A stretch of 64,000 nucleotides of DNA, from positions 4,972 to 68,971 of the forward strand of contig JAZRHM010000029.1 in the NCBI GenBank assembly GCA_045644765.1, written 5' to 3'. This document shows positions 1 through 64,000 of this stretch, piece by piece. Within the stretch, counting starts at the first letter, position 1. Every line of letters begins with the position of its first letter. Source of the DNA: Alphaproteobacteria bacterium. Lineage in GTDB: Bacteria > Pseudomonadota > Alphaproteobacteria > RF32 > CAG-239. The translations under genes were made by a program, and so were the position numbers. The notes under the pieces are model-generated. The model did no database searches, had not been told where the DNA came from, and saw only the letters and a list, made by a program, of their open reading frames with translations.

Positions 1-8527: not shown

Positions 8528-8965
8528 ATGGCTAAGTCTAAAAAGAAAATTTTAGGTTTAATCAAGCTTCAAATTGCCGCTGGAAAAGCTAACCCTTCTC
8601 CTCCGGTTGGTCCTGCTTTGGGTCAAAAAGGCTTGAATATTATGGAATTCTGCAAAGCATTTAATGCTGCAACTCAAAAAATGGAACCAGGTATTCCTGT
8701 ACCTGTTATCATTACGGCTTATGAAGATAAAAGCTTTACTTTTATCACAAAGCTTCCTCCTGTTGCTTACTTTATTAAGAAAGCTGCAGGTGTGCAGTCT
8801 GCTTCCAAAGAACCTGGAAAATCTTATGCCGGCCAAATTACTCTTGCTCAAGTAAAAGAAATTGCTCAAACTAAATTACCTGACTTAAACTGTTCAACAG
8901 TAGAATCTGCTATGAATATGGTTAAAGGTCAGGCTGTTTCTATGGGTATTAAGGTAGTGGAGTAA
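8528..8965 (+). CDS. rplK: 50S ribosomal protein L11
   Basis: [47 protein letters not shown] canonical L11. Confidence 0.95.
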
Positions 8966-8969
8966 GACG

Positions 8970-9653
8970 ATGGCAGGAAAAAGAATTGTAAACGCATATA
9001 AAAATCTTGATAAAAATCAAGCATATGCTTTAAAAGAAGCTGTAAGAATCGTTAAAGAAAACGCTACAGCAAAATTTGATGAAACAATTGATTTGGCAAT
9101 CAACTTAGGTGTTGATCCTAAGCATGCTGATCAAATGGTTAGAGGTGTTTGCCCACTTCCTCACGGAAATGGTAAAAAAGTTCGTGTGGCTGTTTTTGCT
9201 CAAGGTGAAAAAGCTGATGAAGCAAAAGCTGCAGGTGCTGATATTGTTGGCGCTGAAAACCTTGTTGATTCTATTTTGTCAGGCAAAATTGACTTCGACC
9301 GTTGTATTGCTACACCTGATATGATGGGTATGGCTGGTCGTGTTGCTCGTGTTTTAGGTCCTAAAGGCTTAATGCCAAACCCGAAACTCGGCACAGTTAC
9401 AGTTGATGTCGCTACAGCTGTTGCTAAGGCTAAAGCCGGTGAAGTTCAATATCGTGTTGAAAAGAATGGTATTGTTCATGCCGGTGTTGCTAAAGCATCA
9501 TTTAGCGAAGACAAAATTTATGACAATGCCAAAGCATTTATTGAAGCTATTATCAAAGCTAAACCGCAAACCGTTAAAGGAACATATATGAAAAAAGTTT
9601 CTATAAGTTCTACAATGGGTGTTGGTGTTAAAGTTGATACATCAGCTCTCTAA
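8970..9653 (+). CDS. rplA: 50S ribosomal protein L1
   Basis: Canonical L1 sequence, follows rplK by 4 nt. Confidence 0.95.
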
Positions 9654-9669
9654 TAAACAAGGCTTTATA

Positions 9670-9706
9670 AAAAAAATCTCCGATAATTTTATCGGAGATT
9701 TTTTCA
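9670..9706. terminator. Bidirectional terminator (atctccgataattttatcggagat + T-run)
   Basis: Hairpin between convergent rplA and tatA-like gene. Confidence 0.6.
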
Positions 9707-9726
9707 TATAAAATGTATATGATGTA

Positions 9727-9948
9727 CTATTCTTTTGTTTCTTCTTCTGTTGCAGATGATTTTGATTCTGCTTTTTTTGTTTTTGCTTCTTTTACTTGAG
9801 CAAGTTTTTCTTGAGCTTTTTGTTGACCTTTTTTAACAGCTTCAACGCCTTCTTTTGTTTTAGCTTCAATAGCTTTTTTCAAATCAGGTAATTTATCGGC
9901 ATTAAAAATGGCAACGACTAAGATAATTACTAATAACCAACTAAACAT
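9727..9948 (-). CDS. Small membrane protein, TatA/TatE-like (N-terminal TM helix + FNADKLPDL hinge, Lys/Glu-rich tail)
   Basis: TM helix + xxKLPxL motif typical of TatA family; weak. Confidence 0.4.
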   Translation of the reverse strand: MFSWLLVIILVVAIFNADKLPDLKKAIEAKTKEGVEAVKKGQQKAQEKLAQVKEAKTKKAESKSSATEEETKE

Positions 9949-9958
9949 TTTTATCTCC

Positions 9959-11008
9959 TTATTGCTGATTCAACACTTTTATAGCATCGTAGTTGATAGG
10001 TTCTTCAGTAAAATTACTTGTTTCACTATAATATGCTTTTATTTCTTTATCAAGTACAATTGTTTCTTTTTTATTAGAAATTATTTGTTTTATTGTTTTA
10101 AAACGCTCTAAAGAAGTATCATTCAGATAGCGCCCGTTAACACAAATAGATTCTATTATTGCTGCATCGCCCATACAATAACATACAGCATCACATCCTG
10201 CATCCCATGCAGCAATGGCATTGTCAGTAATGTTTCCTTTTAAGGCATGCATTTCAAGAGCATCTGAAATAAGAAAACCGTTAAAGCCGATTATGCCTCT
10301 TATTACATAATCAATTCCTTTTTTAGATATTGTTATCGGATTTTTATCATCAATCTGTGGTAATACAATGTGTGCAGTCATGCCGGCAGGCATATTATTT
10401 AGGTTTTTGAAAGGATAAAAATCATTTTCAAGTTCTTGTAAAGAACAGTTAATAACCGGTGTCATGGCGTGAGGATCATTCAAAGCTTTACCATGTCCGG
10501 GAAAATGTTTCATACAAGGACATATTCCTTCATTGATATATGTTTGGCACAAAATTTTTCCATGTTTTGTAATTTTTTCTTTATCTTTGCCAAAGCATCT
10601 GTTTTTTAAAGCAATTGTAATTTTCTTATAATCGGTGTCAAGTACGGGGGCAAGATTAAAATTTGCACCTACTTTTTTCATATTTGATGAAATTATTTTT
10701 CCGTGTAATGAGGTTGTATTTAGATTATCGACTAATCCTAATATATTTTGAGATACACATTGTGTTAAGCCGATGTCTTTAAGGCTTCCAACTCTTCCGC
10801 CCTCTTCATCTAAAGATATTAAGACATCATCACGACCAATGGCTTCTTTTATTGATTTTATTAATGATGATAATTGCTCTTGGGAAGACGCATTTCTATT
10901 AAGAAGAACAACACCTACAGGGTTATATTTTTCAAATAAATACTTCTCTTGATCGCTTAAAGTAAGTGATTTAACAGATAAAAGAGCTGATAGAATCGGT
11001 TTTTCCAT
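9959..11008 (-). CDS. nagZ: Beta-N-acetylhexosaminidase (GH3, NagZ)
   Basis: KHFPGHG motif and overall GH3 NagZ layout. Confidence 0.8.
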   Translation of the reverse strand: MEKPILSALLSVKSLTLSDQEKYLFEKYNPVGVVLLNRNASSQEQLSSLIKSIKEAIGRDDVLISLDEEGGRVGSLKDIGLTQCVSQNILGLVDNLNTTSLHGKIISSNMKKVGANFNLAPVLDTDYKKITIALKNRCFGKDKEKITKHGKILCQTYINEGICPCMKHFPGHGKALNDPHAMTPVINCSLQELENDFYPFKNLNNMPAGMTAHIVLPQIDDKNPITISKKGIDYVIRGIIGFNGFLISDALEMHALKGNITDNAIAAWDAGCDAVCYCMGDAAIIESICVNGRYLNDTSLERFKTIKQIISNKKETIVLDKEIKAYYSETSNFTEEPINYDAIKVLNQQ

Positions 11009-11020
11009 ATGAAAAATTCC

Positions 11021-11929
11021 CTATTTTTGTTTAGTTATACAATTAAGTCCTTCTTTTTTAAGATTATTGCAAAATTTATCAGCTTCTTCCTTTGAGTTAA
11101 AGTTTCCGGTTTTTAAACGATAGATTGACGAACCTTTATCATTTGTTATCGACTCGATGTTATGAGATAAATTTTGTAAGCTTTTATGCTTTTTGCTTAA
11201 ATCAATCCAACCTTTGTTAATGGCATCAATATTTGATGATGCCATAAGCTGAATTTGCCAGTTTCCTGTCGGTATAGTTTCTTTTATTGGTTCTGATTTC
11301 TTAATTTCCGTAGTTGTAATTTCTTTTTTATTTACTTCTTGTGTTTTAGTAGGTTCAACAGTTTTAGGTTCAATTTTTATATTCGGTTTTTGTGGAATTT
11401 CAATTTTTTTAGCTTCTGTTGTTTCAACGGTTTCAATCAGTTCTTCAAGATTTTTTATCGGTAAAACATCTTGCTTTTCTTGAATTGTTTCTTCTTCATG
11501 TATTTCTGGTTCTGTTTTTACTTCAGGTTCCGGAACAATTTCAGGAAGCTTGGGTTTTTCGGGAGCCGGTAAAATACTCTCTATTTTTACAGTGTCAGCT
11601 TCTTGCTTTTCTACCAATGCATATATGGATTTATCCTGATTCTGAATTTGCATTCCTTGAGGATTGCTTGGATGAATTTTAACCGGATTTGTTGGGCGAC
11701 GAATAACAGGTATTTCTACGTTTTTATCTTCATTAAAACGAGGAATAAGTAAAAGCCAACTGACAATTCCAGCTAAAGCAATACCGGCAATGGTTCCTAT
11801 AAAACCATTACGTGAACGTTGTAACTCTTGTTTTCTGGCCTGTAGCTCTGCTTGTCTTTCAGATGCTATTTTTTGTCTGAACTCGCTTAAATAGTCATCA
11901 TCTTTATTGCCATAAAATTCTTTGAACAT
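11021..11929 (-). CDS. SPOR-domain protein (N-terminal TM anchor, Pro/Glu/Lys-rich linker, C-terminal SPOR)
   Basis: C-terminal WQIQLMASSNIDAINKGW...YRLKTGNFNSKEEADKFCNNLKKEG SPOR-like. Confidence 0.65.
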   Translation of the reverse strand: MFKEFYGNKDDDYLSEFRQKIASERQAELQARKQELQRSRNGFIGTIAGIALAGIVSWLLLIPRFNEDKNVEIPVIRRPTNPVKIHPSNPQGMQIQNQDKSIYALVEKQEADTVKIESILPAPEKPKLPEIVPEPEVKTEPEIHEEETIQEKQDVLPIKNLEELIETVETTEAKKIEIPQKPNIKIEPKTVEPTKTQEVNKKEITTTEIKKSEPIKETIPTGNWQIQLMASSNIDAINKGWIDLSKKHKSLQNLSHNIESITNDKGSSIYRLKTGNFNSKEEADKFCNNLKKEGLNCITKQK

Positions 11930-12057
11930 ATCCTATGCCTTTTGTTTATTGTATATTGATATTAAAATAAAATAAAAAACTTTATAATCAATTAACATCT
12001 GACTTGCAAAAATATAAAAATTTAAGTACTCTTAAGATAATTACATGGGAGTAAAAT

Positions 12058-12852
12058 ATGATAATTTCAACATATAATATAAATTCTATAAATGCCAGGT
12101 TGCCGATGTTTTTAGAATGGCTTGATAAGAATTCTCCTGATATAGTTTTATTACAAGAGTTAAAATCTGATTTTAATTCGTTTCCGTTTTTTGATATAAA
12201 ATCAGCAGGATATGATGTAAAAATTGTTGGGCAGAAGAGTTATAACGGTGTTGGTATAGTAAGCCGATATAAACTTAATGTTATACATGAAAAGCTTCCG
12301 GGATTTGATGACGAAAATGCACGTTATTTAGAAGCAGTAGCTGATGTTAAAGGGCAAAAGATAAGAATAATCAGTGTATATATGCCGAATGGTAATCCCC
12401 CATATAATAATTTTAACGATACCTCAAGATTTGAATACAAGCTCCACTTTATGGATGCTTTTTATAAGCATATGTCAAAACTCTTATTAACCGATGAGCC
12501 TATTGTTATAGGTGGCGATTTTAATGTGATTTTAACTCCTAACGATGTATATAATCCTGAACTGTTTATTAATAATGCCTTATACAAAGAAAGTGTTAAA
12601 CAACGGTTGAGAGCTTTGATGCATTTAGGTTTTTATGATGCGTTCAGGACACTATATCCAAAAGATAATGGTTATACCTATTGGGATTATGCGCAAAGGG
12701 CGTTTGAGCAAGATTTTGGTTTGAGGATAGATTATTTATTTTTATCTGCCCGAATGGTTGATAAATTGAAAGATTGTTATGTTGATAAAACATTGAGAAT
12801 CGCAGAAAAACCTTCCGATCATACGCCGCTTACAGCAAAATTTTATTTTTAA
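12058..12852 (+). CDS. xth: Exodeoxyribonuclease III (AP endonuclease)
   Basis: MIISTYNINSINARLPMFLEWLDKNSPDIVLLQELK canonical Xth N-terminus. Confidence 0.9.
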   Translation: MIISTYNINSINARLPMFLEWLDKNSPDIVLLQELKSDFNSFPFFDIKSAGYDVKIVGQKSYNGVGIVSRYKLNVIHEKLPGFDDENARYLEAVADVKGQKIRIISVYMPNGNPPYNNFNDTSRFEYKLHFMDAFYKHMSKLLLTDEPIVIGGDFNVILTPNDVYNPELFINNALYKESVKQRLRALMHLGFYDAFRTLYPKDNGYTYWDYAQRAFEQDFGLRIDYLFLSARMVDKLKDCYVDKTLRIAEKPSDHTPLTAKFYF

Positions 12853-12865
12853 TGGGGAATAAATT

Positions 12866-13945
12866 TTGAAAAAGTATTTTTTATTTTTATTTTTTTTATT
12901 TTATACGTTTCCTTGTTTTTCACAAACGGATATAATATCTGATGTGTTTGTAACAATAAATTCTGATTATATAAATGCAGTTGATAATAAGGAAATTATG
13001 TTTAAGGGACTTAAAGCTCTCATAAAAATTGATAATACCATACAATTTAAGCAAACAAATGAAAAGGTTTTTATGTATCACTCATCTAAAATGGTTGGGG
13101 CATTTGTGTTTCCTGAAATATCAGATTTGCCTAATACATGGTCAGATTTTACAAAAAACATAATTAATAAGGCAATAGAAGTTTCTCCTAAAATTGAACT
13201 TATAGATTTTGAAATTCCTGATAGGTTTGCACAAGAAATCTTTGACGGTCTTGATGGGTACTCTCATTATTATAGCTCATTTTCTGATCAGGCAGATAAA
13301 CCACATGTTATAAAACGCAATTTTGCATCAAGGATTGTAGCCGATGATTTATTATTAATTAAAATTCTGACTTTTAAGAAAGATGTTCATCAACAAGTGA
13401 AAAACGCTATAGATGAGTGTTCTAAATGTAAAGGTCTTATACTCGATTTAAGAGGTAATCATGGCGGTTTGTTAGATGAGGCTCTGAAAATAACAGATAT
13501 GTTTTTAGATGAGGGGATAGTAACGTATACGCTTTCCAAAGATAATGCTGAACCTAAATTTTATACTGCCGGAGAAGGGGATATATTGAAAAATAAACCA
13601 ATGGTTGTGTTAGTTGATGGTTTTAGTGCTTCTGCATCTGAAATTTTAGCTGCAGCTTTGAGTGAACAGAACAGGGCCGTGTTAGTAGGTACAAAAACCT
13701 ACGGAAAAGGAACTGTTCAGGAGGTTTCTAAAAATAATAATGGAGCAGCAATAGCATTAACAACTTCGTACTTTTACACTCCGGGAGGGAACATAATAGA
13801 TAAAAAGGGGATTATGCCTGCAATTTGCACCGGAGGCCTTAAATCAGGTTATGCTGTAACTGATGGAGAGTGTGAGCGTCAAGACAGATTTACGAATGAA
13901 GCAGATGTTGAAATTGCCGCAAAATTTATCAAAAATGAGCTATAA
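12866..13945 (+). CDS. S41 family (C-terminal processing) peptidase-like protein with signal peptide (TTG start)
   Basis: VVLVDGFSASASEILAAAL...GTKTYGKGTVQ S41 catalytic-region motif. Confidence 0.6.
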   Translation: MKKYFLFLFFLFYTFPCFSQTDIISDVFVTINSDYINAVDNKEIMFKGLKALIKIDNTIQFKQTNEKVFMYHSSKMVGAFVFPEISDLPNTWSDFTKNIINKAIEVSPKIELIDFEIPDRFAQEIFDGLDGYSHYYSSFSDQADKPHVIKRNFASRIVADDLLLIKILTFKKDVHQQVKNAIDECSKCKGLILDLRGNHGGLLDEALKITDMFLDEGIVTYTLSKDNAEPKFYTAGEGDILKNKPMVVLVDGFSASASEILAAALSEQNRAVLVGTKTYGKGTVQEVSKNNNGAAIALTTSYFYTPGGNIIDKKGIMPAICTGGLKSGYAVTDGECERQDRFTNEADVEIAAKFIKNEL

Positions 13946-14001
13946 AAAGTTTATATAAAACAAAGAAAATTAAAAAAAACAAATAAAATGAAAAATTGTT
14001 A

Positions 14002-14030
14002 TTGACAAGGCATGTGAAAAAATGTATATA
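14002..14030 (+). promoter_or_regulatory. Consensus sigma70 promoter TTGACA-N17-TATATA for rpmG
   Basis: Read directly. Confidence 0.55.
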
Positions 14031-14076
14031 ACGCCTAAATGTTTTAATTTGTAACCTTAATTTAAAGAGTAAAAAA

Positions 14077-14244
14077 ATGGCAAAAGCAGTAAAAGTAAAA
14101 GTAAAATTGGAAAGCAGTGCCGGCACAGGTACATTTTATCTTGCTGAAAAGAACCCAAGAACTCATCCTGAAAAATTGGTTTTGAAAAAATATGATAAAA
14201 AATCAAAAAAACATGAAGAGTTCGTTGAAAAGAAATTAAAGTAA
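14077..14244 (+). CDS. rpmG: 50S ribosomal protein L33 (55 aa; below ORF-track cutoff)
   Basis: MAKAVKVKVKLESSAGTGTFYLAEKNPRTHPEKLVLKKYD... L33 pattern; manual translation. Confidence 0.8.
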   Translation: MAKAVKVKVKLESSAGTGTFYLAEKNPRTHPEKLVLKKYDKKSKKHEEFVEKKLK

Positions 14245-14297
14245 GTTCTTTTTATGATAAGTTGATGTAAGGTGTAACAGGTGTTGCACCTTATTTT

Positions 14298-15266
14298 TTA
14301 TTTATTGGATTTTTGAGAGCCGTACGCTTTATCGTATTCTCTTTTTAGGGTTTCGAATTCTACATTAGTATAACGCTGAGTAGTGTTTAAGGTTTCGTGT
14401 CCCAACAGCTCCTGAATTGAACGTAAGTCGGTGCCTTGAGCTAAAAGATGTGTTGCAAAAGAATGCCTAAGGGCGTGGGGCGTCACAGTATCAGGTAGGC
14501 CCAGCCGGTTCCTTATCTTTTGTAACTGCCTTTGTATGATACGAGGGCTCAATCTGTCACCTCTGGCTCCAATAAAAAGAGCTTCGTTAAGGGAAAAATT
14601 AGGTGAGACAGCTCTAATGTAAGCGTTTATATTTTCTTTGACTATGGGCAATAGGGGAACAAAGCGTTCCTTATTGCCTTTTCCTTTTATTTTGAGAAAA
14701 TTTTCAGCTGTGATGAAATCTTTATAATTTAGGGATAAAGCTTCCGAAATGCGAAGTCCGGCACCATAAAGAAGTGTAAAAACAGCCATATCTCGCAAAC
14801 CTTGCCAGTCGTTTGTGGCAATATTTTTTGCATCTTGAATTATACTAAGCGTGTCATCAACATCAATCGATTTTGGTAGGGTTTTATTGGGTTTAGGAGT
14901 TGAAATTATGCTTATGACACTGTTTTTTAGTATGTGCGCAATATCTAGCCATTTGAAAAAATTTTTAAATGCCGAAATTTCTCTGGCTAAGGAAGATTTT
15001 TCTATGTGCTTATTAGCTCTAGATGTTATAAAAGATCTAAAATCTCTAATATCAAGATTGGATAAAAATTCCAGATTAATAATTTTACCTTTGTCAGAAA
15101 AAAACTTAATAAATATGGCCAAATCTCTGGCATAAGCGCTGACCGTGTTTTCAGAATAGCGCCTTTCGTTTGTTAAATAGCCAATCCAAGAATGTATAAT
15201 ATTAATAACATCTTTTTCAGCTTTATAATCAATTTTGTTTTTCATAAAAAAATTATATGCCTGCAA
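14298..15266 (-). CDS. Tyrosine site-specific recombinase XerC/XerD family
   Basis: C-terminal HALRHSFATHLLAQGTDLRSIQELLGHETLNTTQRYT with catalytic Tyr. Confidence 0.85.
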   Translation of the reverse strand: MQAYNFFMKNKIDYKAEKDVINIIHSWIGYLTNERRYSENTVSAYARDLAIFIKFFSDKGKIINLEFLSNLDIRDFRSFITSRANKHIEKSSLAREISAFKNFFKWLDIAHILKNSVISIISTPKPNKTLPKSIDVDDTLSIIQDAKNIATNDWQGLRDMAVFTLLYGAGLRISEALSLNYKDFITAENFLKIKGKGNKERFVPLLPIVKENINAYIRAVSPNFSLNEALFIGARGDRLSPRIIQRQLQKIRNRLGLPDTVTPHALRHSFATHLLAQGTDLRSIQELLGHETLNTTQRYTNVEFETLKREYDKAYGSQKSNK

Positions 15267-15290
15267 GAGTTAATATTTAGTGTGTGAGAA

Positions 15291-17015
15291 TTATTTTTTT
15301 GCAACAAATAAAACACCTTCCACGGGTAAAGAATCTTCTTGGCGAATATCCAAGTTATATTCGGAAATATCTTTATATCCGTATCTTAGCAAAATTTCTT
15401 TAACATATTTAGGGTTGTGTTGATGTCGTCCGTTATATGATAAGGCATATTCTTTAACATCGGGAGATGCTTTTTCTATATTAAAAATCAGGGTAGGTTT
15501 ATCAAAGTGTTTTATAACATTTTCAATGTCAGGAACATATTCAAAAACATCGGTTGCTATTACAAAGTCAAAAGTACCTTTGTTTTGAGCAGCAAATGTG
15601 GTTATATCCGCATTAATTAATTGATTATATTTATTATTTTGAGCTGCAATATTGAGCATGTTTTGAGAAATATCAACTCCGATAAATGTGTTTTCATCAT
15701 TTGCAAATCTTAGCCCTACTGCTCCCGTGCCACATCCTAAATCTAAAATATTTCCTTTAAGTGATATACCAATTTGTTCAATTTTATCTAGTATGGCATA
15801 TTTTATTTTTTGCATGGTTTCATCATAGGTCGAAGCAAAAGTATCAAACAGTTCTTTAGCATATTTTTGGTTTGTGTTTTCTGCGTTACCCTTAAAAGAG
15901 GTAAGTATATGTTGTGCAAATATGTTATCAGGAGCTGTTTCTTTCCATCGTTGGGCAATTTTTAGGGCTTTATCAGGTTCTTTTTTGTATAACAGAACGA
16001 GTGTTTCTGATATGTTTATCCAAAAATCTTTTTGTTTTTTATCTTTGAGAAAAGCATTCATCAGCAAATCGAGAGCTTGTTCATATTCTTCCAAATCTTT
16101 TAAAATCAGGGCTAAATTATTGCTAAGTTCGGGTAAATCCGGATTGATGATTATTGCTTTACGATATTCTTCAAGAGATTCAACTAAACGTCCTTGTTTA
16201 TGCAATAAGCCGGCATAATGAGCGTGTGCGTCTAAATTGTCAGGTTCTAAATCGAGAGCTTTAAGATATAGTGCTTCACTTTCTTCCAAATCAGCCAACA
16301 TAATTAAGCTTTTAGCATGCTTAGGGTTGAGCTCTAAAGCCAAGTTTAGTGTGTGTTTAGCTTCGTCATATTTTTTAAGTGCCAGATATATTTCAGATTT
16401 TAAAAGTTGTATTTCAAACAGATTGCTCTCTGAGAGATTAATTTCTTCAAGCAGTTGCAAGCTTTTGACATAGTTTTGTTGTTCAAAGTTATGTTTTGCC
16501 AGAGTATATAAAATAAGTGTTGAGGGATAATATTTTTGGTTCAATTTTTCTAATTGTGCAAAATCTTTGTTTAAAAGAGCTAAATTTACCAGTGCGTCAA
16601 TATAATCTTCATCAAGTTTTATGGCATTTTGGTAAAAGATGCCAGCTTGTTGGGGATTATTTAATTTTTCATAAACGGCACCTGCATTGTTATATATTTC
16701 TTTAATGTTAGAATTTAATTCAAGTGCTTTTTTATATGCATCTAAAGCTTGAACATATTTTTCCAAATTTTGGTATGAAACAGCCAAATTAAAGTATAAG
16801 GGCAGGTGCTTTGGAGAATGCTTTAATGCTTGAGAAAAATAAGATACGGCTTGTTGGTGCATATTTTTTGCTTGAGCAGTCAGACCCATCATGTTTAACA
16901 CATCCGGATTTTCCGGAACGGCTTCTAAAATGTGACGATAAAGTTGTTCGGCTTCATCAAGTGAGCCGTTCATGTATAGATTGTTAGCTTTTTGAAACAT
17001 TAAATCGTAAGACAT
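15291..17015 (-). CDS. TPR-repeat protein fused to class I SAM-dependent methyltransferase domain
   Basis: N-terminal TPR repeats; C-terminal ILDLGCGTGAVG SAM motif I. Confidence 0.7.
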   Translation of the reverse strand: MSYDLMFQKANNLYMNGSLDEAEQLYRHILEAVPENPDVLNMMGLTAQAKNMHQQAVSYFSQALKHSPKHLPLYFNLAVSYQNLEKYVQALDAYKKALELNSNIKEIYNNAGAVYEKLNNPQQAGIFYQNAIKLDEDYIDALVNLALLNKDFAQLEKLNQKYYPSTLILYTLAKHNFEQQNYVKSLQLLEEINLSESNLFEIQLLKSEIYLALKKYDEAKHTLNLALELNPKHAKSLIMLADLEESEALYLKALDLEPDNLDAHAHYAGLLHKQGRLVESLEEYRKAIIINPDLPELSNNLALILKDLEEYEQALDLLMNAFLKDKKQKDFWINISETLVLLYKKEPDKALKIAQRWKETAPDNIFAQHILTSFKGNAENTNQKYAKELFDTFASTYDETMQKIKYAILDKIEQIGISLKGNILDLGCGTGAVGLRFANDENTFIGVDISQNMLNIAAQNNKYNQLINADITTFAAQNKGTFDFVIATDVFEYVPDIENVIKHFDKPTLIFNIEKASPDVKEYALSYNGRHQHNPKYVKEILLRYGYKDISEYNLDIRQEDSLPVEGVLFVAKK

Positions 17016-17211
17016 TATTCCTCCACAGACATATTGTATGTTTATTTTTGTGAAAATCCAGTTTTATTTTAAAATTTTGCTTGAAAAATGTTTTTTTTGT
17101 GGTATGTTGGCTTCACTTCCGAGAATGTGGATATTTTATATCCCGTTTTAGGTTTAGCCTAAGACTATCGGGACAATAATGTAATTTAATAATAAAAAAA
17201 GGATTGGTTTA

Positions 17212-17826
17212 ATGAAAAGTATTATTTCTGCAAAGAAAAAAGCAAGCCGCAAATATGTGGTAAATCTTTGGGGTGATGCTAACAGCCCATTTGAAAAAAG
17301 AAGTTATGCTCCTGGTCAACATGGTCAGAGAAGAAAGAAATCTACAGACTATGGTATCCAACTTTCTGCTAAACAAAAGTTGAAAACATACTATGGTAAC
17401 ATTTCTGAAAAACAATTCCACAAATATTATGTTGAAGCAATTCGCAGATCAGGCGATGCTGCTGAAAACTTAATCGGTTTGTTAGAATCTCGTTTAGATA
17501 ACTTGGTATACAAAGCAAAATTTGTTCCTACAGTTTTTGCTGCTCGTCAGTTTGTAAACCACGGTCATGTTACTGTTAACGGTAAAAAAGTAAACATCCC
17601 TTCATATATGCTTAAAGCTGGTGATGTTATTGAAGTTAGAGAAAAATCTAAATCTATGGCGATGGTTCTTGCTTCTGTTGAATCTCAAACAAGAGAAGTT
17701 GCTTCATATTTAGAAGTTGACAACAAAAAATTGTCTGCAAAATATACTTTTGTTCCGAAATATGAAGATGTTCCTTATGCTTGCACAATGGAACCAAACC
17801 TCGTTATCGAGTTCTACTCAAGATAG
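17212..17826 (+). CDS. rpsD: 30S ribosomal protein S4
   Basis: Near-canonical S4 (GQHGQRRKK...[11 protein letters not shown]...[17 protein letters not shown]). Confidence 0.95.
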
Positions 17827-17842
17827 TATTTCACAAAGTACA

Positions 17843-17873
17843 AAAAAAAGCAGGGTTTTCCCTGCTTTTTTTG
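17843..17873 (+). terminator. Rho-independent terminator after rpsD (gcagggttttccctgc + T7)
   Basis: Read directly. Confidence 0.65.
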
Positions 17874-17937
17874 TGTTATATTTTTAAAGTTGCTGATTAA
17901 GTTTAAGAAAACTAATCTGAAGATGCCTTGTATGATT

Positions 17938-18333
17938 CTAGCCGTAATCAAAGCATAAAGCCGTAGCGTTATAATTAGAACCATAGGTATAATTTATCCA
18001 ACCGTAAGTTGATAAATTATAGTTGAAGTTATAATTTCCGCCTATTTCAACACGCCCTAAAGCGCTGTCTTTATAGGTGTCAATATCTTTCAAACCGCTT
18101 ATAGAAACATTGTCATCTTCTGTTAATGTTTGAATGATGCCCGGTTTAATATATAGTTTAGCGTTCTCAAACCTTCTTTCCAAAGACAAAGCTAACTCAG
18201 CTTCAAGATGTTTGATATCATCCCATTTATAACACCACACTTTACGGTGAAGTAAGCCGTCATACCGGTGGTCGTGAAGGCTGGAATGTAAATCTTGGCT
18301 TGAAACTTGACTTCTAAATAAGAACTCAAACAA
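17938..18333 (-). CDS. Hypothetical protein; Asn/Tyr-rich C-terminus resembling a beta-barrel outer-membrane domain fragment (possible gene remnant)
   Basis: ...GGNYNFNYNLSTYGWINYTYGSNYNAT...; no signal peptide, short. Confidence 0.3.
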   Translation of the reverse strand: MFEFLFRSQVSSQDLHSSLHDHRYDGLLHRKVWCYKWDDIKHLEAELALSLERRFENAKLYIKPGIIQTLTEDDNVSISGLKDIDTYKDSALGRVEIGGNYNFNYNLSTYGWINYTYGSNYNATALCFDYG

Positions 18334-18367
18334 AAAAGGCGAGAATTTCTAGCCTTTTTTGTTGGGG

Positions 18368-18778
18368 TTAATGCTTTTTTTGTGCCGATTGATTGACTAT
18401 GTTAAAAATTTGTTCCGGAGTTAAATCTTCAGATATAAAATTTAACAGATGAAATTCGTCTTTATGTTTAAAATTCCAATCGGTATTGATATAAATGTCA
18501 GGACAATTATCAGTGTTACACAAACTTTCTTCAATGTTCTTAAATGTGTTATCATCAGGGTGTAAAGATTGCGGAATATTGATGATAACAATGTTTGGTT
18601 TCATCTCTTTTGCATATTGTGTTAAAAGATACAAATTGTTGGTTCCGAATACAAAGAAACCGTTACGCCTGAAGTCTGATTCGTAATATTTTAAATCATC
18701 AGGATTTTTTTCGTATATAAATATTTTACCTAAATATGACATAGCTAACCTCGTTTTTGCACAAAAATGTAATAGCAA
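18368..18778 (-). CDS. Degenerate response-regulator receiver-like domain protein (likely start MSYLGKIFIYEKNPDD)
   Basis: IFIYEKNPDD...KPNIVIINIP pattern resembles CheY-like receiver but phospho-Asp context unclear. Confidence 0.35.
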   Translation of the reverse strand: MLLHFCAKTRLAMSYLGKIFIYEKNPDDLKYYESDFRRNGFFVFGTNNLYLLTQYAKEMKPNIVIINIPQSLHPDDNTFKNIEESLCNTDNCPDIYINTDWNFKHKDEFHLLNFISEDLTPEQIFNIVNQSAQKKH

Positions 18779-18827
18779 TTTTTGCTTTTTTAAGAGGTTA
18801 CTTTAGTTTTATATTTAGGTATGCCGG

Positions 18828-19619
18828 TTAAAAATTATTTTTTTCAATATCCATAAAATATGAAACGGTGTCTTCAGCAAGTTCTTTAGTGGCATCTTTG
18901 TCGCATACTATAACTCCGTGAGGGTGCATTTGAAGCGCTGAGATTGTCCACATATGGTTTATGCTTCCTTCTATACCATGTTTTATGGCTTTTGCTTTGC
19001 TTTCTCCGGTGGCAATAATCAAAACTTCTTGAGCATCCATAATGGTGGCTACACCAACAGTTAAAGCTGTGGTTGGAACTTTAGATATGTCATGATTAAA
19101 AAAGCGTGAATTGGCCTTTATGGTGCTTTCTGTTAATGTTTTTACTCTGGTTCTTGATGATAAAGATGAAAACGGCTCATTAAATGCAATGTGACCGTCA
19201 TTGCCGATACCACCGATGAACAAATGTATTCCGCCAACTTTTTTTATGGTGTCTTCATAATTTTGGCATTCTTTAGCATAATCTTTGGTCATGCCGTTAA
19301 GCATATGAATGTTTTGCGGTTTTATGTTAATGTGTTTGAAAAATGTTTCTTGCATAAAATAGTGATAACTTTGCGGATGAGACGGTTCAAGCCCGATATA
19401 TTCATCCATATTAAATGTGATAACATTTTCAAAAGAAACTTTGCCGTTTTTATACATTTTGATTAATTCGTCATACATACCCAAAGGTGTGGAACCCGTA
19501 GGTAAGCCTAATACAAAAGGTTTATCTTTTGTAGGTCTGAATTTGTTTATTCTATATACAACATAGTTTGCAACCCATTTTGATACGGTTGTGTAGTCAG
19601 GTTTTATAATCACACGCAT
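18828..19619 (-). CDS. nagB: Glucosamine-6-phosphate deaminase
   Basis: MRVIIKPDYTTVSKWVANYVVYRIN...LGLPTGSTP NagB signature. Confidence 0.9.
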   Translation of the reverse strand: MRVIIKPDYTTVSKWVANYVVYRINKFRPTKDKPFVLGLPTGSTPLGMYDELIKMYKNGKVSFENVITFNMDEYIGLEPSHPQSYHYFMQETFFKHINIKPQNIHMLNGMTKDYAKECQNYEDTIKKVGGIHLFIGGIGNDGHIAFNEPFSSLSSRTRVKTLTESTIKANSRFFNHDISKVPTTALTVGVATIMDAQEVLIIATGESKAKAIKHGIEGSINHMWTISALQMHPHGVIVCDKDATKELAEDTVSYFMDIEKNNF

Positions 19620-20791
19620 AGCTTCTTTCCTTTATAATAGATATTACCCTTTATTATAGTATGCAAAACATTTAAGTTTTTATTAAAAATTACAATATCG
19701 GCATCATATCCGGGAGCAATCAGCCCTAGGTGATCAAGGCGCATAATTCTTGCCGGATTTGTAGATGCCATATGTACAGCTTGTTCTACCGTAAAACCAT
19801 ATGATACAATGTTTTTAACGCTATCAATCATGGTTAAAGCAGAACCGGCTATTGTGTCGTCAGACTTTCTGTAAAAGCATTTATCCAGATATACTTCTTC
19901 TCCATTGGCAATAAACGGTTTCTTCTTTTGTTTTGTCGGGGTTAGAGAATCCGTTACCAATACAATTTTATCTAACGATTTGCATGTAAGTAAAAATTTT
20001 ACAATGTCTTCGTTTATATGTATGCCGTCTGCAATGACTTCGCAGGAAAGCTCCGGATGAATAAATACGGCGCCGACAGTTCCCGGATCTCGATGGTGCA
20101 TACGGCTCATGGCGTTAAACAAGTGAGTAACATGAAAAATTCTTACTTGCATGCCTTCAACCATTTGAGCATAGGTTGCATTGGTGTGACCTGCTTGCAA
20201 AACAATGCCTTTAGAAACGCAATATAAGGCTAAATCACGCATGTTTTTTAATTCGGGAGCTACAGTCATATTTATGATATGCCCTTCGGAAGCTTTCCAA
20301 AATTCTTCCATCAAATTTATATCTACAGGATTCAAAGATTGAGGATTTTGAGCGCCTAATCGGTCAGGAGATATAAAAGGACCTTCCATATGGATACCTA
20401 AAATTTTTGCTCCATTTTCTTTTCCCATGGCTTTAACAATAGATTTTATGCCTTTTATCATGTCTTTTTTTGGGGCTGAATATAGAGTAGGTATAAAACC
20501 GGTGACCCCATATCCGGCTAAAAGTTCAGACATTTTTAATATTGATTCTGTGTTATAATCGTCAGTACCAAATCCGCCAAAACCATGAATGTGTGTGTCA
20601 ATGAAACCCGGAGCAACATATGAACCTTTGGCATCAATAAAAATTGTATCCGGTTTGAAAACTTTTTTGTGAAAACGATCTTCATTAAAAACATCAATAA
20701 TTTTATGTTTTTTTATCAAGACTGCGCAATTTTTCATGGTTGAAAAACCATTTATAACTGTTGCATTGTGGATACAAATTTCTGCGGACAT
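19610..20791 (-). CDS. nagA: N-acetylglucosamine-6-phosphate deacetylase
   Basis: Amidohydrolase motifs (PGFIDTHIHG, MEGPF), overlaps nagB by 10 nt. Confidence 0.85.
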   Translation of the reverse strand: MSAEICIHNATVINGFSTMKNCAVLIKKHKIIDVFNEDRFHKKVFKPDTIFIDAKGSYVAPGFIDTHIHGFGGFGTDDYNTESILKMSELLAGYGVTGFIPTLYSAPKKDMIKGIKSIVKAMGKENGAKILGIHMEGPFISPDRLGAQNPQSLNPVDINLMEEFWKASEGHIINMTVAPELKNMRDLALYCVSKGIVLQAGHTNATYAQMVEGMQVRIFHVTHLFNAMSRMHHRDPGTVGAVFIHPELSCEVIADGIHINEDIVKFLLTCKSLDKIVLVTDSLTPTKQKKKPFIANGEEVYLDKCFYRKSDDTIAGSALTMIDSVKNIVSYGFTVEQAVHMASTNPARIMRLDHLGLIAPGYDADIVIFNKNLNVLHTIIKGNIYYKGKKLCV

Positions 20792-20805
20792 TTTGTACTC
20801 CTTTT

Positions 20806-21000
20806 TTAATAATGTGGAGGAGGGGTTTCTTCTGACAAAGGTTTTACAATGTTATCTTTTATCATGGTTGCCAACAATTTGTTTTCTTTTGTCAGTTTAT
20901 CAATGGTGTTGCCTTGCTTAAATACAACGCTATTAAGCTCGTCTACTGTTTTTTGTAAATTTGCAATTGCTATTTCTATGTCAATTAGGCGCTGTTCCAT
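20806..21000 (-). CDS. slyX: SlyX family protein
   Basis: MEQRLIDIEIAIANLQKTVDELNSVV... SlyX coiled-coil pattern. Confidence 0.7.
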   Translation of the reverse strand: MEQRLIDIEIAIANLQKTVDELNSVVFKQGNTIDKLTKENKLLATMIKDNIVKPLSEETPPPHY

Positions 21001-21006
21001 TATTTT

Positions 21007-21606
21007 TTACTCCATATTATTTTGCGGATATCCGATTACTTGATGATACGTAACAATTTCAGTTTCAGGTAAGTTCAATGCTTGATGAACTTTGTTTGCA
21101 TCAAAATATCCTCTGATAACTGTTGCTAAGCCTTTTTCGGCGGCGTATAAGTATACGTTTTGATAGGCAGATCCGCTATGGGCATAAGCATATTGCTTAT
21201 CACCTGCATATATAAGATGAACAGGTGCTTTGCTTACAAAATCTTGCTTGGCTAAATAGGGCATTAAATCAACATCGGAATAATAATTAAGTTTATTATT
21301 TTTTCCGTCATAAAGCCAAACTTTTTTATCATATACAACAAAAACTTTTAAGTCTTGTTCGTTTTGAGCGGTCGGAATTGTTCTTGTATTGTGTGAGTTT
21401 GTTCCAAAAGCGGTCCATAAAATATTGCTCAATATTTCTAAACTGACGGGTTTGTCGGAAATGTTTCTGTCAGATGCTCTTGTATTAATGATTTGCATCA
21501 AAGGAGTGTTTATATTCGGTTGAGGAAGTTTTATATCAGATGCTTGCAAACTTGTGAAAGAAAAATAAGAATATATTATAGCAACAAAGAAAATTATTTT
21601 TTTCAT
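21007..21606 (-). CDS. Nitroreductase-family protein with N-terminal signal peptide
   Basis: Signal peptide MKKIIFFVAIIYSYFSFTSLQA; nitroreductase-like fold motifs; moderate. Confidence 0.5.
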   Translation of the reverse strand: MKKIIFFVAIIYSYFSFTSLQASDIKLPQPNINTPLMQIINTRASDRNISDKPVSLEILSNILWTAFGTNSHNTRTIPTAQNEQDLKVFVVYDKKVWLYDGKNNKLNYYSDVDLMPYLAKQDFVSKAPVHLIYAGDKQYAYAHSGSAYQNVYLYAAEKGLATVIRGYFDANKVHQALNLPETEIVTYHQVIGYPQNNME

Positions 21607-21759
21607 GAGAATATCCTTTAATTAACAAATTATGCATTTACTGTATCTCTATAGGTAGTATATGACAATATTTTTCTGTTATTTTTAACAAAAAAAGTAT
21701 CTTGTATATGTATATAATTTGTTTTAATATATCTGGAGTGTAATGTTGATAGGAATAAA

Positions 21760-22488
21760 ATGCAATTTAGTGATAGCGGATACATAACAAAGGTTTTAAA
21801 ACATGGTGAAAATTCGGCCATAGTTACTGTATTGTCAGCTAAATATGGAAAAATACAGGGCTTTGTAAAGGGTGCTATAAGCAAGAAAAAATTGGGTGTT
21901 TATCAGCTCGGAAATTTGATTTCATTTAATGCTTATGCGCGTTTGGAAGAAAATTTGCCGCAATTTTTGGGAGTTGAACTGTTAAAATCTAATGCGGTTA
22001 ATTTTTTTAACAGTGAAAAAAAACTTGCAATTTTAAGTTCGTTTTGCGAACTGATAAATTGTTGTTTGATAGATAGTGAAACTGCTGAAACATTGTTCCC
22101 TTGTGTTGAAGATTTTATGAATGCATCGACAGATGATGCTGTTCTTGTAAAATATTCTTTTTTTGAATATAACTTGTTGGAATTTTTAGGAATAGGTCTT
22201 GATTTAACCGAATGCGCTGCAACAGGAAAAAAACACGATTTAGAATTTATTTCACCCAAAAGTGCTAAGGCTGTAAGTTATGACGCAGGGCTCCCTTATA
22301 AGGCTAAATTATTTAAATATCCGCATTATATTGTGGATAAAAATTATAAACCGGAGCTTGTGGAAGTGGCGGAATTGCTTAAGATGACAGAATTTTTCTT
22401 AAATAAGAATTTTTTTGAAAACCACGGCTTGAAATTTCCGAATAATCGTGCTAATTTGCTCAATATTTTGAACTTACCGAAAGATTAA
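21760..22488 (+). CDS. recO: DNA repair protein RecO
   Basis: N-terminal OB-fold pattern [33 protein letters not shown]. Confidence 0.8.
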
Positions 22489-22496
22489 AGAATAAA

Positions 22497-24722
22497 ATGG
22501 CTCAGACAGAAGAAAAAATCAAAGAAGTTTACTTAAAAGAAGAGTTAAGCAAAAGATATTTATCTTATGCTATGTCTACTATCGTATCTCGTTCACTTCC
22601 GGATGTAAGAGACGGGTTGAAACCTGTGCATCGTCGTTTGCTATATGCAATGCGTCAGCTTCACTTGGATCCTAAAAACGGCTATAAAAAATGTGCTCGT
22701 GTTGTTGGCGATGTTATAGGTAAATATCACCCTCATGGTGACAGTGCCGTGTATGGCGCTATGGTCAGATTGGCACAAGATTTTTCGGTAAGATATCCTC
22801 TTGTAGACGGGCAGGGTAATTTTGGTAATATTGATGGCGATGGCGCAGCTGCCATGCGTTATACCGAAGCAAGATTAACCGAATTTGCAATGGCCTTGAT
22901 GGAAGGCTTAAATGAAAACGCTGTTGATTTGATAGATACATATGATGGTGAAGAACAAGAACCTGTAGTTATGCCTTCAATGGTGCCTAATTTGTTATGT
23001 AACGGTTCTTCCGGTATCGCAGTCGGTATGGCAACAAATATTCCTCCGCATAATTTAAGTGAAGTTTGTGATGCTTTGTTATACATGATTGAAAAACCAG
23101 ATTGTGATAATGAAGCTTTGGTTCGTAAAATTAAAGGACCAGATTTTCCGACCGGTGGCATAATTGTTGATAATTTTTCTTCTATTGTTGAAACATATAA
23201 ACAAGGTAGAGGAAGTTTTAGGATCAGGGCAAAATGGGAAAAAGAAGAACTTTCACACGGACAATATCAAATTGTGGTGAGTGAAATTCCATATCAGGTT
23301 GTAAAGTCTAAATTGATTGAAAAAATTGCTCAACTTTTAACAGAAAAGAAAGTTCCTCTTTTGGCAGATGTGAGAGATGAATCTGCTCAAGATATAAGAA
23401 TTGTATTAGAGCCGAAGAATCGTACCGTTGATGCCGCACTTTTAATGGAACATTTGTTCAAGCAAACAGAACTTGAATCGAAGTTTAACATGAATATGAA
23501 TGTGCTTGATTCTGACGGCGTTCCGAGAGTGATGAGTATATATGAAGTTTTGCGTGAGTTTTTAAATCATCGTCATATAGTTCTTAAAAGAAGAGCGCAA
23601 TATAGGTTGGATAAGATTTTAGCTCGTTTGGAAATTTTATCCGGTTATTTGATTGCATATTTGAATTTGGATGAGATTATTCGCATTATCCGAGAAGAAG
23701 ATGATGCAAAATCTGTTATGATGCAAAAGTTTGATTTAACAGATAATCAGGCCGAAGCTATTTTGAATATGAAATTAAGAAGTTTGCGTAAGCTTGAAGA
23801 AACAGAAATAAGAGCCGAATTTGATGAATTGAGCGGTTTAAAATCTGAACTTGAAACATTGCTTTCTGATGAAAGCAAACGCTGGGAAGCTCTTTCCGAT
23901 GAAATTAGAAAGATTAAAGAAAAATTTGGTAAAAAGACCGCATTAGGTCGTCGCAGAACAGAGTTTGCAGAAGCTCCGGCTGATGTCGAAATTACGATTG
24001 AGGCATTGGTTGAAAAAGAACCTATTACGGTTGTATTATCGCAAAAAGGGTGGATTAAAGCTCTAAAAGGTCATTCAAATTTAAATGATGATTTTAAGTT
24101 CAAAGATGACGACAGTTTACTTATGGCAATTCATGCACAGACAACTGATAAGATTATTTTATTAGATACATCAGGTAAGTTCTTTACAATACAAGCAAGT
24201 GATATTCCTGGCGGGCGAGGGTTTGGTCAGCCTTTGCGATTGATGGTTGATTTGAGTAATAATGATAATGTTTGCTCTATGTTTGTGTTTGTACCTAACC
24301 AAAAATATGTCATAGCTTCAAATACGGGACATGGTTTTGTGGTAGATGAAAATCACCTGATTGCGCAGACGAAAAATGGTCGTAAAATTATGAATTTGGC
24401 AGAAGGTGAATATACTGCGTTTTGTAAGCCTATAATTGGTGATATGATTGCAGTTGTTGGGCAAAATCGTAAACTTTTAGTGTTTAAGGTTGAAGAAATC
24501 CCGACAATGGCAAGAGGTAGAGGAGTTTGCTTGCAAAAATATAAAGATTGCGAAATGACAGATATTCAGATTTTCAAATCGGATGATGGTTTTGAATATA
24601 ATCGTTCCGGTGGCGTAGCTAAGGAAAAAGAGCTTATGACATGGTTGGGTCATAGAGCACAAGTCGGAAAAATTGTTCCGTTTGGTTTTCCGAAAACAAA
24701 TAAGTTTTTTAAGGAACAGTAA
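22497..24722 (+). CDS. parC: DNA topoisomerase IV subunit A (741 aa; length fits ParC rather than GyrA)
   Basis: GyrA/ParC N-terminal motifs ([25 protein letters not shown], catalytic Tyr region [10 protein letters not shown]). Confidence 0.85.
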
Positions 24723-24807
24723 AAATATTATATTTGATAATATAATATTAACAAACGGATTATATTATGATATAATGCTTAAATAACAGATTGCTATAGA
24801 GTATTAT

Positions 24808-25284
24808 ATGAAAGATAGAATAAAACAGTTGTTGATAGTTGGAGGTATATTTCAACCCTTTTTGTTAGGGTTTGAATATATTGATGTTTTGTTTGATCTT
24901 TTCAGAATTAATTTTATTAATCTGAAGATTATATCGTGGGCTGTATGGATTGTATATTTGATATTTTTATTATCAAGCGTTATGAGTTTTATCTTTCCTA
25001 TGAGGAAATATAATAAAGTGTTGTCCAGGAAATATCCTAAAACGTTTTTATTTTTATTTTGTATAGGATGGGTTCCTTATATTTCGATTCCTCTGAACTT
25101 TTTGGTATCATATTTTGATGATGGCCTTCCGAATGAATGGTTTGATTTTGTTTTATCTTATTTATCTTTTTATGAATTTTGCATAAATTGTTCTTTTCTG
25201 ATTGCAGCTATTTTAATTTTGCGTAAAGTATATATTGAGTATCGTGTTAAACATGCTAAGAAACGTTATAAAAATATTTACTAG
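24808..25284 (+). CDS. Hypothetical integral membrane protein (4 TM helices)
   Basis: Hydrophobic segments only. Confidence 0.45.
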   Translation: MKDRIKQLLIVGGIFQPFLLGFEYIDVLFDLFRINFINLKIISWAVWIVYLIFLLSSVMSFIFPMRKYNKVLSRKYPKTFLFLFCIGWVPYISIPLNFLVSYFDDGLPNEWFDFVLSYLSFYEFCINCSFLIAAILILRKVYIEYRVKHAKKRYKNIY

Positions 25285-25389
25285 TTGTTTTAAGTTATCC
25301 CCTTATTGAAAATAGGCACTTTACATATAGATATAATTGTGCTTTCCTATACACGAGAAACAAAATAACTACAATAAGGTATTATTACA

Positions 25390-25611
25390 ATGAATAAAAA
25401 TACATTAGCTGATTTTTTGAATGATATAAAAGAAAATAAGATTGCTGTTACGGTTTTTTTAATCAATGGCGTTAAACTCCAAGGTGTTATTACGTATTTT
25501 GATGATAGTTCTCTTTTATTGAGAAGAGATGGTCATACTCAACTTGTTTATAAGCATGCTATCTCGACCATTATGCCAAGTACATCTGTTGACGTAGTTG
25601 TTGAAGATTAG
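25390..25611 (+). CDS. hfq: RNA chaperone Hfq
   Basis: Sm1/Sm2 motifs ([19 protein letters not shown] ... [10 protein letters not shown]). Confidence 0.9.
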
Positions 25612-25614
25612 AAG

Positions 25615-26916
25615 TTGCAAGATACAACAGTAAAAACAGATAATATTACCTGTGTTATATGTCCGATTGTTGCTGATATGGATAAGTCTATATCAGCACA
25701 AAGTCGTTTAAAAGAAGCAATAGGCTTATCGTTAGCAATTAAACTAAATATTGTATATTCTGATATTGTTAAGTTAAAAGTTGTTAAACCGGCAACATAC
25801 TTTTCCAAAGGGTTTATTGAAAAAATGCTCTCTATTATAGAAATGGAGCATATCACTTTGATGGTTGTTGATACATCTCTTTCTCCAATACAGCAGCGAA
25901 ATTTGGAAAAAGAACTGAACATTAAGGTAATTGATCGCACTGCATTGATATTAGAAATTTTTGGGGAAAGGGCAAAGACAAGCGAAGGTAAGTTACAAGT
26001 AGAGTTAGCACATCTTACATACCAACGTTCCAGATTAGTAAGAAGTTGGACCCATCTTGAGAGACAAAGAGGAGGTGCCGGATTTTTAGGAGGTCCGGGA
26101 GAAAAGCAGATAGAACTGGATAGGCGAATTATTGACGATAAGATTGTAAAAATAAAGAAAGAATTAGAAAAAGTCAAAAATACCCGAGAGTTGCAAAGAG
26201 GAAACAGACGTAAAGTTCCGTATCCGGTGGTCGCTTTAGTTGGGTATACAAATGCCGGAAAGTCTACCTTATTTAATAGCTTATCCGGAGCAGATGTTTT
26301 GGCTCAAGATATGTTGTTTGCGACCTTAGATCCTACTTTAAGAAAAATAAAGTTAGCATCGGGCAGAGAAGTTATTTTTTCTGATACCGTAGGTTTTATT
26401 TCAGATTTGCCTCATGAACTAATTATGGCTTTTAGGTCAACATTAGAAGAAGTATTGGAAGCTGATATTATTGTTCATGTAAGAGATATTGCAAACGAAG
26501 ATACTTCAGCACAAAAAAAAGATGTATTGGAAGTTTTGGATAATTTAGGCTTAAAAGAAATTGAAACGCAAGCAAATTATATTGAAGTTTTAAATAAGAT
26601 TGATTTGTTAAGTAAAGAAGATAGACTGCTTTTAGAGCAAAAAATAGTAAATAAATCAAAAGAGGTCATCTTGTTATCAGCGGTCAGCGGTCAAGGTTGT
26701 AAAGAGCTTTGCTTAAAAGTAGATAATATACTTTCATCAGCTTATAAGACATACACTTTATATGTTGATGTAGCTGATGGTAAATTGCAAGCGTGGTTAC
26801 ATAAAAATGCCATAGTTGTAGACAAGCAATTAGAAGAAGATAAAATATTTTTTGAAATTAAAATAGATGAAAAAAATTTTCAACGTTTAATAAAAACGTT
26901 TCCTGTTCAGATATAA
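25615..26916 (+). CDS. hflX: GTPase HflX (TTG start 4 nt after hfq stop)
   Basis: GYTNAGKSTLFN G1, DTVGF G3, NKID G4; canonical hfq-hflX synteny. Confidence 0.9.
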   Translation: MQDTTVKTDNITCVICPIVADMDKSISAQSRLKEAIGLSLAIKLNIVYSDIVKLKVVKPATYFSKGFIEKMLSIIEMEHITLMVVDTSLSPIQQRNLEKELNIKVIDRTALILEIFGERAKTSEGKLQVELAHLTYQRSRLVRSWTHLERQRGGAGFLGGPGEKQIELDRRIIDDKIVKIKKELEKVKNTRELQRGNRRKVPYPVVALVGYTNAGKSTLFNSLSGADVLAQDMLFATLDPTLRKIKLASGREVIFSDTVGFISDLPHELIMAFRSTLEEVLEADIIVHVRDIANEDTSAQKKDVLEVLDNLGLKEIETQANYIEVLNKIDLLSKEDRLLLEQKIVNKSKEVILLSAVSGQGCKELCLKVDNILSSAYKTYTLYVDVADGKLQAWLHKNAIVVDKQLEEDKIFFEIKIDEKNFQRLIKTFPVQI

Positions 26917-27012
26917 AAGTGCGCATAATTTAGTTCTAAAATTATTGAAAAAATGCTTTTTGAAATTAAGTAAATCAGTGTTTTGGATATTATAATTTTA
27001 AGGAGAAAAAAT

Positions 27013-27594
27013 ATGACGCAAGGAGTTCGTTATCCGACTTTAGCATTTCAGACAGGTGGAGCAGGGCAAGCAAATGATGGTATTCCGCCACAACCGTTTG
27101 AAACATTTTGTTATGATTCAGCTTTAATGCAGGCAAAAATTGAAAACTTTAATGTGGTTCCATATACTTCGGTTTTACCTAAAGAGTTATATGGAAATAT
27201 TGTTAGCGTTGATAAGGTTGCAGATCAATTTAAGCATGGTGCTGTTTTGGAAGTAATTATGGCAGGACATGGTGCTTCAAGAGATGAGCATAAGGCAATT
27301 GCTACAGGTGTTGGTATTTGTTGGGGAAAAGATAAAAATGGTGAGCTTATCGGTGGATGGGCAGCTGAATATGTTGAGTTTTTTGATACCCAAATTGATG
27401 ATGAGATAGCTCAGGGACATGCTAAAATGTGGCTTAATAAATCTTTGAGGCATGAGCTTGAAATCAGGGGCGTAGAGCAACACAGTGAATTTGAAATGTT
27501 CCATAATTATTTAAATATAACAGAACAATTCGGATATTGTTTAACATGTTTAGGCTTTTTAAACTTTGAATATGCTGAGCCTGCTAAAGTTTAG
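27013..27594 (+). CDS. pdaD: Pyruvoyl-dependent arginine decarboxylase (PdaD/AaxB family); ORF-track TTG 26983 less likely than ATG 27013 with AGGAG RBS
   Basis: [18 protein letters not shown]... family N-terminus, ~190 aa. Confidence 0.7.
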
Positions 27595-27606
27595 AAAGGA
27601 AAAAAT

Positions 27607-29088
27607 ATGTTAAAGAAAAAAAATCAGCATGAACTCACGGCGGAGAAAACAAACTCCGCCGGTTTAGGTGTTATGGCATTGGCAGCGATAGTTGTAAGTT
27701 CGATGATTGGCGGAGGTATATATTCTTTACCACAAAATATGGCGGCAGGAGCTTCAGCCGGAGCTGTGTTTTTAGCTTGGTTAATTACCGGCTTTGGTGT
27801 TTATTTTATAGCTAATACTTTTAGAATTTTATCTGATATCAGACCAGATTTAACAGCAGGTATTTATATGTATAGTCGCGAAGGTTTTGGTCCGTATGTC
27901 GGGTTTACCATCGGATGGTCATATTGGTTATGTCAAATTTGTGGTAATGTCGGGTATGCTGTTATTACAATGGATGCGCTTAATTATTTTTTTCCACCGT
28001 ATTTTGCCGGTGGAAATACAACATATTCCATTATAGGTGGTTCTATTTTGATTTGGGGATTTAATTTTTTAGTATTAAAAGGTATAAAACAGGCAACTTT
28101 GATAAATTTTATAGGAACAATCGGTAAGATTGTACCGCTTTTATTATTCATCATTGTTATGGCATTTATTTTTAATAATAATAAATTTTCTTTTGATTTT
28201 TGGGGAGAAAATGCAGCAACCGTATCTAAGTTAGGTGGTTTGTCTGCCCAAATCAAAAGTACGATGCTTGTAACTTTATGGTCATTTATAGGTATCGAAG
28301 GTGCCGTTGTTATGTCACAGCACGCAAAAACACCCCAATCTGTAGGAAAAGCGACTTTACTTGGTTTTATCAGTTGTTTGGCTATTTATGTGATGTTATC
28401 ATTGCTTCCATTCGGTTATATGAGCCAAGCTGAATTAGCATTGGTGCCAAATCCGTCAACAGCAGGAATTTTGGAAAAAGTGTTTGGTAAATGGGGAGCT
28501 ATATTAATGAATGTCGGTTTGTTAATTTCAGTGTTATCAAGTTGGCTTGCGTGGACAATGGTTACGGCGCAAATACCACAAGCTGCTGCTAAAAACGGAA
28601 CTTTCCCAAAAGAGTTTGCAAAGGAAAATGAAAATAAAGCACCATCAGTTTCATTATGGATAACAAGTGCTATTATGCAATTGTTTATGTTATTGGTATT
28701 TTTTTCCAACAATGCATGGAATATGATGTTGAGTATAACAGGTGTTATGGTGTTGCCGGCATATTTATCAAGTTGTGCCTATTTATGGAAAATATGTGAG
28801 GATCACGAATATCCAAAAAATACATATATCAAACGTTCATATGCTTTGTTTTCAGGAATTATAGGCGCATTGTACTCTTTATGGTTAATTTATGCCGCCG
28901 GCTTACAATATTTACTCATGGCAGTGATTTTTATGACAATAGGAATACCTGTTTATGCTTTGGCCAGTAAACAAAATGATCCTCAAAGAAAAATTTTTAG
29001 CAATAAAGAATTGGTGCTTGCAAGTTCTTTAGTGATTATTTCGATTATTGCCATATATGCAATGAGTACATCAATTGTGAAAATTTAA
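27607..29088 (+). CDS. APC-superfamily amino acid transporter, probable arginine:agmatine antiporter (AdiC/AaxC-like)
   Basis: 12-TM APC permease; immediate downstream of pdaD. Confidence 0.7.
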   Translation: MLKKKNQHELTAEKTNSAGLGVMALAAIVVSSMIGGGIYSLPQNMAAGASAGAVFLAWLITGFGVYFIANTFRILSDIRPDLTAGIYMYSREGFGPYVGFTIGWSYWLCQICGNVGYAVITMDALNYFFPPYFAGGNTTYSIIGGSILIWGFNFLVLKGIKQATLINFIGTIGKIVPLLLFIIVMAFIFNNNKFSFDFWGENAATVSKLGGLSAQIKSTMLVTLWSFIGIEGAVVMSQHAKTPQSVGKATLLGFISCLAIYVMLSLLPFGYMSQAELALVPNPSTAGILEKVFGKWGAILMNVGLLISVLSSWLAWTMVTAQIPQAAAKNGTFPKEFAKENENKAPSVSLWITSAIMQLFMLLVFFSNNAWNMMLSITGVMVLPAYLSSCAYLWKICEDHEYPKNTYIKRSYALFSGIIGALYSLWLIYAAGLQYLLMAVIFMTIGIPVYALASKQNDPQRKIFSNKELVLASSLVIISIIAIYAMSTSIVKI

Positions 29089-29195
29089 GTTTTTATCATT
29101 GTTTGACAAAAAATGATTGACATGGTTTTGTAAAATTGGTATAAAACATATAATAAAAAATAATTAAGGTAAAAATTATTCAAATACGTCTAATT

Positions 29196-29702
29196 ATGAA
29201 AACTAAAAGTTTGATGGCGCTTCTCAAGGAGAAAGACCTCGCTAAATTTGAAAATTTCCTTCAGATGATGGAACCTGGTTCAATTGCTTCAGAAGATGAA
29301 GTAGAGTTTTTCGAATGTGCCCCTGATGAATGGAAACTTAAGTATCTTGATGTAAGTTATCCAGGTACTCAGGCTGAAAGAGTGATGATGGTAAAAGGAT
29401 CTCCCGAAGTTTTGAAAAAAAGCTGTCGGTTGTGGAGTTTTTGGGAAGATAATGTGAAATGGGTGTTGGTGTCCGGTACACATGAGGTTTGTAAGACTGT
29501 TATATCAAGCCTTAATTCACGTCCCGGAACAGAAATTGAAATTCTGATGCTTAAACGAAATTCTCGAGAACTTTTAACTATGTGGCTCGAAAAGTATGAG
29601 TGCTTAGCTGAAGATTCCGAAAGACTTCTTCATGAAGACAGTAGTTTATTTATACTGAAAAACATGTATATAGAAGATCAAATAAGGAAAATGCCACACT
29701 AA
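29196..29702 (+). CDS. Hypothetical protein (168 aa)
   Basis: ORF with plausible codon usage; no recognisable motifs. Confidence 0.4.
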   Translation: MKTKSLMALLKEKDLAKFENFLQMMEPGSIASEDEVEFFECAPDEWKLKYLDVSYPGTQAERVMMVKGSPEVLKKSCRLWSFWEDNVKWVLVSGTHEVCKTVISSLNSRPGTEIEILMLKRNSRELLTMWLEKYECLAEDSERLLHEDSSLFILKNMYIEDQIRKMPH

Positions 29703-29735
29703 ATCTCACACAGAGAAACTTGGAAATTTTACACA

Positions 29736-29769
29736 AAAAGCCTCTCTTAAAAAAGAGAGGCTTTTTTGT
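29736..29769. terminator. Bidirectional terminator (aagcctctctt-aaaaa-agagaggctt)
   Basis: Perfect hairpin between convergent genes. Confidence 0.65.
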
Positions 29770-29779
29770 GATTATATGT

Positions 29780-40372: not shown

Positions 40373-41206
40373 ATGAGTTCTATCGGTAAGCTAGTCAGGA
40401 AATCGCAAGCGGTGATGTTTTGGTGTATGCGGGTGTTGCCCAAAGCTAAGAGAGAGGCTGTTTATACATTATATGCTTTTTGTAAGCATATTGATAATGT
40501 AATTGACGGTAACTTAGATAAAGAAGAAAAATTAGAAATTTTTAAGGCTTGGCAAGAAGAACTTATAAATATTTATGATAAAAAAGTTCCGCTCAGTAAT
40601 ATAGGGCGCAAAATTTATAAAAATTGTATGCGTTTCAAGATATGTAAAGAAGATTTTAAACAAATTTTATCTTCAGCTATGATGAATTTTCCGGAATATA
40701 TTAAAGCGCCTGATTATGAAAATTTTTATAAATATTGTTATGGATTAGTAGAAATTCCAATGTATATAACCTTGTCTATTATGGGTGTTTTAGATGAGAA
40801 GCAAAGAAGAGAATTATCTCAAAACTTTGGTCGTGCAATATTTATTACAGATGTTTTAAAAGACATTAAAGACGATGCTATGCGTGGTCGTCTATATCTT
40901 CCTGTAGAGTTGCTAAAGCAAGCAAATATTACTTCGAAAGATCCTTTAACTGTGGTTACGGATAAAAATTTAATATCTGTAAGGGAAACTTTATCTCGTG
41001 ATGTTTCGGTTTGTTTTGAAAAAGCTTTTGATACATTACAATGTACCGATAGAAAAATAACAAGACCACTTAGGTTTATTTTGCATATTTATAAACGATA
41101 TTTTGATATTATGCAAAATAGAGGATGGGAAATTATATCTCCTAAACCGATTATTGGTTTTAAGGATAAGGTGGCAATTGTATATAAAGTTGTTTTTGAT
41201 AAATAA
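40373..41206 (+). CDS. Squalene/phytoene synthase family protein (HpnD/CrtB-like)
   Basis: YTLYAFCKHIDNVIDG Asp-rich motif I and YCYGLVE...DxxxD region. Confidence 0.65.
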   Translation: MSSIGKLVRKSQAVMFWCMRVLPKAKREAVYTLYAFCKHIDNVIDGNLDKEEKLEIFKAWQEELINIYDKKVPLSNIGRKIYKNCMRFKICKEDFKQILSSAMMNFPEYIKAPDYENFYKYCYGLVEIPMYITLSIMGVLDEKQRRELSQNFGRAIFITDVLKDIKDDAMRGRLYLPVELLKQANITSKDPLTVVTDKNLISVRETLSRDVSVCFEKAFDTLQCTDRKITRPLRFILHIYKRYFDIMQNRGWEIISPKPIIGFKDKVAIVYKVVFDK

Positions 41207-41250
41207 TATCTTGTTATAAATTAATAAAAAACACTTTATTATAGTATTAT

Positions 41251-42186
41251 ATGTTATATCCTTTCGTTAGTGTGACTAATATGAAAGGAAATTTAATGTT
41301 AAAGTTTTATAATCTTATATTACTTTCTACAGTTTTGATGTTGCCGTCAATTAATGTGATGGCTGAAGAAACCGGTAATGTAGTTGAAGAAGCTCCAAAA
41401 AGCTCATTAAAAGCAAATTTAAATCGTATAGCTTTACAATATAACCAAAATAGTGTTACCAATAAAGATGAGGAAGATAATTATCCAGGTAGTTTCAGTT
41501 CTGATGAGCAAGAAGTTTTTACAGGTATATTTGATGGAAATATTGAATATGCTACAGATAATATGGTTTGGCTAAACAGCTTGTTTATGGAATATGGTGA
41601 AAGTAAGACCACAGAAGATGGTGAAACTACAAAAAGTGAAAACGCAGATAAGATTTTATTTACAACAGATTATACTCATAAACTTTGGCAGTTGGAAGAA
41701 GGTATTGTAGGTCCTTTTGTTAATTTAGGCTATCAAACTGAATTTACAACTTTTACGGCTGACGATGGTGATGATTACAGAACCAAAATATTGCGGGGTA
41801 AAACAGGTGTAAAATTATACGATGGAAAGCATTTTAAAGAATTATATGCAGCGATAGTTGAAGAAGCTGATTTTACCTATGGTGATACAAATATGAAAAC
41901 AGGTGCTGAAATAGGTTATAGATTTGAGTATGATATCAGAGAAGATATGCAATTTGTTTCATCAGGTTATTATCGTCACTTTTTTGAGTATGGTAAATAT
42001 GAAAGAACCGATTATAAATATGAATTAGAAACGAATAATCGTATTGATGTGGCTATAATAAACGGCTTATCATTTGCACCTTTTGTAAATTATCATCTCG
42101 CTAAAACAAGAGGAGCTGAAAAAAGTAGAAGTGATACAACGGTTGGCCTATCTTTGGGTTATAAAACTAATTATCAATTTTGGTAA
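41251..42186 (+). CDS. Outer-membrane beta-barrel protein (signal peptide, C-terminal ...YQFW)
   Basis: Signal peptide, alternating amphipathic strands, terminal aromatic; start may be 41281. Confidence 0.55.
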   Translation: MLYPFVSVTNMKGNLMLKFYNLILLSTVLMLPSINVMAEETGNVVEEAPKSSLKANLNRIALQYNQNSVTNKDEEDNYPGSFSSDEQEVFTGIFDGNIEYATDNMVWLNSLFMEYGESKTTEDGETTKSENADKILFTTDYTHKLWQLEEGIVGPFVNLGYQTEFTTFTADDGDDYRTKILRGKTGVKLYDGKHFKELYAAIVEEADFTYGDTNMKTGAEIGYRFEYDIREDMQFVSSGYYRHFFEYGKYERTDYKYELETNNRIDVAIINGLSFAPFVNYHLAKTRGAEKSRSDTTVGLSLGYKTNYQFW

Positions 42187-42286
42187 AATAGCTGAACTAA
42201 ATAAACCTCCATTGTTACAATGGGGGTTTATTTACAAAAAAGAACCGTCGCTAACAGCGACGGTTTGTATAGTATATGAAGTTTTG

Positions 42287-42463
42287 CTACGATTGTCTCT
42301 CTTTACTCTTATCCATATCAGCTTTGGAGTTGTTATTAGTTGAACGAGCGTATTCTTCAGCTAATTTACCAACAGAAACTTTTTCCTGCATAAAGCGCAT
42401 TCCTGTAAGCATGGACTTACGTCTGAAGTCTTGTGCTTTTTTCAATGAAATCTCGTTTACCAT
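42287..42463 (-). CDS. Small basic hypothetical protein (58 aa, MVNEISLKKAQDFRRKSMLTGMRF...), strong AAAGGAG RBS, own terminator
   Basis: Manual translation; below ORF-track cutoff. Confidence 0.45.
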   Translation of the reverse strand: MVNEISLKKAQDFRRKSMLTGMRFMQEKVSVGKLAEEYARSTNNNSKADMDKSKERQS

Positions 42464-42577
42464 GACTATTCTCCTTTAGCCAAAATTTATTATTAGTGTC
42501 AATATAACATAGTTTTTAAAAGCTGTCAAGTATATGTAACAAAAATATTACAAAATAGTGTATTTTTTTATTACATA

Positions 42578-45013
42578 TTATTTTCCTAAACATCCTTGAG
42601 TTTCTTTTGCATACTTAACATAATACTTATAGTATTCATCCAAATTTTTTGAAACCAAATAATTTACCGTGCCTTTAGGATATTTACCGTTTTTGTCCGG
42701 AACTCCGGCAGGTACACCTGTTAAAATCTCGATTCCATCATCTACTGTATCGACGGCATATATATGGAACATGTTATTTTCTACAGCTTCAACGATTTCT
42801 TCTTTAAGCATTAGGTTGTTAACATTTGTTGCTGGTATAATAACACCTTGTTTGCCGGTTAATCCATTGTATTTGCATACTTCAAAGAAACCTTCAATTT
42901 TTTCGTTTACTCCCCCTATGGGTTGGATTTCTCCGAATTGATTGATTGATCCGGTAACAGCAATGCTTTGTTTGATAGGTAATTCTGAAATTGCTGAAAG
43001 TAGGCAGTAGTACTCGGTAGAAGATGCGCTGTCACCGTCTACACCACCATATGATTGCTCAAATACGATTGATGCTGATAATGACAATGGCTTATGTTTT
43101 GCGAATCTGTTAGAAAGAAGTGCTTGTAAAATAAGAACACCCTTAGTATGTATAGGCCCACTCATTTCAATTTCGCGTTCAATGTTTACAAATTCGCCTT
43201 TTCCCATTCGAACTTGAGTGGTAATACGCGCTGGTTTTCCGAAAGAATTGCGCGAGAAATTGTATACAACCAATCCGTTTATTTGTCCGATGCGTTCCCC
43301 TTGTACATCCATTAAGATTGTACCTTTATCAATTTGTTCAAGCATGGCTTTATTTACTCGATCGCTACGGTAGATTTGAGCGCTAATGGCTTGAATGATA
43401 TGATTTTTACCAATTTGTTTGGCGTTAGATTTCCTAGCCCAATAATCGGCTTCTCTAAGTAAGTCGCCAATAGAAGCTATATGAGCCGTTAATTTTTCAG
43501 AATCGTCTGCCAGACGTGATGAATATTCAATAACTTTGGCAACAGCTTGTTTATTTAATGAACGAATTTTTTTCTTTTTAGATAAAGAACCGATAAGCTT
43601 TGCATATTCAATTTCATTTTCATCTGTTCTATCCATAACAATACCAAAATCGGCAACCACCTTAAAATAATCAGAAAAATCGGGATCACGTTCAGCTAAA
43701 AGTTCATAAAGCTCTTCATCTCCGGTTAAAATGATTTTTACATCTAAAGGTATTGGTTCCGGATCGAGAGAAATTGTTGTGAAGCTTGTTTCATCACTGG
43801 GTGATTCGATTTTTATATTTTTTGAAGCTAAGGCTCTCTTTAAGGAATCCCAAGCATATGGTTGGATTAAGAGTTTTCTGGCATCAATTAACAAGAATCC
43901 TCCATTTGCTTGATGTAATGCTCCGGATTTAATTAAAGTAAAATCTGTTAAAAGAGCACCGTATTGTTGAACTCTTTCGACTTTTCCTACTAAGTTTCCT
44001 TGTGTGGGATGATCTAATAAAACTATTGGAGCTCCTGATTTAGGAGTGTTTTTTATAATTACATTCACCTTGAATTTAGCAAATTTGTCTTCGTCATTTT
44101 TATTCATGCGACTTAAAAGTTGATTTAGAGGATCTTCGTCATTGCCGGCATTCTGAGGCTGAGTGTCTGGCATAAACTCATCAATACTGTCAATTATGTT
44201 TTTTTGCACATTTCTTAAAAAATCAATAGCTCCTTTAAATTTTTTATATTTCAACTTTAATTCGTCTATAGGCTTGGTTATCAGATTTTTTGCCATTTTT
44301 TCGCGTAAACGCTCAATTTCAAGGCGTTGCTTTTCTTCCCATAAAGGTAATTCTTGAGAAGTGTTCTCTATTTCAGTTTGCATGGCGTTCAAGTCAGCTG
44401 TTATTTTTTGTTTATCTTCAGGTGAAAGTTGTTCAAAAGCTTCCGGACTTAACACTTCTCCATCTTTTACCGGTGCAACAACAATTCCAACAGGCATGTG
44501 TAATAAAGATACACTTTTACCACGAGCTTTTTTCTGTAAAATTTTTATATAATCATCCTTTTTGCTTTTATATTTCTGCCTAATGATCTCCAAGGCTGCT
44601 TTATATTCTTCACTATCGGGGATGGTTGGAATATAATTTCTTAATTCATCTATCAAGTCGTCAACATCTTTAGCAAACTCTGTGGCAATTCCTGCCTCAA
44701 AATATATAGCATTTGGTTTATGTGGTTCCTCAAAATTATAAACATATGCCCAATCATTTGGGGTGGGGCGTAAAACAGCTTCTTTTTCCAAAATACGTTT
44801 AACCAAACTCATTTTACCTGTTCCTTCAGGACCGAAACAAAATAAGTTATATCCTTTTGATTTGATATTTATTCCAAGTTCTACAGCACTTATAGCTCTA
44901 TCTTGACCTAATGCTGACAAGCGTTCTTCTAAATCGGCTGTTGAATTAAAGTCAAATTTTGAAGGGTCGCATTTTCTGTAAAGCTGTTCCGTTGATAATT
45001 TTGTTATAGCCAT
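42578..45013 (-). CDS. Lon-like ATP-dependent protease, YcbZ/LonH-type (AAA+ with S16 C-terminal domain)
   Basis: GPEGTGKMSL Walker A, HQANGGFLLIDARKLL, C-terminal GDSASSTEY...GVNEKIEG S16 motifs. Confidence 0.8.
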   Translation of the reverse strand: MAITKLSTEQLYRKCDPSKFDFNSTADLEERLSALGQDRAISAVELGINIKSKGYNLFCFGPEGTGKMSLVKRILEKEAVLRPTPNDWAYVYNFEEPHKPNAIYFEAGIATEFAKDVDDLIDELRNYIPTIPDSEEYKAALEIIRQKYKSKKDDYIKILQKKARGKSVSLLHMPVGIVVAPVKDGEVLSPEAFEQLSPEDKQKITADLNAMQTEIENTSQELPLWEEKQRLEIERLREKMAKNLITKPIDELKLKYKKFKGAIDFLRNVQKNIIDSIDEFMPDTQPQNAGNDEDPLNQLLSRMNKNDEDKFAKFKVNVIIKNTPKSGAPIVLLDHPTQGNLVGKVERVQQYGALLTDFTLIKSGALHQANGGFLLIDARKLLIQPYAWDSLKRALASKNIKIESPSDETSFTTISLDPEPIPLDVKIILTGDEELYELLAERDPDFSDYFKVVADFGIVMDRTDENEIEYAKLIGSLSKKKKIRSLNKQAVAKVIEYSSRLADDSEKLTAHIASIGDLLREADYWARKSNAKQIGKNHIIQAISAQIYRSDRVNKAMLEQIDKGTILMDVQGERIGQINGLVVYNFSRNSFGKPARITTQVRMGKGEFVNIEREIEMSGPIHTKGVLILQALLSNRFAKHKPLSLSASIVFEQSYGGVDGDSASSTEYYCLLSAISELPIKQSIAVTGSINQFGEIQPIGGVNEKIEGFFEVCKYNGLTGKQGVIIPATNVNNLMLKEEIVEAVENNMFHIYAVDTVDDGIEILTGVPAGVPDKNGKYPKGTVNYLVSKNLDEYYKYYVKYAKETQGCLGK

Positions 45014-45084
45014 AGTGTAAAATCCTTTTGCATTTTAATTTATAATTTGTATAATTATATGGGTAAAAAACTAATTTAGTGTAA

Positions 45085-46572
45085 ATGTCGATGAAATATT
45101 TTTATTTAATTTTAATATTTTTGGTGCTGTACATAGTTTGGCAGTCGATAAAGTTTGCAATGTTAAAGCGTTTTTTCCATGCATGTGTATTAAAAAAAGC
45201 TTTGTTTATCTATTCTCTAAAAGATAAACATAATGTATTTTCCTCATATATTTGGCTCAAGGTTGCTAATCTTTATAGCGGGGTATCTCGTGATAAAAAA
45301 GAAATCTTTGTGAAGTTGTTGGAAGATGAAAATTTTGAGCAAGTTATAAATTGTGTTACTGCTAAAAGTTCAGGTTTATCTTATGCTTTTAGGGCTATGT
45401 TGGGGTTGAAAAAAAGCAAGTTTAACTTGCAACAATATGTAAATAAAAATCAGAATGATATAGATGCTTTACTTATGCTGGCGATGATTTATGCCGAAGA
45501 TTTTGCATATACTAAATTAGAAAAAATACTTAATAAATTAAAATCGTTAAAATTAAATAAAAACGAAAAGTATATGGTTTATATTTTGGAATCAAAGCTT
45601 TATATGCATGATACAGATATGCTTTCAGCAAGTAGAAAAGCTTTTAAGGCAATACGCTTTTTCAAAAGAAATGAGTTTTTATATGAAGAAGCTCAGTCTT
45701 ATGTGCTGCTAGGTGAAATATACAGAATTAGCGCTATGTATGATGTTTCGCAAATGATGTATGAGGCTGCGCAAAAAATATATTCTGCACTTGGGAATGT
45801 TATAAAAGTTGCTGATGTGAAAACTCTTAAAGCAATTTTGTTTATGGGACAAGAAAGATTTGTTGAAGCAAAAGAAGTGTTTGATGAATGTAAAAAGATT
45901 TTTAAGAAGAACAATTTGAAGAAAAAGTATGCTGAAGTGTTAAATCAGCAAGCATTATTATATATTTTACAAGGTAGATACTCAATAGCATTAAAAAATG
46001 CAACAAATGCAAGGGAAATACACAGACAAATTAAAAATAAAAGAGGAGAGAGCTTTTCGTTGGAGCTTGCTTCTTTGGTTGAATATAATAAACATCATTA
46101 CAAAGATGCTCTTGATTTTGCAGTTGATGCGATGTCTTTGTATGAGAGATCTAAAAATTATGCTGCTTATGAGGATAGCGCATTTGTAGCAGCTCAATCT
46201 TGTTTTGCACTCAAGGAATATGAGAAATCGGAACAGTTTTGCAGAAAAATTCTTAACATACACAGTAAGCATAATACATGTTTTCATGTGGCAAATGTGT
46301 ATTCACTATTAGGGCTTATTTATGTTAAACTTAATGATTTTAACAGAGCATCTGCATTGTTTAAAAAATCTTTGAATATAGAGCAATGTAATGAAAGATA
46401 TTCCGCTGTGGCAATTGATTATGTTAATTTGGCATTAATTGATAAAAAAACAGGTAAACTAAACAGTGCGTTGCATAATTTTCAATCAGCATTAAGCAGT
46501 GCTAAAAAACAAAATGATGAAAAGTTGTGTGCGATAATAGAACAACAAATTAAAAAAATAAAAAAGTTTTAG
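45085..46572 (+). CDS. TPR-repeat protein with N-terminal TM helix
   Basis: Repeated TPR-like A/Y/L patterns. Confidence 0.55.
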   Translation: MSMKYFYLILIFLVLYIVWQSIKFAMLKRFFHACVLKKALFIYSLKDKHNVFSSYIWLKVANLYSGVSRDKKEIFVKLLEDENFEQVINCVTAKSSGLSYAFRAMLGLKKSKFNLQQYVNKNQNDIDALLMLAMIYAEDFAYTKLEKILNKLKSLKLNKNEKYMVYILESKLYMHDTDMLSASRKAFKAIRFFKRNEFLYEEAQSYVLLGEIYRISAMYDVSQMMYEAAQKIYSALGNVIKVADVKTLKAILFMGQERFVEAKEVFDECKKIFKKNNLKKKYAEVLNQQALLYILQGRYSIALKNATNAREIHRQIKNKRGESFSLELASLVEYNKHHYKDALDFAVDAMSLYERSKNYAAYEDSAFVAAQSCFALKEYEKSEQFCRKILNIHSKHNTCFHVANVYSLLGLIYVKLNDFNRASALFKKSLNIEQCNERYSAVAIDYVNLALIDKKTGKLNSALHNFQSALSSAKKQNDEKLCAIIEQQIKKIKKF

Positions 46573-46651
46573 ATAATAAGTAATATATTTTTAATGAATT
46601 AACATTATATTTATAACCACTATTCTTAAAATTGACAGAAGAGAGGAAGTT

Positions 46652-48070
46652 TTGGTATTTAAGAATATAGCATTGTATTTGATGACTACACGTTTTAGTG
46701 TGGCTGTGACGCAAAATTTAAACGGTATGGCCGGATTCTTTCAAAGACATTTTTCCGGAACCGATAATTTGCGTGTGGTTTCAATTATATTATTGCTTTT
46801 AGCCTTTGTGCTGTTTTTATTTCTTGTGATTATATTGTATATAAAATCGCTTCTTTCTTTTATTAAAAACGATGTGTCTCCCTCTATACAAGGATCTGTA
46901 AAAGCAGATTCTTCAAAGATTTCTCAAGAACTTGAATATGAAAAAATGAAAGAAAAAGAACTTGAACAAGAGTTGGATAAATCAAAGCGTTTAAAACAAG
47001 AAAACCAAAATAGAATTAAAAGAGAAGCAGAGCGTAAAGCACGAGAAAGTAATGCTCGTAAATTAGAAGAGAGAAAAAAATCTCAAATTGATAGTTTGTA
47101 TCAAAAATCTAAGATTTTAGAAAAAAATAATGAAGTTGAATTTGAAAGGCGAAATAAAAATTATTTCGGTACCAGAAGAGATTTTGATTGGAAAACTGAT
47201 AGAGTTGTAGAATTAGATGAAGCTACAGCCGGTATAAGCTCTTTCAGATATGAACAGACATATAGAACGCTTGATTCTATGACCGGACTTATTTTGAATA
47301 TGTTTGCTCGTAATATAGATTCCGGAAAAATTGCTCAAACACTTAGAGTAAGATGTGGAGATAAAGCTTCTGAAGAAGATATTATACAATTGATTGATTC
47401 TATGAAAAATTTTATTTCATTGTGTAATAATGGTAAATTTACCAATCTTCCGGGTGCCGAATATTTACCGACTCCTGATGAGGCGTTGTATAATTTAGCA
47501 CAAGGTGATAGTACGTATTGTTTATCTATGCTTGAAGCATTAATGAATAGTACTGTTGATAAAGGTCACAGTGTTAAAATTGCCCAAAAACGTGATATAG
47601 CTTTTATGGAAGCTTCAAATTATGCTTGTACATTTGGTACTCTAGCCAGCCTTACAGATAAGCAGTTGGCGTTGAGCTCATTTGAACTTGCTATTGAGCT
47701 GTCTCCTAAAAATGTTAATGCATGGAGCCGCGTGGCAGATATGTATAATGTATCTTCTCTTGATAGTAAAGCGATTTGGGCTTATCAAAATGTTATAACC
47801 ATGGGTGATGAGGATATTTATCCTCATCAGGTAGCAAATGCTAATATGCAAATGTCAAAATACTATTACTCACAAGGTGACAATGCAAAAGCATCAAGTT
47901 TATATTCTTACAGTCATAATTACTATTCTTCTATCGGTATAAATCAAGAATTGACTGTAAAAGAGCATGATATAATTGGTATTATAGAATCGAAACAACA
48001 AGAAGATTTACCGGATACAATTAATAAATTGTTACATGTCTCACGACAAAGACAAGCCGGATACAGATAA
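46652..48070 (+). CDS. Hypothetical membrane-anchored protein with basic coiled-coil and C-terminal TPR/Sel1-like region
   Basis: TM helix, KE-rich coiled coil; TTG start, alt ATG 46682. Confidence 0.45.
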   Translation: MVFKNIALYLMTTRFSVAVTQNLNGMAGFFQRHFSGTDNLRVVSIILLLLAFVLFLFLVIILYIKSLLSFIKNDVSPSIQGSVKADSSKISQELEYEKMKEKELEQELDKSKRLKQENQNRIKREAERKARESNARKLEERKKSQIDSLYQKSKILEKNNEVEFERRNKNYFGTRRDFDWKTDRVVELDEATAGISSFRYEQTYRTLDSMTGLILNMFARNIDSGKIAQTLRVRCGDKASEEDIIQLIDSMKNFISLCNNGKFTNLPGAEYLPTPDEALYNLAQGDSTYCLSMLEALMNSTVDKGHSVKIAQKRDIAFMEASNYACTFGTLASLTDKQLALSSFELAIELSPKNVNAWSRVADMYNVSSLDSKAIWAYQNVITMGDEDIYPHQVANANMQMSKYYYSQGDNAKASSLYSYSHNYYSSIGINQELTVKEHDIIGIIESKQQEDLPDTINKLLHVSRQRQAGYR

Positions 48071-48112
48071 TAAAAAACGGAACTTAGAGTTCCGTTTTTT
48101 ATTATTGAAAAA

Positions 48113-48352
48113 TTATTCATTTGCTCCTGGGCATATTTTAGCCTGTTCTGCATTAAATTTTACAAATTTTTCATCAGCTTCAGAATCGTTTGCAATGGCG
48201 CCTTGAGGACATTCAGCAATACATACTCCACAGTCAATACACACATCTGGATCCACAACTAATTGAGTTTCGCATTCATGAAAAGCATCAACCGGGCAAA
48301 CGCTTGCGCAAATTTTACATTTAATGCAACTGTCATTTACTACTGAAGGCAT
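48113..48352 (-). CDS. 2x[4Fe-4S] ferredoxin
   Basis: CIKCKICASVCP and CIDCGVCIAECP motifs. Confidence 0.85.
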   Translation of the reverse strand: MPSVVNDSCIKCKICASVCPVDAFHECETQLVVDPDVCIDCGVCIAECPQGAIANDSEADEKFVKFNAEQAKICPGANE

Positions 48353-48501
48353 AAATTATCTCCTAAAAATTGTTAACATCAATTCAAGAAATATCTTTAG
48401 AGTATTTAAAAATAAAAGCAAGTAAAATTTGCATATAACTCTTGCGAAATGTGTTTTTTATACCCATATAACAATTATGTTAATGAAAATTGGAGTGTAA
48501 C

Positions 48502-50340
48502 ATGAGTGAAAAAAGAGAATTTCAAACAGAAGTTGCTAAACTTTTAGATATTGTGATTAATTCACTTTATTCTGAGAAATATATATTTTTAAGAGAACTG
48601 ATTTCTAATGCTAGTGATGCTTGTGATAAGCTAAGATATTGGTCCTTAACTAATCCGGATGTGGCAAAACCTTCGGGAAAAATGCAAATTACAATTACTC
48701 CTAATGACAAAGAACAAGTATTGACAATATCTGATAATGGTATAGGTATGAATAAAGATGACTTGATAAATCATATAGGAACAATTGCAAAATCCGGTAC
48801 GGCAGATTTTGTAAATAATGTTAAAGATAATGGTTCTGTTGTTGATTTAATAGGTCAGTTTGGTGTTGGTTTTTATTCAGCTTTTATGGTGGCTTCCAAA
48901 GTTGAGATAGTTACAAAAAAAGCAGGAGATGATAAAGCTTGGAAATGGGTTTCTGATGGTTTAGGCGGATATGAAATTTCTGAAGCTAAAAGAGATACAA
49001 ACGGAACCGATATAAAACTATACTTAAAAGATGATGCTAAAGATTTTACTGATACAATTTATTTAAGACATATAATCAGGACATATTCTGATCATGTAGA
49101 ATATCCTATTGTGCTAAATTTGGGTGAGGCTGGAGAAGAAACGGTTAATAATGCATCTGCATTATGGACCAGAAATAAGGCAGAAATTACTGATGAGCAA
49201 TATAAAGAGTTTTATCATCATATTTCAAAAAACTTTGATGATCCTTGGCTTACCCTCCATTTTAAGGCAGAAGGAAGTATAGAATATAATGCTTTGTTAT
49301 ATGTGCCGTCAACAGCTCCTTATGATTTATTTCAGCCAGACAGACAACAAAGTTTGAAACTATACGTAAATAAGGTGTTTATCTCGGATAAAGTAGAAGG
49401 CTTGATACCTGCTTATTTGCGCTTTGTAAAAGGTGTGATTGACAGTTCTGATTTGCCGCTTAATATTTCAAGAGAAATGTTGCAACAAAGTGCACTGTTG
49501 GCAAAGATCAAACAAGGCACTGTTTCCAGAATTTTAAAAGAACTTAAAAAACGAACGAAGGATTATGATGATTATATTAAGTTTTGGAAGGGTTTTGGTA
49601 TTGCATTTAAAGAAGGTATTTACGAAGATTTTTCAAATCGTGAAGAAGTTGCATCATTATCATTGTTTGCCAGCACATTTTCTGATGAAAAGCTAACATC
49701 TTTAGATGAATATATTTCAAGAGCAAAACCGGATCAAAAAGCAATTTATTATGTTACCGGTGATGATGTACCTACGCTTCGTAATAATCCGCAATTGGAA
49801 GCTTTTAAAGAAAACGGAATTGAAGTGTTGCTATTAACAGATCCGATTGATGAATTTTGGACACAAACTTTAACAACCTACAAAACATTTGCAATTAAGC
49901 ATATTTCAAAAGCTGAAATCGATTTAGGTGTTAAAAGAAATAATCCAAAAGCTTTAGAAGGAGATTTGCAAAAACTTACAGACATTATGAGTAAGATGTT
50001 CGAAAAAGAAGTAGGGAAGGTGGCAGTTACGGAAAAGCTGACAACATCTCCTGCTGCATTAAATGTTGAAGATGGGCAAATGAGTATACATTTAGAACGT
50101 TTAATGCGCAATCATCAGCAACAAACAAGTTTTGCAAGTACTCGTATTTTGGAGATAAATCCATATCATCCGTTGATTATTAAGCTTTCAGAATTAACTG
50201 TTGATGAAGCAAATAAACCACAAATTGCCGATATTGCAAGACTCGTTTTAGATCAGGCAAAAATTGCTGAAGGTGAACCTGTTTCTGATCCGGCGTTTTT
50301 TGCTCTGAAATTTAGTGAGTATATAATAAAAGGCATGTAA
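48502..50340 (+). CDS. htpG: Molecular chaperone HtpG (Hsp90)
   Basis: LRELISNASDA, GQFGVGFYS motifs; GGAG RBS before ATG 48502. Confidence 0.9.
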   Translation: MSEKREFQTEVAKLLDIVINSLYSEKYIFLRELISNASDACDKLRYWSLTNPDVAKPSGKMQITITPNDKEQVLTISDNGIGMNKDDLINHIGTIAKSGTADFVNNVKDNGSVVDLIGQFGVGFYSAFMVASKVEIVTKKAGDDKAWKWVSDGLGGYEISEAKRDTNGTDIKLYLKDDAKDFTDTIYLRHIIRTYSDHVEYPIVLNLGEAGEETVNNASALWTRNKAEITDEQYKEFYHHISKNFDDPWLTLHFKAEGSIEYNALLYVPSTAPYDLFQPDRQQSLKLYVNKVFISDKVEGLIPAYLRFVKGVIDSSDLPLNISREMLQQSALLAKIKQGTVSRILKELKKRTKDYDDYIKFWKGFGIAFKEGIYEDFSNREEVASLSLFASTFSDEKLTSLDEYISRAKPDQKAIYYVTGDDVPTLRNNPQLEAFKENGIEVLLLTDPIDEFWTQTLTTYKTFAIKHISKAEIDLGVKRNNPKALEGDLQKLTDIMSKMFEKEVGKVAVTEKLTTSPAALNVEDGQMSIHLERLMRNHQQQTSFASTRILEINPYHPLIIKLSELTVDEANKPQIADIARLVLDQAKIAEGEPVSDPAFFALKFSEYIIKGM

Positions 50341-50401
50341 TACGAGTTTGTTTTATTATATATAAAAAGAAGGGGCTTGCAGCCCCTTTCAGTTTGAGTG
50401 T

Positions 50402-50941
50402 TTAATGAGCAAGATTTGCTATCTTGTCATTTATTTGAGTAGCATTTCCGTTGAAGCTGAAGAACTCAGCAATTTCATCGTATGTAATATTGTCGCCCAA
50501 ATAAGCAAGAGGGTCATCAATATTGCCGTCTCCTAATTGTTTTCCGGTTATGTCTTCCAGATCTTCGACCAAACCGATTAAATAATCTCTGCAAATAGTA
50601 TTACCTCCAATGGTAGCCTTTTGAAGAGTTTGGAGACATAAACCACAGCGCTCGACAAAGTATGCCAAAATGTCTTCTTTGCTCCAGGTGCATGTGATGT
50701 CGCTTATCCATTGACGAAGTGTAGGATATTGAAACATCGCATGATGTTCTTTTAAGCCGAAACGACGTACAATGGTGGCTTGAGCATCCATAAGAACTTT
50801 AGGGTTAAAACCATAAACTTTTTTTCCCAATACCATGCAATGATAATCTTCTCGGCTCATTGTCTCTCTTGCGAAAGCAAGATCAGGGTGGCGCGTTGTT
50901 ACTTTCTTCGCAACGTACGCCTGTACTAATTTTACATTCAT
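50402..50941 (-). CDS. Hypothetical protein, paralog A of a two-gene family
   Basis: Shares LVQAYVAKKV..HPDLAFARETM.REDYHCMVL...ITYDEIAEFFSFNGNA with 51082-51642. Confidence 0.6.
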   Translation of the reverse strand: MNVKLVQAYVAKKVTTRHPDLAFARETMSREDYHCMVLGKKVYGFNPKVLMDAQATIVRRFGLKEHHAMFQYPTLRQWISDITCTWSKEDILAYFVERCGLCLQTLQKATIGGNTICRDYLIGLVEDLEDITGKQLGDGNIDDPLAYLGDNITYDEIAEFFSFNGNATQINDKIANLAH

Positions 50942-51081
50942 AATTGATAATATAATTGGTTGTGTTCGAGTTTTGTAACATATTTTTTTAGTGAATACAA
51001 GTTTTTTTTACCATATATAATTTATAGTAATGGGAAATTGAAAACAAAAAAAGGGGCTTTTAGCCCCTTAAAAAGAATGTG

Positions 51082-51642
51082 TTAGCGGGAAATTGCTTTC
51101 ATCTTCTCATTAATACGAGGGGCGTTGCCTTCGTAACTGAAATATTCCGCAATTTCACCATAAGTAATGTCATTGTCTAAGTGGGAGTATGGGTGCTTTT
51201 TTGGTGAATTAAGTTGCCAATGTCCCAACTTTTTGTTGGTAATATCTTCGAGAGTTATCATCAAATCAATAAATCCGACAAATGGATTCCTGAAAACATT
51301 ACAATTACCGATAGCAGTGTCTTTAAGTTGATTGATATCAAGCGAGCTAAATTCGGCAATATAAGCTAAAACATCTTCTTTTTTCCAAGTTCCCGTAATG
51401 TCAGTTATCCACTGGCGTAAGGTAGGATTTTGAAACATCATACAGTGTTCTTCAATATTGAAACGACGCATAATGATGCTTTTTACATCATTTAAAACTT
51501 GAGAATCAAAGTGGTTAATGTTTTTCGCCAAAACCATGCAATGATATTCTTCTCGATCCATAGTCTCTCTTGCAAAAGCAAGTCCCGGATGGCATGCTGC
51601 TACTTTCTTCGCAACGTATGCCTGTACTAATTCTGTTTTCAT
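51082..51642 (-). CDS. Hypothetical protein, paralog B (start trimmed to MKTELVQAYVAKKV by alignment with paralog A)
   Basis: As above. Confidence 0.6.
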   Translation of the reverse strand: MKTELVQAYVAKKVAACHPGLAFARETMDREEYHCMVLAKNINHFDSQVLNDVKSIIMRRFNIEEHCMMFQNPTLRQWITDITGTWKKEDVLAYIAEFSSLDINQLKDTAIGNCNVFRNPFVGFIDLMITLEDITNKKLGHWQLNSPKKHPYSHLDNDITYGEIAEYFSYEGNAPRINEKMKAISR

Positions 51643-51762
51643 AATTTTATGATAATTGGTTGTTAATAAAGTTTGTATCATATTTTTTTTTATAATACAA
51701 GTTTTTTTGTAAAAAAAATCCCCTCACTAAATTAGTGAAGGGCTTAAATCTTTGATAGACTT

Positions 51763-53694
51763 TTATTCTCCTAAATGAGGCATGGTTGCTTCTTCGGTAA
51801 GAACTTGTACAAAACTATCCAAAGACATAACTTCTTGTTTGTCTGATCCCAGTCTTCGAACAGTGACTGTTTTATTTTCTTGCTCTTTAGCGCCGACAAC
51901 AGCAATTACCGGAATTTTAGCAACTGAATGTTCTCTGATTTTGTAATTTATTTTTTCATTACGCAAATCAGATTTTGCTGTTAAACCTGCTTTTCTTAAG
52001 GTGGCTACAACTTCTTCTGCGTATCCGTCAAATTCGCTTACAATTGGTGCTACAACAACTTGCTCAGGTGAAAGCCACAATGGTAATTTTCCGGCATGGT
52101 TTTCTATTAAGATACCTAAAAAGCGCTCGATAGAACCAAACAAGGCTCTGTGCAGCATCACAGGACGATGTTTTTCTCCGTCTTCACCGATATAGGAAAT
52201 ATCAAAACGTTCAGGTAAGTTCATATCTACCTGAATGGTTCCGCATTGCCACTCACGGCCGATTGCGTCTTTTAAGATAAATTCTAACTTAGGACCATAA
52301 AAAGCACCTTCTCCGGGATTAATTTCGTATTCATAACCATGAGAAGTTAAGGCGTTTGCAAGAGAGTTTTCGCACAAATCCCAAATCTCATCAGAACCGA
52401 TACGATAAATACTGTCAGGTCTTGTAGAAAGGTAAATTTTTACTTCTTCAAAACCAAAATCTTTATAAATGTCTAAAATAAGCTTTAAGGTTCTGATGCA
52501 TTCTTCTTCCATTTGTTCAGGTGTGCAGAATATATGAGCATCATCTTGAGTAAATTCACGAACACGCATTAATCCCATTAAAGCTCCTGATGCTTCGTAG
52601 CGATTTACTTTACCGAATTCTGCTATACGCATAGGTAAATCTCTGTAAGATTTAATGCCTTGCTTAAACACCAACAATCCACCGGGGCAGTTCATAGGTT
52701 TGATACAAAAGCACTTGTTGTCTTCGGTTGTGCCTGAATAGTTATGTGCACCATATTTATCCCAGTGTCCCGATGTTTCCCATAAGCATCTGTCCATAAC
52801 AGCAGGTGTTGAAATTTCGGTATAACCGTTATTTTCTTGACGATTACGCATATATTCAATCAATTTGCGGTATATGCGATATCCTTTATCATGCCAAAAT
52901 ACGGCTCCCGGAGCATATTCAGGTTCAAAGTGGAACAAATCCATCTCTTTACCTAATTTACGATGGTCACGTTTAGCGGCCTCTTCTAACATGTCTAAAT
53001 ATGCTTTTAAATCTTTTTTATCAGCCCATGCAGTTGCGTAGATACGTTGCAACATTTCGTTTTCTGAATTTCCGCGCCAATATGCTCCTGCAACTTTCAT
53101 TAACTTAAAGGCTTCACCGATTTTTCCTGTAGACGGAACGTGAGGGCCGCGGCATAAATCAGTAAAGTTTCCCTGTTTATAAAGAGATATAACTTCTGTT
53201 TCAGGCAAATCATTAATTATTTCAGCTTTATAATGTTCTCCCATATCTTTAAAGAACTTAATTGCTTCGTTACGGTCTAAAACAAAACGTTCTATTTTTT
53301 CGTCGCGTTTTACAATTTCACGCATTTTAGCTTCAATTTTTTCAAAATCATCAGTTGTAAAAGGTTCTTTACGAGCGAAGTCATAATAAAAGCCGTTATC
53401 AATAGCAGGACCAATTGTTACTTGAACATTCGGCCAAAGTTCTTTCACAGCCTCGGCCATCACATGAGATGCAGAGTGGCGTAAAATGTGTAAACCTTCT
53501 TTGTCTTTTGTTGTAATAATGGTAACTGTCGAATCGGTTGTTATAGGTGTTGTCAAATCTTGCAACACATCATTAACTTTAACTGCAAGAGCAGCTTTTG
53601 CCAGCCCTTGGCTTATTTTAGCAGCAATATCGTAACCGCTGATATTATCTGCCATCTCTAAGACACTGCCGTCAGGCAACGTAATTTTTACCAT
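51763..53694 (-). CDS. thrS: Threonine--tRNA ligase
   Basis: TGS/second-additional domain, class II motifs (HRALFGSIERF), anticodon-binding domain. Confidence 0.95.
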   Translation of the reverse strand: MVKITLPDGSVLEMADNISGYDIAAKISQGLAKAALAVKVNDVLQDLTTPITTDSTVTIITTKDKEGLHILRHSASHVMAEAVKELWPNVQVTIGPAIDNGFYYDFARKEPFTTDDFEKIEAKMREIVKRDEKIERFVLDRNEAIKFFKDMGEHYKAEIINDLPETEVISLYKQGNFTDLCRGPHVPSTGKIGEAFKLMKVAGAYWRGNSENEMLQRIYATAWADKKDLKAYLDMLEEAAKRDHRKLGKEMDLFHFEPEYAPGAVFWHDKGYRIYRKLIEYMRNRQENNGYTEISTPAVMDRCLWETSGHWDKYGAHNYSGTTEDNKCFCIKPMNCPGGLLVFKQGIKSYRDLPMRIAEFGKVNRYEASGALMGLMRVREFTQDDAHIFCTPEQMEEECIRTLKLILDIYKDFGFEEVKIYLSTRPDSIYRIGSDEIWDLCENSLANALTSHGYEYEINPGEGAFYGPKLEFILKDAIGREWQCGTIQVDMNLPERFDISYIGEDGEKHRPVMLHRALFGSIERFLGILIENHAGKLPLWLSPEQVVVAPIVSEFDGYAEEVVATLRKAGLTAKSDLRNEKINYKIREHSVAKIPVIAVVGAKEQENKTVTVRRLGSDKQEVMSLDSFVQVLTEEATMPHLGE

Positions 53695-53736
53695 TATTTT
53701 CTTTCCTTTTTATATATTGTTAAATTTTTTTAGCTT

Positions 53737-54888
53737 CTACATATTAATCAATTCGTTATAAACTGCAATAGTTTTTTCACACATAATTTGCTTGGTGAAA
53801 TTATTTTTTACATATTCTATTGCTGCTTTGCCTATTTTTTCACGTTCTTTTGATGAAAGTTCCAAAGCCCATGTTAAAGCTTCGGCCAATGAATTAGCAT
53901 CACCGGATATGAAGTGCTTTCCTGTTTTACCGTCAACCAAATTTTCTAATGAACCGCCGATGTTTGATGCAACAACAATTCGTCCCATGGCTTCGCCTTC
54001 AGCTGCGATTCTGCCGAAAGCCTCAGGATCAGTAGATGCTGATACCACAATGTCGGATATCATCATCATGGCCGGAACATCAGAGACATGTTTTATAAAA
54101 GAAAATCTTCCTTCCATACCTTTGTTTACAATTGTTTCTTTTAATTCTTCGGTGTAGTATGTGCGTCCTTGATCATCTCCGACAAAAACGCAGAAGAAAT
54201 CTTTTTCTTTTATTTTCTCTAATGCTTCAATTAAAAGCTTTTGCCCCTTCCATCTGGTTAATCTGCCGATAAGCAAAATAATCGGTTTATCTTCAGGTAA
54301 ATGATTTTCTTCCATAAGTTTAATCATTCTTTCGGCACTGACATTGTTTACGTCAAAATTTTCCATATTGACGCAACGATGAATCAGCCTTATTTTATCT
54401 TCATTACATTTGTAGTTTTTTAAAATATGCTGTTTGATATGGTTGGAAATTGCAATAACCAGATCGCCATAGGTCATCACTTTATTGTAAGCTTTTTTGA
54501 TGCCTTTGGGACCCAACCCGTATGTCCCATGAAATGTGGTTAAATATTTTGCACCTGTTTTTTTTGCAGCCCAGTATGCACTCCAAGCCGGAGCGCGAGA
54601 GCGAGCATGAACAATATTGATATCGTTTTCCTTTATGATTTTTACCAAACGACGATAGTTTAGCCAAAGTTTAATAGGATTTTTTGTTTTTAACGGTAAT
54701 TTGAAGTGTGGTACTTTTATTCTATCTAAGTTATATGCCATGCGACCACCGGCAGAGGCAACAAAATTTTTTATTCCTTGTTTTTGAAGTTCTGTCGCAA
54801 TTTCGATAGTTCCTAATTCTACACCACCTTGATTAAGTTCAGGTAAAACTTGTAAAACTATCGGTTTTTTATCTTTATTTTTCTTCAT
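53737..54888 (-). CDS. GT-B glycosyltransferase (family 1/4)
   Basis: C-terminal EAFGRIAAEGEAMGRIVVASNIGGSLENLVDGKTG GT1 motif. Confidence 0.75.
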   Translation of the reverse strand: MKKNKDKKPIVLQVLPELNQGGVELGTIEIATELQKQGIKNFVASAGGRMAYNLDRIKVPHFKLPLKTKNPIKLWLNYRRLVKIIKENDINIVHARSRAPAWSAYWAAKKTGAKYLTTFHGTYGLGPKGIKKAYNKVMTYGDLVIAISNHIKQHILKNYKCNEDKIRLIHRCVNMENFDVNNVSAERMIKLMEENHLPEDKPIILLIGRLTRWKGQKLLIEALEKIKEKDFFCVFVGDDQGRTYYTEELKETIVNKGMEGRFSFIKHVSDVPAMMMISDIVVSASTDPEAFGRIAAEGEAMGRIVVASNIGGSLENLVDGKTGKHFISGDANSLAEALTWALELSSKEREKIGKAAIEYVKNNFTKQIMCEKTIAVYNELINM

Positions 54889-54997
54889 TTTAGTTTTTTA
54901 ACCTCGTTTAGTTGCTATTAATTGAACGCAGTTTAAAGCAAACCCGAATAAAACTCAAAGTTTTACTCAGGCTTATGCACACAGATTTGGGTTAAAA

Positions 54998-55321
54998 TCA
55001 GTTTAATGTTTCGGATATGTTTTCTTGAATTGATATTTCTGTTGCCGGATTCTGCTCCAAATTAGGATTAGAGTTGATTGGAGCAACTTCTACATCGTTA
55101 TCTTCAGGTAATGGAATAAAGTCGCCGGTTTGATTGGGTAAAGTGTTTTGTTGCTCTTGCGTGGGAGCTTGGTTTGGGGTGGGAGCTGAGTAAGTAACTT
55201 GCTCTATGTATGTGTCTGTGTTTGATGATGGCAACATATTGTTTCCTGCTTGAGAAGAGTATATCCCCAGTCCTCCTAAAACCAATATCATCGCACCGGT
55301 TAAATAGTAAAATTTATACAT
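54998..55321 (-). CDS. Small secreted/anchored Gln/Asn/Pro-rich protein
   Basis: N-terminal hydrophobic helix then low-complexity. Confidence 0.4.
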   Translation of the reverse strand: MYKFYYLTGAMILVLGGLGIYSSQAGNNMLPSSNTDTYIEQVTYSAPTPNQAPTQEQQNTLPNQTGDFIPLPEDNDVEVAPINSNPNLEQNPATEISIQENISETLN

Positions 55322-55387
55322 GATATTAACTCCTTAAAATAAAAATACAAAAAAAGATGTATGAAATATTTTTTTCTTTTCAATCTG

Positions 55388-56707
55388 TCATAAAGAATTA
55401 TTCGCTTCTCTGATAACAGGTTTAAAAAACTCTACCATGTAACTTAGAGCGTCAAATATGTGGCCTAAATATAATTTATCATTATCGTCTGATATTTGCG
55501 AAGGTGTTGCTTCATCAATGAGGGATGTTCCTTCTTTGAATTTTAAATTTTTCATATTGTAAATAAGCCATTTGCATTTCGGGTGAACTAAAATATTACG
55601 TTCGCCTGTGTCTGTATATACTTGTTTGTTAAAGGCGTTGATTCTGGCTAAAATTGGCGGATTAAACGAGCGTAAATTTAATCTGTAACGATATCCTGCT
55701 TTGGCTAATGTGTTAATGATAATTGCATAATCAGAATATCTTGATTGGGTTTTGCGATATTTGCCTGATGCATCGCCGCAAATCTGTATGGTGCCTTTAA
55801 ATTTTTCCGGAGGATAACGTCGAATAAATTCGTCGACAACATCTTGAGTTATTACGTTATTTAGAACAAGCTCGTCAAAAACAAAAAATTTTTTACCATC
55901 AAAGTGTGCCAGTGTTGACATGAAAGGATTGACGTTAAAATCTAAACTCCAATATATGTCTAAATCAGGTACATATCTGATTTGTTCGTTGATGTTGGCT
56001 GTCGACCAGTATTTAACAACTTTTACACTGTTTGCGTTTTTAGGTTTATTCAGATAATCTTGTTCGTATTCCTCCGGCTTGTTTTTTTTAATCAGTTCGG
56101 CATATTCAAGAAATTTATCAGACAGAATTCCGAGCTTTTCTATTTCCGGATAATTTACTTCAATAAAAAAAGTTTTTTGTGGCGCCTTCATATTTTCGTA
56201 ATCGAGGAATAGTGCACTTTCAACCGGTAATTCATCGCTTATGCGGTTGTAAATTACAATAAGTATAACGCCTTTTTTTCTGATGGTTTTGAGTAAAATT
56301 TGCCAAACGGCTCTGCTTATCATTTGCGCTTCGTCAATGATTAATATATCTATTTGAGCAAGCCCTTTTAGGTTTTCTCTTGCGTTTTGGTTTTTATCTT
56401 GTAAGCCCATAAAAAATAGTTCAGATTCTGTTTTGTTGTTCGTGATTCTGTTTTTTGTATATTCAAATCCTTTGTTTGTAAATTCGGTGTTGATTAATTC
56501 TTTGAATTCAATGTATAAACTTTCTTCTGTAGATATTTTTGTTTCTCTAAATACGGCTACTCTTTTTTTTGTTTTCATCATTTGGCATAAAATGGCTCGG
56601 CAGACGTGTCCGGTTTTTAAGGATCCTCTGCCTCCGGTTAATGCAAAAGTATCGTATTTGCCGTTATCCATTTGCAGAAGTGGTAAATATTTTTTATAAA
56701 ATATCAT
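55388..56707 (-). CDS. Phage terminase large subunit
   Basis: Walker A ALTGGRGSLKTGH, Walker B ILIIDEAQM, C-terminal nuclease-like region. Confidence 0.75.
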   Translation of the reverse strand: MIFYKKYLPLLQMDNGKYDTFALTGGRGSLKTGHVCRAILCQMMKTKKRVAVFRETKISTEESLYIEFKELINTEFTNKGFEYTKNRITNNKTESELFFMGLQDKNQNARENLKGLAQIDILIIDEAQMISRAVWQILLKTIRKKGVILIVIYNRISDELPVESALFLDYENMKAPQKTFFIEVNYPEIEKLGILSDKFLEYAELIKKNKPEEYEQDYLNKPKNANSVKVVKYWSTANINEQIRYVPDLDIYWSLDFNVNPFMSTLAHFDGKKFFVFDELVLNNVITQDVVDEFIRRYPPEKFKGTIQICGDASGKYRKTQSRYSDYAIIINTLAKAGYRYRLNLRSFNPPILARINAFNKQVYTDTGERNILVHPKCKWLIYNMKNLKFKEGTSLIDEATPSQISDDNDKLYLGHIFDALSYMVEFFKPVIREANNSL

Positions 56708-57111
56708 TTTTCCTCCTTGATTTTTTCTTGCTGTTTATCAAGTACATATTTCAAGATTTTATGTAATGAATGCGTGTATTTTGAGTATAATCTGCTTCGA
56801 GAATAACTAAATTTTGCAGTAAGTGTTTTCCATGAGTGGCCGGAATTTCTGACAAGAATTAAGTTGCGTTCGTCATAATCAACTTGTTTTAGCCAGTCTT
56901 CCAAAACTTCGTCCATATCATCTATTTCTTCAGGTAAAGGGGAAGTGTAAGATTTGCTTTTGTTAAGCATTATGGATTTAGTTTCTTCGTTTACATATGC
57001 TGGCCAATGAGATGAAATTTTTTTAGGACCGTCTGTTGGAAAAGTGCGTAAAATTCTTAAAGCTTTTTTTATTTCAAATTCTACGTCTTGTATATTTCTA
57101 ACTGGTTTCAT
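56704..57111 (-). CDS. Putative terminase small subunit / DNA-binding protein (4-nt overlap with terminase large gene)
   Basis: Position and C-terminal HTH-like SRSRLYSKYTHSL. Confidence 0.35.
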   Translation of the reverse strand: MKPVRNIQDVEFEIKKALRILRTFPTDGPKKISSHWPAYVNEETKSIMLNKSKSYTSPLPEEIDDMDEVLEDWLKQVDYDERNLILVRNSGHSWKTLTAKFSYSRSRLYSKYTHSLHKILKYVLDKQQEKIKEEK

Positions 57112-57247
57112 ATGATCTCCTTAATATATTAAAATTAATATCCAATATTTATATATTAATATTAATCAAGTCAAATATTAAAAATAATATTTGCACAATT
57201 ATTATGTTTAATATACATTGTATGCAATATCATATAAGGAGAAAGTT

Positions 57248-57952
57248 ATGGCAGATATTGAAGAAATCAGAAGAAAAGTAGATAAGCTTATAGCTGAAAA
57301 GGGTTTAAATTATCGTGATGCTTCGCTGAAAATAGGTAGAAAAGATTCGTATCTTCAGCAATATGTTAAATATGGATATCCTCGTCGCTTAAAAGAAATA
57401 GACCGTATGCGTTTAGCAAAACTTTTAGACGTTGATGATACGGAAATTATGGATGATGAGGTAATTGCATCAAAGACTATCGGATCAGCCAATGCAACTC
57501 TTAATGCAATATCAGATATCATTAAGGTTAGTTGTTCGTCAGAAGGTGATGTTATAGCAATTGATGTTTTGGCATCACAAATTGATGAAACTACAGATTT
57601 TTATAATAATGTTATAGGACGTCATCTTTTGAACAGAAATGTTTTGGAAGATTTTGGAACAAGTGATGTTAAAAATGTAAAAATCGTAAAAATATTAAAC
57701 GACGTTATGAAACCGACGATTAATTCCGGTGACAGTGTATGGTTTGATTGTTCTTATAAGCATCCGGAATCTGATGGCCTTTATCTGTTGCGTTCCGGAA
57801 GGGAGTTGTGTGTGAAACGCATTCAGACTTCTCCTATTGATGGTGTGGTCGAAATTGCTTCTGATAATGGACAATATAAGTCATATCAAGCAACTGACAG
57901 ACTATCGGTTAATGTTTTAGGTAAAGTCTTATTCGTTTTTCATAAACTTTAA
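57248..57952 (+). CDS. Phage CI/LexA-like repressor: N-terminal HTH + C-terminal S24 peptidase domain
   Basis: HTH (LNYRDASLKIGRKDSYLQQYV), S24 motifs (NSGDS Ser, CVKRI Lys); AAGGAG RBS. Confidence 0.7.
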   Translation: MADIEEIRRKVDKLIAEKGLNYRDASLKIGRKDSYLQQYVKYGYPRRLKEIDRMRLAKLLDVDDTEIMDDEVIASKTIGSANATLNAISDIIKVSCSSEGDVIAIDVLASQIDETTDFYNNVIGRHLLNRNVLEDFGTSDVKNVKIVKILNDVMKPTINSGDSVWFDCSYKHPESDGLYLLRSGRELCVKRIQTSPIDGVVEIASDNGQYKSYQATDRLSVNVLGKVLFVFHKL

Positions 57953-58076
57953 TTTTAAAAACTATCCACAGATCTTATCCTTGAAAAACAAAAGGATAAG
58001 ATCTTTTTTATATATCCCGTATATTAATATTGATATATTAAAATAATGTATTAATATTCATATATCGGAGGTGAGT

Positions 58077-58397
58077 ATGAAAACACTTGATGAATTAGAA
58101 AAAGAGATATCTTGCTTAAAAGAACAAATAATGTGTCAAGAAATAGGTAATGATTCTTATTATTTATCAGCATTATATCATGAGCAACTCTTAAGGCTTG
58201 AAGCTTTAGAGGAAGAAGCTAGTGTCTTAAGCGGTAAAAGTGTGCCGATTGAGGTGGATTTTGATAAATATCCACCAGAAAAATGTTCGCTTCTAAAAAA
58301 AATTGCTGAGCAGAACGGAATATGTTTTGCAAATAATTACAAAGACTTAAATGTGGATGATTTGAAGTTTTTGAACCATCTTTGCAAAAAAAATTAA
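58077..58397 (+). CDS. Hypothetical coiled-coil protein (107 aa)
   Basis: GGAGG RBS; no motif. Confidence 0.4.
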   Translation: MKTLDELEKEISCLKEQIMCQEIGNDSYYLSALYHEQLLRLEALEEEASVLSGKSVPIEVDFDKYPPEKCSLLKKIAEQNGICFANNYKDLNVDDLKFLNHLCKKN

Positions 58398-58460
58398 AAA
58401 AAATAAAAATTATACTGGACATTGATGTTTTTTTACAGTATAAGACACTCTGTTACCGAT

Positions 58461-58536
<76 letters not shown>

Positions 58537-58539
58537 TTA

Positions 58540-58568
58540 AAAAAACGCCGAAAGGCGTTTTTTTTGTG
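58540..58568 (+). terminator. Terminator after tRNA-Phe (aaacgccgaaaggcgttt + T8)
   Basis: Read directly. Confidence 0.7.
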
Positions 58569-58618
58569 CTCTGACCAATCAGTCCAAAAGGTTTTGCCAA
58601 TATAATGTCGGTTGAAAG

Positions 58619-59395
58619 TTATCTGGATATGAGATTTTGCTGTTTTAACAGTAACTGATTGTTTTGCTGAGGTGTTTTGATATAAGAAATTAAGTCGTCA
58701 ATGGATGTTATAGGTAAAGAATGAAAATTTGCTTCACTTTTGGTAACTGAAGATAGATTATGCGCATCAGAGTTGTAGAATTTGTTTTTTAGTTTTAGTT
58801 CATCAGGAATAGCTCTATCCCAACGCAGTTTTTTATCAATGTTTGTTTCATCGGTAAAACGATATCTGTTACCGTTTTGAAATTCGTAGCCATCAATAAT
58901 TTCATATATTTGAGTTAATTCCCATTGTGGTGTACGCTCCAAATTAGGATGGCATAAAACAGTTGCCGTATCATTTCTATTTTGTTTTACTATATTAAGT
59001 AGATGTGTAATTATTTTTTGTTTATATTGAAGTGTTTGACCGTATTTTTTCTTTTCATTTAGATCCATGTTATCAATAAACTCAAAAATCTTACGTGTTG
59101 CCTTTTCCCCAAAAATAAGAATTTCTTCTTCATAAAGGGCGAGTTCTATCCCTTGGATACAAGGAAAATTAAGTTCTTTTGATATGTTTTCTAATTCAGA
59201 TGTTTGTTGTTGAAACTTTTCATAGGACTGTATACTCAAAGAATATGCATTACCAACAGATAACGGACATACATGGTCTGTGACCACAAATGCAGAAAAA
59301 CCTTCCTTTTGGTGTTCTTTTGCCATCTCAAACAGATTGGCTCCATCAGAATAGTGGCTATGAGAATGTATGTTTATTTTCATATTTATTTCCAT
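58619..59395 (-). CDS. PHP-domain (polymerase/histidinol-phosphatase-like) phosphoesterase
   Basis: N-terminal INIHSHSHYSDG and downstream His/Asp metal ligands. Confidence 0.65.
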   Translation of the reverse strand: MEINMKINIHSHSHYSDGANLFEMAKEHQKEGFSAFVVTDHVCPLSVGNAYSLSIQSYEKFQQQTSELENISKELNFPCIQGIELALYEEEILIFGEKATRKIFEFIDNMDLNEKKKYGQTLQYKQKIITHLLNIVKQNRNDTATVLCHPNLERTPQWELTQIYEIIDGYEFQNGNRYRFTDETNIDKKLRWDRAIPDELKLKNKFYNSDAHNLSSVTKSEANFHSLPITSIDDLISYIKTPQQNNQLLLKQQNLISR

Positions 59396-59443
59396 TTGTT
59401 ATGTGGTTATCTTTATTTATAAAGAAACTGTAGAAACGCTTTC

Positions 59444-60982
59444 TTAATCTCTTGTTTTAAACTCACTATTAGTGTTTGTTGGTATATTTTTTTCTTTATT
59501 ATTATTTTGAGCAATTGCAGATTCTACAATTTTTCTGGTTTCCGGACTAACTTTTTCTAACATTGAAATATCAAAATTAAATCCGTCGATTTTCATGTTA
59601 AATTTCAGATTTGCAGAATAGAATCTTAATTTTGTATCCAAACTGACCGTATCGTTAAAACGAATATTTTTTTGACCTGTTTTTTTAGCGTTTGCAATTA
59701 TATCATCATAAAAAGTGTTTTCAGTTATATCTGTTTTTTTGGAAATAGTTATTTTATTTTTATTATGATAAGTTACTTTTTGCTTGAATTTATCTTCAAC
59801 AGTAAGTGAGCATTTATTTTTAGAAACATCATAGTGATAGGTTGATGCTCTATAAAAGTTTTCCAGTTTTCCAATCCAATTTGTATCTTGATTCAGTTTA
59901 TGTTTTAATTCCTGAATTTTATCTTGAGGATCTGTTATACCTTGCGTTTTAACAGGGGTATGATTCTTGTTATCAACACATTCATCAACTGTTAATATTG
60001 TTTTTTCAATGTCAGATGAATTATGCAAACCGGAATGTAAAATTTCTTCTGCCAACCCATCTTTAAGGCCACCAACAGTTGTTATAACGGGAGTAAAATT
60101 TAAGTTTGGGCAAAATCTTTTGTTATAAAGTTTCTTGAACACATTTGAGATAATATGACAATGACCGATGAAACCGTCGATTCTGTCTTTGCTAATGTCA
60201 TATTCTTGCATAATTTGATTTTTGTTTTCAGCATTGTTGGCAATGTCTTGTAATTTAAATTGCAGATTTTTAAGCGACATTTTCTGCTGTTTTGCCATGG
60301 TTACATAAGCATCAAATTTTTGAGTTTTATATTGATGAGAAATAACTTTTGAAACAGCAGTAGAGTTAACTACACAAATTAAAGGATCTTCAATGCTATG
60401 ATTTGCAGATGATATTTGTTTTATAAAGTCAGTTATTTTTTTATCGAAAATAGCTTTATCGTTGCCGTATTTTTTGGAACCTAGGGGTAAAGAAACCGTA
60501 CTGACAATTGACGGACCTTTTGATGTTAAATTAACCAGTGAGATTTCCGTGCTGCCACCTCCGCTTTCAACGTATAAAACATTTTTTGCAGATAACAGAA
60601 CGTCTTTGTTTTTATCCCTATGTGCAGGTATGCTTTTTAAACCGCCAATAACTGATAAATAGGCTTCTCTTTTTGGAGATATAACATGAATTTTTCGACC
60701 TAATTTTTCCAAAATTATTTTTTTGATAGCGTCTTGGTTAGATGTTTGACGAAACGCTTCTGTAGCACAAATATATAACTTGTCTTTACTAATGCCATAT
60801 TGTTCTGTTAAATCAGCAAACTCTGTTACCAATGAGACAACCTCGTTTTCATTAAGGTCGTTTGCCAAAGATTGTTTTAACATCTTATTTTTAGGAGTAA
60901 TATAGCGACTATTATTATATATTTTACATTTTACGGCATTGGTTCCTATATCAATAACCGCAAAATTATTATTTTTAGACAT
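59444..60982 (-). CDS. Ppx/GppA-family phosphatase with ~200-aa C-terminal extension
   Basis: N-terminal AVIDIGTNAVKCKIY actin-like ATPase motif typical of Ppx/GppA. Confidence 0.6.
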   Translation of the reverse strand: MSKNNNFAVIDIGTNAVKCKIYNNSRYITPKNKMLKQSLANDLNENEVVSLVTEFADLTEQYGISKDKLYICATEAFRQTSNQDAIKKIILEKLGRKIHVISPKREAYLSVIGGLKSIPAHRDKNKDVLLSAKNVLYVESGGGSTEISLVNLTSKGPSIVSTVSLPLGSKKYGNDKAIFDKKITDFIKQISSANHSIEDPLICVVNSTAVSKVISHQYKTQKFDAYVTMAKQQKMSLKNLQFKLQDIANNAENKNQIMQEYDISKDRIDGFIGHCHIISNVFKKLYNKRFCPNLNFTPVITTVGGLKDGLAEEILHSGLHNSSDIEKTILTVDECVDNKNHTPVKTQGITDPQDKIQELKHKLNQDTNWIGKLENFYRASTYHYDVSKNKCSLTVEDKFKQKVTYHNKNKITISKKTDITENTFYDDIIANAKKTGQKNIRFNDTVSLDTKLRFYSANLKFNMKIDGFNFDISMLEKVSPETRKIVESAIAQNNNKEKNIPTNTNSEFKTRD

Positions 60983-61151
60983 ATTACACTATCCTGTATT
61001 GTTCTTTTTAATAATATATTTATAGCAGAAACTGTTCAAATAATCAATACTAAATTATACGTGAATATAGCGTGAAAATTATATTTAATATGTTAAAAAT
61101 AACTCCCAAATTCAAATACAAAAAAGCCACCTTTATGGTGGCTTTTTTGTT

Positions 61152-61315
61152 TGGTCGGGACTATAGGATTGACTTCGTCGAAACTGCACGGTTGCTTCGC
61201 ATCGGCATACTTCCGTCTGCCTACCGTTTGTTTTCAAACCTACTTTTGTATGTTCGAACCCTTAAGCCCGCCTTACAAACAAAAAACCTCACCACAAGGG
61301 TGAGGTCTTTATGTT
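61152..61315. repeat. att-like repeat unit U1: begins with 19 nt identical to tRNA-Pro 3' end (tggtcgggactataggatt) and ends with hairpin terminator; near-identical to 63506-63669
   Basis: Direct sequence comparison. Confidence 0.8.
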
Positions 61316-61577
61316 TGGTCGGATTGACCCCTACTAAATTATAAAAAAATACCCCATTTTATATAACATGGTTTTTTTGTCCTTTTTTCAGAGTGTTATG
61401 AGAGAGTGGTCGAACTTTCTCATCCATACTGATGGGGTTGACTAAATTTACTGCCCACTTGTTTTGTAAAAAAATTTTGTTGTTTTTCAATGAAATACAC
61501 TGACCACTAGGTTGTAACTTGACTTTTTTATTTTTCCAAGCATTGGTGTAAAGCAGATTATTAAAAAAGGAGATGCA

Positions 61578-61649
61578 ATGTCAAAAGAAGCAGAAAAATT
61601 AATTAAAATTATCCTGCCTGATTTATTTAAGTATTTGTATATACAATAA
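61578..61649 (+). CDS. Small ORF (23 aa, MSKEAEKLIKIILPDLFKYLYIQ) with AAGGAG RBS, 56 nt upstream of radical-SAM gene
   Basis: Manual translation; speculative. Confidence 0.25.
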   Translation: MSKEAEKLIKIILPDLFKYLYIQ

Positions 61650-61705
61650 AAAAGTATTGAAATTAGATAAAAATAGGTGTATAGTCCTAGTAAGGAGGTA
61701 AAAAT

Positions 61706-62713
61706 ATGACAAAATATGTTTCGTGGATTACGATTAACAGAGCATGTAATTTGCGTTGCAAATGGTGTTATGCTCAATCATCCAAATTTTCCAAACAAGA
61801 CGATATGACTATGGAATGTTTTTTAAAAATTATGAAGGTTATATCTGCTCCTATGGATGTGAAGAAGATTGTTTTTATTGGTGGAGAACCTACAATTCAC
61901 CCAAATTTTATAGAAATGCTTTCTCTTGCTAAAAAAACGATAGAAAAGGTTTCTCTTATAACGAATGGTATTAAATTTAAAGATATTGATTTTACTAAAG
62001 AAGTTAAAAAAGAAGGTTTGACTTGGGTAACTTTGTCATTAAAGGCGCCTAATGACCAGTTGTATAAAGATTGGACCGGTGTTTCAGCCATGTCTGCGGT
62101 CATTCAAGCAATCGCTAATTTAAAAAAAGAAAATATTGGTTTAAGTGTTTCTTTGGTTTTAAGTTCAGAGTTATATCGTTATATTGATGAATTGGCATAT
62201 ATTTTGCATGATTTAAAAATTGATAAGGTCTATATTGATAGTGAGCGACCTGTTTTAATAGGAGATCAGACTGTTTATAAACAAAGTATTAAAGATATTA
62301 CATCTGGTTACCATAAAACGGTAGATGCATTGGAAAAATATAATATTCCTTATATTTTTAAAGCATCCCTACCATTTTGTTTAATCCCTGAAGATTTTGT
62401 GAATAGAATGCGGAAAGATGGTCGGTTGCAGGCAGGTTGCCAAATACTAGCCGGAAATGGATTAATTTTTAATACAAATGGTGATTTACTTGCATGTAAT
62501 CAAATTTGCCAAGATCCATTGGCTCAATTTGATAAGGATTTTAATTCTGCAGAGTCATTGAAATCATTATTGAAATCAGATAATATTGTTAATTTTTATA
62601 AGATGATTGCTTCTTATCCACATGAAAAATGTTCTGGATGTAAGGATTGGAAATATTGTGGTGGTGGATGTCGTGTCAATTGGTTATATAAAAATATGTT
62701 AGATAATGTATAA
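61706..62713 (+). CDS. Radical SAM / SPASM-domain peptide-modifying enzyme
   Basis: CNLRCKWCY (CX3CX2C) at N-terminus, GGEPT, C-terminal CSGCKDWKYCGGGCR SPASM cluster. Confidence 0.8.
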   Translation: MTKYVSWITINRACNLRCKWCYAQSSKFSKQDDMTMECFLKIMKVISAPMDVKKIVFIGGEPTIHPNFIEMLSLAKKTIEKVSLITNGIKFKDIDFTKEVKKEGLTWVTLSLKAPNDQLYKDWTGVSAMSAVIQAIANLKKENIGLSVSLVLSSELYRYIDELAYILHDLKIDKVYIDSERPVLIGDQTVYKQSIKDITSGYHKTVDALEKYNIPYIFKASLPFCLIPEDFVNRMRKDGRLQAGCQILAGNGLIFNTNGDLLACNQICQDPLAQFDKDFNSAESLKSLLKSDNIVNFYKMIASYPHEKCSGCKDWKYCGGGCRVNWLYKNMLDNV

Positions 62714-62856
62714 TATGGATATGGGGCGATCATTGAATGATGGTGAAAAAATTGTTAAATTAAATGCTATAGCGATCATAAATAGATAGTTTATTCCTAT
62801 TGTTATAGTGTTTGTATAACGGATTTCTAGTTATTTTTGTGAAAGGAGGTGATATT

Positions 62857-63021
62857 ATGAGTGCACAAGAATTGTTTAGATTAATGTACAAAGGTCAATC
62901 ATTGAATACTGATGAAAGAATTGTTGGTTTAAATGCTAAATTTAATATCAGTGATGAACAGTGTGGTAATGACTGTGACTGTGGAGACAGTGAATGTAAT
63001 GAATGTAGTGACTGTGGATAA
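62857..63021 (+). CDS. Cys/Asp-rich precursor-like peptide (54 aa; MSAQELFRLMYKGQSLNTDERIVGLNAKFNISDEQCGNDCDCGDSECNECSDCG)
   Basis: GGAGG RBS 6 nt upstream; 8 Cys in last 19 residues; followed by strong terminator. Confidence 0.6.
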   Translation: MSAQELFRLMYKGQSLNTDERIVGLNAKFNISDEQCGNDCDCGDSECNECSDCG

Positions 63022-63030
63022 TTAATACAA

Positions 63031-63066
63031 ATAAAGCGCTGATTTTATCAGCGCTTTATTTTTTTA
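63031..63066 (+). terminator. Terminator after precursor peptide (aaagcgctgattttatcagcgcttt + T-run)
   Basis: Read directly. Confidence 0.7.
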
Positions 63067-63326
63067 TGCTCACGAATGTAACGCTGTTCAGTTAAATCAA
63101 AAAAAGACCACAATAGAAGTAGCTTGGATTTGTGAAATGGCTTGCGCACATTTCATTCCACACTGTTGTTCGGGACCGCCTGGCGGCGTCAGGTTGAATC
63201 TGACGGCATAAAGCCACCATCTTCAACTTCGAACCCAACGCCCACTCTTGCTCGTGACCTGTGGACATCAAATTTCGCTACCCGCTAGCCATAAAAAAAA
63301 CCGCCAAATGGCGGTCCTTTTATGGC

Positions 63327-63505
63327 TGGTCGGATTGACTAGATTATTTCGCTTCGCTACATGCTCGGCGCTCATCGGCTTTGCCGACCGGCACACCCCC
63401 GTGAGCCTTTCGCTTGAAGTGCAAACTAGCTTTCTCGCTAGTTCGAACCTAGATCCGAAAATCAAATAACAAAAAACCTCACCACAAGGGTGAGGTCTTT
63501 ATGTT
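63327..63505. repeat. att-like unit X: TGGTCGG core + GC-rich diverged homolog of U unit, ends with same cctcaccacaagggtgagg hairpin
   Basis: Direct comparison with U1/U2. Confidence 0.6.
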
Positions 63506-63669
63506 TGGTCGGGACTATAGGATTGACTTCGTCGAAACTGCACGGTTGCTTCGCATCGGCATACTTCCGTCTGCCTACCGTTTGTTTTCAAACCTACTTT
63601 TGTATGTTTGAACCCTTAAGCCCGCCTTACAAACAAAAAACCTCACCACAAGGGTGAGGTCTTTATGTT
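63506..63669. repeat. att-like repeat unit U2 (164 bp, 1 mismatch vs U1), abutting tRNA-Pro
   Basis: Direct comparison. Confidence 0.8.
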
Positions 63670-63746
63670 TGGTCGGGACTATAGGATTCGAACCTACGAC
63701 ATCTTGCTCCCAAAGCAAGCGCTCTACCAGGCTGAGCTAAGTCCCG
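63670..63746 (-). tRNA. tRNA-Pro (TGG), CCA encoded
   Basis: Manual cloverleaf of reverse complement: acceptor CGGGACT/AGTCCCG, anticodon loop TTTGGGA, T-loop TTCGAAT. Confidence 0.85.
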
Positions 63747-63784
63747 AAGACAAGACACATACATAAACTATAATTTTTACAAAA

Positions 63785-63979
63785 TCAAGTACTTTTTATT
63801 AAATGTTGAAATTTTCCCAAACTTTCTTCACTTATTCTTATTTTGAAGTGAATATAATCATCTATATTTGCACTTTCCAACACCTGTGAATTGGCGTGAA
63901 TCCAAGCAATTAACTTACCATTTTTAACATCAATATCAGTTTCAAAAGTATTAAATTCTGCAGATAACCTATCATTCAC
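63785..63979 (-). CDS. Hypothetical small protein (64 aa)
   Basis: ORF track only. Confidence 0.25.
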   Translation of the reverse strand: MNDRLSAEFNTFETDIDVKNGKLIAWIHANSQVLESANIDDYIHFKIRISEESLGKFQHLIKST

Positions 63980-64000
63980 TAATTGTAAAAACTTATCTAT

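Follow-up and report, generated by a model that had tools for sequence, protein, structure and literature searches.

Layout of the tRNA-Pro locus

The window (the whole stretch of DNA analysed, 64,000 nt of an alphaproteobacterial contig) was found to carry, towards its end, a tRNA-Pro(TGG) gene followed on the same strand by a series of repeat units, intrinsic terminators and a small gene cassette (Table 1). Read along the tRNA strand, the order is tRNA, X, Y, Z (degenerate), a cassette with radical SAM (rSAM) and peptide genes ending in arm W, and X again. The 19-nt 3' end of the tRNA (TGGTCGGGACTATAGGATT) was present as exact copies at 61152, 63506 and 63670 (chance expectation 0.00), which confirmed the original prediction that this end recurs at the head of two near-identical units and, counting the tRNA itself, brought the copies to three. 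These units, U1 (61144-61322) and U2 (63498-63676), are 179 nt each and 99% identical, and the sole internal difference (C at 61257, T at 63611) converts, on the tRNA strand, a hairpin A-U pair to G-U. The shorter cores and the common hairpin terminator that had also been described were recovered as exact matches, TGGTCGGATTGAC at 61316 and 63327 and CCTCACCACAAGGGTGAGG at 61287, 63477 and 63641, the latter far above chance (expectation 0.01). The T-runs of the CCTCACCACAAGGGTGAGG hairpins lie on the minus strand, so the hairpins are terminators for the tRNA direction.

The tRNA end and the terminator are repeated by every unit (57 nt identical), with periods of 164 bp (63670 to 63506) and 179 bp (63506 to 63327). 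CCGACCA is common to the 19-nt and 13-nt repeats and occurs at all five junctions. A strong intrinsic terminator precedes every unit, and no promoter-like site was found within the array.

Table 1. Features of the tRNA-Pro array, listed in the direction of tRNA transcription.
Feature	Position	Strand	Basis
tRNA-Pro(TGG), CCA encoded, array head	63670..63746	-	ARAGORN; Rfam tRNA, 69.3 bits
Intrinsic terminator t1, copy a, directly 3' of tRNA CCA	63636..63664	-	Hairpin listing; minus-strand T-run
Unit X, copy U2, RtT-like foldback: 5' arm GGCGGGCTTAAGGGTTCAAACATAC, hairpins, 3' block equal to last 19 nt of tRNA-Pro	63506..63629	-	Covariance model R1, 93.8 bits; nhmmer; fold; arm duplex -24.9 kcal/mol
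Terminator t1, copy b	63472..63500	-	Hairpin listing
Unit Y, RtT-like, GATGAGCGCC subtype; shortened 3' block GTCAATCCGACCA, 5' arm co-varying with block	63327..63464	-	Model R1, 116 bits; alignment; arm duplex best with own 3' arm
Terminator t2 (ACCGCC-ATTT-GGCGGT and minus-strand T-run)	63293..63322	-	Sequence reading; hairpin listing
Block Z, GC-rich, tentative third, degenerate foldback unit: 5' arm TGGCTAGCGGGTAGCGAAATTTGA, closing stem with CAAATCCAAGCTAC	63095..63292	-	Fold; duplex -22.4 kcal/mol with own arm
Bidirectional terminator closing peptide gene	63029..63061	.	Inverted repeat I17; hairpin listing
54-aa Cys-rich precursor peptide (cargo)	62857..63021	+	ORF
Shortened duplicate of precursor leader without Cys-rich core	62715..62789	+	Repeat D4, 76% identity; sequence reading
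Radical SAM/SPASM-type peptide maturase (cargo)	61706..62713	+	PF04055, PF13353; full-length similarity to PapB/GeoRSP/StsB maturases, under every NCBIfam cut-off
Arm W, conserved cargo end module of ~230-250 nt (GTGGGCAGTA, GTCAACCCCA, ...GGGGTCAAT)	61329..61560	-	Homologous to L023 2215-2506
13-nt core GTCAATCCGACCA, copy 1; direct repeat with 63327-63339, bounds cargo	61316..61328	-	Exact match
Terminator t1, copy c	61282..61310	-	Hairpin listing
Unit X, copy U1	61152..61275	-	Model R1, 92.9 bits; 99% identical to U2
Terminator t3, distal array end, before Ppx/GppA-like gene	61118..61150	-	Inverted repeat I25; hairpin listing

Structure of the repeat units

On the tRNA strand the units are structured segments of ~125-140 nt, each consisting of a 5' arm, a short GA-rich loop, the start of a T-stem/loop (GTAGGTTCGA), a conserved core of 60-100 nt with 2-3 hairpins, the last 13-19 nt of the tRNA with CCA, and an intrinsic terminator. 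The 5' arm is an imperfect reverse complement of tRNA positions ~49-76 and folds onto the tRNA-identical 3' block ending in CCA, enclosing two or three hairpins; in the predicted fold the unit is an acceptor/T-stem-like helix with a free NCCA tail. In the unit alignment, 28 consensus pairs were 94% paired, compared with 28-41% when the partners were slid, and 12 pairs were changed on both sides (4.9±1.5 in shuffles, with 0 of 500 as high). G-U pairs numbered 23 and A-C pairs 3, an excess that identifies the tRNA-sense strand as the folding strand. Each 5' arm paired best with its own 3' arm, units of type Y and units behind tRNA-Arg genes included, in duplexes of 18-25 bp.

The GC-rich block had originally been counted as cargo, a claim that was not borne out: the block consists of the second unit (Y) and, tentatively, a degenerate third (Z). 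Block Z lacks both a CCA and a terminator, and gave no homologue among the fetched loci and no match to model R1. No plasmid or phage match to the GC-rich block was obtained by BLAST.

Several other identities were considered for the units and rejected. Searches against Rfam at gathering and permissive thresholds, over the window and eight related loci, returned tRNAs only, and neither ARAGORN nor Rfam reported a tmRNA, permuted forms included. A mobile-element guide RNA (IS110 bridge RNA or TnpB/IscB omega RNA) was discarded on the grounds that no cognate recombinase or nuclease ORF flanks any unit and no Rfam match was obtained. Some units contain a hammerhead-like series (CUGAUGAG...GAAAC...GUC), but C3/U4 are unconserved and part of a hairpin stem. 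Intron domains expected of a group IIC intron inserted 3' of the terminator were absent, the units hold short, unsupported ORFs only, and a core-only HMM found no free-standing copies of the kind expected of a generic MITE.

The rSAM/peptide cassette

The radical-SAM/peptide pair had been proposed as cargo, and this was supported: the cassette (~2 kb) is bounded by a 13-nt direct repeat, the second copy of which is the 3' end of unit Y, and its end arm was found with another cargo. At the latter locus (L023), the arm homologous to W adjoins two genes that, judging from sequence alone, would encode a CAT-like acetyltransferase and a P-loop kinase. Integration is plausible for the cargo because of the direct repeat and the shared arm, which suggest site-specific insertion by a recombinase presumably encoded elsewhere. 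No recombinase linked to the cassette was found. The 54-aa peptide matched no Pfam or NCBIfam family; at homologous rSAM loci a 51-65-aa ORF follows the rSAM gene. Elsewhere (L010-L015), homologues of the rSAM gene were flanked by neither units nor a tRNA-Pro; the cassette is therefore not bound to the units.

Related loci

A metagenome scan with the 19-mer yielded 22 contigs, with two copies spaced 173-214 nt in 6 of them. Units were identified 3' of tRNA-Pro in gut alphaproteobacterial metagenome contigs (L021/33/40, L032/36 and L027) and 3' of tRNA-Arg(TCT) in L032/36, where both arms match tRNA-Arg and the core is conserved. U-like units showed no dispersal: across the window and ~250 kb of related contigs, every one stood behind a tRNA-Pro or tRNA-Arg gene, in keeping with the link to a tRNA end that was originally drawn. 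Decayed relatives, with units partly lost or interrupted, were seen in four contigs (L027, L030, L022 and L037). The unit of L025 has arms from a tRNA-Pro other than the resident one, with only CCCGACCA in common; such foreign arms are more readily explained by transport on mobile DNA than by an RNA gene of the host.

Accessory genes identified by profile scan beside or between units at other loci were APH, GNAT, acyltransferase and PEGA. Same-species contigs (L016/L017) stop 33 nt short of the array. Different variable DNA lies behind tRNA-Pro in L029 and L035, and comparison of these two for an island att repeat gave no clean repeat. The Ppx-like neighbour gene has a different synteny in other genomes. 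Scans of viral contigs with four patterns returned nothing or chance matches, and with two unit/arm seed patterns none of the matches was a unit by covariance model. No equivalent tRNA-Pro/Arg element turned up in literature searches.

The original prediction had stated that no integrase remains in the window. The statement stands for the stretch from 37.7 to 64 kb, where the ORFs scanned (120 aa or longer) included no integrase, but 46 kb from the array, at 14298-15266, lies a gene for a XerC-like tyrosine recombinase. At ~15 unit-bearing loci, the ORFs checked gave no integrase.

Comparison with E. coli RtT

The E. coli K-12 tyrT-tyrV region contains four RtT units (RF00391, 133-137 bits) whose parts follow one another in the same order as in the tRNA-Pro units. 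They have a 178-bp period, and each ends in the last 19 nt of tRNA-Tyr. In both systems, serial units (164-179 bp here, 178 in E. coli) lie on the same strand directly behind a tRNA gene and finish with that tRNA's final 19 nt, CCA included (19/19 in both copies of X, shortened to 13 nt in Y), and the 5' arm is complementary to the 3' block, a closing helix that is also present in the Rfam RtT consensus. A hairpin formed from the T-arm reverse complement and NNGGTTCGA, a core placed exactly after GGTTCGA, and the local motifs AGCGAAAGCGAGA and CAGCGCnGAGTAATCC are likewise common to both. Copy number varies between strains in both, with 0 to 9 RtT places per E. coli genome. The systems differ in the cognate tRNA (Pro here and Arg in relatives, Tyr in E. 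coli), in the host (an AT-rich gut-type alphaproteobacterium, as opposed to Enterobacterales), in the strong intrinsic terminator between consecutive units, which E. coli lacks, and in the heterogeneity of the present array, which has X, Y and Z subtypes and is split by a 2-kb gene cassette.

Model R1, built from alphaproteobacterial units only, matched E. coli RtT at 27.9 bits (rough E-value 5e-7), with a second match at 12.2 bits. By blastn, the best match of rtT2 in 345 kb was the L025 unit (67% over 96 nt, marginal E of 0.013). In the reverse direction, the Rfam RtT model gave no match at E≤10 on window positions 60900-64000 nor at E≤0.5 on eight related loci, and its gathering score (45 bits) was not reached by the window units; sequence-only HMMs gave no cross-detection between window-type units and E. 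coli RtT. The case for kinship therefore rests on architecture, one covariance-model match and a marginal BLAST match.

The curated RtT family is enterobacterial and associated with tRNA-Tyr only. The E. coli tyrT repeat was reportedly described by Egan and Landy in 1978 and by Rossi and colleagues in 1981 as a "178-bp sequence repeated 3.14 times", and an rtT RNA is said to have been reported by Boesl and Kersten in 1991. To our knowledge, no function has been accepted for the tyrT-operon RtT repeats in the ~45 years since their description in the late 1970s. RtT has been detected as RNA in enterobacteria (PMC4147364; 10.1101/2024.07.17.603846). It is named in an earlier version of the CoCoNuT preprint, whereas a later one does not mention it.

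Interpretation of the array

In the island, RtT-like repeat units of a tRNA operon probably form an array behind tRNA-Pro, among which a cassette landed. The units are probably distant relatives of E. coli RtT, with convergence as the alternative; a probability of about 0.55 was assigned to this reading as a whole. By analogy with E. coli rtT RNA, the units would be transcribed by read-through from the tRNA promoter and freed by tRNA-processing enzymes as stable small RNAs. Because the tRNA end and the terminator are present in every unit, recombination between repeats could let the array expand, shrink or loop out the 2.35-kb U1-U2 segment, and the tRNA-like 3' blocks may offer extra landing sites for elements that target a tRNA 3' end. 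The ~2-kb rSAM/peptide cassette would occupy one such site, the 3' end of unit Y.

The U units were originally read as att-like integration scars. This stands insofar as repeats of the tRNA 3' end form an array that holds foreign cargo and has no dedicated integrase close by; passive scars are disfavoured by the conserved structure, the compensatory pair changes, the strand-specific G-U pairs and the RtT architecture. The reading can be recast in a form that is possible, if doubtful, in which each terminator plus unit is a miniature integrase-less element of CIME type, an attP without cargo inserted at the tRNA CCGACCA core, and X, the cassette, Y and X accreted serially, with an integrase encoded at another genomic site acting in trans. 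CCGACCA at five junctions, with the same AACATAAAG-terminator after three, is consistent with this, and the order can be derived by four insertions beside the tRNA. The L025 unit, with foreign tRNA-Pro arms behind a different tRNA-Pro and CCCGACCA alone in common, points the same way, as do the cargo differences between contigs and the direct-repeat arms resembling integrase arm-type sites in W, L023 and L020. Integrative elements and CIMEs are documented to accrete in tandem at the 3' ends of tRNA and tmRNA genes in other systems (PMC5704250, a review; PMC3146451, on Dehalococcoides ssrA islands). As in those accretions, serial direct repeats of the 3' end of an RNA gene bound inserted DNA here, the segments between them are integrase-less and the accessory cargo differs by genome; what is repeated here is more than a core, namely a conserved element that is structured and includes the tRNA end in inverted form. 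No integrase lies within or beside the element among the scanned ORFs, nor in or near any of the ~15 unit-bearing loci, the only tyrosine recombinase found being the distant XerC-like protein. Compensatory changes, GNRA/GNA loops and strand-specific G-U pairs are unexpected for double-stranded att arms, no copy was found on the viral contigs scanned, and the E. coli tyrT operon, which has a known RNA product, shows the same design.

Two further explanations take the unit itself to be the mobile or recombining part. If it were a folded single-stranded DNA recombination site, the foldback would recreate a duplex copy of the 3' region of the tRNA gene for use by a recombinase, in the manner of an integron attC or CTX phage attP(+), and the array would be a gene-capture platform. 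The inverted target copy, arms cognate to the neighbouring tRNA, stable GCGAAGC/GNA mini-hairpins and accessory cargo between units with no adjacent integrase all suit such a site, and so does the general likeness to attC and attP(+), which are also imperfect inverted repeats of ~130 nt between accessory gene cassettes in which pairing is conserved over sequence. It is nevertheless judged quite improbable: no IntI-type gene was found, the junctions read CCGACCA and have no GTTRRRY, attC or dif-like core, the cargo genes differ from integron cassettes in having promoters of their own and in lying in either orientation, it is the transcribed tRNA strand that folds, GNRA loops are characteristic of RNA, and the E. 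coli relative is an RNA. Alternatively, the conserved core could be a small non-autonomous transposon (a MITE or an IS200/IS605-type palindrome) inserted in the T-loop TTCGA/ATCC of leftover tRNA 3' fragments, which would account for an invariant core within flanks specific to each tRNA. In its Pro, Arg and Tyr versions alike, the core is indeed flanked precisely by GGTTCGA and (A)ATCC, with hairpins near both ends, and incomplete units break directly after GTAGGTTCGAC. However, the core-only HMM found no copy outside tRNA-linked units in the window and ~345 kb of loci, no HUH or TnpB gene is nearby, and the 5' inverted arm is left unexplained, which makes this origin very unlikely.

An array of RtT-like units, as preferred here, places the RtT design behind tRNA-Pro and tRNA-Arg in another bacterial class, which turns a single-lineage oddity into a comparative problem and raises the question of which process requires a helix modelled on the acceptor/T-stem and CCA end of one particular tRNA. 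In a broader and decidedly speculative form, which we consider unlikely, RtT-like units would be widespread, re-programmable mimics of tRNA 3' ends, with arms rewritten for each neighbouring tRNA (Tyr, Pro, Arg and others), serving as landing pads or cofactors that capture integrase-less cassettes behind tRNA operons. If true, this would amount to a gene-capture platform distinct from integrons and would give the 45-year-old RtT repeat a function. The arrays gather accessory cassettes, an rSAM peptide cluster here and resistance-type enzymes elsewhere, which matters for the annotation of tRNA "islands".

Array at the tRNA-Pro locus

The locus behind tRNA-Pro is best filed as RtT-like repeats (RtT being Rfam RF00391, the repeat of the E. 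coli tyrT operon) that in Alphaproteobacteria have been redirected to tRNA-Pro and tRNA-Arg, with a captured radical SAM (rSAM)/precursor-peptide cassette, the cargo; that is, as a further form of a repeat type already known though still unexplained, and not as categorically new. The original prediction described repeats of the tRNA 3' end, two near-identical repeat copies (U1 and U2), a short core and a hairpin, and all were present in the sequence. The tRNA end occurred at three exact sites (chance expectation none), U1 and U2 were 99% identical across 179 nt, and tRNA end plus terminator was repeated as 57 identical nt.

Positions of features in the window
Feature	Position	Strand	Remarks
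ORF pair	204-1067; 1833-2696		287 aa each, 1.6 kb apart
GC-rich region	7500-7690		about 50% G+C, several hairpins
XerC-like tyrosine recombinase	14298-15266		NCBIfam XerC, 310 bits, slightly below cut-off
Phage/GTA-like remnant	55388-57952
tRNA-Phe	58461-58536
U1	61144-61322
U2	63498-63676
tRNA-Pro last 19 nt, TGGTCGGGACTATAGGATT	61152; 63506; 63670		plus-strand reading
Short core, TGGTCGGATTGAC	61316; 63327
Hairpin, CCTCACCACAAGGGTGAGG	61287; 63477; 63641		T-runs on minus strand
Cargo segment	61329-63326
Precursor peptide	in 61329-63326		54 aa, Cys-rich
Maturase	in 61329-63326		radical SAM/SPASM-type
23-aa ORF	61578-61649		MSKEAEKLIKIILPDLFKYLYIQ
Truncated leader duplicate	62715-62789		MDMGRSLNDGEKIVKLNAIAIINR
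tRNA-Pro(TGG)	63670-63746	minus

Given the strand of the hairpin T-runs, the entire array is to be read in the tRNA direction. Its order on the minus strand (5' to 3') is tRNA-Pro, t1, X, t1, Y, t2, Z and a bidirectional terminator, then on the cargo side the peptide and rSAM genes (antisense), arm W, t1, X, t3 and a Ppx-like gene, where X, Y and Z are successive foldback units (Z tentative and degenerate), t1-t3 intrinsic terminators and arm W the end module of the cargo; U1 and U2 each hold a copy of X. Units X, Y and Z have 45-59% G+C, against 34% for the window. X and Y are mutually alignable. Each opens with a 5' arm reverse-complementary, though imperfectly, to tRNA positions ~49-76; next come a GA-rich loop, GTAGGTTTGA in X or GCTAGTTTGCA in Y (the matching family consensus is GTAGGTTCGA) and a hairpin-bearing core. 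The 3' block repeats the end of the tRNA itself, as AATCCTATAGTCCCGACCA in X and shortened to GTCAATCCGACCA in Y.

Structure of the units

In the predicted fold, both unit ends pair with each other and NCCA is left unpaired. RNAalifold predicted 28 pairs across ten diverse units; 94% of cells were paired, versus 28-41% with partners slid, and double-sided changes fell at 12 pairs, versus 4.9 ± 1.5 in column shuffles (0 of 500 reached 12). Wobbles were asymmetric (G-U 23, A-C 3), so the folding strand is the tRNA-sense strand; fold, covariation and strand are thereby established. The sole U1/U2 difference turns an A-U pair into G-U on the tRNA strand. Hairpin loops were mostly GNRA or GNA. The best duplex partner of every 5' arm was its own 3' arm (-22 to -31 kcal/mol), including in Y and a tRNA-Arg unit, whose arms depart from the Pro type.

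Comparison with E. coli RtT

The original descriptions of RtT are reportedly those of Egan and Landy (1978), Rossi et al. (1981) and Boesl and Kersten (1991). Rfam detected four RtT units in the E. coli K-12 tyrT-tyrV region (133-137 bits). Their parts stand in the same order as in the alphaproteobacterial units, with a period of 178 bp: a start complementary to the tRNA-Tyr end (GGGGAAGGAT), GAGAACCTTCGAC-loop-AAGGTTCGA, a core (...CGAGCGAAAGCGAGAGAACG, hairpin, AGCGAAGCGA...GAGT) and the last 19 nt of tRNA-Tyr (AATCCTTCCCCCACCACCA), so the RtT design is shared. A covariance model built from alphaproteobacterial units alone (R1) matched E. coli RtT units at 27.9 bits (E about 5e-7) and 12.2 bits and did not match the tRNA-Tyr genes of that region. 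Searched by blastn against the 345 kb of sequence fetched, rtT2 matched the unit of contig L025 best, in register (67% over 96 nt, E 0.013), and AGCGAAAGCGAGA and CAGCGCnGAGTAATCC are common to E. coli RtT and L025. The units matched no known RNA family; the Rfam RtT model did not find them in the window or related loci, and sequence-only HMMs gave no cross-detection. The units are therefore named RtT-like: the design is the same, and remote homology is probable.

Annotation places RtT in 4700 of 5426 complete E. coli genomes, at 1-9 places per genome; phages lack it. RNA-seq of Klebsiella detected it as RNA (PMC4147364), and covariation supports its structure (PMC7657543). A recent preprint (10.1101/2024.07.17.603846) describes its processing out of the tyrT transcript and a link to the stringent response, the mode of action being unknown. 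The E. coli locus is likewise a variable site: in strain SK1144 (L062) the two tRNA-Tyr genes are separated by 33 nt that hold no RtT unit, and desaturase genes stand where K-12 (L064) has three units.

Related loci

A scan of metagenome contigs with the 19-mer of the tRNA-Pro end hit 22 loci, which come from AT-rich gut-type alphaproteobacteria; six have two copies spaced 173-214 nt apart, or 1885 nt with cargo between. A unit of the same build follows tRNA-Pro and terminator in many (L021/33/40, L032/36, L027); in L023, L025, L037 and L039 units lie apart from any tRNA-Pro. In L032/L036, tRNA-Arg(TCT) is likewise followed by a tandem pair of units (period 174), both arms matching that tRNA around the same core as in the Pro units. 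The arms thus follow the neighbouring tRNA, and the element is modular, a conserved core flanked by tRNA-specific arms. In HMM and covariance-model searches units lay solely behind tRNA genes, and the window held three copies, all at tRNA-Pro; scattered copies, the observation that would have refuted the original prediction, were therefore absent from the searched sequence.

L026 and L038 carry in the same place a longer unit of unrelated sequence with weak R1 matches (19-22 bits). In these ~180-nt units (8612-8791 and 102-283) the 5' arm is reverse-complementary to another tRNA-like end (GGTTCGAATCCTCACTCCCTCCA), which suggests that arms from different tRNAs are combinable. Relative to L027, the L030 unit (1286-1415) has an ~87-nt AT-rich palindromic insertion (CTTAGTTTTGCATTAAATAACATTTATTGCAAAACTTAG...) directly after GTAGGTTCGAAA; the insertion resembles a very small mobile hairpin element. 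Of the same-species contigs L029 and L035, one has 0.3 kb and the other 5.6 kb of variable DNA behind the same tRNA-Pro, without a clean flanking repeat on comparison; by eye, the longer stretch apparently encodes a Dam-like methylase, a DGQHR-domain protein and a vWA protein.

Cargo cassette

The cargo segment is bounded by the 13-nt repeat GTCAATCCGACCA, the unit Y 3' end, and contains Z, the precursor, the truncated leader duplicate, the maturase, the 23-aa ORF and arm W. About 230 nt long, arm W has a clear homologue in L023, which also ends in GGGGGTCAATCCGACCA, then terminator and unit, and adjoins quite different genes, putatively a CAT-like acetyltransferase and a P-loop kinase. In other contigs APH, GNAT, acyltransferase or PEGA-lipoprotein genes adjoin units or lie between them; rSAM-gene homologues elsewhere had no units with them. 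Given the bounding repeat, the shared arm and the varied cargo, the segment has the appearance of a cassette, lacking an integrase of its own, that went into the tRNA-like end of a unit. Two routes account equally well for the U1/U2 pair: successive insertions at CCGACCA, or a single Campbell-type recombination via resident X.

The leader duplicate, directly 3' of the rSAM gene, has 76% DNA identity to the start of the real precursor, without the Cys-rich core. The 23-aa ORF, upstream of the rSAM gene, has a good ribosome-binding site and possibly gives the cluster a second small peptide. In L023 (oriented), an ORF at 2840-3136, between two units and adjoining an APH-type kinase gene, resembles the C-terminal helix-turn-helix part alone of a small serine recombinase and may be a remnant of a recombinase that moved the local cassette.

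Proposed mechanism and alternatives

Units would be transcribed by read-through from the tRNA promoter, no promoter-like site being found within the array, and could be cut out by tRNA-processing enzymes, since they offer an acceptor/T-stem-like helix with NCCA. The repeated tRNA end and terminator may drive array expansion, contraction or loop-out, and the tRNA-like blocks may act as secondary targets of tRNA-specific integration.

The strong terminator ahead of each unit, the decayed units (L027, L030, L022, L037) and the foreign arms of the L025 unit argue against a purely host-RNA view and so keep two rivals alive. Serial accretion of an integrase-less att-type mini-element at the tRNA end is the less likely reading; the related integrase-scar interpretation originally proposed is partly supported. 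The claim that no integrase remains is right in that no dedicated one was found among the ORFs scanned, but the XerC-like gene, the only recombinase among the ORFs checked in the window, lies 46 kb from the array. That the units are folded single-stranded DNA recombination sites is distinctly improbable. As RtT-like repeats, the units widen the old RtT puzzle, which is now testable by comparison and simple RNA experiments.

Other features of the window

Next to tRNA-Phe, which has no RtT-like unit behind it, lies the phage/GTA-like remnant, with genes for a terminase large subunit, a DUF6362 protein and an S24-peptidase (LexA/cI-like) repressor. The two 287-aa ORFs, neither with a Pfam family, may be paralogues. 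The GC-rich region lies directly upstream of an ORF whose start is at 7687, with tRNA-Thr about 150 nt away; it matched no Rfam family at gathering threshold and might represent a leader or small RNA not yet recognised.

Follow-up and report, generated by a model that had tools for sequence, protein, structure and literature searches.

The gene of a 335-residue radical-SAM/SPASM enzyme and the gene of a 54-residue peptide that follows it, both located near the end of the window (the whole stretch of 64,000 nucleotides that was analysed, from an alphaproteobacterial genome), constitute a genuine two-gene cassette, which is found again in uncultured bacteria and archaea of very diverse kinds. 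As a first-pass annotation had proposed, it is a candidate RiPP cluster, which is supported by the adjacent short gene and by the conserved leader and variable, Cys-rich core of the encoded peptide. In the reading that we prefer, and to which we would give an even chance, it would be a minimal and hitherto unnamed RiPP cassette with a leader-guided maturase that installs thioether rings between Cys and Asp or Glu residues. The cassette product is most likely a heavily cross-linked small peptide.

SPASM-dependent RiPP systems are a known kind, and the clade described here falls outside the curated families, the source annotations and the publications found. Pfam and NCBIfam contain no family for the peptides or for the enzyme clade; the enzyme stays far under every equivalog cut-off and the window peptide gives no NCBIfam match at E ≤ 0.1. 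No source annotation naming the enzyme or the peptides was found, nor did a literature search yield published work on either. As far as tested, the system is thus undescribed, as had been suggested. Genome mining based on the RRE would miss this enzyme family, because the enzyme does not have one. The cores are unusual, with one residue in three being Cys and one in five Asp, and with C-D-C as an invariant unit. At about 1.4 kb and two genes, the cassette could be co-expressed cheaply in search of a cross-link topology that may be new, and it also offers a SPASM enzyme with an atypical set of auxiliary-cluster ligands.

The cassette, its recurrence and its surroundings

The enzyme clade comprises about 700 representatives at 50% identity. 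An adjacent peptide gene on the same strand accompanies the homologous enzyme at about 33 of 44 loci by inspection, and at 27 of 44 when an automatic search strictly required a small, C[DN]C-rich ORF on that strand and within 500 bp; a recognisable peptide is missing in 10 to 11 of them. The density of this type of peptide is 0.68 per kb beside the homologous enzymes versus 0.018 per kb and strand in the remainder of these loci, a local enrichment of about 37-fold, and the enzyme–peptide pairing is therefore not a matter of chance. Hosts of the cassette are found among CPR bacteria, DPANN archaea, gut Firmicutes, Bacteroidales and Proteobacteria, and two of the loci (L015 and L026) carry two precursor genes each.

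Conservation of the peptide at homologous loci had been singled out beforehand as a point to be checked; the peptide is conserved, both in the closest homologues and across several phyla. The peptide of locus L086, where the enzyme is 50% identical, reads ...QCGNDCDCGNSDCNDCSDCG, and that of L001, with an enzyme identity of 48%, has the same F..L.YKG leader followed by a CDCDC core. Among 20 core codons, the window and L086 differ by seven synonymous and three conservative changes; judged from its codons, the core is under purifying selection. The predicted precursor layout of leader plus core is borne out, with a leader motif common to homologues from different phyla (hydrophobic-x-x-L-x-YKG ... 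[AE]P[IV]xxG) and a Cys-rich core. In an alignment of 20 peptides, C40 and C42 of the C-D-C unit are invariant. Family cores consist of 31% Cys and 19% Asp, the leaders of 1% Cys and 4% Asp. Asp is about fivefold enriched in the cores and Glu is not. The spacing C-x-C makes up 109 of 207 Cys–Cys spacings, and Asp occupies the middle position in 65 of 110.

Table 1. Features of the cassette and its surroundings (positions within the window)
Feature	Position	Strand	Basis or remark
Left copy of 179-nt direct repeat, with terminator	61144..61322	.	Repeat families D1, D2, D3
Promoter-like site TTGAAA-17-TATAGT	61657..61685	+	Consensus scan, 10/12; 20 nt 5' of enzyme ATG
AAGGAGG ribosome-binding site, radical-SAM gene	61692..61698	+	Sequence read; 7 nt before ATG 61706
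Radical-SAM/SPASM peptide maturase, 335 aa, without N-terminal RRE	61706..62713	+	ORF and domain matches
Decayed second precursor copy, leader-like MYNMDMGRSLNDGEKIVKLNAIAIINR*, without Cys core	62706..62789	+	Repeat D4, translation
AAGGAGG ribosome-binding site, precursor gene	62843..62849	+	Sequence read; 7 nt before ATG 62857
Precursor peptide gene, 54 aa	ATG 62857, stop 63019-63021	+	143 nt past enzyme stop
Precursor leader, residues 1-35, MSAQELFRLMYKGQSLNTDERIVGLNAKFNISDEQ	62857..62961	+	Motif common across phyla
Precursor core and stop codon, CGNDCDCGDSECNECSDCG	62962..63021	+	6 Cys, 6 Asp/Glu
Bidirectional intrinsic terminator, cassette end	63029..63061	.	15-bp stem, 5 GC pairs, T-runs on both sides
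Right copy of 179-nt direct repeat, overlaps tRNA-Pro 3' end	63498..63676	.	99% identical to left copy
tRNA-Pro(TGG), apparent insertion landmark	63670..63746	-	ARAGORN; Rfam tRNA 69.3 bits

In the window, the peptide ORF downstream of the enzyme gene with a ribosome-binding site of its own, as well as the strong terminator behind it, are present as annotated (Table 1). The peptide contains six Cys residues, at positions 36, 40, 42, 47, 50 and 53, and not the eight that had been counted. A single CX3E spacing occurs in the core (C42-E46), and the remaining Cys-to-acid spacings are of 0 to 2 residues. Variants of the window peptide from other samples are P0079 (E45D) and P0080 (R21I). Upstream of the precursor gene lies the decayed second precursor copy, revealed by direct repeat D4, in which positions 62715-62769 are 76% identical to positions 62884-62938 within the intact leader. 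Upstream of the enzyme gene, the promoter-like site is a consensus match and hence a candidate promoter. A further ORF of 23 codons (61578-61649) had been listed as preceding the enzyme; the ORF and its AAGGAG motif exist but have no support as a gene. The best promoter-like site is located 3' of this ORF, and nothing equivalent precedes the enzyme genes of L001 and L086, the closest homologues; a coding role is therefore improbable, and the ORF was rejected as a part of the system.

The first-pass annotation also regarded the pair as foreign cargo in a tRNA-Pro island, which holds in part. Both 179-nt repeats, between which the cassette lies, carry an exact 22-nt match to the tRNA-Pro 3' end, and a near-identical cassette end adjoins another tRNA-Pro gene (GGG) at locus L085. 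The surroundings are variable and scarred by phages, with a terminase-like ORF (55388-56707) and an ORF for a CI-like repressor (57218-57952) nearby. However, no integrase was found between the repeats or among the ORFs of at least 100 codons from 54.9 to 63 kb, and there is no compositional difference: the GC content of the cassette (27-33%) is the same as that of its flanks, and high GC is confined to the repeat/tRNA zone (63100-63700). A permissive Rfam search around the cassette and in this zone returned only tRNAs and chance matches driven by terminators. Structured RNA in the tRNA-like repeat units was considered and rejected, the folding z-scores of -1.05 to -2.3 being too weak.

Partner genes were sought by an all-against-all BLAST of the neighbours at 43 loci. 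The sole recurrent extra gene encodes a HExxH protein, seen in 11 loci by BLAST; a follow-up tblastn search added L008, which brings it to 12 of 44 loci, and the gene is located directly 3' of the peptide gene. Like the doubled precursor genes of some loci, this arrangement is RiPP-like. By tblastn it is absent from the window and its closest relatives. This protein gives no NCBIfam match, has no PDB relative and shows a sub-threshold match to a SprT-like Pfam model. It is a candidate zinc peptidase or a candidate hydroxylase of the alpha-KG-HExxH type; hydroxylases of that type figure as a citation in PMC12912966 (its ref. 51). Long members of the enzyme family (560-590 residues) were considered as HExxH fusions and rejected, as their C-terminal extensions do not contain HExxH, and a group of histidine kinases (4 loci) was dismissed as generic. 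Neither a peptidase nor an exporter is encoded in the window, and there is no sulfatase gene in the neighbourhood of the cassette.

The enzyme and its auxiliary clusters

The enzyme belongs to the radical-SAM class and has a SPASM domain. Its N-terminal cluster motif, C14-X3-C18-X2-C21, is as previously described and is invariant or nearly so in 50 relatives, and the Pfam model Radical_SAM (PF04055) is matched with 85.9 bits (cut-off 29.5). Residues 219-335 match the NCBIfam SPASM domain model TIGR04085 (38.7 bits versus a cut-off of 27). The enzyme escapes the Pfam SPASM model PF13186, which matches one of 50 family members. Whether the SPASM cluster would persist on proper alignment had been a point set in advance, and it is kept, Cys for Cys: the C-terminal motif C309-X2-C312-X5-C318-X3-C322 is in register with C317, C320, C326 and C330 of anSME, and aligns with the same CX2CX5CX3C motif in SuiB and CteB. 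The profile alignments to these three enzymes extend over the full length, with the cluster cysteines in register. Moreover, the AF2 model of the enzyme is confident, and its nearest folds are those of anSME, ChlB, SkfB, SuiB and CteB.

An RRE domain was detected neither by Pfam nor in the AF2 model, the CX3CX2C motif starting after only 13 residues, and there is no adjoining PqqD-like gene among the ORFs of the window. Not all RiPP maturases need an RRE. Against models of SPASM families, the enzyme scores 70 bits for GeoRSP, 66 for StsB, 65.5 for PapB, 58 for PqqE, 52 for DynA and 48.5 for anSME. The QhpD model is matched with 12 bits (cut-off 453), and the score for PapB is likewise far below the cut-off.

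The seven-Cys SPASM motif is described as CX9-15GX4C ... CX2CX5CX3C ... C (PMC5715301). The first two elements are present in the enzyme, as C245-X13-G-X4-C264 and C309 to C322, and both align to anSME, CteB and SuiB. The distal Cys (C348 in anSME, about 18 residues past CX3C, and C432 in CteB) occurs at this position in none of 50 family members, and 33 of the 50, every close relative included, have no Cys whatsoever past CX3C. Since this last SPASM Cys is missing, one auxiliary-cluster iron of the enzyme is probably without a protein Cys ligand, and thus open. The total of auxiliary-cluster Cys residues is still seven in the family, owing to an extra invariant Cys upstream of the CX13GX4C motif, C225, which might complete one auxiliary cluster. 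In CteB, PapB and Tte1186 there are also seven such residues, arranged 3+4, and PapB and Tte1186 bind their substrate through its Cys at the open auxiliary-cluster iron (PMC10177961). Both auxiliary clusters of anSME are fully Cys-ligated, C348 included (PMC5715301).

Proposed chemistry and alternative readings

In the preferred reading, the 54-residue precursor would be translated and its conserved N-terminal leader (L..YKG...xxG) would dock on the RRE-less radical-SAM/SPASM enzyme. The CX3CX2C cluster would split SAM to give the 5'-deoxyadenosyl radical, which would take a hydrogen atom from a core residue, at a side-chain carbon or at the alpha carbon; the likeliest target would be the Asp or Glu after each Cys. 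The carbon radical would then be trapped by the thiolate of a core Cys bound to the one auxiliary-cluster iron that has no protein Cys ligand, with formation of an intramolecular thioether. Repetition of these steps along CGNDCDCGDSECNECSDCG may lead to up to five small rings, with C36-D39, C40-D41, C42-E46, C47-E49 and C50-D52 as candidate pairs, and to a compact, acidic, cross-linked peptide. The peptide's part as substrate, the acceptor residues, the open iron and the biological function, if any, are all inferred, and the Cys-to-Asp/Glu thioether chemistry is attributed to the enzyme by analogy. As the locus is devoid of an exporter and a peptidase, an intracellular role or one dependent on host proteases is possible, as for SCIFF peptides.

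It could further be imagined, although we regard this as unlikely, that the cassette specifies a new class of C-D-C peptides, very small, acidic and with several bridges, that serve intracellular metal or redox handling and are not antibiotics. Neighbouring Cys and Asp residues would be joined in tiny rings, or would undergo some other radical modification, and the SPASM enzyme responsible, which has no RRE, would present the substrate thiol on its second, incompletely ligated auxiliary cluster. If true, this would explain the retention of the cassette in CPR and DPANN organisms with their minimal genomes, and the frequent lack of an exporter.

The same enzyme and substrate may also be engaged in another radical chemistry, for example conversion of Cys to formylglycine or a thioaldehyde in an anSME-like manner, epimerisation, C-C or C-O cross-linking or modification of Asp, with a product that is chiefly metal-binding, metallothionein-like or siderophore-like; this is possible but seems doubtful to us. 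SPASM enzymes catalyse many reactions, so that similarity in sequence does not tell which of them applies, in line with the range of scores from GeoRSP to anSME. Spacings of the C-x-C and C-C type together with Asp are typical of metal-thiolate peptides and resemble those of metallothioneins. Furthermore, several observations count against the formation of thioethers to acidic residues. The Cys-rich stretch is free of acidic residues in the cores of L014 and L017 (CGGACGACGACGACGG) and of L033, and that of L011 (CQGQCPCKCACQCDCKCD) has a single one; as some family cores are without or nearly without acidic residues, Asp cannot be the universal acceptor. The closest fold is that of anSME, and the enzyme is far under the cut-off of all characterised thioether synthase families. 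On the other hand, CteB, PapB, Tte1186, StsB and the sactisynthases, which act on Cys-rich peptides, form thioethers (PMC10177961, PMC10288494), and the family of the window enzyme is one ligand short where the anSME clusters have their full complement of Cys (PMC5715301). The enrichment of Asp without that of Glu is also a better fit to a specific acceptor than to general acidity.

That the cassette in this genome is a decaying remnant, no longer expressed or useful, between the att-like repeats of a degraded element is quite improbable. The second precursor copy has decayed already, integrase, peptidase and exporter are lacking, phage remnants are found in the neighbourhood, and the enzyme forms a single-member cluster in the protein collection, in which the ThrRS of the lineage is seen hundreds of times. 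Yet both ORFs are intact and provided with strong ribosome-binding sites, a promoter-like site and a terminator, every cluster-binding Cys of the enzyme is preserved, and the peptides from other samples differ only by single conservative substitutions. Finally, the notion that the peptide is not a substrate but an unmodified Cys-rich metal or Fe-S carrier or redox buffer, with the enzyme acting elsewhere, agrees with the missing RRE, the missing peptidase and exporter and the homologous loci without a recognisable peptide, but is made very improbable by the same-strand adjacency kept from CPR and DPANN to Firmicutes, Bacteroidales and Proteobacteria with enzymes 20-50% identical, by a leader motif without Cys for which a simple metal-binding peptide would have no evident use, and by the existence of RRE-less peptide-binding SPASM enzymes such as anSME and ChlB, the radical-SAM domain of the latter having been crystallised together with its leader (PDB 9gm3).

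Relation to known systems

anSME, the enzyme with the closest fold, acts on an active-site Cys or Ser of sulfatases, and the cassette has no sulfatase gene nearby. The Cys substrate of anSME is oxidised and not cross-linked, its C348 (PMC5715301) has no equivalent in the window enzyme family, and its model (TIGR03942) gives 48.5 bits (cut-off 349). The similarity to ChlB, a triceptide/cyclophane synthase that forms C-C cyclophanes between aromatic residues and side chains in Cys-poor cores, is restricted to the radical-SAM core (27 bits). In the sactipeptide system StsB/StsA, a C-x-C-x-C core (CxCxCx4GxGxG) is cross-linked by a SPASM enzyme (PMC10288494), and the StsA core recalls those of L014 and L017, which are of the Gly/Ala type. 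The score against the StsB model (NF045574) is 66 bits (cut-off 625). StsB was discovered by means of its RRE, which the window family does not have, and the RRE-based compendium would therefore have missed this family.

The SCIFF systems of Clostridia, ranthipeptides with maturases of the CteB/Tte1186 type, likewise combine one SPASM maturase with a six-Cys peptide of about 45-55 residues; they form thioethers and are often without a dedicated exporter or peptidase. However, the window peptide does not match the SCIFF peptide model (TIGR03973), and the enzyme matches the maturase model (TIGR03974) with 21.9 bits in the SPASM part only, versus a cut-off of 425. As the radical-SAM cysteines of CteB start at residue 104 (PMC10177961), this maturase is extended at its N-terminus by about 100 residues, which are missing in the window enzyme.

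PapB/PapA of Paenibacillus, which makes the ranthipeptide freyrasin, resembles the cassette in that a radical-SAM/SPASM maturase acts on a Cys/Asp-rich core. The score against the PapB model (NF047865) is 65.5 bits with a cut-off of 340, and PapB also carries an N-terminal extension, since its radical-SAM cysteines are located at 119/123/126 (PMC10177961) as opposed to 14/18/21. The core of PapA is built of regular CX3D repeats, whereas C-x-C is dominant in the window family. Both have seven auxiliary-cluster Cys, and in PapB one iron is open for the substrate Cys (PMC10177961); in PapB the distal Cys is present (C440) and the fourth AC1 ligand is not, while in the window family it is the distal Cys that is missing and C225 that is extra. 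PapB links Cys-S to the C-beta of Asp and accepts Cys-Xn-Asp with n = 0-6 (PMC9413430), and therefore the joining of adjacent C-D pairs, as envisaged for the cassette, would be chemically feasible.

The cassette and its relatives

A cassette consisting of a radical-SAM/SPASM enzyme ORF, a 54-aa ORF led by AAGGAGG and a terminator is indeed present, as the first-pass annotation had observed. The peptide (MSAQELFRLMYKGQSLNTDERIVGLNAKFNISDEQ-CGNDCDCGDSECNECSDCG) contains six Cys, not the eight claimed. A 23-aa ORF (61578-61649) was dropped as a part of the system because it lies 5' of the promoter-like sequence and nothing like it precedes the cassettes of the two nearest homologous loci. The enzyme-peptide spacer holds a decayed second precursor copy (MYNMDMGRSLNDGEKIVKLNAIAIINR*; 62706-62789) with no Cys core, whose leader (62715-62769) is 76% identical in DNA to the real one (62884-62938). 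A decayed second leader copy is also seen in the metagenomic contig L085, and two loci have two precursor genes.

Features of the window and HExxH protein genes of homologous loci (L numbers)
Feature	Sequence	Position	Strand	Basis
Terminase-large-subunit-like ORF	window	55388-56707
PHROG-6836 ORF	window	56704-57111
CI-like repressor	window	57218-57952
258-aa PHP-domain-like protein	window	58619-59395	-
512-aa protein, N-terminal Ppx/GppA-like domain (55 bits)	window	59444-60982	-
Promoter-like TTGAAA-17-TATAGT	window	61657-61685	+	consensus match
AAGGAGG ahead of enzyme ORF	window	61692-61698	+	sequence reading
Enzyme ORF, 335 aa	window	61706..62713	+	ORF reading
Spacer, 143 nt	window	between enzyme and peptide ORFs
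Second AAGGAGG, ahead of peptide ORF	window	62843-62849	+	sequence reading
Peptide ORF, 54 aa	window	ATG 62857, stop 63019-63021	+	ORF reading
Intrinsic terminator, 15-bp stem	window	63029-63061
HExxH protein	L005	1991-2584
HExxH protein	L006	1710-2294
HExxH protein	L007	7312-7920
HExxH protein, weak	L008	3407-3907
HExxH protein	L009	7234-7824
HExxH protein	L022	7286-7927
HExxH protein	L033	7156-7974
HExxH protein	L034	3579-4157
HExxH protein	L037	1325-2023
HExxH protein	L038	6720-7406
HExxH protein	L039	7246-7923
HExxH protein	L043	7023-7661

A search of 5.8 billion proteins yielded 68 full-length enzyme relatives, none informatively named; when 1.84 billion representatives were searched exhaustively with a profile, 702 relatives were retrieved at E<=1e-30. 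Peptides of the same kind lie downstream of the enzymes of L001 (48% identical to that of the window; MKIMDFFNLLYKGDFIPSMQEITG...DCDCDCWECNCNCDCNCDCDN) and L086 (50%; VSAIEFFESFYKGEHILIAEEVKG...QCGNDCDCGNSDCNDCSDCG). Scanning one genome per species added 40 full-length loci with enzyme identities of 20-38%, from Patescibacteria (Saccharibacteria, Kuenen-, Nealson-, Uhr- and Veblenbacteria, Moraniibacteriota), DPANN archaea (Pace- and Woesearchaeota), gut Firmicutes, Bacteroidales, Eggerthellaceae and uncultured Gammaproteobacteria. The peptide claimed is real, being conserved beside homologous enzymes: a strict automatic rule (a same-strand small ORF <=500 bp away, its tail Cys-rich with C[DN]C) finds it in 27 of 44 loci, and inspection in about 33 when minimal cores (for example MICDCDPDE, MICDCGPDDEC) are counted. 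Near the enzyme, such small C[DN]C ORFs reach 0.68 per kb, whereas their density elsewhere in these loci is 0.018 per kb per strand. Between the last 20 codons of the window peptide and those of L086 there are 7 synonymous and 3 conservative (D/N, E/D) changes: the core is under selection at the protein level.

The leaders (window residues 1-35) share the pattern hydrophobic-x-x-L-x-x-x-(Y)KG, followed by [AE]P[IV]xxG. Cys and Asp make up 31% and 19% of the cores, and 1% and 4% of the leaders; the core enrichment is strong and specific for Asp and does not extend to Glu. Of 207 Cys-Cys spacings, 109 are C-x-C; among 110 middle residues, 65 are Asp and 17 Asn. Both Cys of one C-x-C are the sole invariant columns in an alignment of 20 peptides. 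Gene linkage, this leader/core layout and the enzyme class support the proposed RiPP interpretation, and make it very likely that enzyme and peptide are maturase and substrate.

The description "undescribed" also holds within the reach of the searches: the enzyme scores far below all equivalog cut-offs, no family peptide matches Pfam or NCBIfam models, a peptide profile search retrieves only unnamed or 'hypothetical' peptides, and no literature on such an enzyme-peptide system was found. The family is best described as unnamed and phylogenetically wide, combining radical-SAM/SPASM maturases that lack a RiPP recognition element (RRE) with 'C-D-C' repeat precursors, the window member having been noticed first. 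It falls within the radical-SAM RiPPs, a known category and not a new one.

Neighbouring genes and tRNA-Pro repeats

Directly 3' of the peptide gene, 12 of 44 loci encode a conserved protein of ~160-270 aa with invariant H-E-x-x-H, K-E, D and R residues, for which sequence searches of Pfam, NCBIfam and PDB gave no curated family or solved structure. It could be a gluzincin-like leader peptidase (HExxH plus downstream Glu) or an alpha-ketoglutarate-dependent HExxH hydroxylase; according to a work cited in PMC12912966 (ref. 51), such hydroxylases occur fused to radical-SAM enzymes. The window and its closest relatives lack this protein and are bare two-gene cassettes. The L001 cassette is preceded by a 250-aa protein (130-882) with a signal-like N-terminus and CC every 10-20 residues, and followed by a VirD4/TraG-type coupling protein and a pentapeptide-repeat protein, a context that hints at a conjugative element.

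The host belongs to an uncultured low-GC lineage of Alphaproteobacteria, its ThrRS being 84-91% identical to 'MAG: Alphaproteobacteria bacterium' proteins. The closest ThrRS cluster has 401 member sequences, the enzyme cluster 1. In two relatives (L087, L088) the GT4-ThrRS block is followed by other genes than in the window, and synteny breaks directly after the GT4 glycosyltransferase (53737-54888). In the window, the block is followed by the terminase-like ORF, CI-like repressor, tRNA-Phe, PHP-domain protein, Ppx/GppA-like protein, cassette and tRNA-Pro(TGG). Phage remnants (54900-58400) adjoin tRNA-Phe (58461-58536). The PHP-domain-like and Ppx/GppA-like proteins adjoin each other between tRNA-Phe and the cassette; the long C-terminal part of the latter has no match.

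Direct repeats of 179 nt (61144-61322 and 63498-63676; 99% identical), each holding 22 nt of the tRNA-Pro 3' end plus a terminator, lie on both sides of the cassette. In L085, a cassette end 99% identical to that of the window over ~420 nt abuts a different tRNA-Pro (GGG), beside tyrS, and analogous units copy that contig's own tRNA-Pro 3' end (390-790). To judge from sequence, this looks like repeated tRNA-Pro-directed insertion. The cassette had been regarded as cargo of a tRNA-Pro island; the repeats favour this, but no integrase accompanies cassette or repeats in the window and the cassette bears no compositional signature of foreign origin, so that island cargo is plausible but unproven. 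Possibly the cassette is a non-autonomous remnant.

Between the peptide terminator and tRNA-Pro, a zone of ~50% GC in a 30% GC genome (63095-63676, minus strand) comprises three units, each of ~140-190 nt. Those two that are closer to the tRNA have a tRNA-like 3' end (..CCGACCA) and a 5' end able to pair with it; in all three an intrinsic terminator follows on the minus strand, and one unit is duplicated (99%) left of the cassette (61114-61334). The units have no Rfam match and fold z-scores of only -1.05 to -2.3. They may represent remnants of att sites stacked together, or a family of small RNAs or mobile elements that has not been recognised before.

Enzyme class and proposed chemistry

The enzyme carries the radical-SAM motif C14-X3-C18-X2-C21 and, in its C-terminal third, C225, C245-X13-G-X4-C264 and C309-X2-C312-X5-C318-X3-C322. 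Pfam recognizes Radical_SAM (85.9 bits) and Fer4_12; the Pfam SPASM model PF13186 does not match it, and matches 1 of 50 family members. The C-terminal 117 residues do pass NCBIfam SPASM TIGR04085 (38.7 bits, cut-off 27), and a profile of 50 relatives aligns over its full length with the peptide maturases SuiB and CteB and with anSME, the CX..GX4C and CX2CX5CX3C cysteines being in register (C309/C312/C318/C322 correspond to anSME C317/C320/C326/C330). The SPASM assignment thus survives proper alignment. No curated equivalog family comes near its cut-off (GeoRSP 70 bits against 400, StsB 66 against 625, PapB 65.5 against 340, PqqE 58 against 381, DynA 52 against 450, anSME 48.5 against 349). 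The window enzyme has no N-terminal RRE domain, its first strand running directly into the cluster loop. Some family enzymes (560-590 aa: P0238, P0267, P0288, P0301, P0311) have a C-terminal extension of ~220 aa without an HExxH motif, which may be an extra tailoring or recognition domain.

There is perhaps an even chance that the enzyme forms intramolecular thioethers, linking core Cys to carbons of residues close by, mainly Asp/Glu. Characterised SPASM enzymes make thioethers on Cys-rich peptides (CteB, Tte1186, PapB, StsB, sactisynthases; PMC10177961, PMC10288494), and PapB forms Cys-Asp C-beta links and accepts Cys-Xn-Asp with n = 0-6 (PMC9413430), so that adjacent C-D pairs are feasible. 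Besides these precedents, thioethers are favoured by the Asp enrichment of the cores, by an open iron that the enzyme's cysteine set would imply, and by five Cys of the window core, each with an acidic residue 0-3 residues on that is conserved as Asp/Glu in L086 (candidate pairs C36-D39, C40-D41, C42-E46, C47-E49 and C50-D52). Against them, the nearest fold is predicted to be that of the oxidase anSME, the enzyme does not come close in score to any thioether-synthase family model, and the Cys-rich stretch in L014/L017, L011 and L033 has 0 or 1 acidic residue. The main rival, rather unlikely in our estimate, keeps the same enzyme-substrate pair and assigns to it another radical chemistry and/or a metal-binding product.

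For thioether formation, the cysteine ligands offer a comparison with known systems. The distal Cys that completes auxiliary cluster II (anSME C348, CteB C432; PMC5715301, PMC10177961) has no equivalent in the window family: the window enzyme ends 13 residues past C322, 0 of 50 members have a Cys at that position, and 33, including every close relative, have none after CX3C. Seven C-terminal Cys are nevertheless conserved family-wide, the invariant upstream C225 completing the number. This is the count of the thioether synthases CteB, PapB and Tte1186, in which seven Cys in 3+4 ligation leave one iron free for a substrate cysteine (PMC10177961); by analogy, the same set would imply one iron open to a substrate thiolate in the window enzyme family.
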